Origin: Protoeuglena noctilucae
Lineage: Eukaryota
DNA: 64,000 nucleotides
NCBI GenBank assembly: GCA_958009085.1
Contig: OY253671.1
Location: forward strand, 744,001-808,000
Direction of reading: 5' to 3'
Shown: one piece after another, positions 1 to 64,000 of the stretch
Position numbering within the stretch: position 1 is the first letter of the stretch
Layout: every line of letters starts with the position of its first letter
Position numbers and translations under genes: made by a program
Notes under the pieces: model-generated
Seen by the model: the letters and a program-made list of their open reading frames with translations, nothing else
Told to the model about the DNA's origin: nothing
Database searches by the model: none

Positions 1-1120
1 CATCAAGCGCGAGGGGCTGGGCCTGTCTAAGTGAGAGGCTCGAGGCGCGCCACGCCTGACGTGCGCCGAGCATGCGGTCGAGTACATCACGCGAACCCAC
101 CTGCTCCTTGGTCGCACTGCAGGCTCGACGTGAGCTTCGGGGACGACTTTGCCCCGGCAGCCCTCTCGGGCATGGACGTCAAGGCCCTCCATGTCTTCCT
201 CTCCAAGCTGGGATACAAGCTGACGTTTGGGGAGTGCCAGGTTAGACGACAGTACCCTTGCCGATGTGATTTGCCGCCCCCCCATTCACGCCGTTGATCG
301 CCTTGCCGCCTGGTCCCCGCCACGCAGCAGCTCTTTTCGCGTCTGGACGTCAACGAGGACGGAGCGCTGTCGGAAATGGAGGTCCGCCTGAGTCTCTTTC
401 CATGGGACCGGGTGAGACCCTCGTGACCCTCCGCCACGACGTCCCGTGCCACGTGTCTTGGCCAAGTGCTGTCAGGTCAGCGTGCTTCCCTGCTACCCGC
501 AGGTGTTCCGATCGGAGCTCTGGGAAGTCTACGTGGACCGTGCGTTCGACATCCTCGACGAGAACCGTAACGGGACCGTCAGCATCGACAAGGTGGTCTC
601 GGTCATGGCCAGCATGCTGCAGCGGACGGGGGCGGGCAACTCGCACTTTGACGAGTTTGGATGGGAGCATGAGGGGGAGGGCGGGGAGAGGTCGCTGGTG
701 GAGCGGGCAAGAGACATGCTGCGGTGAGGAGGGTAGCGTTGGACGGGTAGGGGACCCTTGAGACCCTACCCGATCGCCAGAGGCACCCACACGTGCTCTG
801 CCGCCCGCAGGGAGGTGGGGTCCGACGCGTCTGGCAACTGGCGCCTGACGCGGCACGACTTCCACCGGGCACTGACGCCCGTGGACATGGTCGACGACCT
901 CGTGGGCTACGACCACCGCAAGGCCATCGCCATGCCAGGCGCGGGCGTCCTGGCGACCCCCGACGCAGCGCCGATGGCCACACGGGACGTGGCGCCCTCA
1001 GGCGACGAAAGCGACAGCACCCAGGAAGCGGGACCCGACTGGCCCATGTGGTCGTCTTTTGACTACACCGGGGACGCCGACTACCTCCTCACGCAGACGA
1101 ATGTGGCCCGCGGCGACTGA
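1..1120 (+). CDS. 3' part of a multi-exon EF-hand calcium-binding protein (CDPK-like C-terminal region); 5' end lies outside the window
   Basis: Spliced exons give EF-hand loops LFSRLDVNEDGALSEME and RAFDILDENRNGTVSID. GT..AG introns; TGA at 1118-1120. Confidence 0.6.
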
Positions 1121-1293
1121 AGGCCAGCCCAGGGGTGCGCGCCTCCCAGTCCCACTTTTCCGTTCGTTCGTTTCAGTGCCGGCGGCCAGTTGATCGCCGC
1201 GACAGTCATCGCACCTTCAGGCCCCAGAACCGGCCAGTAAGTCTTAGCTGTAGCGCCTGCCCATGTCTAGCCCTCCCTCTTTGGCCAATCTGC

Positions 1294-1963
1294 CTAGGCC
1301 TGGATCAATCCCTCCAGCTTCCGCATATGAGCGATGCGGTCCTGGATGCCGGCGACCAACGCGTGTCCCTCCAGCACGCTCGTCACCCTGTTGGTACAAC
1401 AATAGTGCATGAGAGTGCTGTGACGTCGGCCACGTCACGCGGGATGCTCCAAGCTAATGGCTCACCAGTCGCGGAAGGCCCTTGCAGCCGGGGACACGGC
1501 GGACACGGACGGGCTCTTAAACTCGTCCAGGTCGGCGTATTTGGCCGCCTTGGCAACCTGTTTGGGTTTGAGCTGCGCGATGTCGAACTCTCTGCACTGC
1601 TTTAGGAACGTCCAGTCACTGAGCGCCATCATCGCCGTCTTCCAGTCCTCCTTGCGCCCATGCAGCGCCATGACCGCGTTCAGCACAGCGCGGAGGGCTG
1701 CGCTGGGGTTCGCGTAGGACTTCATCTCGCTGATCTCCGCCTTGGTCAGGTTCTGGAGCGCCTCGGCTGCCTTCGATTGCATCTCAGCGACACGACTCAT
1801 GACGGGCTCGATCTCCGCACGGATGGCGTCGCGCTCCGCCACCAGCGCGGCCTTCTGCGCACAGGTGACATGCGTTGGGCCTGAGGGACCCAGGCAGAGG
1901 GCAGAGCGGGAGGAAAGCATTGCCATTGCAGAGATCTCGAGTATTGGCACTCACGTCCGCCAT
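1294..1963 (-). CDS. Stand-alone dynein heavy-chain stalk tip / microtubule-binding domain (MTBD) protein, ~163 aa, 3 exons
   Basis: Exons 1963-1955 (MAD), 1854-1466 and 1387-1294 join in frame through GT-AG introns. AEALQNLTKAEISEMKSYANPSAALRAVLNAVMAL..WKTAMMAL..FLKQCREFD..VSPAARAFRDWV follows the dynein MTBD consensus (AL..L.K.DI.E.KSY..PP..V..V..AV..L..W..A...L...F...L..FD..VS.AA..L..WV). Confidence 0.8.
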
Positions 1964-2129
1964 CGCGACCGCTGTTTCACTCGTCCCTCCAAGGGGGCGT
2001 CTGTTAGGCCTACCAAAAGCTGGGTCGGTTGACTGAGGGAAAGTAATTGCGCTTCCCTGCTTCAGTCCGTGCAGTGGTCTCGCATCAGCCGTGCAGGAAG
2101 CGTGCGAAGGCTCTGAATACGCGCAGGGC

Positions 2130-2153
2130 CAGTCTGACCTTCAGTCTGACCTT
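2130..2153. repeat. Perfect tandem duplication of the 12-mer CAGTCTGACCTT in the divergent intergenic region
   Basis: Copies at 2130-2141 and 2142-2153, read directly from the sequence. Confidence 0.9.
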
Positions 2154-2292
2154 GTCAATCACCATTCTGGCAGATCAGACCGGACTGAGCGACAAATAGC
2201 CTCCAGGCGGCTTTAATTATGGCAGAAGGCTACGGTAGAGGCTTGGCGTCGCCCGTTCGTCCGTTGCACGGGCATGGGGACAAGCTGGGCGC

Positions 2293-5200
2293 ATGGGCTG
2301 CGGTGCGAGCCGGCGCGTCGCGCCGCTTGTGGTCGAGGTCGACCCTGGCGTGCTCCATCTGCTCGTGGTGAGCTTGCTTAATCGTTTGCCGGCCCGCGCA
2401 CGCAACAGCATGCAAGCCGCATGCGCCAGCATGCAAGTTCGTCTACTCGCCTCGTTTACTGAGCGGGACTCGCTTGTTTCTTCCACGACAGGACGCGAGG
2501 CTTGTGACGAACATGACTGTGTTAACCGCACTATCGGCCAGCGGCGCAACGGTCTATCGCCTGCGCGAGTTCCACGCGTCTGGGCGCCTCCGAGCTCTCC
2601 TCCGCGACCTGGGCATCCAATCGGAGATGGCGCTGGCCGCCATCGAAGAACAACTCGACATGGCTGGTACCGACGACGTCAAGAAGCCGCCTAAGGCGCC
2701 GCGGGCTGCGGAGCTGAGAGCCGAAGCGGTCCCGTTGGCACTCCCCACAGCTCCCGCAGCCCACAGCGAGGTCGCCGCTGGCGAGGTGGCCGCGGGCGAA
2801 GCGGTGATTTCAGTGCGCAACGATGGCTCCAAGAAGATGGCGGCATCTCGCGCGACGTGGCGCCAGGAGGCCGCAAGGGTGACGTCGCAAGTGATGCACC
2901 GAGTGGCAGACACGAAGGGCCAGGTCCAGGACGGCGCAGACATGCCGGGTCAGGCTCAGGACACGCTGGCTCCCCTCTCGGACGTGCTCAGCGCTTCGGG
3001 CGTCGCGGAGAGTCTGCAGGGTTTGATCCAGGTGAGCTGGCAGGCCCGACAGCACACTGCTGGCCAGTCGCATGTCGTTTGGCCGTGTAGCTTATTTCCA
3101 ACAACCTGGTCTCGACTGGCCCGCGCAGTCCAACACGCTGTTTAAGGACGTACAGGACGTGCTCCTCTCCGCGGCGTCGCACGTGCTGCAGTCCCTAGAG
3201 CACGCGCCCCTGGTGGCGCCCATCGCCAAGCTGACGTCCAACATCCTCGCAGGCGTCGCCCAGGTGAGAGCGGGCAGTTATTGTGAACGCGCGCACGTGG
3301 GCGAGTCTCACCAAGTACTATAACGCCTCTTGCGACCGTCCTCGCCAAGCACTCTCACGCTCCCTGCGACTGCCCTTGCAGGCCATGGAGGTCAAGGCGG
3401 TGCTGGGCGACTTCGCTGCGATGGTGCGCACTGTGACGGGGGTGCTCGTGAAGGCCTACCGCGTCCTGGACAGCAAGGGAGAGGCCCTGCGCGACCTCCA
3501 CGGCGTCCTGCAAGAAGCGGAGGAGCTGGTGGGGCAGGTCCGCAACCGCACGTGGGTGTGGCGGTTCCTGCGGGCGGGGAAGGACATCGACGGCATCAAG
3601 GGCCTCGGGGACAAGCTGATGGGCGCCGTGCACCTGCTGACGGCGGACACTGCGCTGGAGTCCGCGGCGGACATCAAGGACGTCCAGGCCCGCCTGGCGC
3701 GCATCATGGAGGAGGGGTGCCTTGCGTCGCAGCAGGAGCTGCGGGCGTCGCTGGCGGCGGCGGCGGGGGTCAGCGACGCGGGGTCGCTGACAGAGGAGCA
3801 GGTGGCGAGGGTCGTGGCGGACCCCCAGGCGATGGCGAGGGTGTTCCAGTCGCTCTCCGCGGGGGAGAAGGTGATCGTGGCGCAGGTGCAGAGGGAGGGC
3901 GCCGAGGTGCGGGCCGCCGTGGCCGTGGTCGCCTCCCGCATCGACCTGCTGATGGAGCAACTGGTGGACATGCTGCCGCCGGAGGTGCGGCGGCTGCCGG
4001 AGCGCCTGCGGGAGCTCTGGGCGGGGGAGGCCGGGATGGAGCTGTCGGGGCCGTCCGTGGCGTGGAGTGTCTTCGCCGAGGTTCTGCCGGACCTGCCCTG
4101 CGCGGAGGGGCTGCGGGAGTGGGCGGCGAGCCACCTCCGCGTGGCACTGGAGGCATTCCTGGACGCCGTCGCGCGGCCCGCACTGGCGCCGGACGGCACC
4201 CTGACCGCCGTCAGCGTGCACGTGCTGGCCAAGCGGGCGCAGCTGGCGCACAAAGTGCCCAAGGACGCAGTGGACGTGCGGATGTGCTTCCTGTTCCTGG
4301 AGGCGGGGGCAAAGGCAAGGGGGGACCGGGCACCGCGGAAGGACCTCTCACGCGCCGCGCCCAGCCGGCGTGGTATGGCGGCCGTCGGGGCGACCGTCCT
4401 GGCGTCGCGCGTCGCCGGGGCCGGTGATGCCAAGGGCGACGGCGCTGGTGGTCTGCCCGGTTCCACTGACGGTGCCATACTGAGCGCCTCGGAACGAGCC
4501 GAGCTGTATGCGGCCCTGGCCCCTTGCGACTTTGCGGGGGACGCCTTTGCACGGAGCACCGGGTACATGGAAGGGACGCGGGCGTGGCTGCAGGAAGAGG
4601 TGGTTTCGTGGGCCCATGCGCCGCCCTCTGGGACCAACAGCTCCATGTTCCTCCTCATGTCGCTGCCGGGCATGGGCAAGACGGCCGTGAGTGCTTCCCG
4701 CCCGTCTGCGTGCACCAGCATATATGATCTGAGTCGATCGCTCTCGTAGCAACCTCTTTCGCGGTCTCCGCAGTTCGCGGCGCACGTCGCCGAGGAGCTC
4801 ATGGCGGAGGACGCTCTGGCCGCGGGGCACTTCTGCCGAGCGGGGGATGCCCTGCGGTCGGACCCTCGCGCCGTCGTCGACAGCCTCGCCTACCAGGTAC
4901 GCTGCAACTGCGCTGGCCGCTTGCTGCTTTCCTGGGACAATCAATCGCATGTTTCATGTCACGACGTGGACGTGTCGCGAACTGTGCGCCCATCTAACTT
5001 TTACTTCCGCCGCAGGTGGCTCTCTCGGTCCCCGGCGCAGGGTCCCTCATCCACGCGGCGCTCAGGGGCCTCCCCGAGAACGCCACGCCGTCGCAGGCGT
5101 GCTCCAGGTGAGCCGCAGCGCCGTCTATTGATGATCAAGCGCTCTCTCCGCTTCATGGCGAGTCTCGCAGGACCAGCGTAGCACAGCGACGCCCTGCGCC

Positions 5201-8200
5201 CTGCGCCCGTGCCCGCAGCTTGCTCGTGGAGACTCTGGCATCTGCGCCGGTCCCTGCCAAGCCGATGGTGGTCATCATCGACGCTCTGGACGAGGCTGGC
5301 GCTACTGCGGCCGCCAACGGCCTCCTGTCCCTGGTTGCTGGGGAGTTGACCAAGCTCCCTGCCTGGGTCAAGCTGCTGGTGCGTCTGGGGACGGGTGCAG
5401 TGACTCGCATGCGCTAGTGTTGTGCTTGACACCTATGCCCGCCGACTGGTGGCTGGGATGGGTGGCTGCCCATCGGCAGCTGCCAACGCTGAGCCACGAT
5501 TGGTGTCCTGGCCCGCAGGTCACCACGCGCCCCGAGCCCTTCATCGTGAGTCGTCTGTCGGCCTTCGCGCCCGTCGTGTTGGCCCCGGACGAGCGTCGCA
5601 ACCGCGAGGACGTCCGGGCGTTCATCGAGGGGTCTCTGCGCAGGGACGGACTCACCGAGGAGGAGCGGGCGGGCGCGGCAGCCGCCATCCAGGAGCGCAG
5701 CGAGGGCGTGTTCGCGTACGTCGCCTCGGTGGTGCGCATGGTGCAGGAGGGCGGCAGCCTCGGCAAAGTGACGGTCGGGCAGCTACCAACGGGCCACAGG
5801 GCGCTCTACACGGCGTACCTGGACCGACAGGCGAGTGACACTGTTGAGCCCGTCGCGCCGGGCGTGTGGGCGCTTTCGATGCCGCGCGCGCTGCCCCCTG
5901 TGACGCGTGCCAGTCGCACCGCTCCTGTGCGCAGTTTGGATCGGGTGCGCTGGGCGAGACGGAGTGCCGCGTGGTGCGGAGCTGCCTTCTCCCGGCCATC
6001 TGCGTCGCCCGGGAGCCGCTGAGCCCCGGAGACCTCGCGAGGATTGCCCAGGCGTGGGCCAGCCAGCCGGGCTCGCTGGGAGCGCTCTCGGAGGCCCAGG
6101 CGCGGCAAGCGGTCACTGCTCTGGGCTCGCTGTTCCCCATCGGGACTGACGGGCTCGTGCGCCCCTTCCACAAGTGAGTGACGAGCAGAGGCAGACCGCA
6201 GCTGGGAACGAGTCGTGAAACACTTGGCAGGAACGAGACCTGTGATTTGTGAGCTCTCTCAACACCGACCGTGCATCACTTTCACCCTCTCAGGTCTGTG
6301 GTGGACTGGCTGCTGGAGGACTCGTCTTCTCACTGGCACGTCACGTTGGCGCAGGGTCACCTGGCGCACGCTTGCGCATGGGCCCCGCTCCTCTCGGCGC
6401 TCTCCGCACGGACGGCCGCCGAGGGGCCACCCACCGCGCCCGGGTATGCCCTGCGCCATGGGCTGTTCCACGTCCGATGCGGGGACGTCTTTATCCAATC
6501 AGACGACGGCTGTGTGGCAGACGAGGCTCTCGGCACAGGCGCACAGGCTTGGCCCATGTGGGACAGCCTGAGCGCCCTGTGCTCCTCGATGGCCCTCGCG
6601 CAGGCAATGGCGGTGGAGGAAGAGCTGGGGGAGCTGGTGAAGGAGGTGATGGTGGCAGCAGAGCTGCTGGCGAGGGTCGGGAGGGGCGTGGAGGCGGTGG
6701 TGGAGATGCAGGGGTTTTTAAGGGCCTTCTCCCGCATCCTTCTCGAGGCGCCCCTGGCAGTCGGGGACGTGGCGGCGCTGTCACCTGTGGGGTCCCACCC
6801 GCACCTGGCACACGCCGCGCTGGGCGGCGGGCCACTGATGCGCGTGGCACGTGGGATGGACCGCTTCCCAGAGAGCCTGGCGCTGACGGGCCACGAGGGC
6901 AACGTGTCCGCCGTGGCGTTCGCCTGGGACGGCGCGGTGGCCGTCACGGGCGCGCACGACAAGTCGGTGCGGTCGTGGCGCGTGGCCACGGGGGCGCCGT
7001 GGCAGACGTTTTCTGGGTACATGGGCCGCATCACCAGCTGCGTGCTGCTGCCTGGGACGCGCGTCGGCTGCGTGGGGTCCAGCAACATCCGGACGCTGCG
7101 GGTGTGGGACTGGGCGACGGGGCAGCTCGTGCATTCGCTAGAGCGGGACACCCACACGCCCTCGCTGAGCCCGGGGTCGCTGGCCCCGCTGGGCCACGTG
7201 CTGGCGTCGGCGGGGATGGAAGGGCGCACGCTAGTGTGGGACGTGGACGCCGGGGCGCTCCTGGCCACGCTGGAGGGGCACATGGGGCCCGTCTCGTGCC
7301 TGGCGTGGGTGGTGGGGCAGGACGAGGCCAGGCGGGCGTTTGCGGCGGGGCGCGCCCCGGAAGGGCCCTTGCTGCTCGCGACGGGGGCGGAGGATGCGAC
7401 GGTGCGGGTCTATGACGCGGTCGCCGGTGCGGCCGTGGCAGTGCTGGGGGGGCACCACGGCCAGGCCATCACGTGCCTGCTGACGTCTGCAAACGGCGCC
7501 ACGCTCGTCTCCGCATCCCTGGACGGCACGGCCGCGGTGTGGGACCTATCGCCACCCGCGACCTTCAACAAGCAACGCACGGTGCGGCAGGGAGCGCCCG
7601 TGCGGGCTGCCGACCTGCACGCGGCCGGGGTCGTTCTGGGACTGGGTGACTCGACTGGCAACGTCACGCTGTGGGACGTGCAGACCGGGGAGCGGCTGGC
7701 GGACCTGACCGGGCACGGGGACGTGGTGTCTGGGGTGGCGTTCGTGCCATTTCCTGGGACGTCGGTGGTCACGTCCGGGTGGGACGGCTCCGTGCGCATG
7801 CACGCCGTGCCTGGCGGTGAGCTGCTCCAGGAACTCGACGTCGGCTCTGATCCCGTCCTCTGCCTCACCCTGGGGCCATTCTCGGAGGGGAGGGGTGTCC
7901 TGGTCGGGTGCGGCACGGCAGATGGCGCCGTGCGCGTGTGGGGCCCCGTGCCCGAGCGACCGGCGGCTGGGGCGGCTGCGGGGGGCCGCCGGGGTCCCGT
8001 GGTGGTTCTTGCTGTTTCTGAGGATGGGGCGCTCATTGTCACGGGGCACGAGGCGGACAGGGACGAGGGCGGGGCTGTGGCGGTGTGGGACGTGGCGACG
8101 GGGCGGGGGGTGACACCCGGGCGGCACGAGTCCAATGTCCGGGCCGCGGCGTTTGCGGCAAATGGCGACGCGATCGCGTCAGGGGGCGAAGACGAGACCG

Positions 8201-9201
8201 TCTGCCTGTGGCGCCTGGCAGACCAGGGGAGCGGGGGGCGTGCCTGGGAGGCCGCGGCGTGCGTGGCGCTGGGGGCAGAGGTGGCGCAGGTGTTGTGGGG
8301 CCCTGGGCCGTTCGTGGAGGCGATGATAGCCGCCGCCACTGATGACAGGAGGGTGCACCTGGTGCGGGGTGCGTCCGGGGAGGTGCTGTGGGCGAGCGCG
8401 GCGCTGGGCGGGCTCATCGGCTCCCTCCGGTGGGCGCTCGGCGGTGCCGCATTGCTGCCCGTCGCGTCGGGGGACTCGTCGCCCATGCCCCTGCTGGACG
8501 GGCGGACGGGCCAGGCAGCCGCGCTCTTCTCGGCCCACACCGACCGCGTGCAGTGCGTGGCTGTGTCGGACGACGGCGGATGGGCGGCGACGGGGAGCTC
8601 CGATCGGTCGGTGCGTGTGTGGCGGCTGGCGCAGGACGGAGAGGGCGGGGCACCGACGGCGGGGCTGGCGTGCACACTCGAGGGCCACTCCCACTTGGTG
8701 TTCGCGCTCGCCTTCGCCCCCGGCCGCACCGATTTGCTCGCTTCCGGGTCTTTCGATTCAACAGCCATGGTCTGGGACGCGTGGCGGGGCGTGGCTGTCG
8801 CGCCGGCCCTCGCCTGCGCTGGCCCCGTGGGCTCGCTCGCCTTCTCCCCTGACGGCGCGCTGCTGGCCACGGCGGGCAGCCCCGGCAGCGACGCCACCAA
8901 CGAGGGCCGCGTGCGCGTCTGGCGGGTCGCCACCGGAGACCTCCTCGGCGTCGTTGATCTGCAGTGCCCATGCTTCCTCACCCCCATCCGCAACGCTCCT
9001 AATCCGGGGCCGGGAGGAGCCCCGGGCGCCGGCCGGTGGCTCCGAGTGCACGGGACCACCAACGCCCGGCACCTCGGCGTCATTCACTTCCAGTTCCGTG
9101 GTCCCGGCCCCCTGCGACCGGAGGCCTCTGCCCTGGCACGCGCCGCCACCATTGCGGCGGGGGAGGCGGCTGCAGTGATTGTGGAGATTGAGGCAAACTA
9201 G
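2293..9201 (+). CDS. NLR-like STAND protein: MGCGAS N-terminus, MLKL/MCA-like helical bundle, NACHT NTPase, WD40 repeats (~1,950 aa, 10 exons)
   Basis: Exons 2293-2367, 2492-3031, 3129-3263, 3382-4686, 4774-4896, 5016-5107, 5219-5378, 5519-5830, 5935-6173 and 6294-9201 splice in frame. NACHT motifs: EGTRAWL, SLPGMGKTA (Walker A), HFCR..DPRAVVDSLAYQV, MVVIIDALDE (Walker B), LPAWVKLLVTTRPE, SEGVFAY, VAREPL, PFHKSVVDWL. Many GH..V..D..VRVW WD40 repeats in the last exon. Confidence 0.9.
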
Positions 9202-9499
9202 CTGATAGAGGCTGTTAGAGTCTGCGGTGCGACCACATTTGCCCTCATAGATCCGCTGCTCGCCTGTGCCTGTGCCTGTGACCTTGACTGACGGTGGTTG
9301 CTACTGCATGGTGCTCATTGCGTCCACTTTGACTATATCACTCTTTTGTAGGTCATTGTGAGGCTCACTTGAATCATTGTATCATATCACATATCGCCCT
9401 CTCATCACGCGCTATCACATGTCAACTTCGGCGGCTCCTCCCCATCCTTGCACCCTATGCCGCTGCCGTTTGCTATTGTTTGATAGATGATACCTAACT

Positions 9500-11733
9500 T
9501 CACGCCGCGTACCCCGAGTTGCGCAGTAGGACCTGCGCTGGCTCCGCGCAGGGCCCCTGGGACAGGTTGGCGGAGCGGCACGCGGGCGGCAGCAGGGCCA
9601 TGTTGATGGTGAGGCCGCCATCGCTGTTCATGAAGGCGACGGGGAGGTCCTTGAACATGGGATAGTCGTCCTCGGCCACCTCCCACGGCAGCTCCGACCA
9701 GTCGTCCCCGACAATCGTGCTGTGGACGAGCGGCATCCGGGGGAGCGGGTTTCGGGCCACCGGCATGCCCGACAGCTCGGCGAAGGCAGGAGTCACGAAG
9801 ATCTGCGGGACAGAGTCGGGCGCAGGGAGCCTTTTCAAAAAGGACGGGGGGTGCGGAGTCGAGACTTGAAGTCTCGACCGCCGGGTGGCACGCGTCGAGG
9901 CCAATCAGCGCAACGCCGTGTCGCCGAACGCACCATGACGCCGCGCACGAGGCCCATGGCGCCCTCCTCCACGTAAGCCTCGTCCCTCCGCGCCCATGGC
10001 TCGCCCGCATCGAGAGCGGCGCGCCACACGGCGAGGGCGGCAGGGACCCCATCAATGGCCGTCACGTCTTCGATCGGGTGAGCGGTGGGAGTCCACGTGC
10101 CGTTCGAGTGCCCGGCGCGGGAAACCAGCAGGTACCCACGGCGCCTGAGACGAGGGAGCAAGGGCAAGCGATGGCGTTGGTCCATGCCACGGCGACGATG
10201 ACTGACTTAGGCAGTCGTAAGTCATTAGTCGCATAAGCGCGCTGCCAGTGGAAACAGGAGCGCGCATGGACCGCGCACGTTCGGGTTGCGCTGCGTGGGA
10301 ACGAGAAGCGCCCTGTCTGTCCGGCATCGGTATCATCACGCGCAGATCGCACCTCATGAAGTTGAGCACGGCGTTGCCGGTGCGCGCCGAGACGGTGATC
10401 TGGACCATGGCCGGGGCGTCCTCGCTCGAGAGCCAGGCCATGGACCCCTGCAGCACCTTGGCCTCCAGCCCAGGCATGTCGATGCGCATCACTGTGGGGC
10501 CGGGGGCGGTTCTCAGGGCTCGAACCAAAGGGCAGTAGCCTGCCAAACTACTGCCATCATGCATGGTCGAAACAACAGTCTCCGTGTGTTATGCAAAACG
10601 CGCCTGAGGAGACGGGGAGGCCGATGCCGCGTGCCGCGATGGCGTCAAAGGACGTGCCCAGGACGGTGCCGTACACGTCGACGGAGGCCCTGCGAGCAGC
10701 GAATGCGGAATCGATTGATGCGCGCAGGGAGCCATGACAAGCCTATCGCTGTGCTGTGTCGACCACTGTTCTGCCTGCAACCACGCGTCGTGCGCACCGC
10801 TGCTGCGCGTGCGTGACTGAGGTGACACCTCAGTCGCCAGTACCAGTCCTGCGCCCATCTGCATGACCGAGCTGCGGCCCTGCGCGCGCACCTGTCGTCG
10901 CCGCAGAAGACCCCAGTGCGTGCCGGCCTCCCCAGCTGGGGCCCGATGGCGCACTCGCCCTCAGCGTCCGTCATCGCCACCGCCAGGAGCATCACGCGGC
11001 TGCCGGCGTCCGGGTTCATGCACAGCGAGCGCTGCAGGGCCGTCCTGCAGGATGGGGCACACGGCTCAGGTCGGACCCCCACGTGAGTGGCAGTCACAGC
11101 TCAGCACCCGCACTCCGCACGCGCGGCCTCTCCGCTCGCCTGTGGAAGGGCATGGGCTCGAAAGCGACGACCTGAAATCCCGCCCGGGCCACCGGCACCG
11201 TGTACGCGCCGATGTCCGCGCCCACATCCACGAAGGTGGCCTGGCCCTTGCTCGCCTCGAGCGTCTTGAGGGCCCAGAGGGTCAGGGTGACCAGGGGCGG
11301 CTCCACGGCGCTCGCATCGGCCAGCACGGCCGCGGACGTGGGCTTGCTCTCCTGCATCACTGCGCTGGGGTCCACCTGCACAGGGTGGGGCGCCGCGGGT
11401 TGCGCTTCGGCCCAAGGCCTGGGAATGCCGCATCAGGTCGCGCGGGTCCCGCCTACGCACCGCAGAAAGGAAGACGTCGTCCTTGAAACCGGCGTTGGGC
11501 GCGAGCGCGTGCAGGAAGGGCAGCTTCATCTTGGCAATGTGGAAGGCGGGGGCAGGACCCGCCCAGGTCCCCGCCACGCCGCGGGTCCCCTTGGCAGGAT
11601 CCTCGGCGTTCATCACGCACACCAGGAGGGCCTCGCTCACACCGGGTATCGAGGAAAGCCCCGCCGCGACCAGGGCGCGCGCGGGGATGGCCAATGCAGC
11701 CATGGCCGCCCATGCCACCAGGGACCTCCACAT
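9500..11733 (-). CDS. FkbM-family (Methyltransf_21-like) SAM-dependent methyltransferase with signal peptide and C-terminal extension
   Basis: FVDVGADIGAYTVPVARAGFQVVAFEPMP, LQRSLCMNP, MRIDMPGLEAKVLQG, FMRRRGY. Hydrophobic N-terminus MWRSLVAWAAMAALAIPARA. Multi-exon. Confidence 0.75.
9858..9878. repeat. Perfect inverted repeat GTCGAGACTT-G-AAGTCTCGAC in an intron of the FkbM-like gene
   Basis: The 10-bp arms are exact reverse complements with a 1-nt spacer. Confidence 0.85.
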
Positions 11734-12506
11734 GGTGGGATCCTGCGACGGAGAATGGGGCCGTGGATGAAGCAGCTCGAGAAGAACCGGCGGAGACCGA
11801 TCGGATCATCGGATCTCTGGGGAGTCCTCTGATAATCAGGTGACAGGGTGGGGACATTGACCCCCGCAGACGGCGCGAGGCATGCACGAAGAGGTGGATG
11901 GGACATGCCGCCAGGCTACAAAGTCATCATATCACCCAGCTAAGTCGCGGCGAAGGACGGCAACCTCTCCCGGGGGCACACCTGCACACCTAAAATGCAC
12001 CTGCGCAGGGAGTCCCGCCAGCTGCTGTCCCTTGATCCCGCTGTTCAATGAGTAGCCTTGCAAGTGCCAGGCGACCCTCAAAGTCGCGATCCTCTCCATG
12101 CTGCCAGTTTTTGAAGCGCCAGCGGAATGCCTGGGATCCCAAAGCCCTGCGCGACCTTCCGCCAGCCTTGCATCATTTCCTGCAGCAAGGGTTGCGAAGG
12201 AATTGTCCTGCGAAGCGCGCGCAGTGCCGTACCCTTTTCTCAGCACATAGCAGGGGCCATGGGGCACAGCTCTAGGCGATTGGGGGCCCGATTGCCGTGA
12301 GCCTATTTGCCCATTGCGTATGCAACATACTCGATCGCGTGGCGATACGTGGGGTCCGGTTTAGCTGCTGAGCTTGTGCCGGCCGGTTTGCGCCAGCTAG
12401 GCGCGACCCGGCTGGCCGCGGAAGGGGCCCGAGCATCTCAGCAGTACTCATTTAGTCTACGTGGTCATCTGCCGCTTTGGCTTCGGCAGTAGGGCAACGG
12501 TCAGCG

Positions 12507-14521
12507 ATGGTGACGGAGCGCGAGGCCAAGCGGCGCCGCAGCGGCGTCCCTTCGGGGCCCGCAGACGCCGCGGCCGGGGAATACAATTTTGCAGCCAAGG
12601 CGGGCCCGTATATGGAGAGGGAGGCGTGGTTACAGAGCCAGGAGGCCAAAGGTGGGCCCAGCGGGCGGGCTGTCGTGTTGCTTAAGCGTGTTCCTCCGCG
12701 CGCCCCGCCCCGCCGCACGTGCGCCGCTCATTCTCACAGGGGAGATCGCATTCGAGTATGTGGTCAACGACGGAAGCGACCAGGCTCTCATGTGGCTCGT
12801 GGGCCTGAAGAACATCTACAGCCGACAGCTCCCGAACATGCCCAAAGAGTACATTACCCGCCTGGTCCTGGACCGGCGCCACCGGTCCGGTGAGCCAGGC
12901 GGCCGGCGCCGCTGTCGCCCCGGCATCGCTGCGTTGGGCCCCGCAGGCCCCGCCGACCCTGGGAACCGCCCGTGCCTGCAGTCGCGCTGGTGCGGTGTTC
13001 GACCAAGCAGACCATCGGGGGCATCACGTACCGGCCGTTCCAGGAGCAGCGATTCGCCGAGATCGCCTTCTGCGCCATCACCGCCACGGAGCAGGTCCGC
13101 GGGTACGGCACGCGTCTAATGAACCAGACGAAGGAAGCGGCGGCGAAGCGGGACGGGTGCACGCGCTTCCTGACGTACGCCGACAACAGCGCGGTCGGAT
13201 ACTTCGCCAAGCAGGGCTTCACCAAGGTGAGCTGCGGCTGTGGATGCACGGCCCGTCGCTCGTGGAGGTGCGGTGAGACGAGTCTCAGCCCCGGTGCCTG
13301 TGGCCCCAACGCAGGAGATCACGCTGCCGAAGGACGTTTGGGGCGGCTTTATCAAGGACTACGATGGCGGGACGCTCATGGAGTGCGTTGTGAGCCCCGA
13401 GTGAGTCGCAGGGCAGGCCAGCAGTGAGGGCGGGCACGGCTGACACACGCGCGTACTACTGATCGACGCCCTGTTGCCTGCTTTCAGGAGAATGGTCCAC
13501 ACGGACATCCCGGAGACGGTGCGCCGGCAGAAGGCCGCCCTGTGGTCCAAGCTGACGGAGATGAGCAGCCTGCACGTGGTGCACAATGCGCCGTCGCAGT
13601 TCCTGCGAGCGCGGGAGGAGTACGAGCAGGCCTGGTGAGCTCGCTGCGCCGAGCATGCATGGGACCGCGTGGTCGCGCCTGCGCTGAGGCTGAGCGAGCA
13701 GCTTCTTGCTCCCGCAGTGCATCGGGGAGGAAACAGTTCGAAGCGGCGGGACGCCTCTTCACGCCGCCGCGCTTCACGGCGCCCCCGCTGGACCCGTCGG
13801 ACGTCCCGGGGCTGCCGGACGTGGCGGTGGCGTCCAGGGCGTCACCCGAGGGCGCCCAGAGCGCGGGGTACGTGATCGTGGGTGCGGCTTTGGGGGAGAA
13901 GCGAGACGTTTACCCGACGCCAACGCACCTCCACACGCTCATGCGCGCCGCGTGGGAGGAGATGTCGCAGCACCGAGACGCGTGGCCTTTCTTGGCACCC
14001 GTGGATGCCAACGAGGTGACTGGACGATGGAACGGACCTGGGGCTGCACGTATGTATCGCGGCGGCGTGGGACAGTCACGCTCGTCTTTTTTCTTAAGGA
14101 AGTTGCGACTGGGGCAGAGACCAAGGGAGGGAAATGCTAGTTGGGGGACGTCAGTCCTGGATTCTTGCGCCCCCACAGGTGCCAGATTACTACACGGTGA
14201 TTAAGGACCCGATGGACATGGCCACGATCGAGCAGCGCATCCAGACCGGCACGTTCTACCGTAGCCTGGAGATGCTCGTTGCCGATTTCAAGACCATCTT
14301 CAAGAACTGCAGGTGGGACGTGCAGGGGGCGCACCGGTCGCCGCCGAGAGTGTGCATGGCGGCTAGCAACTACCGGCACGAGCTGCCGCGATTTGCACTT
14401 GCTGTGTCGTCGCAGGTACTACAACGCACCCGAGACCGTCTACTACAAGGCAGCGGACGCCCTGGACAAGCACTTGGAGAAGTGGCTCAAGGAGCGCATC
14501 GTCCTCGTGCAGAACAAGTGA
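12507..14521 (+). CDS. GCN5: Histone acetyltransferase GCN5 (GNAT domain + bromodomain)
   Basis: [90 protein letters not shown]. Bromodomain [32 protein letters not shown]. Confidence 0.97.
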
Positions 14522-15937
14522 CAGAGTCAGCCACAGTTGGCGTTCACGCTGAGATGGTGGCGGGATCGCAGTTGGGACGAGGGGCGCGAGTGCTGCGGCT
14601 GACGCGCCCGTCGCCCCTTCACATGGCTGCCTCTCTGAAGGACTCCCGGCGGTCCGCGGCGACGTCCGCATCGTCACCAACGCCGTCCGACTCGCTGCCC
14701 TCGCCGGCCGCGGGCTCTGGGGCCGACAGCGCGTGGGGCGTCGGGCCAGCCCTGTGCCGCGGCATAGTGACCGGCGCGGGAGGGAGGGCCACTTGCGGCC
14801 GGGGCGCGGACGGGCGTAGCATTCGTGGGTCGACGGCGCCGCGCTCGTCCTGTGTAGGCGGAGAGGCTCATGCATGAACACCACGCATGAGCAACGTGCT
14901 GCGTCAATGTGCTTTCCTGACCTGCTTGCGGCGTCGTCACCTTGGAGCGGTCGTCAAATGGTAGCCCACACAAGGACGCCACAGCCCTTCCGCGCAGCTT
15001 GTATGCGGGAGTCTCTTTCGCGACGGACGCGCGGAGCATTGCAGGGGGCCTGCAGGCGTTGTCAAAGCGCTGCGCTTTCCTGAATCCGTCGCAAACGATG
15101 CCTTCATCAAGTGAGTCCAACGCACCTCTCCAGCAGGGACGCGTGGAAGTCGCGCCCTGTGGCCACGTGCCAGGGCTCGAGGGACGTCCGGGCCGAGGTG
15201 CTCGGGACGTCATCCGCTCGCTCGCCCAAAGCCATCTGGACAGACCGCTATGCCAATGCGCGCCAAGCGGCAGCCCCGAGGAGCCCAGCGGCTGCCCCCA
15301 CCGTCAAGGCGCGGTGGAATCCTGTTGGCCGTTGGGGGGCTGCAGGGACGGGCGTGGGGAGATCCTGCGCGAGCGGCGCTGCGTGGAAGCAACAACCATG
15401 CTCTCCAGCACCCGTGACCAGCGTCTCTCGAGAAACCGTGAGCGCATCGACGCATACGGGACGCATTGCCACTGGGCGTGGCAAACGCACCCAGGTAAGC
15501 GCGATAGAAGAAGGTGCTCGCCAGGGCCGTGAGAGTGACAGTCCCCGTGACTCGGCACGCGTTGCAATCCGCCTCCACTCCCTCGTCTTGTCGTCCAGGG
15601 GGTCGGGAGCTTGGTGCGTCCATCGAAACGGCTTGATGGCGCTGGACCCGATCGAGACAAGCGTTCGCTGCAAACTACTTATGTTGAACAGGAAGCACTC
15701 GCCAGCAGGGCGCCGCGCAACGCCAGATCCCTAAGTGTTGCACGGCGCAAGAAAAGTCCCTGAACGGGCCAGGCGCGCCCATCTCTCAGCCCCGCAATGT
15801 CCTCAGGGCAGCTTATGTTTTGAATCGCACACGCGGGCTCGCTGAGAATTCGACATAGTGCTCGTTTGGGTCGACCCTTTTGCATTGCTGTCATGCCGGC
15901 GTTGTGCGCGCCCGGTGGGGCCCTTGGGCCCTTTCCC

Positions 15938-18317
15938 ATGCGCTTGAGAAAAGTTCACACTTGTAGTCGTCTCGTGTGTTGGTACAAGCCCGCCCGCGGC
16001 GACCAGGGGCAGCGCCGGGAGCCTCCAGGCACGCCGCCCGAGAAGCTCCCGAACTTCTACCGCACTTCTGCGGGCGCGGACACTGTGCTGTTCGAGGAGC
16101 TTCCTTTCAGGTGCGCTTGACACGCAAGCCTAGCCGGCCGACTCCGCAGCGGCCGCCGGCTCACGACGTAACTGTCGAAGCAGTCCCCCGACCCACCACT
16201 GCTTCGAGGTCCGCAGCGGGGACCGTCTGATGACGTATCGACAACAGCAGCGTCTCGGGATGAGGAACTCGCACCGACCTCCGCTGGACTCGCCTCCGGA
16301 CGACCTCGTCGAGGCCGTGGTGCGTGTGTGCGAGAACCCAGGGACCTTTTGGTCCGACGCCAACGCGCAGGTGAGGGACCTTGATGAGGTCATTGCGGTA
16401 GCACGCAGTATCTGCCGTGTCCGCTGCCGACCCGTGCGCGCCCTCGCCTGCAGTGCGCACTCGACGGGGAGGTCAACCAGGGGCGCGGCTTCGTGCTGAC
16501 GAGGGCGGGCTTCCACCGCAGCGACGACCCCGAGGCGACCCTGACGCAGTCGACGCCCCTCCTGACTCAGCCGTTCTGGCTGTGCTACCTCTGGGAGCCC
16601 GTCTACATTAGCGCCGATGCCGTCCGTGCCACCCTCAGGTACGGGCGCCCCGCCCTGCGCAGCAGTGTCACCTGTGGATGCCCAGAGACCCTCGCGCATG
16701 GACCGAGCAACAAGAGCCCTCCTGGCTGCCCGCGCAGTCTGTTCGGTCCCGATCTCTGCGCCGCCACTGGCATTGGCCCCGACGGGCACAGGCACTGTGG
16801 CCCGGGGACCGACTCGGAGCCGGGCGCAGAGTCGGGCGGGGCGGTGGGAACGGCGCCGGTCGTGTGCGGGACTGCCGACGCGATCAACTACGGCACCAGG
16901 CTGGCGTCCCCATCTCAGGCTTCAGTCGCAGGGGCACCGTTGTCGGGTGGTATGCAGGCGATGGGCTCCCCCGCCATCCTGCGCCTCTTCCCCCACTGCC
17001 GCCACCACGCCGGAGACGGCTCCCCTGCACGCATCTCGCCTAACGTCGACCCCCGCCGCGTGTCCCGTCTGCTGTCGCGCTTCACGCTCTCAGAGTGCGA
17101 CCTCTTGTTTGTACTGCACTACGCCGAGGCTGCCCTGTCCAACCCTTTGAGTGGTGAGGCGCTGGGGCTCGCAGGGTGCGATTGCGGGTTCTGTGGTAAG
17201 GGTGCAGGCGTCTTTGCAACTCGGTTGTGGCTGCGGGCGTGGGGGGTGAGCAGTGATGTCGACTCTTGCCCCGCTGCCGCAGGCGCGTGCAGCTGCCAGG
17301 GCAAGGGCCGGCGGTCGTCCGGGGCAGCCCCGCGCCCGGCGCACGAGTGCAACCTGTTTGATCTGCTGGGGATACCCCACAGCGAGGTCCTGAGTCATGT
17401 CACGGGCCGGACTCAGTCGTTCCGAGGTGCGGCTTGGCTGACAAAGACCCCACCTTTCGCTCGCGTCTGGAAACGCATTCCGTCCTTCTCATCTTCGTCA
17501 TGGCATGACGGTGAGCCCAGACGCACCGCCCCTCGTCTCGCGCGCAGACCTCGTCACGTGTCAGCCGGAGCCCCCACGCAGCCAGCAGGTGGCTGAGGAC
17601 AGTTTGAACAGCATGGACATCGAGCTGCAGGGCGTGGACATCAGGTGAGCGCAGGTGGTGTGGATACCTAGTAGGTAATGTCAACCAGAGATCCGTTCCG
17701 CAGCTCTGGCTCATCACATCGCATTAGTAGCCGTACCACCACCCGCGCCTTACCTGCACTTTACCCCAAGCCCCGCATCGCACACCCCCCTCGCTCCCTC
17801 CTTGTCGAGCGGGCCTCTCACTCCACCCTCGCTCTCCCGCACGCCCAGTGACCTCCCCGAGGAGTGTTTCGTGTCCTATTCAACGATGGAGGACCGTGCG
17901 GATGAGACGGGAGAGATCCAGGACTCTCCCAGCGACTCCATGGTCGATGACCCGGAGGCGTGGGTCAAAAGGGAATTTGAATATTCGACTGACCAGCGGG
18001 GGGAGGCCGAGGGCGGCACGTGGGGAGGGGAGCGCGGGGCTGTGGGGCCGGACGCAGGGCACAACGGGGCGGGTGTGAGGGGCGGGTACGGGAGGGATGA
18101 GGATCGGAGGGTGGTGCTGACAGCGATGCGGGAGGGGCGGCCGCTGTCGGGTCACATGGCAGATCTGGCCAGGGAGATCCTCGGGCAGCGGAGCGAGGGC
18201 GCGAGGTCGGTCCCACGGGGCCGCACGCGCTGCGAGTACGTCGGGGGCCGCAGCGAGTACGTGTACGCCGTGGACGGTGTCGTGGACAGCCAGCGGATGG
18301 CCGAGGAGTTCCGTTGA
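15938..18317 (+). CDS. Hypothetical multi-exon protein with Cys-rich central region and acidic C-terminus
   Basis: Phase-compatible GT-AG junctions link the large 16.5-17.4 kb exon, an exon DLVTCQPEPP..QGVDIS and the last exon (DLPEECFVSY..AEEFR*). No family recognised; start uncertain. Confidence 0.5.
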
Positions 18318-19641
18318 GGTGGTTGGATGGGGCAAGGGGTGTGCTGCTGGTACACGCACGCTGTGTAGGGGTGGGGGTGGTATGTGTTGGGGTGGTGGGC
18401 ACTAGGTGGGCAGTGGGACGGTGGTTGGGAGGGCGCTTGCTCAATTGTGTGGATTGGAGTTCAGCAGCGCACCCTCTTGCTGCGCTTGCGCCGTGGCTGC
18501 AGGTTCTGGTGCACGTGGGGCAAGGCCACATCACAGCGTGTCAGGCTCGCAAAGAAGTGAGAGCATCCTGGCAGCATTCAGGGCACGGAGCTGTTCAACA
18601 GAGCCCCGACATAACAACAGCGCAGCTTCTGACCACGCAACAGCAGGGAGCCCACACGAGGTAGCGTAGCACTCGGGCATTGGCTCTGGTGTCCCGATTC
18701 ACCTGCTTGAAGAATGTAATGGCGCATGCACCTGATTGGCAAGTGAACAACGGCGACGCAGGAACGGGGAGGTGCAACCAGCCTCACGTGTGCGCCTTTG
18801 CCAGGGTGTAACTTTGGGTGACAGTCAAGAGGCAGTGGGCGTGCAGAGGGTCAGAGAGCCCCTGGGCAACGGGAGGAAAGAGAGAGAAGGGCCGCGAGCC
18901 CCCAGGTCCGTCAAAGGCCCGTCTGCTGCAAAGGTTGCAAGGGTTTGTGTGGGGACAAAGGTGTGTCGTGGTCGCAGTGGCAACTTGGAAACCAAAGATG
19001 CACATAGTCTGCGTCTTTGTGCTCAACCAAAGGTCCCTTCCGGTCAACGGTGTCTGGGGTGGCGAGACCGTGGTGGCCAGGGGGCCCCGGTTCTCCCCGG
19101 CAAAGGGAGCGTGCTGCACTGGCGCTGTGGCTCTGGCGAAGGGCTTTACCTGGCCCATTGTGAGGCCATGGAGTGCCCCGCAACGTGTCAACGGAGCGGT
19201 TACGAAACTGTTCGCGAAACTGTTTGCAAACGCACGGCTCGCTGGCCACCGCGCCAGCTCAGCGTTTCCTCGCACTCTCCCCCAGCGACCTCTAACAGAG
19301 TCAACGCCGCTGCAAGAGGCGAGCAGAGGGCAAGCCCAGCATGCAATCTCCCCTAAGTGTAACGCTGACTCGGTGTGGCTTGCGCAAGGCGGGAAAGGGT
19401 GCTTGGGATTACTGTCCCCCCAAGGCCGGAAAAGGCCTGAAAGTGGTCTGTGAGAAGGGACCCGGCGCTCAACATCACCGCCGGTCAACCTGCAAGGCCC
19501 CGCAAATGGGCCGACCGGGCAAGGAGCACTGCCCCGGGAAGCGAGCCTTCCCGCCAGTGTGCAAACACAAAATGGGCCATGCAGCAAGCGCAATTGCCGA
19601 CTCACCTGTGCCGTGCGGCGTCGTACTCGTGGTCACGACTT

Positions 19642-22025
19642 TTAGTAGGGAGAGTAGCGCTGGTTGGGTGGGCGACTGCTGCGCCCACCAGCACCGCCAC
19701 CGCCGCCGCTGCCGCCGCCGCCGCTCCCGCCGCCGCCGCCTACGGTGCGCGGCATCCCAACGTAGCTGGACCCCGAGTTGGTCTCCGCGGTCGGACCCGT
19801 CCCGGGCGTGCCACCACCGGCGCCCGTGTCCGCCCCCATCCCGTCCCTGCCTCCCATCATGCCCATGGAGCCCACCCCGCCCATGCCGCCCGACATGGTC
19901 ATGCCGCCCATGTTGCCAGCCATCATGCCCATGTTACCCCCCGGCATGCCCATCATGTTGACCCCTGCGAGCGGGCAGGGAGCGAGGCGTCGCCAACGCA
20001 CCGAAAACGGCTCTCGTTTCCACTTCTGTTGATCAGGTCCGCTGAGCACAGCGGACGGGCTCAGCGCTGGGTCAACTCCATCGCGAGGCGGCTCGGCTCA
20101 CCCATCGTTGGGCTCATCCCCACGCCCATGCCCCCGCTGCCCATGCCGGGCTGCATCGACCCCATGCCCAGCGCCTGCATGCCAGAAACGTCGTATCCTT
20201 GGGGCACCGCAAAGCCCTGCAGCCCCGACGCGTCGTACCCCATGCTCCCAAGCACCACGTTGCCCATGCCGCCCATGCCGCCCGCCAGCCCCCCAGGCAT
20301 GCCCGCGCCGACGTTGCCCATCCCCATCATCCCGCCCATCCCCGCCATGCCGACCCCGCCCATCGGCACGCCACCCATAGCAGCCATCCCAGGCATGCCG
20401 CCCATGCCGGCCATGCCCATCAGGCCGTTCCCGACCATCGAGTTCCCCACCATGCCCATCCCGGGCCCCATCATGCCCCCGCCCATGCCCATGCCGTTCA
20501 TCCCGCCCATCGGGGAGGCCATGGCGCCCCCCAGCATGCCCATCGACGGCACGGCGCCCATCGCCGGGCTTATCCCAGGAGCCCCCACCCTCACGCCGCC
20601 CCGCATCCCCCCCGCACCCGGCCCCAGACCCCCGCCCCCGCCGCGCCCCCTCGGCCCTCCGCCCTGCCTCCCGCCGTCCCTCCTCTCCGGCTCCTCCTGC
20701 GCCGTCCGCTTCACGTCCGCCTCCAGCCCGTTCGGCATGACGTGCTTGGTCATGAGGCACTTGTCGACATCGAGCGAGTCGGCAAACGTCACGAACCCGT
20801 ACCCCTTGCACTTCTGCGTCCGGTGCTCCCGGATCACGTTCGCCTCGACGATCTTCCCGAAACGAGAAAAGTACGCGTGGAACTCCTCGTCGGTCATGTC
20901 CCCCAGGGCGCCCACGAAAATCTTCGACGAGGGGTGCTTGCCCCCGCCAGACTGCGCGCGAGATCGCAGGGACGCGGTGGGCAGGCAGCGGCACAGAAAG
21001 AGAGATGCCAGCGAGCGAGGTGAGTCCGAGAGACAAGCCGACAGGCCCTGGGTTGCTGTGTGCGTGGCGCCAGTGGGGGCATGCGATGACGGAAAGACCT
21101 GCATCTTCCAGCCCTCACCTGGCCCTTGGGCGCCTGGGCACGGGGGTCGATCGTCACGCCGTCGAGGATGTGGCCGTTCTGCTGCCGGTGCTCCAGGAAG
21201 GCGATGGCCGACTCGGGCCGTTCGTACACGACAAAGCCGTACCCCTTGCCCTCAATGACGCGGCACTCCTTCAGGTCGCCCCACGTGGAGCAGTAGCTGC
21301 GGAGCGTATCGGCCGTGGTCTTGTCTGAGAGATCGCCGATGAACAGGGAGCCGGGGACGAAGTCGGGGCGCTTGGTCCCGGGGATGGCGTGGCCCGTCCC
21401 GGGCATGCCCGGTCCGCCCATCGCGGGCACGGGCCCGGGGAAGTTGCGCCCCCGGCCCCCGCGCGCGCCACGCGATCCACCGCCTCCGCCACCGCCGGCG
21501 CCTCGGTTCTGCGGCATGGGGCCCCCCATCGGCCCAACCGCGCCGGGTCCCATCCCGCCCGCCATTAACATCCCCGGCGGCGTCATCGGCATGCCCTGCA
21601 CGTCATCAAAAGCGTCACGCAGCAATCGAGAGGTGCAGGTCGGGCCGAGGGGCGGGCGCCGCGCGCCGGGCGGGGCGCGCAGTTCTCATTCCCTGCACGG
21701 CCCCCCCCGCACGCCCGACCGCTCACCTGCATGCCGTCCATGGTCACCGGCAGCAAGTCATACCCCTGCATCTGGCCCTGCATCTGTCCGGCGAAGTTTC
21801 CCCCCAGACCCGCAGACACGTCCCCCAGGGCCATGCCCTGCGGCAAGGCGACGCGAAGACGTGGCTTTGGACGCGGATCGCGCGCCGTATGACCGTTTCT
21901 AGCCCGCGATCGCAGTCGGGCAGCGATCGCGACGTGGATAATTAACGGCGCCAACAACGAACGTTCTGGCTTCGGAGAAACAGCTCTGCCCTCACCTGCG
22001 AGCTCCCCATCATACTCCCGTCCAT
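19642..22025 (-). CDS. Two-RRM RNA-binding protein (hnRNP A/Musashi/DAZAP1-like) with Gly/Met-rich low-complexity regions
   Basis: RRM1 LFIGDL..KGYGFVVY; RRM2 KIFVGAL..FSRFGKI..KGYGFVTF. C-terminal RYSPY is PY-NLS-like. Probable start MDGSMMGSSQ at 22025. Confidence 0.9.
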
Positions 22026-22346
22026 CCCGTCCCCTCTGCGAGTCCCGAGCGCTTGCACAAGGAGCCCGGGCTCCGCCAGCGCCGCAATCGCACCGAGGCG
22101 GCCAGCGATGCTGCAGATGACGCAATAGAGCGCGGAATGCCGCGAGTGCTGCTTTCGTCGAGCGCCCGGGCAATGTGCCAGCGACACCAGGGACAACCCC
22201 GACTTCGAAATCTCCAAATTTCGCCGTCAAGGTCGACTCCGCCTGTGCACGGAGGTGAATAAAGCGCGATGTCATCTGTTTGGAGGCCTCGAGGAGAGGC
22301 TCCTGGATCCGCGGGGGGAGCTCGCCTCCCCGCGGCCCGCAGGGCC

Positions 22347-23077
22347 ATGCATGCTCGCCACGCCGTTCATCCCGACATTGACAGGGTGCTGTTCTCCGAG
22401 GAAGCAATAGAAGAGGCGTGCACACGCTTGGGGGCGGCCATCGCCGCGGACTACGCGACGAAAGAGCCGCTGCTCGTCGGAACGCTGTCGGGGTCCTACA
22501 TGTTTTTGGCTGAGCTGAGCAAGAGGGTGCAGCCGCTTCCACGGGGGCTCCAAATCGACTTCTGCAGGGCCAGTTCGTACGGGCACGGGACCGTGTCGTC
22601 GGGGACCGTAACCGTCGCTGAGCTCGGCACGCGCATGTCGTTCAAGGGGAGGCACGTGATCTTGGTCGAGGTGCCCACTGCTCCACCTTACTTGTGCGCG
22701 CAGAGGGCCGACAGTTTTGGTGAATGAGTCCCCGCCCTCGCCATGCAGGACATCGTGGACACGGGGACAACCCTCCTTGAGCTGATTCGGCGGGTGCAGG
22801 GCCAACAGGCTGCGTCAGGTGTGACTCTGATCCAAGGCCTCGCGGTCAGCCGGGCTGCACGTGCTGCAACACCCCCTCGCGGTCACCGCGGCTCGCAGTG
22901 GCGGTGTGCGCTCTGCTGGATAAGGCGTCGCGGCGTAAGGCGCCCATCCCGCCCCCTCTGTACGTCGGGTTCTCGTGCCCGGACGAGTTCGTGGTGGGCT
23001 TCGGCCTGGATTTTCAGGAGCTGTACCGGACCTTGCCTTACATCGGGGTGCTGAAAGAGAGCGTGTACTTGCAGTAG
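22347..23077 (+). CDS. HPRT: Hypoxanthine-guanine phosphoribosyltransferase
   Basis: [21 protein letters not shown]-binding [39 protein letters not shown]. Three exons. Confidence 0.95.
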
Positions 23078-23363
23078 CTGATGCAGGTAGCTGATGCAAG
23101 TATGATGCAGGTTCCCGGCCCTAAACCAGTTTTTCTGTTCCCAAGCGCCGTCAGGGGCTCCCACAATCTCTCTGCGCGACGACCTCGCGCTCCACAAGCG
23201 AGCCTCCTCAGCGTGTTGCATTAGCAGCTGATAGCCCACGTCCTGAGAAGGGTTTCCACGGCGGTCACGGCTTCAATCGCGCCTTGAATTGTCTCCCTTT
23301 TAGTTTGGTCGTCTTGTGGGCAGGATTCGGGCCTGAGCCGCCCGGAAGGCGGGCAGCTCCATC

Positions 23364-25528
23364 ATGGAGGGATTCTACCTCCTGCTGATCGTCCTGTCCA
23401 TCGCCGGGATCATGGGAGTGCAGATGACGCGGAAGCACGTGGCGTCCGCCGGCGACACGGCGTTTAAGGCGTTCAAGCGGAACTACGTGGTCGTCCTGTC
23501 CCTGGTGCCCTTGCGAGCCGGATGCCGCGGCAATTGCGATTCCTTTCGAGACGCGCGCTGTCCTGCCAACTTTGCGCGACACTAGCTGTCCATGGAGCGG
23601 CTGGTGGCGCGGGGTTCCCCGTCCAGCGGGATTTCGCGAGTTCCCATGGTACAGTTGCGTGGACCCCCGCGCGCCCCGCCCGCAGATGATGGCTGGGGAC
23701 TGGCTCCAGGGTCCGTATGTTTACAAGCTCTACGACCAGTACGGCTTCTCTCGCGGGGACATCGGCAAGCTCTTCATCGCGGGTAAGGGACGCCCGGGAG
23801 CTGTCTGCTCGCCCCTTCCGAATGCGGGGGCGCGGGCGATCAATTTGCCGGACCCTGCATGCAGGCTTCGGGGCGTCGCTCCTCATCGGGACCTTCGTGG
23901 GCTCGCTGGCGGACCGCCTCGGCCGCAAGTTCATGGCGGGCGCGTATGTCCTCACCTACTCCCTCTCTTGCCTGACCAAGCACTCCAGCGGCTTCCGCGT
24001 CCTCCTCGTCGGTCGCATCCTCGGTGGCACCGCTACCTCTCTGCTCTTCTCCGTCTTCGAGTCCTGGGTCGTCGCCGAGCACAGGACCGTGCCGGCCCAC
24101 GTCCGCGGCCCTGCCTGCGCGCCTGGCCCGCGCCCCGAGTCCCACCGATCCTCCCGCTCGGCGCTCGCAGGAAGCGCCGATTCAACGACGGCCTGCTGGG
24201 CGAGGTCTTTGCAGCCGCGTCCTTCTTTGGCAGCGGGGTGGCCGCCATCGGCTCCGGCCTCGTGGCGTCGTTTTTGGTCGAGACGCTGCACCTCGGGACC
24301 GTGGCGCCCTTCGACCTGGCCATCCTCGTCCTCCTCGCCGGCTGGGTGCTCATCCTCGGCACGTGGGAGGAGAACTACGGGGAGCGTGACCCGGGGGCCA
24401 AGCCCAAGTACGTGCTGGTGTCGGATGCAGACGGGAGCACGGCCGTCGGGGCGCCGGCGCCCGAGGGCCGCGGCCAGGCCCAGGCTGGCCTCGCCGCGCT
24501 CACGGGGCACGTCGTGAGGGCCGCGCAGGTGGTCCTCAGGGACCGCAAGGTCGCGGCACTGGGCGCTTGCCAAGCGCTGTTCGAAGGCGAGTGCCTCGCG
24601 CGGGGTCGCGGACATCGCTGGACGCCAATCTCCGGGGCGGACAATTGGGCAGCCGTCACCCGCCTTGCGTCGCAGTGTGTGCCGGTGCATGCATCTGGGC
24701 ACACAAGACCCGACCCAACCCACCGCGTTCGCCGCTTCCGCGCAGGGGCCATGTATTGCTTCGTCTTCCTCTGGACTCCGGCCCTGGAGGCCCCCGCCAG
24801 CGCGGTCCCGGCGGTCATCCCCCACGGCACGATCTTTGCGTGCTTCATGTGCTGCTCCATGGTCGGCTCGTCGCTTGCCGAGGGCCTCCTTGAGTCCGCC
24901 GACACATCCAAGCAAGAGCTGCGGCGCTCTGCCCTGCCTGGTCGCGAACGGCCCCGTGCATCGCACCTGCGTGAGTGTCCGCGCCCGCCCGCCTGCCCGC
25001 AGAGTGCTTCAGACGGTGTTCGGCGTGGCTTCCACCGTCCTGGGAGCCCCCACCGTGATCTCGTGGCTCCTGAGCGGCCCCCTGACTCAGCCGGGGTCTG
25101 GCGTGCTTGTCGCCCCTGATGGCATGTCCCTGGCGGCCCAGGTCACCATGCTCGCGTTCCTCATCTACGAAGCCACCGTGGGCATCTTCTGGCCCGCCAT
25201 GATGAAGATGCGAGCCCAGGTGCGGCGGGAGCCGGCGTGTCTAACACTGTCGGACCAGACTTGGGGGGCGTGATGGCGAAGATGTCGGACGTTCCGCCGC
25301 TCCCAACCCCCGCAGCACGTTCCCGAGGAGGTCCGCTCGGCCGTCATCAACCTCTTCCGCATGCCCGTCAATCTGTTCGTCTGTGTGGTCCTCTTCAAGT
25401 CTGGGGAGCTGCCCATCAACACCACGTTCTCGCTCTGCTCGCTCATGGTGGGCGCGGGGGTGCTCTTGCTCCGCGTGCTGCTGCAGCCTGCAGCCGCGCG
25501 GCCCGGCGCAGATGATGACGGCCGGTGA
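23364..25528 (+). CDS. MOT2: Molybdate-anion transporter (MOT2/MFSD5, DUF791) MFS protein
   Basis: MMAGDWLQGPYVYKLY..YGF, LFIAGFG, GSLADRLGRK, GRILGG.ATSLLFSVFESW, LFEGAMYCFVFLWTPAL, IPHGTIFACFM, VPEEVRSAVINLFRMPVN. Confidence 0.92.
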
Positions 25529-25700
25529 CACCACACAGCGCCCGGCCCGGGCTTGCTGAGGCGGCCGCACGTCGCGTCCCTTTCAACGTCAGCTGAGTTC
25601 TTGGGTGCTTGCGCGATCAGTCATCGTCTGGCACATCGACGGTGCGTCTGCCGCATCCCATCCCGACAAGTGCGTGGGTGGCGCGTCCGATACGCCCGAC

Positions 25701-27449
25701 TCAGGGGTTCAGGGCCCGCCAGCAGGCGATCCAGTCCTCCATGCCGTCCGCCAGGCGCATGAAGTACTCGTCCACCTTGCTGAGCTTGGCGCGCACCTGC
25801 TCGGCCAGCTCCAGGTAGCACGAAATGGCGTCCACGGCACGTTCGGAGAAGCGCACCTGCAAGACAGCACGGGATGCGAGCTTTCCTGTTGTGGATCCTA
25901 GACAGTCTGCATGGACTGGGGAAGGGACGCACAGGCACCGGCACCCGCCCTGCCTTCGCCGACCACCCACCGCCCCAACCAGCACGCGACCAGCACGCAA
26001 CGCCTCGCCACCCCACGCACCTGCTGGAAGAAGGGGATGATCTCCTCCTGCCAGAAGATGCCCTTGTACTCCTTGCGGAGGTTGTTGAAGGGGTTGGAGG
26101 CCTTGGAGTGCCACAGGTACGGTTTGCCGCTCTTGACACCGTACCCCAGGTGGTCGCACACCACCTTGACGCACCAGCCGGCCCACATGTCGTCGTAGCG
26201 GCCGATGGGCTGGCCGTCGCCCATGAGCCCGAAGTACATGCACGGCCCGATGAGGTCCCTGCATTGGGCAAACAGACAGGGTTCTGACGTCAAACCCTTG
26301 CATGGCCATCGCCGGCCACCTTGCCAGCCCAACACTGTCGCCGGGCCAGTCATCACGGCGCAGGGATCGGCCGCCGCAGCCTCGCACCTGTTGAAGGCCA
26401 GGTTCATGCCGCACATGGGCATGAGGGTCCCCTTGGGCACGGTCATGACGCAGTCCACGTAACGCGTGTTGCGCTCGAGGGGCTTGACCATTTGCGTGGG
26501 GGCGTCGTAGTCGGGGATGTTGAGCCACAACCTGCAGCGGCGGAGGGCGCGGCCAGACTCGCTCAGACCCGCCCGCTCGGACCAAGCGCTGGCGCCGCGC
26601 TGGCAGCGCCACGGGCGGCCAAGTCGGGTGCTGTGCTGCCCGGGCCGCACCCGTGGGAGACGGCCGTGGGGACGCCCTCGCGCAGGGAGAAGGGGTAGCC
26701 GCGGACGAAGTCGGCCCCCTCGGCGAAGGGGTCGTACAGGGTGTTGAAGTAGTACGGGGTCGCGGGCGTGAGGAGGTTGATCATGTGCTGCCGCAGCACG
26801 TTGATGTCGTTGCCGGAGGGGTCTTTGGCGACCCAGCAGTCGTCGTCGATCGTGAAGATGAAGCGCTTCTTGGACATGAGGAAGCCGAAGCAGCGGCAGG
26901 CCGAGTCCTTGAAGGAGATGCAGCTGGCCTTGTCGCCGAGGATCTTCTCGATGTCCGGTCGCTTGTAGAGCTCGTAGTCGAAGCCATCGGGCACGCGGAG
27001 GGGCCGCGCGGGGTCGCCGTCCTGCACAGGCGGGGCGTGCTCTGCGACATGACAATGCCAGGCTGGCCGCGAGTGCGGCGTTCAGCCGCGCGCGCGTCCC
27101 AATCGCGACGCAGCAATTCGATTTCTGGTGTGAAAGCCAAGGGATGGGATGCCAGGGGCCTCGCAAGGCGGCGTCCCAATCGCGCAGCTGCCGTTCCCGG
27201 GCGCAGGCTGCACCGAGCGGCCGCGCGTCCAGACCGTCATCCAGCGTCTCGGACGGCTCCCGCAGTCCATCTGCATTGCATGGACGCTGAACCGCGAGCC
27301 GCACCGCCGTACCTGGATCACGATATCAGGTGGAAGGGCTGGAAGAAGGGCCGCCACTGCTCGAGGAAGTCCAGATCCCGGATCGTCGGGATGACGATGT
27401 CGACCTGGTCATACAGCTCCTCCAACTTGACAATCGGCGGCGAGACCAT
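25701..27449 (-). CDS. RGP: Reversibly glycosylated polypeptide / UDP-arabinopyranose mutase (GT75)
   Basis: [109 protein letters not shown]. Confidence 0.97.
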
Positions 27450-27816
27450 TTTTAGGCGGCGGGGTGCGCCACCGGGCCAGGGAGGCCAGGGAGCGTGGGC
27501 AGCAGGCCAAAACTCAGCACGATCCCCAGTGCGATGACGACGCCGGCGACAAGAGACACAGTGCTGACAGAACGTGGCACGCCACGAACGAGGCGCGGAG
27601 AGCAGGCCGCGCGGCGATCCTGGATCTGGCGCGCGGCATGCCAGCACGCATGAGGCCGCGGGGCTCCCACGAAGGCGATCAGCCCACCTTGGATCTCCAC
27701 ACGTCACTTTTACCTGCGCAGGTCGCGCTGACGGCGACTTGGCCGCGCATGGCTCGTCCCGGACGGTTGCGGGGATGCCAGGGCGGGCCGTGCGGGCGGG
27801 CAGCCCGTGGGAACTC

Positions 27817-29612
27817 ATGACGCTGGCGAATGTCATCCGCGCCATGCTCCTGCTGACCTTTCTTGGACTCTGTGCCATCCTGTACCTTTTCCATCACCCC
27901 ATTGACGACGGGACGTCGATTGTCCTCGAGTCGGAGCGCATGCGCAGCGTGATAAGGGCCGATGCGAACTCACAGCGACAGCGATGCAAGGCCAAGTATG
28001 ACACGATCGAGGGGGACCTGCTGCTGGAGAGTATGCAGGTGAGATAAGCACATGAAAGCCAGCTCCCCGCTCCTTGTCACATTGGCGATCCTATTCAGCC
28101 TTTCCGCACTGCAACGCCCCAGAACGAGCGCGTGTTCATCGCTGCGCTGCTGCGGAACAACGAGGCCATCATGGAGACGTGGATTGCCGAGCTGCTGCAC
28201 CTCATCACCGACCTCGGGCGGGAGAAGGTCTTTGTGTCCATCGTCGAGAACGACAGCCGCGACGGAACGCGGCAGGCGCTGCGTGACCTCGACGTGACGC
28301 TGCGGCGGTACAACATCGCCCACAGGATTCTCCTGGACGACGAGACGGTGCAGCCTCGCTACCGCCAGGGCGACCGGCGCCAGGCGAGTGCTGGGAGCCC
28401 CTGCAGTGGAGCACAGCAGTGGTGCAAGATGCGTCTCCCCGGGGAGCACAGCAGTGGTGCACTTTGCGTGTCCTGGGCCGTCGACCTCCTCTCGGCTTAG
28501 GCCCAGGCCTCCCTGACCTCTCCCCAGGGCTTTCGCGTCGAGTACCTGGCCAAGTTAAGGAACCTGGCGTTGGAGCCCCTGTACGCGACTGCAGAGCACC
28601 CCACGCTGGACAAGTTCACGCGCGTGGTGTTCCTCAACGACGTGCTGTACTGCAAGGAGGACATCCTGAAGCTCCTGTGGCACGGGGCTGACATGGCGTG
28701 CGGGTACGACTACTCCGGGTCCGACTTCGGCACCACCTTCTACGACGCCTGGGTGTTCAGCCCGGGGAACTACACCGTGCGGGACGAGGAGCGGCTGATG
28801 ATCCCGCCGACGGGTGAGCGGGCACGCATAAAGAGGGGGACAGGACTGCTGATCCCTCCAGTGTTGGGATACCACATGGAAAGCGATTGCCGACCCCGAC
28901 AAGTAGCATCGGCGGTGCCTGGAAAACCTCCCTGCTCGTGCACGCAGAGGCCCAGCAGATGTTCCGGCGGTGTCCCCCGGCCCCCGCGTCGTGCCAGGCC
29001 AAGCAGAAGGAGCCGCGGCAGGTCTTCTGCTGCTGGAACGGCGCCGCGGTCATGAAGGCGTGGCCCTTCTACGCCGGGGTGCGCTTCCGATGGGGTATGC
29101 CCTTCCGCACGTGCCAGAACTCGGAGTGCTCCCAGCTGTGCCTCGACTTCCACAAGCTGGGCGCACACAACATCCTGGCGGACCCCACGGTCCAGGTCAG
29201 CACCCGCCGGGCAGCCGAGGGCCAGGGTGGCTGCGGAGGCAACCGATAGACCCCCTGTGGCATCAGGGGGTTGGATGGCCAGCCGTGACAGGCAGAACCC
29301 CCATTTGCTGTCCCGCAGTTCGCGTACAACTACAGAGACTATCACTCGGTGTTTCGGAACAACGTGGAGGGGTACCGTCTGGCTTCCGTGAAGGCCCCCG
29401 ACTGGGACCCGAAGTGGCCCGAGACGTGGAGGTGCTGCGAGCTGACGGGGGCCGGCCAGCACTATGTGGACCTCGTCAACTGCCGGCTCGAGTTCCTGGA
29501 GCAGTACCAGTGCCCACCCGCGTTGCCGCCCCGCGGGTGCCTCAACTACGAGAACATTTACCCTCAGGGGTACGTGTCGCTCGACCCAAGGACCTGGGGG
29601 TCCCACGGCTAG
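27817..29612 (+). CDS. CAP59/GT69-like (cryptococcal mannosyltransferase 1-like) type II membrane glycosyltransferase
   Basis: N-terminal [84 protein letters not shown]. Confidence 0.88.
28408..28461. repeat. 19-bp direct repeat GGAGCACAGCAGTGGTGCA (2 copies) inside an intron
   Basis: Copies at 28408-28426 and 28443-28461. Confidence 0.85.
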
Positions 29613-29896
29613 ACGTGCTTTGACGACTTTGCCGTGGTAGGGGAGCACCTGCGTGTTTGTGATCGCTGGCGCCTTGGCGAGGGTGGAGTAGTTGCTAGCT
29701 GTGCTGGGATAGGGGGGAAATCTAGGAGGGTGGGGAAACTTGGGGTTTAGCCTAGGGTTGCGCAGGTGCCGTACCCGTGTGATTAGAGTCCAAGTGAAGG
29801 TCTAGTAGCCAGCTGTCACCCAGCCATCACCCTGTCCCAGGGCCGTCCCCGTGCAATCGGGAAAAGCAGCTTTGTCCCGCCCGCCCCTTGCGCAGG

Positions 29897-31275
29897 ATGC
29901 CTAGCGCCGTCTGGGCGTCTCGGCTGCAGCGTCCCGTCCCTGTCTCGTTGCATCAAGCAGTGCAGCTCAGTGATCGTCTCCTTGGCCCGCGGACGAGCCC
30001 GCGGGAAGCGCGGCACGTGTTGGGGCCCGGTGGGAACAGGCTTTCAACCAAGGCAGGGGCGGTCGGTGACGGCCGTTCAGTCCTGACCGATGGTGCATTC
30101 CTAAATCACGCGCTGCAATCGGTGAGCGAGCGCGCGGTGTCACTGTTGGCTCGCTGCGCCCATGTGCATGGGATTCGATGTCCCCGAAGCTGAGATCTGC
30201 ACCTGCATCTGCATTTGTGTATCGTGTGCAGGGCTGCAATCTGACGGAGGTTGCTCACGCGCTATGGGCGCCTTACTTGCGCCGAGGAGCCGTGGCTGTG
30301 GACGCGACGGGTGGCAGGTGGAAAGCAGCGCCTTGTCGTGTCTCCGCGCCACCGATTGGCACACGAGCCGCCGCAAATGGTTCTTCTCATTATACTCCTC
30401 TCAGGGGACTCGACGCATTGTTCATCGCTCGGACCATCGGCGCCGATGGATGCCTGACCGTGTACGACATTCAGGAGGAGGCCATCCGAGGTGAGCTCTG
30501 GGATCCGCACCCCGAACTAGTGCTGAGCGTGGCAAAGCAGCGCTGCAGTCGAGTGCCGGCGTGTACTCGCACCGCGCAGACACCAAGGCGCGGCTGGAGT
30601 CGTCGCTGGCGGAGGAGGAGCGGCCACGGCTAATGATGCGATGCAAGTGTCACTCGAGGATGCTAGAAGGCAAGCCGTTTCGCTACCTGGAGTGCTGCCA
30701 GCGCCGATGGCCTCGCGTCTGCGCGAGTGGCCTCCTGCAAATGCCTCCTCCTCCCTGCCGCAGATGTCGCTCCCCGCTCCGTAGATTTGACGTGTTTTAA
30801 TCTGGGGTACCTGCCCCGTGGCGACAAGTCCATCCGCACGCGCGAAGAGACCTCCACGGTGCGGCATGCTCACCCTGGCACAGGTGCCACGAGCTGCCAC
30901 GGCACTGCATGGCAACTCCGACACGACTGCCGCCATCCCCGCAGGCGGCGGTGCTTGCGGCCTGCCAGGCGGTCAAGCCGGGGGGCGCCGTCAGCGTCAT
31001 GTGCTACGTGGGCCACGAGGGTGGGCCCGAGGAGTACCACGGCGTGCGGTGAGTGCCACGCATGGTCTGCTGCAACAGCCCACGCCATGTCCTGCCATGC
31101 CATGCGAATCCGGCTCAGCAAGGCCCCTGCATCGCGTCGCAGTGAGGCCATTCAGTCCCTGAGTCCCCAAGAGTTCACGTGCCTGGAGCTGACCCTGACC
31201 AACCGCCCCACGGCGCCCATCCTCACGCTGGTGGCGTTCAACGGCGACGGAGGGCGCCCCAAGAACGGGCCGTAG
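29897..31275 (+). CDS. YtqB/MnmM-like putative rRNA/tRNA SAM-dependent methyltransferase, probably organelle-targeted
   Basis: AVDATGGRGLDALF, VYDIQEEAI, CH, FNLGYLPRGDKSI.T, GGAVSVMCYVGHEGGPEE, NRPTAPIL. N-terminal extension resembles a transit peptide. Confidence 0.85.
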
Positions 31276-31448
31276 GAACGGGCTTGCAGGGAAGTGTAGG
31301 TTTTTTCAGCAAAGTCTAGGGTAAACATATCATGGATCTCTCATTCAGTCCAGGTCCTTGTGCCACACCCCCTTGAGCCTCCCTCCCCACTGCGTGCAAA
31401 GAGAGCGTTTCGCTGAGTTTGCCCACTGAGCTTTCTTATCAGCCTGGA

Positions 31449-34056
31449 TCAGCCATGGCTTCCGCCGCTCACGGTGAACCTGCCGACACCCCTCCCAAAC
31501 GTCACAGCTCCCTTCTCCAGTTGCATCTGACGCTGCTCGGGGGTCAAATCCGAGCTCCCCTTCCACGAGGGCTCCTCCCAGTAAAAGTCGCCCTGCGTGC
31601 GCTGCCGGTGGATCGACTGTTGCAAATTGCATGTCGCATGAGCATAGATGCGGTGCATCAGATCCATTGGAGCTGCCAAGCACAGGGGGTCAGTCACATG
31701 CGCCGGCCTTGCCTCGGAAGACGCCTCGATTACCCTGGCGCTGGCTCTCTTGCTGGCCCACGGCAGGAGCTTGGCTGGCGGCCGCGGGACCTTCTTGGCA
31801 GCGAGGAGCCAGTGCGTCACGACGTCCTGTGTGGGGGAGTGTTCGCGGTGGTTGGCAAAGAGGAACGAACGAGTCCCCAGAAAGCGTGACGACGCTTGTT
31901 TGCTTGCAGTGATCACCTGCGCGCTCGGGACCCCCCGGGCGGGTGCAGGAGGCGGGCCTGCGACGGCCCCCTTGCTGGACGGCTCCCGCTCGTGCTCCGT
32001 CGTGCGCGGCATGCTCATGATCTGCCGCAGCTTCTCCACCAGCTCCTTCCCCGTCAGCTTCGGCAGCGTTTGGAGCTCCGCGGGCGGCCGCAGCTCCACC
32101 CTGCACGCAGGTGGCAAGTGCTCTCTCGCAAATCCATCCACACTGACGCCAACTGCGGTCCAGACCTCGTCACCACCCCCACCGCCTCACCTGTGTTCGG
32201 ATCGCAGGCCTAGGGCCTTCCAATCCACCGCCTTCTGCTCCACCGGCACCTCGTCGCTCTGATCCATGAGCACGTAGCCCCCGAGCCTTCGCAGGCTCTC
32301 CGGCGGCTGCACGGGAGCCGGCTTCGCCACGACCGCGCCCCCCGCGCTCTTCCTGGAGGTCCGCCAGTCCCCCGCATGCGCGGGCGCCGTCGCGCCCTCC
32401 GGCACGGACGCGCGCGGGGAGCGCCGACTGCGCGGCGTCACGGCCGGCAGGCCCTTGGCGCCCGGCTGCTGCTCCTTGGATATCCTCGGCTCAAAGGCGC
32501 TCTCCGCCAGCATCCCCATCCACCGCTGCTCCGCCAGGGACATCTGGCTCCGGTCCCGGAACGCTACGCTGTTGTGGTAGGTGCTCGTCTTGGCCGCCAC
32601 CGCGCCCCGCAACGCTGAGGCGCCCAGCCTGCCGCGGCGGGGGGGCTCGGGCGGCCGCAGCGGCTCCGGCCCCGCGGGCCGCATCTCCTTGGCCTCTCGC
32701 ACCCACGTCATCTTGTGCGCCGCCAGCCGCGAGGACGCGCGCGACTGCTCCGCCACCGACACGCGGTCCGTGCCGCTGCCCTCCACCTGCCCCAGCCGCG
32801 CCGCCGCATGCACCACCGAGTGCGTGTGCGCGCGGTTCACCTCGAACCGCCCCGCACGCGAGAAGCTCCGCTCCGGCGACAGGCCGTGCGCGCCCAGGGC
32901 GTCCACGGCCGACCGCGCCCGCTGGGGCGACGCCGAGTGCCCACGCACCGCCACCCTGACGTACGGGAGGAAGGGAGCGTGCGCGGGCGGCTCTTCGAGT
33001 CCCACTGGCGCGCCTGGGATGCTCGCCGAGGCATGGGACTCGGGCAGGGACGACCACGACGCCACCGCGTCCAACGGCGGATGCACGACCTCCCCGGGAG
33101 GGGCAGCCGCGGCCACCTCATCCAGAAGCGATGACTGCTCCTGCGGTACGAGAGCGAACGGCGCACGCGTCGTGTGCCCTGCAGCCAGCATGGGCCCGGC
33201 GAGGTCGTGTGAGCTGCCACCACCCACGCTCACCTCTAGTAGGTTCGGGAGTACGCTCTCTGATATCTCGACCGCCTGGGTCGCCCCTCCCACGAAGTGA
33301 GCGTCGCGTGGGCGCCCAGGCAGCTTCGCAAGGACAGCGTTGGAGGGCCCGGCGGGCCGCCGCAGCGCCGAGTGGGTGACCCGGCGGTAGGCCGGCGGGG
33401 TCTGGTCCCGCGGCACGACCACAGAGACCGCGTCCTCCACGGAGTCTCTGGCGCGGCGCAGGCCGGCCGGTGGCGTGGACGGCGCGGCATCGCGATAAAG
33501 GTCCCGAATGAGGAGGTCCCGAATGAGGAGGACGTCCGTGCCCGGCACGCCCTGCAGAGTGCCAAGTGGGGCTCTCGTCACGCGGTGCGCGGGGAGACGT
33601 GCGCTGAAACGCGTGAGTGGACCAGACCGTCACCTTGGCGCTGCTGGGCCGGAAGGGTCGCTGTGGGAAGGGCTTGAGCGGGGAGTTTTTGGTCGGGGAC
33701 ACGTCACGTGCACGGCTGGGAGACTCGTCGGGCGGCGAGAGCTCAGCGCTAGACATGTGGCCACGCACGCGAGCGTCTAACTGCTCGTCCGCATCGGGAA
33801 GCGCCTGCGGTAGTGCGGCGTCCTCTCGCGGAGCTGGGGACGTGGGACCACGCTCCACAGGGCTCGGTGCCGACCCGGAGGCCACGCGCGGGGAAACCCG
33901 GGGTCTTCCGAACTTGACATCCTGCAGCTCCGTCGGTGTCACGGGGACGGAAACCTCGAAATGGATTGGCCCGGAGGCCCGAACCGCACGCATTGATGCG
34001 GACGAGGCCCCGCGAGGCTCGACGCGCGGCTCCATCCCAGCCAGCGCTCGTGTCAT
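31449..34056 (-). CDS. Hypothetical low-complexity (Pro/Ala/Ser/Arg-rich) multi-exon protein
   Basis: Long ORFs 33118-34056, 32187-33581 and 31449-32141 connect through plausible GT-AG junctions. No family recognised; start uncertain. Confidence 0.5.
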
Positions 34057-34335
34057 GGCAATGAAGGTTTGGAGCCGCCGGGGCTAGGCGCGGGCGAGGC
34101 CAGTCCGCGCAGTCCGCGCATTATGCCCGGTCTACTTCACATGCAAAGAGATGTGGCAAGGACCTTGACTACGCAAAGCAGCGATGTCCCGCCAAACCTT
34201 TGGTTGCAGCCCGTAGAGCTTTTGCCGACAAGGCTGTCCACCCGGGCCGGGCTCCTGCCAGACCCTACCAGTGAGCGCTTGTTCTCGCATTTCAACGCAG
34301 ATATGCTCGAATGTGCATCGGCGCCGGGTCATCCG

Positions 34336-36638
34336 CTACGGCTGCTCCTGCCCCAGGCGCTGTGCCGCCGCGGCACCCATGTCCTTGAGCGCAAAGAGGT
34401 CCATCAGGGCAAGCACGGCGTCGCCGTCGTTCCTGCGCAGCGCATGCTCCGCGGCCTCGCGTGGGACCGATGCCTGCTGCATCAGCAGCTCGATGTCCGC
34501 CTCGGACAAAAGTAGTGCGGTGGTCGGCGGGGGCGTGCGTGGAGATGGCGCCTCCTGCGCCCGAGCCAGGGGGCCGGGGCCCTCAGGACAGGCGGGGCCG
34601 GGGCAAGGCAAGGGCCCGCTAAGCCCCGTAGGCCTTGCGAGACGGCTGCGGGAACCGGGGGCGGCGCCCTGTTGGCTCGACACCCTCCTGAGGGGCCGGG
34701 GTCAAGTCCAGGGCAGCACGCGCCCGTCCCCGCGCTCACACCCCAGCGCTCACGCCCCAGCGCCCACCTTGCTCTTGGTGCCCCGCCGAACGTCCTCCCC
34801 GACCTCGGCGGCAGCTCCCGAGTACTTGTGCGCCGGGGTCGGGGCTGCTTCCGCAGCGGGACCTGCCGCCGCCTTCGGGGCCGCGTCCTGGCCGGCCTTG
34901 GCCGCCGTGGGGTCCGCGTGGCCGGGGACCGCCTCCGACTTGGCGGCGCTTTGCTGGGCGGGCTCGAAGACCGGGTTCTCCTTCATGGGCACCGCCTGCG
35001 GGGATGCGGGGCGTGAGGATGCAAGTTGGCTCAGCTCAGCGGGGGTGCGTGCTGTGCGGGGGCGCGGCTGCCTCCCTGCTCGCGCCGGCTCGCCTGGTTC
35101 CCCGCGGCGCCCCCCGTGGCCACGGGCTGCTGGGCCTGCTCGGCGGGGCGGAAGTGATCGACAGCCTTGGTCACCATGGCGCGGATGGAGTCCTGGTAGG
35201 GCCCCACGATGGGCTCGATGGTGGGGTAGACCCTGTCGGCGGCCGTGGTGGCGACGGCGAGGAAGCCCTGGAAGGTGGAGCTGCGCTGCACCTGCTCGGT
35301 GGCGCCCCATGCGCGGTGCACGGCCTGGGCGTAGAGGGGGTGCGTGACGAGGGCGTGGTGGGCCTTGGCGTACTGCGCCGTGGCCAGGTCGACGGCCGAC
35401 TCGAGGCGGGGGCCGATCTCCTTGACGGCCAGGCTCACGGACGGCATGGAGAGGAGTGAGTGCAACGCGCCCTGGACCTTGACGATGAGCGTGCGCGCGT
35501 AGTCGCCCTTGCGAGCCTCCTCGACGGCCGCCAGCACGGCGTCGGAGGCCGCGCGCAGGCGCTCCATCGCCGCGCCCGTGAGGCTGGGGATGCCCTGGGT
35601 GCGCAGGGCCTTGGCCGCCTCAGACACCTGGGCGAGGTACTGCTCGCCGGCAGCCCTGCGACGAGAGGGCGGGAGGAGACGCTCGCGCCGGGAGGCATCG
35701 CGCGGCGCCCGCCGGTCGCGATCCCGGGCCGCGCCTCGCACCTGACCGCCGTGGCGCGTGCCTCCAGGGCGCCGGCCGTCGACTGGATGTCCTGGTAGAC
35801 GGCCTTGCGGACGTCCTCGATGCTGATGTTGCTGAGCGTCGCGTAGGCGCGGGCGAGGTACTCCTGGCGCTGCTCCTGGAGGCCCTTGGCCCGCTCGGGG
35901 CTCGTGATGCGGGCGAGCATCTCGCCCTCGATGCGCTGCAGGAGCTCCGAGCCGTACGTGACCGCGCCCTTGCCCTTCGTGTACACGTAGTCGACTTGGC
36001 CGTCCGCTGCGAGGGCCGGGAGGGGCCGGCTCGGTACGGGCGGTGCTGAGCTAGGTCGCGGGACCCGAGCAGCGCCGGCGCGCCCCTTCACCGGTGCTAA
36101 GCAGCGCCGGCGCCGTGTTCGACAGCTTCTCGATGTAGGGCTGCACGTAGCTCTCGATGCCTGCGGCGGGGGAGTCGACACGTCGCCCGCGGGCCGGCCA
36201 GCCTCGTGCGACGCATACCGCGCGTTTCGAGAGCTCGCGGGAAACACAGCGTCACGTGCGAGCGAAGAGCGCATTAAGGGCCCAATATATCCGCGTGTGG
36301 ACGCCCGCACGCGCGAAATTCCCCGGCGCGAGGGTCCCGAGCAACGGTCCGCCGTGCGCGCGAACCGGGCCTTCGAAGGCGTCCCCGAGGCGCGCAACGG
36401 CATATTCGGGATCAATTGCAGCAGCGGTGAGCGTCGCGAGGGCGCCGGGGCGCTGCTCGATCGGGGACGAGGGCGGGAAGGGGCGCAGGGTGGCCCGCGA
36501 GCGCCGCTCACCCGTGAGCCGGCCCGCGATCGCGCCGGGCAGCCGGGTCTTGGTCGCTCCGTACGCGGACATGGCCTGGTTCGCGGCCCATTCCCCGAGG
36601 CTCTCGAGGTAGCTGAGGTGCTTGAGGTCCGTCGCCAT
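34336..36638 (-). CDS. MLDP: Major lipid droplet protein (MLDP) with an Ala/Pro linker and a probable C-terminal NAC-alpha/HYPK-type UBA domain
   Basis: MATDLKHLSY.., YGATKTRLP, ADGQVD, AHHALVTHPLY, VYPTIEPIV, DHFRPA match green-algal MLDP hallmarks. Downstream same-strand exon encodes LSEADIELLMQQASVPREAAEHALRRNDGDAVLALMDL. The exact splicing into the UBA exon is ambiguous. Confidence 0.75.
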
Positions 36639-37212
36639 CCTGGTCGCGAGACGATGCGACGGTGACGTCAGAGACGAGTAATTCTGCCGCAGGAGCTTCC
36701 GGCGGCCGAGGGAGACGCGCGCCGGGAGAAAAGGTCCCGGAGGCTCAAGGCGGGCAGTGAGACGTCGCGAGGAGGGTGAGAACGGCGATGTTGGTCGATG
36801 CGTCGCTCAAGTTTGGCCATCGTGAGCCACGCCCCGCAGCCAAGAGCGCGCTGCGGGGCCGAAACCGGGCCGACCCTGCGTTTTCCTGCGTCGGACAGGC
36901 GTCCGGCCGCGCCGGCGACTCCGGCCGTCCGTCATCGGACCTGGAAAAGAGACCACTAGATGCCCACGGACGCCATTCGCCGCGCGCCCCACCTACATTT
37001 AAACTCGCGGGCGTTTTCCAGGCCTCGACCCACGGGGTGCGAAGCGTGGTCGTGTTCTCGTCCCCAACTTGCCTCTTGAACTGCGAAGGCGACTGGAAGG
37101 GGCGGGAAGGGCGCCGGCGGGAGCGAGACGCCGGAAACGCTCAGCTGGGTACAACGCTTGACGGGGCCCCCTGAAGGCCCGGAGGGGCGGTTGACGGGGA
37201 CTAGGAGCCGCC

Positions 37213-38262
37213 ATGGGCGAAATCACGTCCTTCTCGGTGGTAGTCTCGGGCCAGATTGAAACGGCCGACCTCGAATGGAGCACAAACGCGTACTGCAAGG
37301 TGCACGGGCGCAACGGGGCCCTGCCCGGGCCACGATGGGCCCAACAGGCCGCGGGGACTCGATGTGCTCCTAATTACTTCGTATGCAGTATCAGATGGTG
37401 CACGGGGAGGACTGGCACCTGCTGTCCGGGCTGGAGGACGGGGTGACTCAGGTGGCACGGGACGGGAGCCACGCGTCCAGGTGGGTCTGGGTCCCCGCGC
37501 GCCCAGCTGGCTCCACTGACTCTGCATCCGTTTGTCCGACGCCTCTCGTCCTCTCCTCCCCGGCCCAGCACGAGCGAGGACCGGCTCGTGTGGAACTTCC
37601 CCCTCGACTTCGCCTACAAGAGCACCAACGTCTTTGGATGGCCCCAGATCGTCCTGAACGTGTACGGCGTCGATTCTTTCGGGGTGAGCCATGTGCTGCG
37701 CATTTCGTGGCATCCGCTCGCGCAGATGGAGGCAACCTCCTGCTTTAGCATGCATTCTTGCCCCTGAACATCGCTGCCTGAGCTCCGTGGCCACAGAGGG
37801 ACGTCATCATGGGCTACGGGTGCATTCACGTGCCCACGCAGCCCGGAAAGCACAGGATCAAGGCAAGGGGTCTCAACGCTCGTGTTCGTGCTCCTCAACA
37901 GGGCGCTGCGGGAAGTGTGCCATGCCATGTCACCCTTCGTTGGCTCCCGCCACGCCCCCAGGTGCGCTTATTCAAGCCCATCGCGTCGTCGGGGCTCCAG
38001 TCCTTCATTGGCTGGCTGACGGGGCGCCCCCCGGAGTTCAGCGACCCGAAGTTCCCCGCCTACGGAGAAGGGCGGGAGGTCACCAAGTGAGGCTGCCCGC
38101 GGTGGCCACGAGCAGTTGGTTCAGGGCCTGCCCCCAGCTTGTCGAACGTCTCATCCTGCCGGCTGCTCTCACAGGGTGCAGTCGGGCGGCCACGTGACGC
38201 TGCAGCTCAACGTGCTGACGAAGGGCATGGAGGTTTTCGGATACGATGCCGGTAGCAACTAG
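37213..38262 (+). CDS. B9D1: B9 domain-containing protein 1 (ciliary transition zone, MKS module)
   Basis: [86 protein letters not shown]. Confidence 0.95.
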
Positions 38263-38514
38263 CTGCGTGCATTGCATGCCAGGCCGTGCGGGACGAGTCT
38301 GATTAATGTGCCAGCCACGTTTCTGGTGCCATGGACCCGTGTGAAGAGCGTGATGGGCCGTCAGTTGCACAGCACACGGCGCAGGTCCCATGGCAGTGAG
38401 GCGTCGTAGCAGACTGTCGCGCTCTTGCTAGGTCAGAGCGGGCAGCAGCTGCCTTTCCAACTCAGTGTGCACGCCGCGCGCCTTTGGCGCTGGGATCCCT
38501 CGCTCCCCGACGCC

Positions 38515-39543
38515 ATGTCGGACGCTGAGATGGAGAACAACGCGGGAGAGGTGGAGGTGCGGGCCAGATCTGCCCGGGCCTGTGTCCCAGACGCTCGTGG
38601 CCAACCTTTGGCTTGCTGCGGCACGGCGCGGGGCCGGAATCCCTAGCGAGTTGCGACTTTGACGTAGCTTGTCGGCGAGAGGGATGCGCGCGCCCTTGGG
38701 GCGCCGGCCCTCGGAATCTCGTGGGGCACCGAGCCGCACTGCGCAGGGCCAGCCCGCCCGCCCCGGCGCTGGGTATGGCCGTCTCGCCCTCCGTCTGTGC
38801 TCGCGAGGGGGCCTAGTGTTTGGGAGGATGGCAGCTGCATCCCAGCGCCTCCTGCTCCGCCTGCTTTTTCTTCTCCCGCGACGCGGCACGCCCCTCGCCT
38901 CCTGCGTGTCCCTGCGGGGATGCCAGCAGCGCTACGGCGCGCTTGTATCACGATGAATGCCTCCGACCGACGCAGGTGGAGGATGATGGGCGCCCCGGGA
39001 CCTCCAAGTCCAAGAAGAGCGGCAAGCGCTTTCAGATCAAGAAGGCGAGGCCTGGCGCGGTGCCTGGCCGCAGGTCAGGCGCTTTCGCCTCCTGTCCATC
39101 TGCCCGGAATGCCGGGCGCAGCGTCGCGTCACACCCACACGGCTCTGGGCCCCCGGCTCGCAGTGGAACGCGGTGGCGATGTGGTCGTGGGCCATCTGCA
39201 CGGACACCTGCGCCATCTGCCGAAACAACCTGTACGAGCCTTCCATCGAATACCAGGCCAGCCCCACGGGAGACCCGGACCATCCTGGCCTGTCGATTGC
39301 CTGGGGGACGTGCGGGCACGTGTTCCACCTCGACTGCATCCAGGTCAGCCACCAGCGCGGCCCTCGTCAGCATGTATAGACCGCTGCGTCCCGCTCGTGG
39401 CTGCGGCGACAGCGACCTCGTTTCCTCGCCGACCCCCGCAGCGCTGGCACAAGACGCGCTCGGTGTGCCCCCTGTGCAACAAGGAGTGGGACTTCTCCAA
39501 GATCGAGAAGATCCTCGGGGGTGGGTCCCCAGGCGTGGACTAA
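38515..39543 (+). CDS. RBX1: RING-box protein, RBX1/ROC1-like (divergent SIEYQA type)
   Basis: [60 protein letters not shown]. Four exons. Confidence 0.9.
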
Positions 39544-39861
39544 GGCCCGCCCTCGGCGCAAGTAGCGAGCTCTACCATGCGCGAGCAGACGAGGGGGTCC
39601 GCACGCGTGCCACTTATGGCTGCTGCCGGTCTCAAGGTTGCACCATGGGATGCTCGCTTATTCAGACAGCGGGTCGGCGCATTGTCTGCTGGGGAGGGTC
39701 CAGGCACAATGACCCGCTAGGGGGGCTAGCACCCCTACCCCGACACGGCCTTCCTGCATCTGGCACAGTGGCGCGCAGTCAAAGCAGTTGGTGCTGTCCT
39801 GTGTGAAGTGAGCTGTGTCGGTGATGCCACATTCCACCACCCTGCCTAGCCCAGGGATGCC

Positions 39862-42580
39862 ATGCCATTACAGACGGTCCAGTGGCCGGCGCCGAGCGCC
39901 TTGTGCTCGCTGAGGCATGCCGACGGATGTGGCCTGAGATTTGTGCTGAGATGCGAAAGGAGGCGTGTCTTTGGACTGCCTGGGCGGCCGGTGCGGCCCA
40001 GGGAGGCGATGCAGTCACAAGGGGCTGGTACGGGGCCACCTCTCGACCTCTCGATGCCCCTGGCTATCGGACAAGAGCGTGGAAAGCCGCAGCCGTTGCA
40101 TCGCGACGGGCTGAATGCACCGCGCAGTCACAATTTGGGGCAGAAGCTGGCCAAATCCTTGCTCGACGAGGAGGATAGGTCGGAGGAGGACGTTGAGGCG
40201 CTGATGACGCGATTCCTGGCTCAGAGGCGCGTTCATTGCTGCATGCATTGAGATTGCTTGTTTCATCAAAGGCCCGCGTGCATGGGCATCAAAGTACGCA
40301 TGGATGAGCCAGGAGTGGACCGGGAGAGGCGCGGCATGCACGTTGTCTGCCGCAGGGGGATCGAGACTCTCAACGACTACCAGAGCGGGCAGGTCTTGGC
40401 CGCGCTCAACGCGCGGCGAGGCTACGCGCTGACGGTTGCCGCGCACCGCGTGATGACGCGGCGAAGGGACCTTTTTCGCGGGCAGAACGCCTTCTGTTAC
40501 ACCCAGGTACGGGCAGACTGCTGCTTTCTCGCCGAGTGGTGCGTGTAGGGGGACAATCGCAAGCAATGGAATCGAGGAAGCGCTCCCAACGCAGGTCGTG
40601 ACGGCGCTGCGGCGCCTGGGGAGGGACTTCCGCGAAGTTGGCGCGGTGATTGACGCGATGGAGCGCGAGGGCGTCGTCCCCGACATGGTGTCCGTCAACG
40701 CTGCCGTGGCGGCCGCTGCTCGGCACGGGGGCCTCGTCGGGTGTCGCGAGATGCTCCAGAGGCTGCAGACGCTCACCACCGAGCCCATCTCCCCCGACCT
40801 GTTCACCTTCACGACCATGATTGCTGCGAGCAGCACCCTGCCTGGGCAGGTTAGCCACCTTGCCTGCGGTCCCTGACCTGCACAGCCCCTGCACAGGGCC
40901 AGCGCCTGCCCACCACTGTCCGTGGCCCTGCCTGACCCGCAGGAGGCTGCGAGGGAGGCGCGCCGCCTCTTCGAGGAAATGCTGAACGCAGGGTACAAGC
41001 CCAACTTGCACGCGTACACCGCGCTGATGACCGTGCTGCAGCGAGGCGGGGAGTGGCAGCAGTGCGTGCGGTGAGACATTTGGTGCAGGTGCACAGCTCG
41101 CCCACCCCGGTCCTGCACTATGGCACGCACAGACATGCCCTTGCGTTCGCAGGATCTTCAGTGTAATGGAAGCGAGCGGCTGCGTGGCGGACGTGGTTGC
41201 ATACAACTCGGTGATTTCCGGCCTGGCCCGCGGCGGCCAGTGGGAGGACGCCTGGGGCATCCTGCAGTCCATGACGCGGGCGGGCGTGCGGCCATCCACC
41301 GTCACCTACAACGCCGTCCTGGCTGCGTGCGAGAGAGGTCCGTTTCTGAAGCTCGTGCGAGCGTACGTGAACTCGAAGCTGGGCGGGACGGTGGGGCATC
41401 AACCCTCTCCGTAACCTCCCCGCGATGCAGGGCGGCAGCCGGAGCGGGCGATGGAGATCCTAGACCGGATGCAACGAGAGGACAGCAGGGGCGACGGCCT
41501 GGTTAAGATGGACGTGACGACCTTTAACACGGCCATCAGCGCCGTGGGGCGCGGGGGCGACGTCGACCGCGCCCTGAAGCTCTTTGAGGAGATGGGGAAG
41601 CGAGGCATCGCGCCGGACACCGTGACGGCTGGGTCACTCGTCTCAGCCTGCGCGGCGGTGAGAGCAGCAGGCCCTCCCGTGTGCGCTGCATGTGCTAGGA
41701 TGCGTGACTTGTTCGCGCTCCCATGCACTTTCCACGTGCGCCCCGTGCACCCCACGTTTGCTTTGCTTGCAGTCGGAGGACTGGGAGCTCGCGACGGGGC
41801 TTTTGCGGACGATGCAGCACGACCACGGGGTGACCCTGAGCACCGTGTGCTTCAACTCCCTCCTCAACGTGCTGTCGCGCACGGGGGAGTGGAGGAGAGC
41901 CATGGCGCTGCTGGACGCCATGCGCGCGGTGACTGGCGCCCCCCGCACCCGCCCAGCACGCACAACGCACCTTGCTGCCACCGAAGCCACCGCAGCCCTC
42001 CGCGCACGCAGACCGCACCCGCCGGGCGCGTCTACGAGCGCATCGCGGTGCCTGAGTCGGTCGCCCCTGATGCCTACACCCTCTGCACGGTCGTGGATGC
42101 CTGTAGCCGAGCGGGGCAGACCGCCACGGCCCTGCGCCTGTTCGACGAGATGGTGGCGCAGGGGCTGCAGCCCACCCCCGTGGCTTACGCCTCGGCGCTC
42201 AAGGCGTGCGAGCAAGGGAACCTCTGGCGTCGCGCCGCGGAGATCTGGTGAGGGGCGGCGGGGCTCTGCCGCTTACACCCCGTTCTGCATTAAGTGGGAT
42301 CAGTCGCGACCCCGCTCTCCTGGTGAGCGTCACCATGCAAGATCGGCCTCGCTTGTCTGGTTTGCGCAGGGAGGTCATGGAGGGTCAGGGTTTCGTGACA
42401 GAGGGCACGTCCCGCGCCGGCAGCTCCCTGCCCACGCTGGCACGGAGGATTTTGTACGGGTTGGGTGTCATGGAGCGTGTGCCCCCGAGCATCGTGGACG
42501 CGGGGCGCATGGCCGTCGATTCGGGGCGGGCCACGAGGGAGTACCTGGACCGCATCGGGAGGTCGCGGTTGGCGCTTTAA
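39862..42580 (+). CDS. Pentatricopeptide repeat (PPR) protein, probably organelle-targeted
   Basis: About 9-10 35-aa PPR motifs, e.g. VAYNSVISGLARGGQWEDAWGILQSMTRAGVRPST, TTFNTAISAVGRGGDVDRALKLFEEMGKRGIAPDT, YTLCTVVDACSRAGQTATALRLFDEMVAQGLQPTP. Confidence 0.93.
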
Positions 42581-42704
42581 ATGCATGGGCAGGTGGCCCG
42601 GCGCGTCGCTCGATGAGAAGGCGACCAAAACTGCAGAGACGCTTGACTGCCAAGCTACGATCTAGAGAGACGTTTGAAATATCTAGCTCCTGCCGACCGG
42701 TCGG

Positions 42705-45329
42705 TCATGCCTGGCGGTCGTGGTGTGCGGGCGCGTGGGCGGGCGCGTCGCGGGGCGTGGGGCGCGAATGGGCGCCCCGCGGGAGGAAGAGGGTGAGGAC
42801 GAAGGCCGTGGCCATGCACGCGGCACCAAGGACGAAGGGGGCGCCGGGGAAGTAGGGGAGGTGCCCGGGGCGGTCCGAGCGCGTGAAGAGCGAGAAGAGC
42901 TTGGCGAAGACGAGCGGCCCCACTCCGTTGGCCAGGGCCCGGGCCCCGAAGAGCGCCCCCTGCACGGCGCCCTGCTCCGCCTGCTCGACGTTGCGGCTCT
43001 TGATGCTGCGTGCGTTGGCATGAGGTTGGGTGCTTCATTGACGGCGTCAATTCCTGCTTGGCAGCACTGGGAGAAGTGGCTTAGGGCTTACCTGGAGATG
43101 GACGGGAAGGAGAGCATGGCGAGGGAGCCGACGACGAGACCCGAGTAGGCCAGCGCGTAGTTGGTGGTGAACACCAGCATGACCATGTGGACCGTGCTCG
43201 CCAACAGGCCCAGGGCAAGCACGTGTTGCTCTGCGGGGTGGGGGGTATGGGGGGGCATGAGCTGTGACTCCAGCGAGTCAGGATGCTGACGAGGGCAACG
43301 CTGAGCGTGTCGCTAGCACCACACACCAGTGGCCACGCGCATGAGTGCGGGGAGGAGGGCCATCTGGCTGAGGATGCCGCACGTGCCGAGAACGATAAAG
43401 AGGAGCGCTTGGTCCCGGGAGGTGAACGACACCCTCATCTCGAAGTACTGCATAAGCAGGTCTTGCAGCCCCTCTAAGCACATCCCTTGTAGCATCTGGG
43501 GGGCAGGGGGGGGGCGAGGGTGTGAGGGAACACGCAGGGAAGCTGCTGGGCTAGCACACGCCATGCCCCGCTGGTCTCACGGTGATGAGGGTGAGCATGC
43601 GGAAGAGCTTCGACCGCCACGCCACCCGGAAGGCCCGGGCGAGGTGGCCCAGGCCCACGGGCGCCTGCGACGGCGTCCCCGCCACAGCGGGGCTCTGCCG
43701 CTCCGGTGCGTGAGTCGGCCGCTCGTCCAGAGTTTCCTCCACGGGCGCCCCTGCAGGGGAAGCAAACCCACCGCGATCATCGCCTCGCTTGACGTGACCA
43801 AGCCACGCCTCCCTGGGCTGCGCCGACCGACCCCGGCAAGCTGCAATAAGGCGCCTGGCGCATGGCCGGCGTCTCCCTGCCCACGCACCGCCAGGCTCGG
43901 CCTCTAGCGCAAGCGGCGGCGCCTCCCGGGTCGTCGTGGAGGAGGGCTGCTCCACGTCCCCTGACATCCCCCCCGCGTCAGACAGGCGCGCCGACGAGCC
44001 CCCCGCTGAGTCTGGGAGCAGCGCCTCCTCGTCCTCCACGGTATCTGCGAGGTAGCCACAGGGGATCGTCTTACAAGGTAGCAACGCGGTGTCCCGTGTG
44101 CGGCCCACATATGCGACGTCAAGGAGCAGCTCATGAGTATGTGAGCACAAGGGCGTCCAGGTCATCATGCATAATCGTGATCACGCGCGCACCTCGCGAC
44201 TGCCCCGTGGATTGCCTCCAGGCGGTCTGCTTCCGCCCTGCCTTGCCCGGCGGCCCCGCGTACCACCCCGTCACCACCCGCGCGACGGTGGCCCTCGCCA
44301 CGCGCTCGGGGGGTAGACTCTCCGGCAAGACAGCCGTGGCCACGACGACCGCGACCATGATGGCGAGGCTGGCGTACAGGGTGCGCATGGCGTCGCCGAT
44401 GGCTGCCGCCAGAATGGGGCCCAGGAGGAAGGCGCAGGCGGGCATGGCGAGCAGCACGCCAAAGACCTTGGGTCGGTTAGCGGGGGTCGTGAGGTCCGCG
44501 GCATAGGGCAGGCTCACGGTGAGGGTGCTGAAGGCCGCCGAGACGGCCGTCGCTGCGGGGAGCAGCGTCTTTTAGTCACGGTGCGTGCTGAGCAGAGCCA
44601 AGCTGAGGTGGGCACAGGCATGCGTGGGACGTGCTCTGCTTCGCCGCTGCTCACTGGGGAAGATCCACAGGAGAGAGAAGCCCGCCTTGGCATAGAAGAG
44701 GAGCGCGAGGAGGGGCAGGAGGCTCGTGACCTGGGCCAGCAAGAGGAAAGGGACTCGGCCCACCACGTCCGACACGCTGCCGACCAGGGGGTTGATGACG
44801 AAGCTGAGGACACTGCGGGGAGCGAGCGGGCGGACAGACTGAATGGCATGACGGGGTAGGCATGGGTGGGTGATGGAGGCGGGGTGTGGTGGGATGCGGC
44901 GCGCTGCGTCTTGCCTCTGGCTGGCGAAGCTGGTCCAACTTTGCCACATTACGACCGTACTGTGGGCATCCACGCATGCGGGAGGCTCCAGCCCTCGGTC
45001 GAAGGACTCGCAGGAGAGGGACGGGTCGCCCGCGGCTCTGCCGGCAAAGAAGTTGGTGAGAATCGAAGGCATGAAGGGAAGCACCATGACTGCGGGCAAG
45101 GAACGATACCAAGGGTCGCCGGGCAGAACTGCGGCTGGCACGCGACGGTTGCGGCGAGAGCAAGGGATGGAGAGAGGGCAGGACGCGGCCACGCACCGGT
45201 GGGCGTTATGCCGAAGAGGAGAATGGGTAGAAGGCGCCATAACCCCGAGTTCCACAGCTCCTGTAACACCGTGGGTCCCGGCGAACCGGCAGCGTCTCGA
45301 CGGTGGGACGGACGAGCATCTATCGCCAT
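42705..45329 (-). CDS. MFS transporter, HIAT1/MFSD14 (tetracycline-efflux-like) family
   Basis: PLVGSVSDVVGRVPF, YAADLTTPANR, LLGPIL, LPESLP, SFPSIS, EQGAVQGALFGARALANGVGPLVF, PGAPF; multiple TM segments. Confidence 0.85.
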
Positions 45330-46017
45330 CCTGTCACTGCGATGAGCTAGTGACCGAAGCAGTGGGAGAATTGGCCTCTCCCAGCGTTAGGAAGGACCAC
45401 CCGAGGGTAGGCATAAACCTTAAGAGCAATCGTGTATCGACACAAAGCGGGTTCCGAACCTCCGCGTGTCGGGCCTCCCCCGAGCCATTCACGCCATCGG
45501 CCTCCACGCACCCGCTCCGCCAAGCGGCGATACACGACCGCTGCGCCTGAGGATGTTCCTGCTCCTATACCTTCGCTGACTGCAAGAGCGGCGCGTGGCG
45601 CGAGGCAGTGAGTGTCACGAAGTGTGGGGTGGGTGCCCCCGACCTCGGCGAAGCTCGATGAGTGGATGCCGCAATGCCCCGAGGCCAGCAGATGAACTAG
45701 GTTCCTGGTTGCGTCAACCGAAGATTCAAGGAACCACTAGCGAGCTGAAAACTGTAAAACCACGCGCTGTGCTGCACCAGCCAGATCACGGTCGCACAAG
45801 AGAGAGCCGCAAAACAGAACGACAAAGCAATCCAGACATCCCATGCACCGCAGCTAGCATGCGCGACCGCCCAGAGAGCGCAGCACATGAGGGTTTTGCA
45901 AGCGACTGGCAGCGATGCGCACATCGCAGGGCTGACAGTCACTCATCACGCCCTGCCCAGCCATGCCTCCCACAGCTGCTCATCGCCCGTCGGGCCTCAC
46001 CGACTGCCGCCACCCCG

Positions 46018-48602
46018 TCAGAGGGGTGCCGTGCCTGCGCAGGAGTGCGCGCTGCCCTCCTTGCGCAGGGCCGCGACGCGCACGCGCTCGGCGCCGCTCG
46101 GCGCGTGCTCCACGGTCGAGGGGCCCTCTCCGTCCCGTCGGCCTGACGACGTCGTCTTAGGGACCTTCTCGTAGATGGCGCAGGAGGGCGCCTGGCTCTT
46201 CTGCAGCTCCTCGAGGTCCCGACGCCACCGGCGCAGCACCGGGTGCGCGAAGTGCACGGCGGCGCCGGACGCCCCGACCGCCGCCCCGAGAACCGCCAAG
46301 GCGATGGCGATGTCCTGGATGAGGGCGAGGAAGGAGCGGAGGCCGTGGATTTTCTTGAGGTCGGCCTGGGAGGCCTCGAAGGCGATGCGGATGCCGTAGG
46401 ATGGCACCCAGAGCCCGGGGCGGCCGGCGAGGGAGGCGGGGGCGCCGGGGACCGTGTCGGGCACGTAGAGGTGCGGGTAGAAGACCTCGGTGCGCGGGAC
46501 GAAGTTGGACATGATGTACGTCTTGGACCCGCGGATGGCGTTGCCCGTGGCGATGTCGACGTTGAGGTACCAGGGTCCCATGGTGGACGGGGACGCCCAC
46601 GTGAGGTCTTCCTGGGCGATGTCGCACCCCTCATACATCGGGAGCGTCTGGACGGTCGGGGTGCCGTAGGTGGCCGTCTGGTCCCAGGCGCCGCGCACGT
46701 GGTCGCCCGCGACGCACGGGGGGCTGCCCGGGTCGCCCGCGCAAGGCGCCAACGAGTCGTCGCTAAGCTCCAGGCGCATCGTGGAGAGCTCGTCGACCTC
46801 CTCCTCCCGCACGGCCACGTACGTGACCACGCGGTCGAGCTCCCGGACCCACACGTTGAACCGCATCCCGGCCTCGACGCGTGTGCCGAAGAAGAGCGCG
46901 TCCCACAGGCCGTCGATGCGCACCTCGCCGCCCGTGTAGGGCCACCACGACTTGTGGCTCATCGCGGCGATCTTCCCGGTGTTCTTGTCCGAGTCAATGC
47001 CACGGTAATACTCGAAGTGGCCCACCAAAGGGCTAGTGGCGAAATCGACGTCGGCCAGGCTCCCCGAGGGCGCCAGCGCCGCCACCGTGTCCGCCAGCGA
47101 GGGCCCGAACCCGATGCCGTGCGCCACGAACGCCCGCGGGTCGGTGGGCCCCAGGAAGTCGCCCATGATCTTGTCGACGTGGCCGAAGACGAGCTCCTGG
47201 GCCGAGTTGCGCGTAAAGGAGCCCCCGTCCAGGTCGGCGTTGAAGTACTTGGCGCGGAAGGACGGCTCAACGGCGGCCACGGCGAGGTAGAAGACGTAGC
47301 CCTGGACGAGCTTGAGCTCCTCGGCCGGCATGTGGAGGATGCCGGCGAGGGTGTCGGCAGGCGTGGTGGCGACCCAGATGGCGAAGTTGACGGCCGGCAT
47401 GGCGCCGGGGCCGTGGTAGGTGCCGAGGAGCTGGCCAGCGACGAAGGAGGCCACGGGCAGCGAGATGGTCGCCGCAGTAGTGGGGACGCCGGCGACGCGG
47501 GCCGCCCAACCGCAGACCTCAGGCACAGGGGCGCCCGGGGGCCACAGGGACTTGGCGGGGTCGGCTGCGTTGACGCCGTCCACGAAGCTGAAGAGCGCCG
47601 GGTTGATGGCGGCGAGCTCGGAGCACTGGGCGAACTGCGTCAGGGCCGCGCCGGCGACGCTGGCGGGCGGGACGCCGACGGCCATCAGCACGCCCTCCAT
47701 GCCCTTGTAGAGGGCCTCGAAGGCGGTGGGGACGCCCGTGAGGAGGAGGGCGTAGTCGGAATAGTCGAAGGCCCCGAACAGGGCCAGGTAGCCGCGGTTG
47801 GCGGTGACGAGGTCGCGGGCGGCCGGGTCGCAGTCGGGGCAGCTGGCCGCCTCGTTGTAGGTCTGAAGGTAGAGATTGTTGTAGGAGGCGGTGGAGGGGC
47901 TGAAGTCGATGTTGAAGCGGACCTCCTTGGCGTCGAACGAGAAGGGCCCAACCTCGTCGATGACGGGGGCCTTGCCGGAGAGGAAGGCGTCGTAGTTGGT
48001 GATGTTGTGGAAGAAGTAGTCGAAGGAGATGGCCGTGGAGCACTCCGCCGGCTGCCCGTTCATGCAGGACGACGTGGGCTTGAGGTAGCCGCCGTTGATG
48101 ACGCTAATGCGCATGCCGGCGGGGACCAGGAACCCTGCGAGGGTGCAAATGGAAGGGCACATAGTTGGAGATCACTTGCCAGGAAGGTTGTCGATTGTGC
48201 CTCCGCCGTAGGTGCCACCCGGGAGCTCCATCAGCAAGACGCACACGCAGGCAAGCGCGCCGTGCCGTGCTAGCGGAGACTCACCGAAGCAGGCGGCGAC
48301 GATGAGAATGATGATGCCGCCGACCATGGACGCGGTAACCATGAATCGGAATGCCCGGAACCGGGGGCTGTCAGGCGGGAAGTAGGTGGCGATGACGGCG
48401 TGGCGCTCCTTGCGCACGGGGGCCTCGCTCACGGAGGTATGGGACGTCAGATAGGTGTGCGCCATGATGGCGCCCCGCGCGAGCGTCGAGAAGGGCGCGC
48501 GGCCGATGGAGCTGACCCAGGAGGCGCCCGTGGAGCGCATGCCGCTCGTGAACCAGCGGTGGATCCCGCCCGGGGTGCGGGGCGAGCCGTGCGAGGCCAT
48601 GG
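46018..48602 (-). CDS. CD36 / scavenger receptor class B (LIMP-2-like) family protein, two TM helices around a large ectodomain
   Basis: N-terminal TM (MVGGIIILIVAACFG); YFFHNITNYDAFLSGKAPVIDEVGPFSF, LVTAN, GTPTVQTLPMY, YLNVDIATGNAI; C-terminal TM (IAIALAVLGAAVGA). One intron. The start could be 48602 or 48651. Confidence 0.75.
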
Positions 48603-49605
48603 AGGGCTCTGCGGGAGCAAGAGAAAAGGTAGCTCCTCGTAAGACGGCCATGCCTCGGCGGAGGCGCCCGGACACCGCGCACGTCGCCCCGCGTCCGTAC
48701 CTTGCCCGAACAGGCCCCGGTTCGAAGACGCCACGGACGCCGAGCGGACCTGCATCAGAGCCAAGCGGAGACCTAGAGATGAGGTTTGGGGAGGTGAATG
48801 GCTCGGGTTGGGGGTCTCCTAGGCAGCGGCAAGGAAAAGTAACTCACATGGGACACAGGGGTCTCCTGCGCGCCGGCGGGGTTTATCTGCGTCATCGCGC
48901 TCCCGTCGTCCTGAGATCGAGAGTGAAAATGCACTATGAGGTGAGAGAGTCCGGGAAGATGTGCGAAGACGGCTGCGAGACCGTTGGGTCCCCCAACCGT
49001 CCCGAGCCCCGCCAAGCCGCAGCAAGCATATATAGGCGCCGTAACCGCCGCAGTGGCATGTATTGCAGAATATTAAGTGATATGCGTCGGCGTATGGGTC
49101 ACGACGTGCGCTCAGGTCGCTGGGCGGCTCACCTGAAGGAAGCCCCGACAGGAGAACGGTAGCGTGGAAGGCGGGTCTGAGATGCCGACGTTCGATCGAT
49201 CGGCGACCTCGAAGTGGACAGGAGAGCGCGATGCGAGTGCCCATTGGGGTTGACAGCGAAACGTCACGACGCCAATCGGACTGACCTGACTGGACGGCGG
49301 GCGGGGGAAGCTAAGGGCTATTCGATAGCAAGACCAGCCTCCTTGTTGCGATTCTGAGGAGCGCAGAGTCTTAGCGTTGCCTCACAGCCCGTTCCCTACG
49401 CGAGTTCCACAAGAGCGCCGTTGCTGGAAAGCTTTGGCCCTTTTGCGGCTCAGGAGATCATTGCACTAGGCGGCAAGCTCTCGGCCATCGGCCCTGCGCT
49501 CAGCTCGCCAACTCCTCCTGGTTGCTCCCACTTCGACGCATCCGGGCCTCGCCAGCCCAGGAGCGCTTCTGCAGGCACAGATAGCGGGTACCTGGGAGCG
49601 AAGGC

Positions 49606-51535
49606 ATGAGCCTGAGCGAACTGCTTGCACTGGCGGAGGGGGAGGTCGCCTCGCACGATGTGGCGTCGGAAATCCTGGAACGGGTCATCCACGTGAGCGG
49701 ACGGGCCGCCGAGCTCGCGCGCGGCGCGCTCTCAGCATTGTCAAATGCTCCGCGGACCCGGCGTCGGGGTCTCGCGCTCCCCCCCACCGTCGGTGCCCCT
49801 GACATGTGCGCCCTGTGCGCTCCTCGCCTGGGCGCCGGCTTTGCCGAACAGAGCCCCGACTCCTTCCACAGAGCGTGTTTCGCTACATGGACGACGCGGA
49901 GGAGCAACGGGAGGTTTTGGAGCACGTCATTGAGTCCTCGCTGCAGTCGTCCCTCACGCTCCTGACGATGGGCTACGTCGCGCGGCAGCCGGGCTTCACG
50001 TCGCAAAGAGCGGAAGAGAACCTATCGTGGGAGCCAATCGAGGCCCCGCCGCCTTGCGAGGCGGACGCGTGGGCGCGCGCGTCGATGGAGGTCCGCATCC
50101 GACCGCCCAAGGTGGTCCTGGCTGGGGCGGACAAGCCCGGGTCCGGGGGCGGCCGCCGCGGCGACAAGTCCCGGGCACCGCGTTCGCGCCGGCAGAGCAA
50201 CATCGCGGGCGCCGCCACTGCCCCTCCCGGCAAGCGCTCCGGCCGCAGCCGCCCGTCGAGCGCCTTCTCGAACGGGACAGGGCCCACGTCGCTGGCCACG
50301 GGGCCGGCCCCGCGGGTGCCCGACGGCGACTCCGCGTCGGAAGCGGGGTCCCCTTCGCCCGAGACGCGCGTCCGCAAGAAGAGCGTCGCACCCGCGGCTT
50401 CGGCGGCGGACGACCTGGAGGCGCGCCTTCGCAAGGAGCTGGAGCTGCGGCGGCAGGCGGAGATGGCGGCGCAGCGCGCGGCGCAGAGGCAGGAGGAGGA
50501 GAAGTTGCATCTGAAGGCCATGAAGAAGGAGGTGAGCCGCAGGGCGGGCGCAGCACGCGAAGCGTATTTGCAGAAAGCGTCCAGCGACAATTCAGTGCTC
50601 ATGCCCTTGGCTTTCCCCGCAGCTTCGTGGGCGCGACTACATGTACGACTTCCGAGGCGAGATCATGCTTTTGTCCAAAGTGGATCCCGACAAGCTGCCG
50701 TCGGCCATGCTCACTCCGGTGGTGCGCACGGGTGGGGCGGCCAAGCCGATGCCGGGGCGAGGAGAGACGGCGGTGACGACGATGAAGGCCGTGAAGGACG
50801 CCCCGGACAGGATGGCGAACGGGCAGGACTACCTGCCTCAAGAATCTGCCGGGCCAACGGTTCACCACGACATGATCAGGTGAGAAGGCCGGCCAGGCGG
50901 GGCGCGGGTGGCTGACACAGGCCAGCCACAGGCGGTGGGATCGAGGCTCTTTAAGAGGGCCAGGCGTCAGCGATGCCCGAGCGAACGCGCTGCGTGGGTC
51001 CTCGCAGGCTGACGGGCGGCGTGACGCTCCGGGAGGGCCAAGCGACGCGCACGGGACCGAAGCTGACGAGTTACGGGGACAAGCTCACCCGGGAGGCGTA
51101 CTTGCTGAGGAGCGGGAAGCTCAAGGAGCTGCAGAAGGAGGAGAGCGTCGAGGCAGACGAGGAGGCGGACGCAGGTGCGGCCTGAACACGACGGGCAGTG
51201 ATGGTCATTGTATAGGGGTCACATGTGGGGCTGCCTGTGCTTGGTGGCCACGCCAGGTCATGCGCAGGGCCGTTTCATCAGCCTGCGTGCCTGCCCTGTC
51301 TGCAGTGGGCCCCTTGCCCCAGGGCTCGGGGGTGGGGGTGCCTGCAGAGCTGTCGACACAGACAGACGAGGTGACGCGGCAGGTGCTGGACATGTTGAAG
51401 GAGGAGTCGGCGGCGGTGGTGCCGCCTCGGTCACCGGGGGAGGCCCCGACGGTGGTGCTGCCGGCATGGGCGCACGACGCCACCTATGTCCCGCCCACCC
51501 CGGAAGCGGCAGCGGGGGCCACGACGCAGCGGTGA
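49606..51535 (+). CDS. Conserved hypothetical protein, possibly C2orf81/DUF4639-like, with coiled coil
   Basis: Motif WEPIEAPPPCEADAWARASMEVR, coiled coil (LEARLRKELELRRQAE), RDYMYDFRGE, GVTLREG. Family assignment is from memory of the motif only. Confidence 0.5.
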
Positions 51536-52146
51536 GGGCCGCTGCGGGGCGGAGGCCGAACCAGGCAGCGTGATGACCCAACTGCAGATCGTTGCTCACG
51601 TCTCTCACGGCTGCCGCACGCAGGCGCACTGCGGCATCGACAGCGCGCGCCTCCACGAAGCCCTCGTCTCCCCGGTCCTCTTTGGGTCGATCGCGGCCCG
51701 GAACAAGGCAGAAGGCTTGACGACTTCGAGTGGCGGTGGCCTTTGGGCCTTCCTGGCACGTCGCATGGCGTGGGCGATACCTTCTGGCACGCTTGGGCGC
51801 CGTTCGATGTGCCACTCGATGCGACTGTGTGTCCCGCAGTTGAATGGCGCACCTCCAAACACCAAGCCCGGCCTGACGGTGTATGGCACTACCACCGTGC
51901 GCTGTGCGAGGCCCTGGCCCAGTAACATCCATTTGACAAAGGAACTCAAACGAATGGAACGAATCAACGCGACGCTGCGCTTACGTCGCAAGTTTGCTCC
52001 CTGCGAGCTGCAGCATGCTTCTGTAATGCGTCGACGCGAGGAGGGAGCGACTTGCCCTCTACCAAAAACCCCTGTCGGGGGAACGTCTTGCCAAAACCCG
52101 ACGACTCGGGTGGAACGAGTTGCTCCCGCGGCAACAGTCATGAGCC

Positions 52147-52346
52147 NNNNNNNNNNNNNNNNNNNNNNNNNNNNNNNNNNNNNNNNNNNNNNNNNNNNNN
52201 NNNNNNNNNNNNNNNNNNNNNNNNNNNNNNNNNNNNNNNNNNNNNNNNNNNNNNNNNNNNNNNNNNNNNNNNNNNNNNNNNNNNNNNNNNNNNNNNNNNN
52301 NNNNNNNNNNNNNNNNNNNNNNNNNNNNNNNNNNNNNNNNNNNNNN
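52147..52346. other. Assembly gap (200 N)
   Basis: Run of N bases. Confidence 1.
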
Positions 52347-52356
52347 GGGCCACCGG

Positions 52357-55300
52357 TCATGCAGCGCAGACGAGGCAGAGTTGCTGCGGTGCACAACAAT
52401 GAGATAAACAGGACGAGGGCCGCGCGCTGCCCGTGCTGCCCTTGCCTTCCCGAGGCCTCTCCCCGCGTCCCTTGGTCGAGGCCGGCCAGTCGACGTTCGT
52501 CCACTCCACCTGCACGCCCTCTGCGGGCCCCTTGGCCTGCCTCCCGGCCCAAGGGCCCGACACCGCTCCCCCGGCCGGCCGCGATCGCTTGCGCATGGGT
52601 TGGTCGACCTCCCCGGCATCCGCGGGGGTGCCCCGCGCTTGCACGCCTCCGCTCGCGCGCGCCGCCGTGCCCCAGCTGCTGCTCGCCGAACTCGACACGG
52701 GCGTGGGGCCCGGCGTGCGCCTGCGCTTGAGCGGGAGGGCCGCCCCCGCGCCCGGCGCCGACGCGGGGCCCCGCACCTCCGCCTCCGCCCGGTGCGGCAC
52801 CCCGCCAAGGCTCTTGCGCGAGCCGGCGGTGGCGGTCGGCACCGCTGCCACGACTGCTGCCGTGGCCCAGGCGGCCCCCAGTCCTTGCAGCGGAGGCGAG
52901 ACCAGCTTCCCCTTGCTGCGGGACACCGCCTGCGCATCCTGGGCCCGCTCCGTCCCCGCCGCCACCGCCCCCGGCGCCTCGGCAGCGGCCGCCCCCGCGG
53001 TCGTCGCACGCACGCCGTCCCCCGGCCCCAGCTCCGCCCTCGCCGCTTCTCCCGCGAGCCATTCCACCCCTCGGCCCTCGCCTGCCCGGAAGCCGATGTC
53101 CGCCGCAGCCAACGCGAGCTTCTCCAGCCCGTCACCGTCCTTGCTCGCGAGACCCGGCCCCACCCCCAACGACAGGGGCCCTGCCTGGCCCCCCGAAGTC
53201 CTGGGCTGCCGCACGCCCCAATGCAGGGCCCCAGCCAGCATCCCTCCCCCGGCGTTCCCGCTCCCCGCCCTGTCGCCACCCCCGTCTAAGCTCCAGCCCC
53301 CGCCGTTGGACGCTCGCCCTCCCGATCCACGCGGCCCATCCGACACCGCCCCATCCCTGGCCAGGAGCAGCCCCTGGAAGAAAGCGCTCTTCATGTGCTG
53401 CAGGCCCTGCATGCCAGCGCCACCCGACGAGCGCGCGTCCCCAGCTGCGTCCCCATGGACCACGGGCATGGCCCCAAACGGGTGCGGGCGCTCCAGGCCG
53501 GTCGGCTGGGACGCAGCCGGCTCGGTGCCCTGGCTCTCCCGGGACATGGCGGCGTGCATGAGCCACGACAGGTTCCTCATCGCGGGGGCCTCTGACGCCT
53601 CGGCCATGTTCAGCAAGGACTGGGGGCGGGAGGGAGCGGGGCGGTTGCCAGACAATGGAAACGCGAGCGGCGGCCTCAGCCGGGCGATTGCCGCGACGGG
53701 CCACAAGCGTCAGCGCAGGTCGCGCCGCCACCTCGGCATGTACCGGCGCAGTCTGCCCTCACCATGAGATGCTGCGCGCCCGGGAGGGGCGGGGCTGCAG
53801 ACATGCGCAGCAGCAGGGACCGCATGGCCCCTGTGCTGGTGCCCGCCTCGGGCAGCGGGAGGCGCGCCGCGGCCGACCGGTACTCCTCAGAGGGGTCCTG
53901 CCAGGCCCCCCCGCGGGCACCGGCAGACCAGGACGTGGTCCCAGCGCCGAAAGACGCCGCGGCGGGCCAGGCGAGCTCCTCCGCCCAGACGTGGGGCCCT
54001 GCCGGCCCTGCCCCGGGGACTCCCACCGGCACCTGCGGCGCGTCCTGGCCCTGCCGCCGCAACGCGTTCAAGTGCGACCAGAAGCGCTCCGCCCAGCTCG
54101 CGTCCGCGCTGAGCGATGCGGGGTCCGCACCGACCCTCAGCGCCGCTCCGCCCTGCAAGCCGGGGCTGCCGGGCTGCCACACCCGCGCCCACGGCACCGA
54201 CGCGCCGGCCTCGCCGCCGCCCGGCAATAGACCGGGGCCCACCGCGGGCGACGGGTACCCGGCCAGGGAGAGGAACGCGTGGGCATCCACGCCATTCGGC
54301 TGCCCCGGAGGCGACCCCAGCACGTGCCTGGGAGACAGAACGGCGGTGTTAGTCAGAGACTGTAGAGCGTGAGCGCAGGCGGGGGTGTAAGGGTGCATGG
54401 CGTGGCTCTGCAGAGAGCCAGTCCCCCACCACCTGGCTTGCGCAGCCCAGTCACGCACCTGGGCTCGCCCGCTGGCCCACCCTGCCCGGCCCGGTCGCGC
54501 GGGGCGGGCGAGTCGCCGCGTTCCTTGCCGCCGACCAGCGCAGTGATGCGGTCCGCTGTGGACGGCCGGGCCTGCGGCGAGCGCACGGGGGCGTCGGCCC
54601 CAGGGCCACCCCCAGTCTTGCCCGCCGCCCGCGACTGTGCGGCCTCCAAGCTGGCAATGGCGTCCTCGAGAGAGGCGAGCAGGTGCACCCGGCCACCGGA
54701 AACGATCTGCTTGTAAATCCTGCAGGCAGGGGGCGCGGGGAAGGTGAGAGGCGCTTACAGGTGAGGTGGCAATGGTCACCCAGCAGCGGGGTCGCCAGCG
54801 CGCCCTGCATCCCGCCCACCTGCCCAGGGACGAGTGCCAGTGGTTCTTGACCGCGTTGTCGGTCCTCCCCGGCAGGAAGGTGCAAATCGTGCTCCACCGG
54901 TTGCCGTACTTGCGGTGCGCAGCCAGTATCACCGCCTCCTCCTCTTTCGTGAAGGGTCCCCGGACCAGCCGCGGGTCGAGTTGGTTGATCCAGCGCAAAC
55001 GGCACGACTTGCCGGAACGCAGCGGGAGGTACTCTGCGATCGCCGTCCAATTTCGCGGGCCGTGCGTCGCGACGAGCTGGCGGAGGATGTCGTCCTCCTC
55101 GGGACTCCAGTGGTGGCGAGGCTGGGAGCGCAGCTCAGCGCCCGGGGACGAGTGCCGCTCCGGCGAGGGGGGCGAGGCGTCCTGCCGTGCCGTGCAGAGT
55201 GTCAGGGCCGCCTGCTTGGCGCTGGCGGGGCCGGACGGGTCGCTCCCGTCACCAGCGCTGGGCGCCCGGCCTCGACGCCATCCTGACGCCCCCAAGTCAG

Positions 55301-55571
55301 GGAGCCGCTGGCGAGTCTGTGGGTCGGCGAGCTCGGCGCTCCACAGGCGTGCCTCCCGGGCGCCGTCCGCGGGAGCTGCCCCTGCGCCTACGTACGCCGC
55401 ACGGCTGCGCAAAGAGTCTTTGAACCCCTCTCCGTCTGCGCCATCTCCCTGCTCAGGCAGCCGCGCGGCGACCGTGCCGGCAGCGTCGAGGCGGTTGGGC
55501 CCCTGCGACCGCGGGGTGCGGTAGGTTGGGTATATACGCGGCTCATCGGAAGCGAATCCACCACCCGACAT
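52357..55571 (-). CDS. R2R3-MYB transcription factor with long disordered C-terminus; 3' end uncertain next to the gap
   Basis: WSPEEDDILRQLVATHGPRNWTAIAEYLPLRSGKSCRLRWINQLDPRLVRGPFTKEEEAVILAAHRKYGNRWSTICTFLPGRTDNAVKNHWHSSL. Confidence 0.9.
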
Positions 55572-55998
55572 CGAGGTCGGCGGCGGTGGCCGGCTCCCTC
55601 GCGCCCCGCGGCAGCCCGGAGCTCGCGGGCATCGCGGCGGTTGCTGAGGGTGCAGGAGCCGCGCATCTCGCCTGCGCCTCGCTGTGTGCCCGGTCCCGGT
55701 CCCGTACGCTCGCCAGAACTGCGACCATGTCCCCGCACTGCCTGCAGACGGTGCCTTTTTCCTCCGCGAACGACTGTGGGTCCTCTCCCTCCAAGCCAAC
55801 GCTTCCCGGCGTGCACTCGGGCGTCTAAAGTGGCACGCCGCGTTAGAGGCGATGCCGCTTTTGGCTGCCTCGCTCCCGCTCTCGCAAAAAGTTTTGCCCT
55901 CCTCGTCAGTCTGACTTTCAATGCTATCGATCATCAGTCACATGAACTGGAAAATCAGGGATGCATCCATCGATAAACAACCCGGCGCAGCTTCAGCC

Positions 55999-58900
55999 TC
56001 ACTGCCACTGCAATGCCATGACCACGACCGTGACGTTGTCCATGCTGCCCCCTGCGATGGCCCTCTCCGCCTGCGCGCACAGGGAGGGTCACAGTTTGCA
56101 TCGCGCAGGCGACCAGGCCGACTCGCTCTCCCCGCTCTCTCCACGCACCAGCGTCCGCGCCGCGTTCTGGGCAGCTGCCTCCGGAATCGGCGTATTGCTC
56201 TCCCACGGGTCGCTCGAACCCAGCCTGCCCTGCCCCACGGGACTGCCGGGCGTCCCAGGCACGGCCGGCAGCGTCGAGAGCCCGTCCAGGCGCCCGGACA
56301 TGCCAAGGGCCCCCACCGTCCCACGCAGGCCGCGGCGAGGCGTCGGGGGGCCTGCCGCGCGACTCGACTGCGGGCGTCAATCGCTGGCATGCCTCAGCAC
56401 GGCCCTGTTCCCAGCGGGCGCGGGGCTGCCCTGTGCCGGACTCACCAGCGCGCTCCTGGCCCTCATGAAGTCCCGGATGGCCTTGACGGTGATCTGGACC
56501 GCCTCCTGGTCAGACACGACGTCCCAAAGGCCGTCCGTGCCCAGCACCACCACCTGGTCCCCCGGCCGTAAGTGCACCCGCGACACGTCCGGGTCCGCGG
56601 ACACGAGGCGCCGGGGCTCCTTGAACTCCGCGTCGCTGCAGGAACGGAAACAACGGGGCGCAGCCACTGAGACACCGCGCGGATTCTACCGCCGCGCTCG
56701 CGACTTTGCACGGGGGCGCATGGCCCGGGGGCCGTCGCGAGTCAGAGCCTCCCGAGCCGTGTCGCAGTCTCGTCTCACCCGAGGGACCGCGACACCGCCA
56801 GACCCGAGAGGACCTGTCCCTGGGACGGGTTGGCGATAAGCACCCTCCAGCACCCGATCAGCTCCACCAGGCCGCCCTGAGAGGCGATGCGCTGCTTCTC
56901 CCGGGGGACCGACGGCTTGTGGTCCTCCGTCAGCCGAAGCGCCTTCCCGCGCCTGCGGAAGCGCAACTCGCGCGGTTCAAGCGACGGCAAGGCGCTCCGG
57001 GCTCGGAGGGACCCCGCGCACCCGTGCGTGCACCTGCACACCCACAACTCGCGATCGCGCTCACCTGCCCAGGACGGCGCGCGAGTCGCCGGCGTGCGCC
57101 ACGTAGAGCAGCGGGCCTTCCTTGAGGACGCAGAGCGCGGTAGAGCCGCCCTTGTAGCCCAAGAGCTCGCAGTCGCGGAGGATGGCGCGGTCCGTCTCAG
57201 CGAACGCGTGCTTGAACGCCTGCACCCGCGGGTCGCTGTACATTGGCGACGAAGAGTCCTGCTTGCGCAGCTGCGCGTAGGCGAGGAAGTCGGTCGCCGG
57301 CTCCAGCGGGTCCCGCGTGTACCCCGGATGGGACACCAGGTGCCGGTGGAGGTCCGCGTTGGCCCGGTCGGCGCACTGGGCGCCGTTGTGGCCGTCGAAC
57401 ACGCCGATGTAGATGGGGCCCGCGCCCGCCTCCGCGTCGGCCGTGGTCGGGCCCTGCGACCCGATCCCTGGCAGTGGCGACAGCCTCGCACTCGACGTGG
57501 CCGGCTCCGTCTGCCCGGGCCCCAGGCCGACCACGACCACGTGGCGGTCCTCCATGTAAGGCCGGGCGCCCTTGAGGCGGTGCGCCCCGACCACCACGCG
57601 GCAGTCGCTGCGCTCCCCCGGCTCCGTCGCCACGCTCCCCGTTGACGCGTCGTCATCCACCACGCTCCACTGGTTGTACCGACCACGCGACGGCGCGGGC
57701 ACGGGGGTGTTGGCGACCGCCTTGCTCCCCGTCCCCGCCGCGTACGGCGCCGCGGCCGGCCGGCGTGTGGTACTGCCGCCGACCCCCGCTCCGGTGCTGC
57801 GGACCCCGGTCCAGCCCGGCGGAGGGGCGACCCCCACGCCGCGCGCCAGCCCCGCGCCCGGCTGCACCGTGCGGCCCTGTGGAGCCATCGTCCCGCTCCC
57901 CGACCGCCCCCCCTCGCCCCCGGGCCGCTCCGGGGTGGCGCGCGGCAGCGACCCGAGCCGCAGTGGCGGCGGCGGCGGCCCTGCGCCCCGCCCGTCCTCC
58001 TCGGCCATGTCTGCGTCCTCGTCCGCAAACGACAGCATCCCGGTCGAAGGTCCCTGGGCGCGTCCCGGGAAGCCCTGTTTCCGGATACGCTTCTGCTGCG
58101 CCTGGGCCTGCAGGGCCGTGGGTGTGCCTGCCGGTAACGGCGCCCGGTGCTTGGAGCCGACCACCGTCACGGCGTGCGGAGCGCGCGGAAAGGCCGCGTC
58201 CGCCCTAGACCCCAGCCCGGTCCCCGATGGGACGCCCGCCGTCCCGCTCGGCCCCGCCGACCCGCCGCTCCCGGCTCGGCCATTCGGACCCCACGAAGGC
58301 GGCGTCATCCGCTCAGCCGCCGCACCGCCCACGCCCTGCCCGGCCTCGCGTGACCCCTTGAGCCGCGGCACCACCACTTTGGAAGGCCCGTAGTCCCCGC
58401 CCACCGCGAACGGCGCCCCTGCCGCCCCCAGCGCCTGCGAACGGTTCTTTCCCTGCATGGCGCCCCCGCCGGCACCGGCCCCGACGCGACAGTCGAGTCG
58501 CCTGCGCCTGTCCTGCGCGACGGTCCCTTGGGAATCCAAGAGCTTCCAGCCGTTCTCTGCGGCACACGGTGGTCGTGGCGAGGTGAGTTTGGAAGCACGT
58601 GGGGTCGACATGCCGGTGAACACACCCTGCCTTGGGTAAGGTTCAACCTTACCCACTTGTGACGCTGTGCACCTGGTCGCTCCCTTCGCTCACCCGTGAG
58701 GCTGTAGACCTGATAGTCCTCTGTGACACACTCGATCTTGTCCGGCTGCCACTCGCTCTCGACCGCCTCCTCTGACACAGAGATGTCCTCCTCACGCAGC
58801 GCGGTCACCTGTGCAAGGGGAGGGGGCGGGGGTCGCACCGGCACGCGCTACGCTCAGGCCTCCTTGGCAGGGCAAATGGCACTCGCCTCGTTGCCCGTCC

Positions 58901-59000
58901 TGTCCTGAATGGAGAACCAGCCGACGATGTACTGCGCGTCCTCCTCTCGGCTGAGATCGGAGTCCGCAACCAACGCACGGCGCCTCGAGCGACTCTGCAC
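55999..59000 (-). CDS. PP2C (PPM) protein phosphatase with long disordered N-terminal extension; further 5' exons may extend to ~59.6 kb
   Basis: GARPYMEDR, GVFDGHNG, GSTAL, LYVAHAGDSRAVL, LTEDHKP..EKQRI..GG, LAVSRSLGD..FK, LGTDGLWDVVS, GSMDNVTVVV. Confidence 0.92.
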
Positions 59001-60630
59001 GCATGGGGTGGCGGGTGTGGGCCCGGGCAGGTCAGACAGGGCGCGGCGACGCCGCCAAGAGAGCGCCGTGGCGGAAGCTACCGGCCCTCGCGTCACTGCG
59101 TCGTATCACCTTGCCACGTGCGCGTGGGGCGGGCGGGTCAGGAAGCTCTCCTAAGCTCCGAGGAGGCCCGGCCTTGTCGGCGGCGGCCGCGACGCTTCGC
59201 AAAGACCGCTCCGGCGACGCCTTCGCGCCCCGCGCCGTGCCCGGACGCCTCCCTCGCTGCGGCTCGTCTCCCCGGGAAGTGCCCTTGCCTCCACGTGCGG
59301 AGGCGACCCCTGGGACGTCGGCGCGGGCGTCGCTCGCCGGCACAGCGACAAGAGGCGCGGCGCGAAGTCGAATTTGCACGCCGCTCACCTTCTCGGCCTT
59401 GCGTGCGCCTGTTGCGGTGGTGGGACGGGGGGCGTGTGCTCCGACTCCTGCCCTCTCGCTGCGGGGAGCGGCTGTCCCGGCGGCCGATGTCGCGGAAATC
59501 CTCTTGCGAACTGTCGAACGACCGAGACTCGACCGTCGCGGCTGGGCGCGCGGGTGCGGGCGGGGGACCGTGGGCGGAACTCCACTGCTGCCTCCCCTGG
59601 TTGCGTATGCTAGCCCGCTGGAACGACCCTCTCGCTGACAGCACACACAGCTGCATCCGGCAGCTGCCCTGCGCGAGGAGCGGGGACGCGGGGCCCGGTC
59701 GGCAGGCCACCTTTGGTAAACATCACGCAAACTCAGGACGCCCGGGGCCCCGCCCCGGCGGGCCCGCTTCAGCGAGCGGGGGCAGGACTGCCCTATGCGC
59801 GTTGAATGGAGGCGTTGGGGGGCGTAGCACAGGTCCGCTCCACCTTTGGCACGCTTTTGGGCCGACGTTCCCACTGGGTGAGCCAAACCGAGAGACAAGG
59901 ACCGCGTGACAACCCGAAATCGCGAGACCTCTCACCTTAGATCAGACTATGTTCCCGTGGTGCCCGGTCCTGGAAACCCCTGCGCAGGCGGGCACGGCAC
60001 AGCTTCGCACGGCCAGGCCACATGAGCCGCTCCAGTGCCCGGCAGCGCACATCAGGACCTCGGGCTTAGAGAAAATGCAGCTACGCGCAACGAGTCAGCT
60101 TGTGGGAGCGCGTTGCCAAGCGACGCGGAGCGGGGTTGGGCACAGGCACGGCCAAATCGCTGCCACGATGCCGGCTTCGTGTTGAAGCGCGACTTTCATC
60201 AGTATGCCTGCTTCATTGGCTCGGGGCCCCTCACATCTTGCTTTGCTCGACCCTCTTGAAGCCGGTCACCGCGCCTGTGACCTTTCCCGACCCAGTCCCG
60301 AACCCGCAGCTTTGTTTGCAGCAGCGTGCGAGGCGTCGTCGCGAAATGATCCACCCGGGATCGAGTTTCTGGCAGAGAAATTTGACCCGTGCTTCTCTTA
60401 TCCGTCCGTACACCCTGTGCCAATGCCGCTCTCTTGCGAGGAACCTGGGGCACGGGCCTGCCACACCCCACCCTGCTGGTGGTGCGAGATCTGTCGAGGT
60501 GTGCGCTGTCGGCAAGGACCTCTGGCTGGGCAGCACGGTAGCCGCTCCTGGCGAGGAGCAACAGCGACCGGTTTGAGCTTGCACGCAGAAGGAGGTTGCC
60601 GGCCACGTGGTGTTGTGCAGGAATCCAACC

Positions 60631-62740
60631 ATGGCGCTTTTTGAGCGCAAGTGAGCGAGCATGTCGCGCCGGCCCTGCGCGTCTGTCCACGCCTGAGCGG
60701 TCTGCAGCCTATCCATGGCCGCTTCCACGAATCGTGTCAGACGGCATGCTGAGCCCGCTGGCGCGGTTGTGTGCGCGTTGGCTCGTGGCGCCTCACGGTC
60801 GGTTAGGACCCCCGCGCAGGGCATCCGAGCGGGTGCTGGAGAACGTGCACACGTTCGCGAAGAAGGGGTTGATCACCAAAATCAAGGAGTACCAGCGCCG
60901 CCAGCAGCAGAACGGCGTGGCGTCGAGCCGCGCCCTGTCTGAGCTGGACCACGTCATGCAAGCGACTCCCCTCCACTTCGGTGCGCCCGCGCCGCCCGCT
61001 TGGCCCGCGCCTGCAAGCGGGCACGATCGCGTTCTCCAGGCGCGAAGTACGCCCCGCCCTCCCGCCCCCAGCCGCCGAGCACGGCCACGCCGATGTCGTG
61101 AGCCACCTCCTCGACGAGGGTGTCCCGGTGGAGCTGAAGGACCGCGCGGGGTGCGGGCCGCTCCACTACGCCGCGGGCAAGGGCTGGGCCACTGCGGTCA
61201 AGCTCCTGGTGGGCCACGGGGCGTCCACGCAGGCGCGCGACCTGAAGGGCGACACCCCCCTGCACTGGGCAGCGAGCAACCGCGGCCCGGGACCAAACTC
61301 CGAGTGGGACGGAGGGGACGACGACGAGCGGGAGCGGCCGGACCACACGGAGACCATCCGACTGCTCGTCAAGCTGGGGCAGGGCATCGACGCGGTCAAC
61401 GAGGAGGGGTGGACGCCCCTGCACCGGGCGGCGTACAACGGCCGCGTGGCCACCATCCAGACCCTGTGCGAGATGGGCGCGTCCGTCAACGCCGCGAACC
61501 AAGCGGGGGTGAGGCGGGGGCGTGTCGTGCTGGGCTTGGGAGGGCCGCGCGGCGGTCGGGAACGTGACATGTGCGCGGGTGTTCGCAGGATACGCCGCTG
61601 CATCTGGCGGCGCTGTCGGGGCAAATTGACGCGGTTGAGGCCTTGATCCGCTACGGCGCGCGGACGACCATGCTGAACTCCGCGGGCAAGACGCCCGCGG
61701 ACCTCACGGGCAACGAGGGCCTGCGGGAGCTCATTGAGGTGTGGACCCTGTGCACGAGCGTCCGCCCCATCCCTGCCTCCGTGGCGTAACTTCTGGCAGG
61801 CGTTTGCGCCATGAGAAATGAAGTCGTCCACTTCCTTTTCGGGACCCGCAGAGCACGGACGAGTTTCGACGGATGTCGGCGCTGCCCGTGCGGGGCCTGA
61901 TGAACAAGAACATGTCCGGCATGGACTCCATCGACCCGGCCACGGCCAAGGCCCTGCAGGAGAGCGCCCTGGTGAGCGAGACTCTGCAGGGCATGCTACG
62001 GTGCGCGTCGCGACGCAAGCCAGGACGCCTGCAACAGGGCAGGGGGCCTCGCCCGCAGGAGGAGCTGGCGAAGCAGAGCGCCAAGGCCGGGCCGTCCCGC
62101 CTGGGGGTGGCGTCGATGGGCCTGGGTCGCGTGCCGGGCCCAGAGGACAGCCCGACGGATGCGGACGCCGTGAGCTCGATGCTCCGGAAGCAGTTCTCGC
62201 GGCAGGCCTCCCTCCGCACGGCCGCGGACTCCCTCGCCGGGATGGACCTCATGGGCAGCGGGAGCGACGATGGGGACGAGAGCACGTCGGGGCGTGGCAG
62301 CCGCCGCACGAGCCTCCAGGGCACGGGCCCCGGAAGTGAGTCATCGCCGCCTGGCGAGGTCAAGGCACTGGGCGCTGGCTTGTGGAAGGGAGCGGTCTGT
62401 GCGTGCGCCTCTCATCCCTCGCCCACCGCACCCGCCCCCAGGCCGCAGTGGCCCCGGCCGCCGTCCCATGGTCTCGTCAAGCGGGTCACGTCCTGCAGCG
62501 ATATCCGAGGAGGCGGGGGACAGGCCCGGATCGAACGACCAGCCCGTGGACAGCGAGGCCCTCAGCGGCTGGGGTGCGGGCATGCAGGACTATCAAGACG
62601 CGAAGCGCGCCCAGAACCGGGAGGAGCGGGCCCGGGGCACCGCCCTCGGCAAGCAGCCCAGCGGGAGGACCCAGGTGGGGCCCAACCAGGCTTTCCTCAA
62701 GAAGTACGACCTGAACAACAAGGGCCTCTTCGCTTCGTGA
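60631..62740 (+). CDS. Ankyrin-repeat protein with disordered C-terminal tail
   Basis: Repeats ATPLHFAAEHGH, GPLHYAAGKG, DTPLHWAA, WTPLHRAAYNGR, DTPLHLAALSGQ. Start MALFERK at 60631; ends ..KKYDLNNKGLFAS*. Confidence 0.9.
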
Positions 62741-62817
62741 CGTGGCACGGTAGAGACAGAGCAGCCAAGGACCGTCCGCGCGTTGCACGTGCACGTATGG
62801 ACTCATTTGAAGACCGT

Positions 62818-63284
62818 CTAGCCGCGCCGCGCGCACGGGCAGTCGGCGCGGGGGCACCCAGCTGGGTCGCCCTGGTACGTCCCCCCGCACGCCTCGCACA
62901 GCCCGAGCTCCTTGCGCTGCTTCCTGGCCAAAAACTCGTCGACCCTGGAGGCAAGAATGAGAGGCGATGGGCACGGGTGGTCCCTGCTTGCAATCAGGGG
63001 CGGCCAGCCTGCCGGAGCGGCCCTCGCCTGGACGACTGCCACAGGAGGACGACGAGGAAGGCGAAAAACGCCAGCCCCTGCAGTTGGTCCGGCGTCCACT
63101 GATAGAACTCCATCTGGAACGCGTTGAGAGCGACACCTCGCCGGCGCGGTCCTTCGATTTCCGAGCAAACCCACCGGCGCCCCCTCCCGTGCTGCGCACG
63201 ACGTCCTGCGCGCATGCCGATGCATATCTTGCAAAAACGTCTTTGATGGATCAGGGGAGCGTGACGGCAAGCCGATATATCCAC
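62818..63284 (-). CDS. Small single-TM protein with Cys motif (CEACGG), DnaJ-zinc-finger-like; possibly plastid-targeted
   Basis: Two exons: ..LQGLAFFAFLVVLLWQSSR|VDEFLARKQRKELGLCEACGG..CPRADCPC*. Arg-rich N-terminus resembles a transit peptide. Confidence 0.6.
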
Positions 63285-63719
63285 CCTGCGCGGCGTTCAA
63301 AGGCGCGCGGCTAGTCACCGAGTGGCAAAAGGCTCGCGGCCCTCCCGCTGAACCCAGACCCACTCGCAGAGCTAGACCGACACATCTCTTGCTGGCATGC
63401 CCGCGAGACCAGCCCCGCAGGGACTGCGACGGCCATGCTGCCTGGGCCTGGCCTATCCACACAGTCGCGACAAGACCCAAACGAACTCGCGACACCGGCC
63501 TTCGTGACTGACTGACGCTAGAAGACAGGCCGCCAGGAGAGGTCCTGTGGGGCTCCAAGTGACTCCCAGCTGACGCTGCAGCACAGCTTCGCCAGTGCCG
63601 TCCAGTGGAGCGTTTCAAGAGGCCAGGAGCAACTGCCAGCCTAATCTCCTCGCGAATTACAGGCTGGACACGGGCCCTTGCTAACATTTCCTGCAAACGA
63701 CTGCCTCCCATCGCCCACC

Positions 63720-63886
63720 CCTCACTCTACAGGGGGCTGGTAGCCCTCCCTCGCCCTGGCCACCGCCCTCAGCTCGCCCAGCAGCACATCCTGGAAGTCG
63801 GGTGGGCACTTGTGGACGCTCAGGATCTTCTCCAAGATGGTCTGCAGCACCTGGCGGATGCCGGAGCCTTGAAGATACTCCAATGC
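63720..63886 (-). CDS. Exon of a gene entering from beyond the window; RIIa/Dpy-30 dimerisation-docking-like helix pair
   Basis: After a CCCGCAG acceptor: ALEYLQGSGIRQVLQTILEKILSVHKCPPDFQDVLLGELR. Confidence 0.4.
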
Positions 63887-64000
63887 CTGCGGGTGCGCAT
63901 GGACCGACGGGGTTGGAATGCGCTGGTCGGCCTGGGGTGCCCACGGCGTGGGCTCTGTCGTAGGCCGGGGGGTTGCATGACGTCGGTGGGGCAGGGGTGG

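Follow-up and report, generated by a model that had tools for sequence, protein, structure and literature searches.

Work on the microtubule-binding domain (MTBD) of dynein has dealt almost entirely with its place at the tip of a 4000-residue motor, or with truncated laboratory constructs. An earlier note on a stretch of 64,000 nucleotides of Protoeuglena noctilucae DNA (the window, in what follows), made from the letters alone, had described at 1294..1963 a complete small gene encoding only this stalk tip. The locus raises the questions of whether such a gene is a transcribed unit of its own, how its product is related to the dynein heavy chains, and what a stalk tip without a motor could do in a cell.

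Gene structure, transcripts and neighbouring genes

The MTBD gene has three exons on the minus strand and runs from the ATG at 1963 to the TAG at 1294-1296. Its parts, and the spacer beyond its stop codon, are as follows.

1964..2069, minus strand: 5' leader, taken from RNA contigs ending at 2052, 2057 and 2069 in three runs; it has no ATG inside
1955..1963, minus strand: coding part of exon 1, ATG GCG GAC (M1-D3), from a reading of the sequence and its translation
1855..1954, minus strand: intron 1, 100 nt, GTGAGT...GCGCAG, phase 0; RNA joint 1854/1955 in runs X9, X11 and X12, absent from run X3
1466..1854, minus strand: exon 2, whole, between the two introns
1753..1854, minus strand: start of exon 2, the predicted stub of stalk helix CC1, residues 4-37 (AlphaFold2 helix 4-37, pLDDT 86-96)
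1492..1752, minus strand: MTBD core of six short predicted helices, residues 38-124, no flap insert (Pfam, phmmer, AlphaFold2, Foldseek)
1466..1491, minus strand: end of exon 2, the predicted helix H6/start of CC2, residues 125-132 and two bases of W133 (AlphaFold2, translation)
1388..1465, minus strand: intron 2, 78 nt, GTGAGC...CAACAG; RNA joint 1386/1465, with the cut shifted one place to the right
1294..1387, minus strand: coding part of exon 3, the remaining CC2 stub (residues 133-163) and the TAG at 1294-1296 (translation, AlphaFold2)
1121..1293, no strand: spacer of 173 bases between two convergent stop codons, crossed unbroken by one RNA contig per run (piece 810-1386 continuous)

When the three exons were joined by script, the resulting 492 nt translated letter for letter into P0006, a 163-aa protein from a public collection (sources JGI/IMG and Logan) that shares a 90% cluster with the unspliced ORF of the window, in exact agreement with the ATG, two canonical introns, TAG and 163 residues of the earlier description. 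Intron 2 splits the TGG codon of the invariant W133. The ATG at 1963 is the first in the RNA-covered leader, and the single other ATG between it and the in-frame stop at 2143, located at 2085, is out of frame and past the contig ends. The GC content of the gene at codon positions 1, 2 and 3 is 0.63, 0.43 and 0.86, respectively, that of its introns is 0.60 and 0.55, and position 3 in the last exon of the neighbouring gene reaches 0.87, within a window that is GC-rich throughout (0.64-0.74 in 2-kb steps). The MTBD gene carries the codon bias of its genome. A tblastn search of the whole window found no second copy of P0006, all other matches having E values of 1.1 or worse.

The stretch 1100-2300, or part of it, was present in 15 of the 24 listed runs, which came from six studies and of which five were recorded as RNA, and it was complete in 6 runs from two studies. 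Contigs of X9, X11 and X12 (metatranscriptomes of three samples from one study) and of X3 (a DNA-type run, coded organism A) were compared with positions 700-2800. The MTBD gene is spliced: both introns were removed exactly in all three RNA runs, where one contig per run skipped 1855-1954 and 1387/8-1464/5, and the skipped pieces read CT..AC on the plus strand, corresponding to GT..AG on the minus strand. In X3 both introns were read through in one piece by a 3288-base contig that matched 700-2800 with zero differences. Neither an upstream exon joint nor a loose end was found in the RNA contigs of X9, X11 and X12, whose ends at 2052, 2057 and 2069 are a hint to the start of the transcript, because assembled contigs cannot establish true transcript ends or strand. 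The nearest RNA signal upstream was a weak separate contig of the divergent neighbour, with 2320-2366 joined to 2491-2605, seen in X9 only. The earlier note had looked to RNA reads for a self-contained transcript, as opposed to exons belonging to a longer heavy-chain transcript or to a misassembly. The three spliced RNA runs with contigs stopping at 2052-2069, the missing upstream joint and the continuity of the X3 contig over 700-2800 all came out in favour of a transcript of its own.

On the downstream side, the RNA contigs extended from 1386 to 810 into the convergent neighbour, with the plus-strand intron of the latter (723-809, GT..AG) removed. Given that these contigs are unbroken over 1121-1293, the two transcripts meet or overlap at their 3' ends and were fused during assembly, and the unbroken contig does not show a single transcript. 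Run X13 (coded organism B) contained 0.32 of the sampled words of window 1100-2300, and its organism could be a close relative carrying the MTBD gene, or carrying the neighbour only.

As had been proposed, genes unrelated to the MTBD gene lie on both sides of it. The downstream neighbour is a convergent plus-strand gene ending with a TGA at 1118-1120. Its exons at 298-724 (+) and 810-1120 (+) contain two EF-hand-like loops that remain below threshold on single exons, scoring 17.9 and 19.9 bits against cut-offs near 25. The position of this EF-hand neighbour beside the MTBD gene may or may not be meaningful; EF-hands and an MTBD are fused in two proteins from elsewhere, P0056 and P0027. The upstream neighbour is a divergent plus-strand ORF with its ATG at 2294, beginning with MGCGAS, which we take to resemble a start for N-myristoylation and palmitoylation. 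The region 2294-9198 (+) contains a sub-threshold MLKL_N-like stretch (26.7 bits against 27) followed by a 982-aa WD40 ORF at 6253-9198. Pfam found no dynein family in 150 of the 163 stop-to-stop ORFs of at least 170 aa in the window, a scan that reached up to 59.9 kb and left out 13 ORFs beyond about 59 kb. The gene content of the window is Viridiplantae-like (RGP/UDP-arabinopyranose mutase, PPR), and its RGP/UDP-arabinopyranose mutase gene lies in several exons at 25704-27893 (-). Identity of the RGP exon to named algae and plants does not exceed 78%, so that the protein collection contains no close named relative of this lineage, and the list of matches lends no support to an affinity with Micromonas. 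In GC content and habitat the alga may resemble Prasinoderma coloniale, whose genome has 69.8% GC and for which 6 DHC proteins and a suspected hidden flagellate stage are reported (PMC7455551).

The encoded domain and its divergence from dynein heavy chains

The whole 163-aa protein matched the Pfam family MT (PF12777) over residues 30-138 with 31.5 bits against a cut-off of 24, exon 2 alone giving 26.3 bits, and the match spanned profile positions 92-207 of 344, which places the protein in this family. No Pfam family other than MT was found in it at E 0.01 or better. Among PDB sequences, phmmer matched 32 distinct ones at E 0.001 or better, and each is a dynein heavy chain by name or by alignment within the stalk region, including two with other depositor names. 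The best matches were human DNAH6 (1.4e-13), the Chlamydomonas inner-arm chain 8glv_Fm (2.2e-13) and bovine DNAH6 (4.3e-13), followed by I1-beta (7.6e-13) and DNAH2 (about 1e-11; 8e-12), while cytoplasmic and outer-arm chains were weaker, at E values of about 1e-4 to 1e-3. The closest solved relatives of the protein are thus flap-less inner-arm dyneins. According to a structural study, an insert between H2 and H3, the flap, is carried by some inner-arm dyneins (10.1101/590786). The alignment of the 163-aa protein with DNAH6 is free of gaps over about 100 residues, indicating that the flap is absent from it.

AlphaFold2, run on the single sequence without an alignment, gave a model with a pLDDT of 90.9 and a pTM of 0.85. 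Its helices, assigned by DSSP, comprise residues 4-37, then 41-48, 55-67, 74-81, 84-91, 100-110 and 119-123, and finally 125-146 and 148-162, so that the predicted protein has the six helices H1-H6 between CC1 and CC2 that characterise the dynein MTBD fold. The short helix, MTBD and short helix named in the earlier note reappear here as helical segments 4-37, 41-123 and 125-162, with MT as the only Pfam family. A Foldseek search of the PDB with the model returned 35 matches at E 0.001 or better, of which the rows inspected were dynein chains with TMq values of 0.55-0.90. DNAH10 of the bovine sperm axoneme gave a TMq of 0.90 (rmsd 1.7), cytoplasmic dynein-1 0.87, 3ERR 0.83, the whole-stalk structure 5AYH 0.79, 6RZB 0.73 and 2RR7 0.62. 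The TM-scores of the predicted hairpin against low- and high-affinity structures do not tell the registry apart, and a homodimer prediction, with a score of 0.00 (mark 0.32), speaks neither for nor against a dimer. The computed pI of the core, residues 38-124, is 9.1.

Motor features are missing from the product. With MT as its only Pfam family and no further exons in the RNA contigs, the 163-aa protein contains no AAA+ modules, linker or tail, as the earlier note had claimed for the AAA ring. The predicted stub helices, of 34 residues at the N-terminal and 38 residues at the C-terminal side, fall short of the long stalk of a dynein motor, and both prolines at the stalk-MTBD junction are missing.

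How far the protein has moved away from the heavy chains was judged from an alignment of 186 MTBD units. The consensus consisted of 45 positions, each with an agreement of at least 60% among 102 dynein-like (single-unit) rows. The window protein keeps 28 of these 45 positions, compared with medians of 37 for the dynein-like rows and 26 for the 83 rows from units of multi-MTBD proteins, and with 25-42 for seven full-length heavy chains; 13 of the 102 dynein-like rows also score 28 or less. Residues kept include K41, E46, P53, W74, F86, D94, S124, A126, A127 and W133. Among the replacements, PP has S54 in place of its second proline (96% P in dynein-like rows), the H3 'AK' has M78 in place of its lysine (K in 86%), DKD.I has become D-I-A-Q-L (DKD to DIA), C131 is replaced by R and Y140 by G. 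The residues replaced at PP, 'AK' and C131 are 86-96% conserved in dynein-like units, and some of the changed residues may contact tubulin. The hinge prolines at the stalk-MTBD junction, found in 63-64% of dynein-like rows and in 12-20% of multi-unit rows, are replaced by E27 and D149. In a maximum-likelihood tree of the 186 units (126 columns), the window protein has a long branch, of 0.85 where the median is 0.37, and no supported (starred) group contains it, although its nearest rows by path are dynein-like. With a long branch and no supported placement, the case for inner-arm descent is drawn entirely from the similarity scores.

Compared with the flap-less inner-arm heavy chains (DNAH6, 8glv_Fm, I1-beta/DNAH2), the algal protein therefore has the same domain (E 1e-13 to 1e-11) and the same predicted fold (TMq up to 0.90), with no H2-H3 flap in either. 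However, this domain lies at about residues 2770-3300 of the 4100-4500 of an inner-arm chain, whereas it makes up the entire 163-aa product in the alga, and a stalk with roughly 100 residues per helix, joined to the AAA ring, contrasts with stubs of 34 and 38 residues. Identity is only about 30-35%, with hinge prolines and several near-invariant residues changed in the alga.

Relatives in other organisms and motor-less MTBD proteins

An exhaustive phmmer search over 1.84 billion representatives yielded 736 proteins with E values of 0.001 or better, of which 57 reached 1e-10 and 3 reached 1e-30. Among the 149 best non-self matches listed, the best identity was 44% over part of the domain and at most 38% over the whole domain. 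No orthologue was found in this search, and a word-indexed search with exon 2 recovered the window's own cluster only (1 of 86 candidates). Because only this cluster and no close phmmer match were recovered, the gene is limited to one species in public data. A scan of metagenome contigs gave two loci, L001 (41-244) and L002 (4001-4201), with 32-34% identity over part of the MTBD, and one of them sits on a 52.8-kb contig.

The matches were then considered by architecture, with an MTBD-like unit counted when it scored at least 15 bits and covered 60 or more query residues. Two to five tandem MTBD units without AAA modules were present in 41 of the 149 best non-self matches. The three proteins with the top whole-protein scores were 746, 894 and 1150 aa long and were matched in 5, 6 and 4 stretches, respectively, and Pfam found 2-5 MT stretches and no AAA family in the multi-unit proteins. 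Examples of tandem arrays are P0007, P0009, P0011 and P0012; the P0009 array is a transcriptome ORF marked complete, and two other arrays are NCBI entries, one of them a 'hypothetical protein'. The tandem units were observed to be separated by low-complexity linkers. Other motor-less matches are fusions: P0056 (209 aa) consists of an EF-hand pair and one MTBD, P0027 of EF-hands, TPRs and an MTBD, and P0016 of an MTBD, DUF4062, an AAA_16-like stretch and TPRs. The source names of these motor-less MTBD proteins are 'hypothetical protein' or none, and no function is given. The treatment of the algal gene as a singular oddity in the earlier note is thus no longer tenable, with 41 of 149 matches being multi-unit without a motor and others being EF-hand or TPR fusions, and motor-less MTBD proteins seem to form a wider, unannotated class. 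On the tree of 186 units the 'multi' label requires 22 changes, so that this class is not one clade there, and the window protein lies outside any starred set.

Single-unit matches gave a different picture. In a domain-by-domain rescoring, the best single units (76-62 bits) came from P0023, P0028, P0032, P0031, P0038 and P0039. An alignment of P0031 with DNAH2, DNAH1 and Chlamydomonas inner-arm chains extends from the stalk into the following AAA modules, and the best single-unit matches are, as far as their sequences tell, pieces of heavy chains. P0031 itself (1211 aa) resembles a heavy chain from the stalk onward, but its score against DNAH2, over about 800 residues, is no more than 240 bits, which marks it as a very divergent or degenerate C-terminal part of a dynein. 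A profile search for small MTBD-only proteins gave 114 matches at E 1e-8 or better among 8000 scored candidates. Eight of these 114 were inspected and set aside, since all 8 resemble heavy-chain pieces, with long CC1/CC2 flanks or a cut inside the domain. P0050 (183 aa, 36% identity) has a start similar to that of the window protein. The nearest clusters in the ESM Atlas, short PF12777 proteins mostly from molluscs and rotifers, were taken as gene-model fragments. The search for MTBD-only proteins elsewhere, suggested in the earlier note, was therefore successful for motor-less arrays and fusions, but the small matches inspected (8 of 8) were apparent heavy-chain pieces.

The algal protein shares the lack of AAA modules with the other motor-less MTBD proteins (P0007, P0009, P0011, P0012, P0056, P0016 and P0027), and it departs from the consensus to a similar degree (28 of 45 positions, against a median of 26 of 45). 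The hinge prolines, both lost in the alga, are kept in 12-20% of the other motor-less units. None of these proteins is orthologous to it, with identities of 22-38% and no joining to it in the tree, and most of them have several units or extra domains, whereas the algal protein has just one unit, flanked by coiled-coil stubs that are longer and balanced. Engineered isolated MTBD constructs (the seryl-tRNA-synthetase fusions 3ERR and 6RZB, and the dynein-c MTBD 2RR7) likewise consist of an MTBD and a short coiled coil without a motor. By contrast, they are laboratory truncations of heavy chains, whose registry is fixed by the fusion partner as described in 10.1101/590786, while the algal gene is a natural one with its own promoter region, introns and stop, and with free hairpin ends on its product. 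No published description of natural motor-less dynein MTBD proteins was found in the full-text literature, most subscription journals being outside its coverage. The domain and its fold are textbook knowledge; a free-standing, spliced and expressed single-unit MTBD gene is a new form.

Origin, function and alternative explanations

In our estimate it is somewhat probable that the locus is a real, expressed, lineage-restricted dynein stalk-tip gene, likely descended from an inner-arm heavy chain and likely encoding a non-motor microtubule-associated protein. Its product would be an antiparallel hairpin, in which about five heptads of CC1 lead to a six-helix MTBD and about five heptads of CC2 fold back. 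The gene most likely stems from the stalk region of an axonemal heavy chain of the flap-less inner-arm type, and would then have evolved independently for a long time. Its divergence, taken with a frame and splice sites that are still intact, a codon bias like that of the genome and a confidently predicted fold, suggests that it has long been a gene in its own right whose fold is constrained. The occurrence of MTBDs without AAA modules in other proteins makes a non-motor role plausible, and the protein may act as a small microtubule-associated protein docking at the tubulin intradimer site of dynein. In 10.1101/590786, the MTBD is described as binding the tubulin intradimer interface and as 'permanently primed', with the affinity switch consisting mainly of a movement of H1/CC1 with the stalk registry. 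With no AAA ring to shift CC1 relative to CC2, and neither hinge proline left, affinity would depend on the registry adopted by the free hairpin, and so be fixed rather than cycled by ATP. A protein bound constitutively at the intradimer site could serve as a mark on microtubules, protect them, or compete with motors.

That the exons are part of a longer gene or that the locus is misassembled would be an objection to a stalk-tip gene, and the ends of the transcript are beyond proof by contigs. However, the 3288-base X3 contig equals 700-2800 without a difference, and the stretch is complete in 6 runs from two studies. A longer gene would also have to pass an upstream gene on the opposite strand (from 2294) and a convergent downstream gene (ending at 1120), the in-frame stretch before the ATG at 1963 contains no ATG before the stop at 2143, and no dynein family occurs in the 150 of 163 long ORFs scanned. 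We find such an artefact hardly credible. A transcribed relic, left over from a dynein heavy-chain gene by partial duplication or erosion and spliced without having a function, would account for the restriction to one species in public data, for the loss of several near-invariant dynein residues and both hinge prolines, and for the long tree branch. Nevertheless, at no more than 38% whole-domain identity, a neutral remnant is expected to have lost its frame, splice sites and codon bias, whereas here the frame is intact, both introns are removed exactly and GC3, at 0.86, is like that of the neighbour. The pLDDT of 90.9 from a single sequence also speaks against a relic, and the stubs match in length (34 and 38 residues), giving in the model a closed hairpin and not a ragged fragment. 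A relic is therefore decidedly unlikely in our view, and the exact splicing, the lack of an upstream exon, the GC3 and the confident fold bear out the earlier reading of a motor-less, self-contained gene that is not a pseudogene.

The remaining alternative accepts a living gene but not a microtubule ligand: the hairpin could have been kept to bind another partner, such as soluble tubulin or a factor for the assembly or modification of dynein, and would then act as a regulator or decoy. Surface residues are changed in H2, H3, H4-H5 and H6, and it is just as conceivable from these changes that tubulin is bound weakly or not at all and that the partner is another one. Methylation of ciliary dynein MTBDs through an assembly factor, as reported in PMC10835030, indicates that non-tubulin proteins recognise the dynein MTBD. 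On the other side, the hydrophobic core and the most invariant positions are kept, the basic core (pI 9.1, residues 38-124) suits the acidic tubulin surface, and no result points to any partner. We regard a repurposed hairpin of this kind as not very likely, and return to the stalk-tip gene with a microtubule-associated product as our preferred reading.

A broader proposal can be made from the tandem and fused forms, namely that the dynein MTBD is a free-living microtubule-binding module that has been repeatedly cut from heavy chains in several eukaryote lineages and is used alone, in arrays of up to five, or fused to calcium-sensing or scaffold domains. We put this forward tentatively, as an idea with rather more chance of proving wrong than right. 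If true, it would define an unrecognised class of microtubule-associated proteins acting on the motors' own binding site, and the 163-aa protein would represent it in its smallest natural form, as a stalk tip that works constitutively and without ATP and gates the access of dyneins or kinesins to particular microtubules.

A natural gene that makes only the stalk tip, retains its predicted fold and is expressed in the sea represents a natural experiment on the MTBD without a registry set by the ring. Together with the tandem and fused forms, it hints at cells using the tubulin footprint of a motor for non-motor purposes. The 163-aa protein of this marine green alga is thus a candidate non-motor microtubule binder, and if it does bind microtubules, it would also be a small natural tool with which to probe or block the dynein site.
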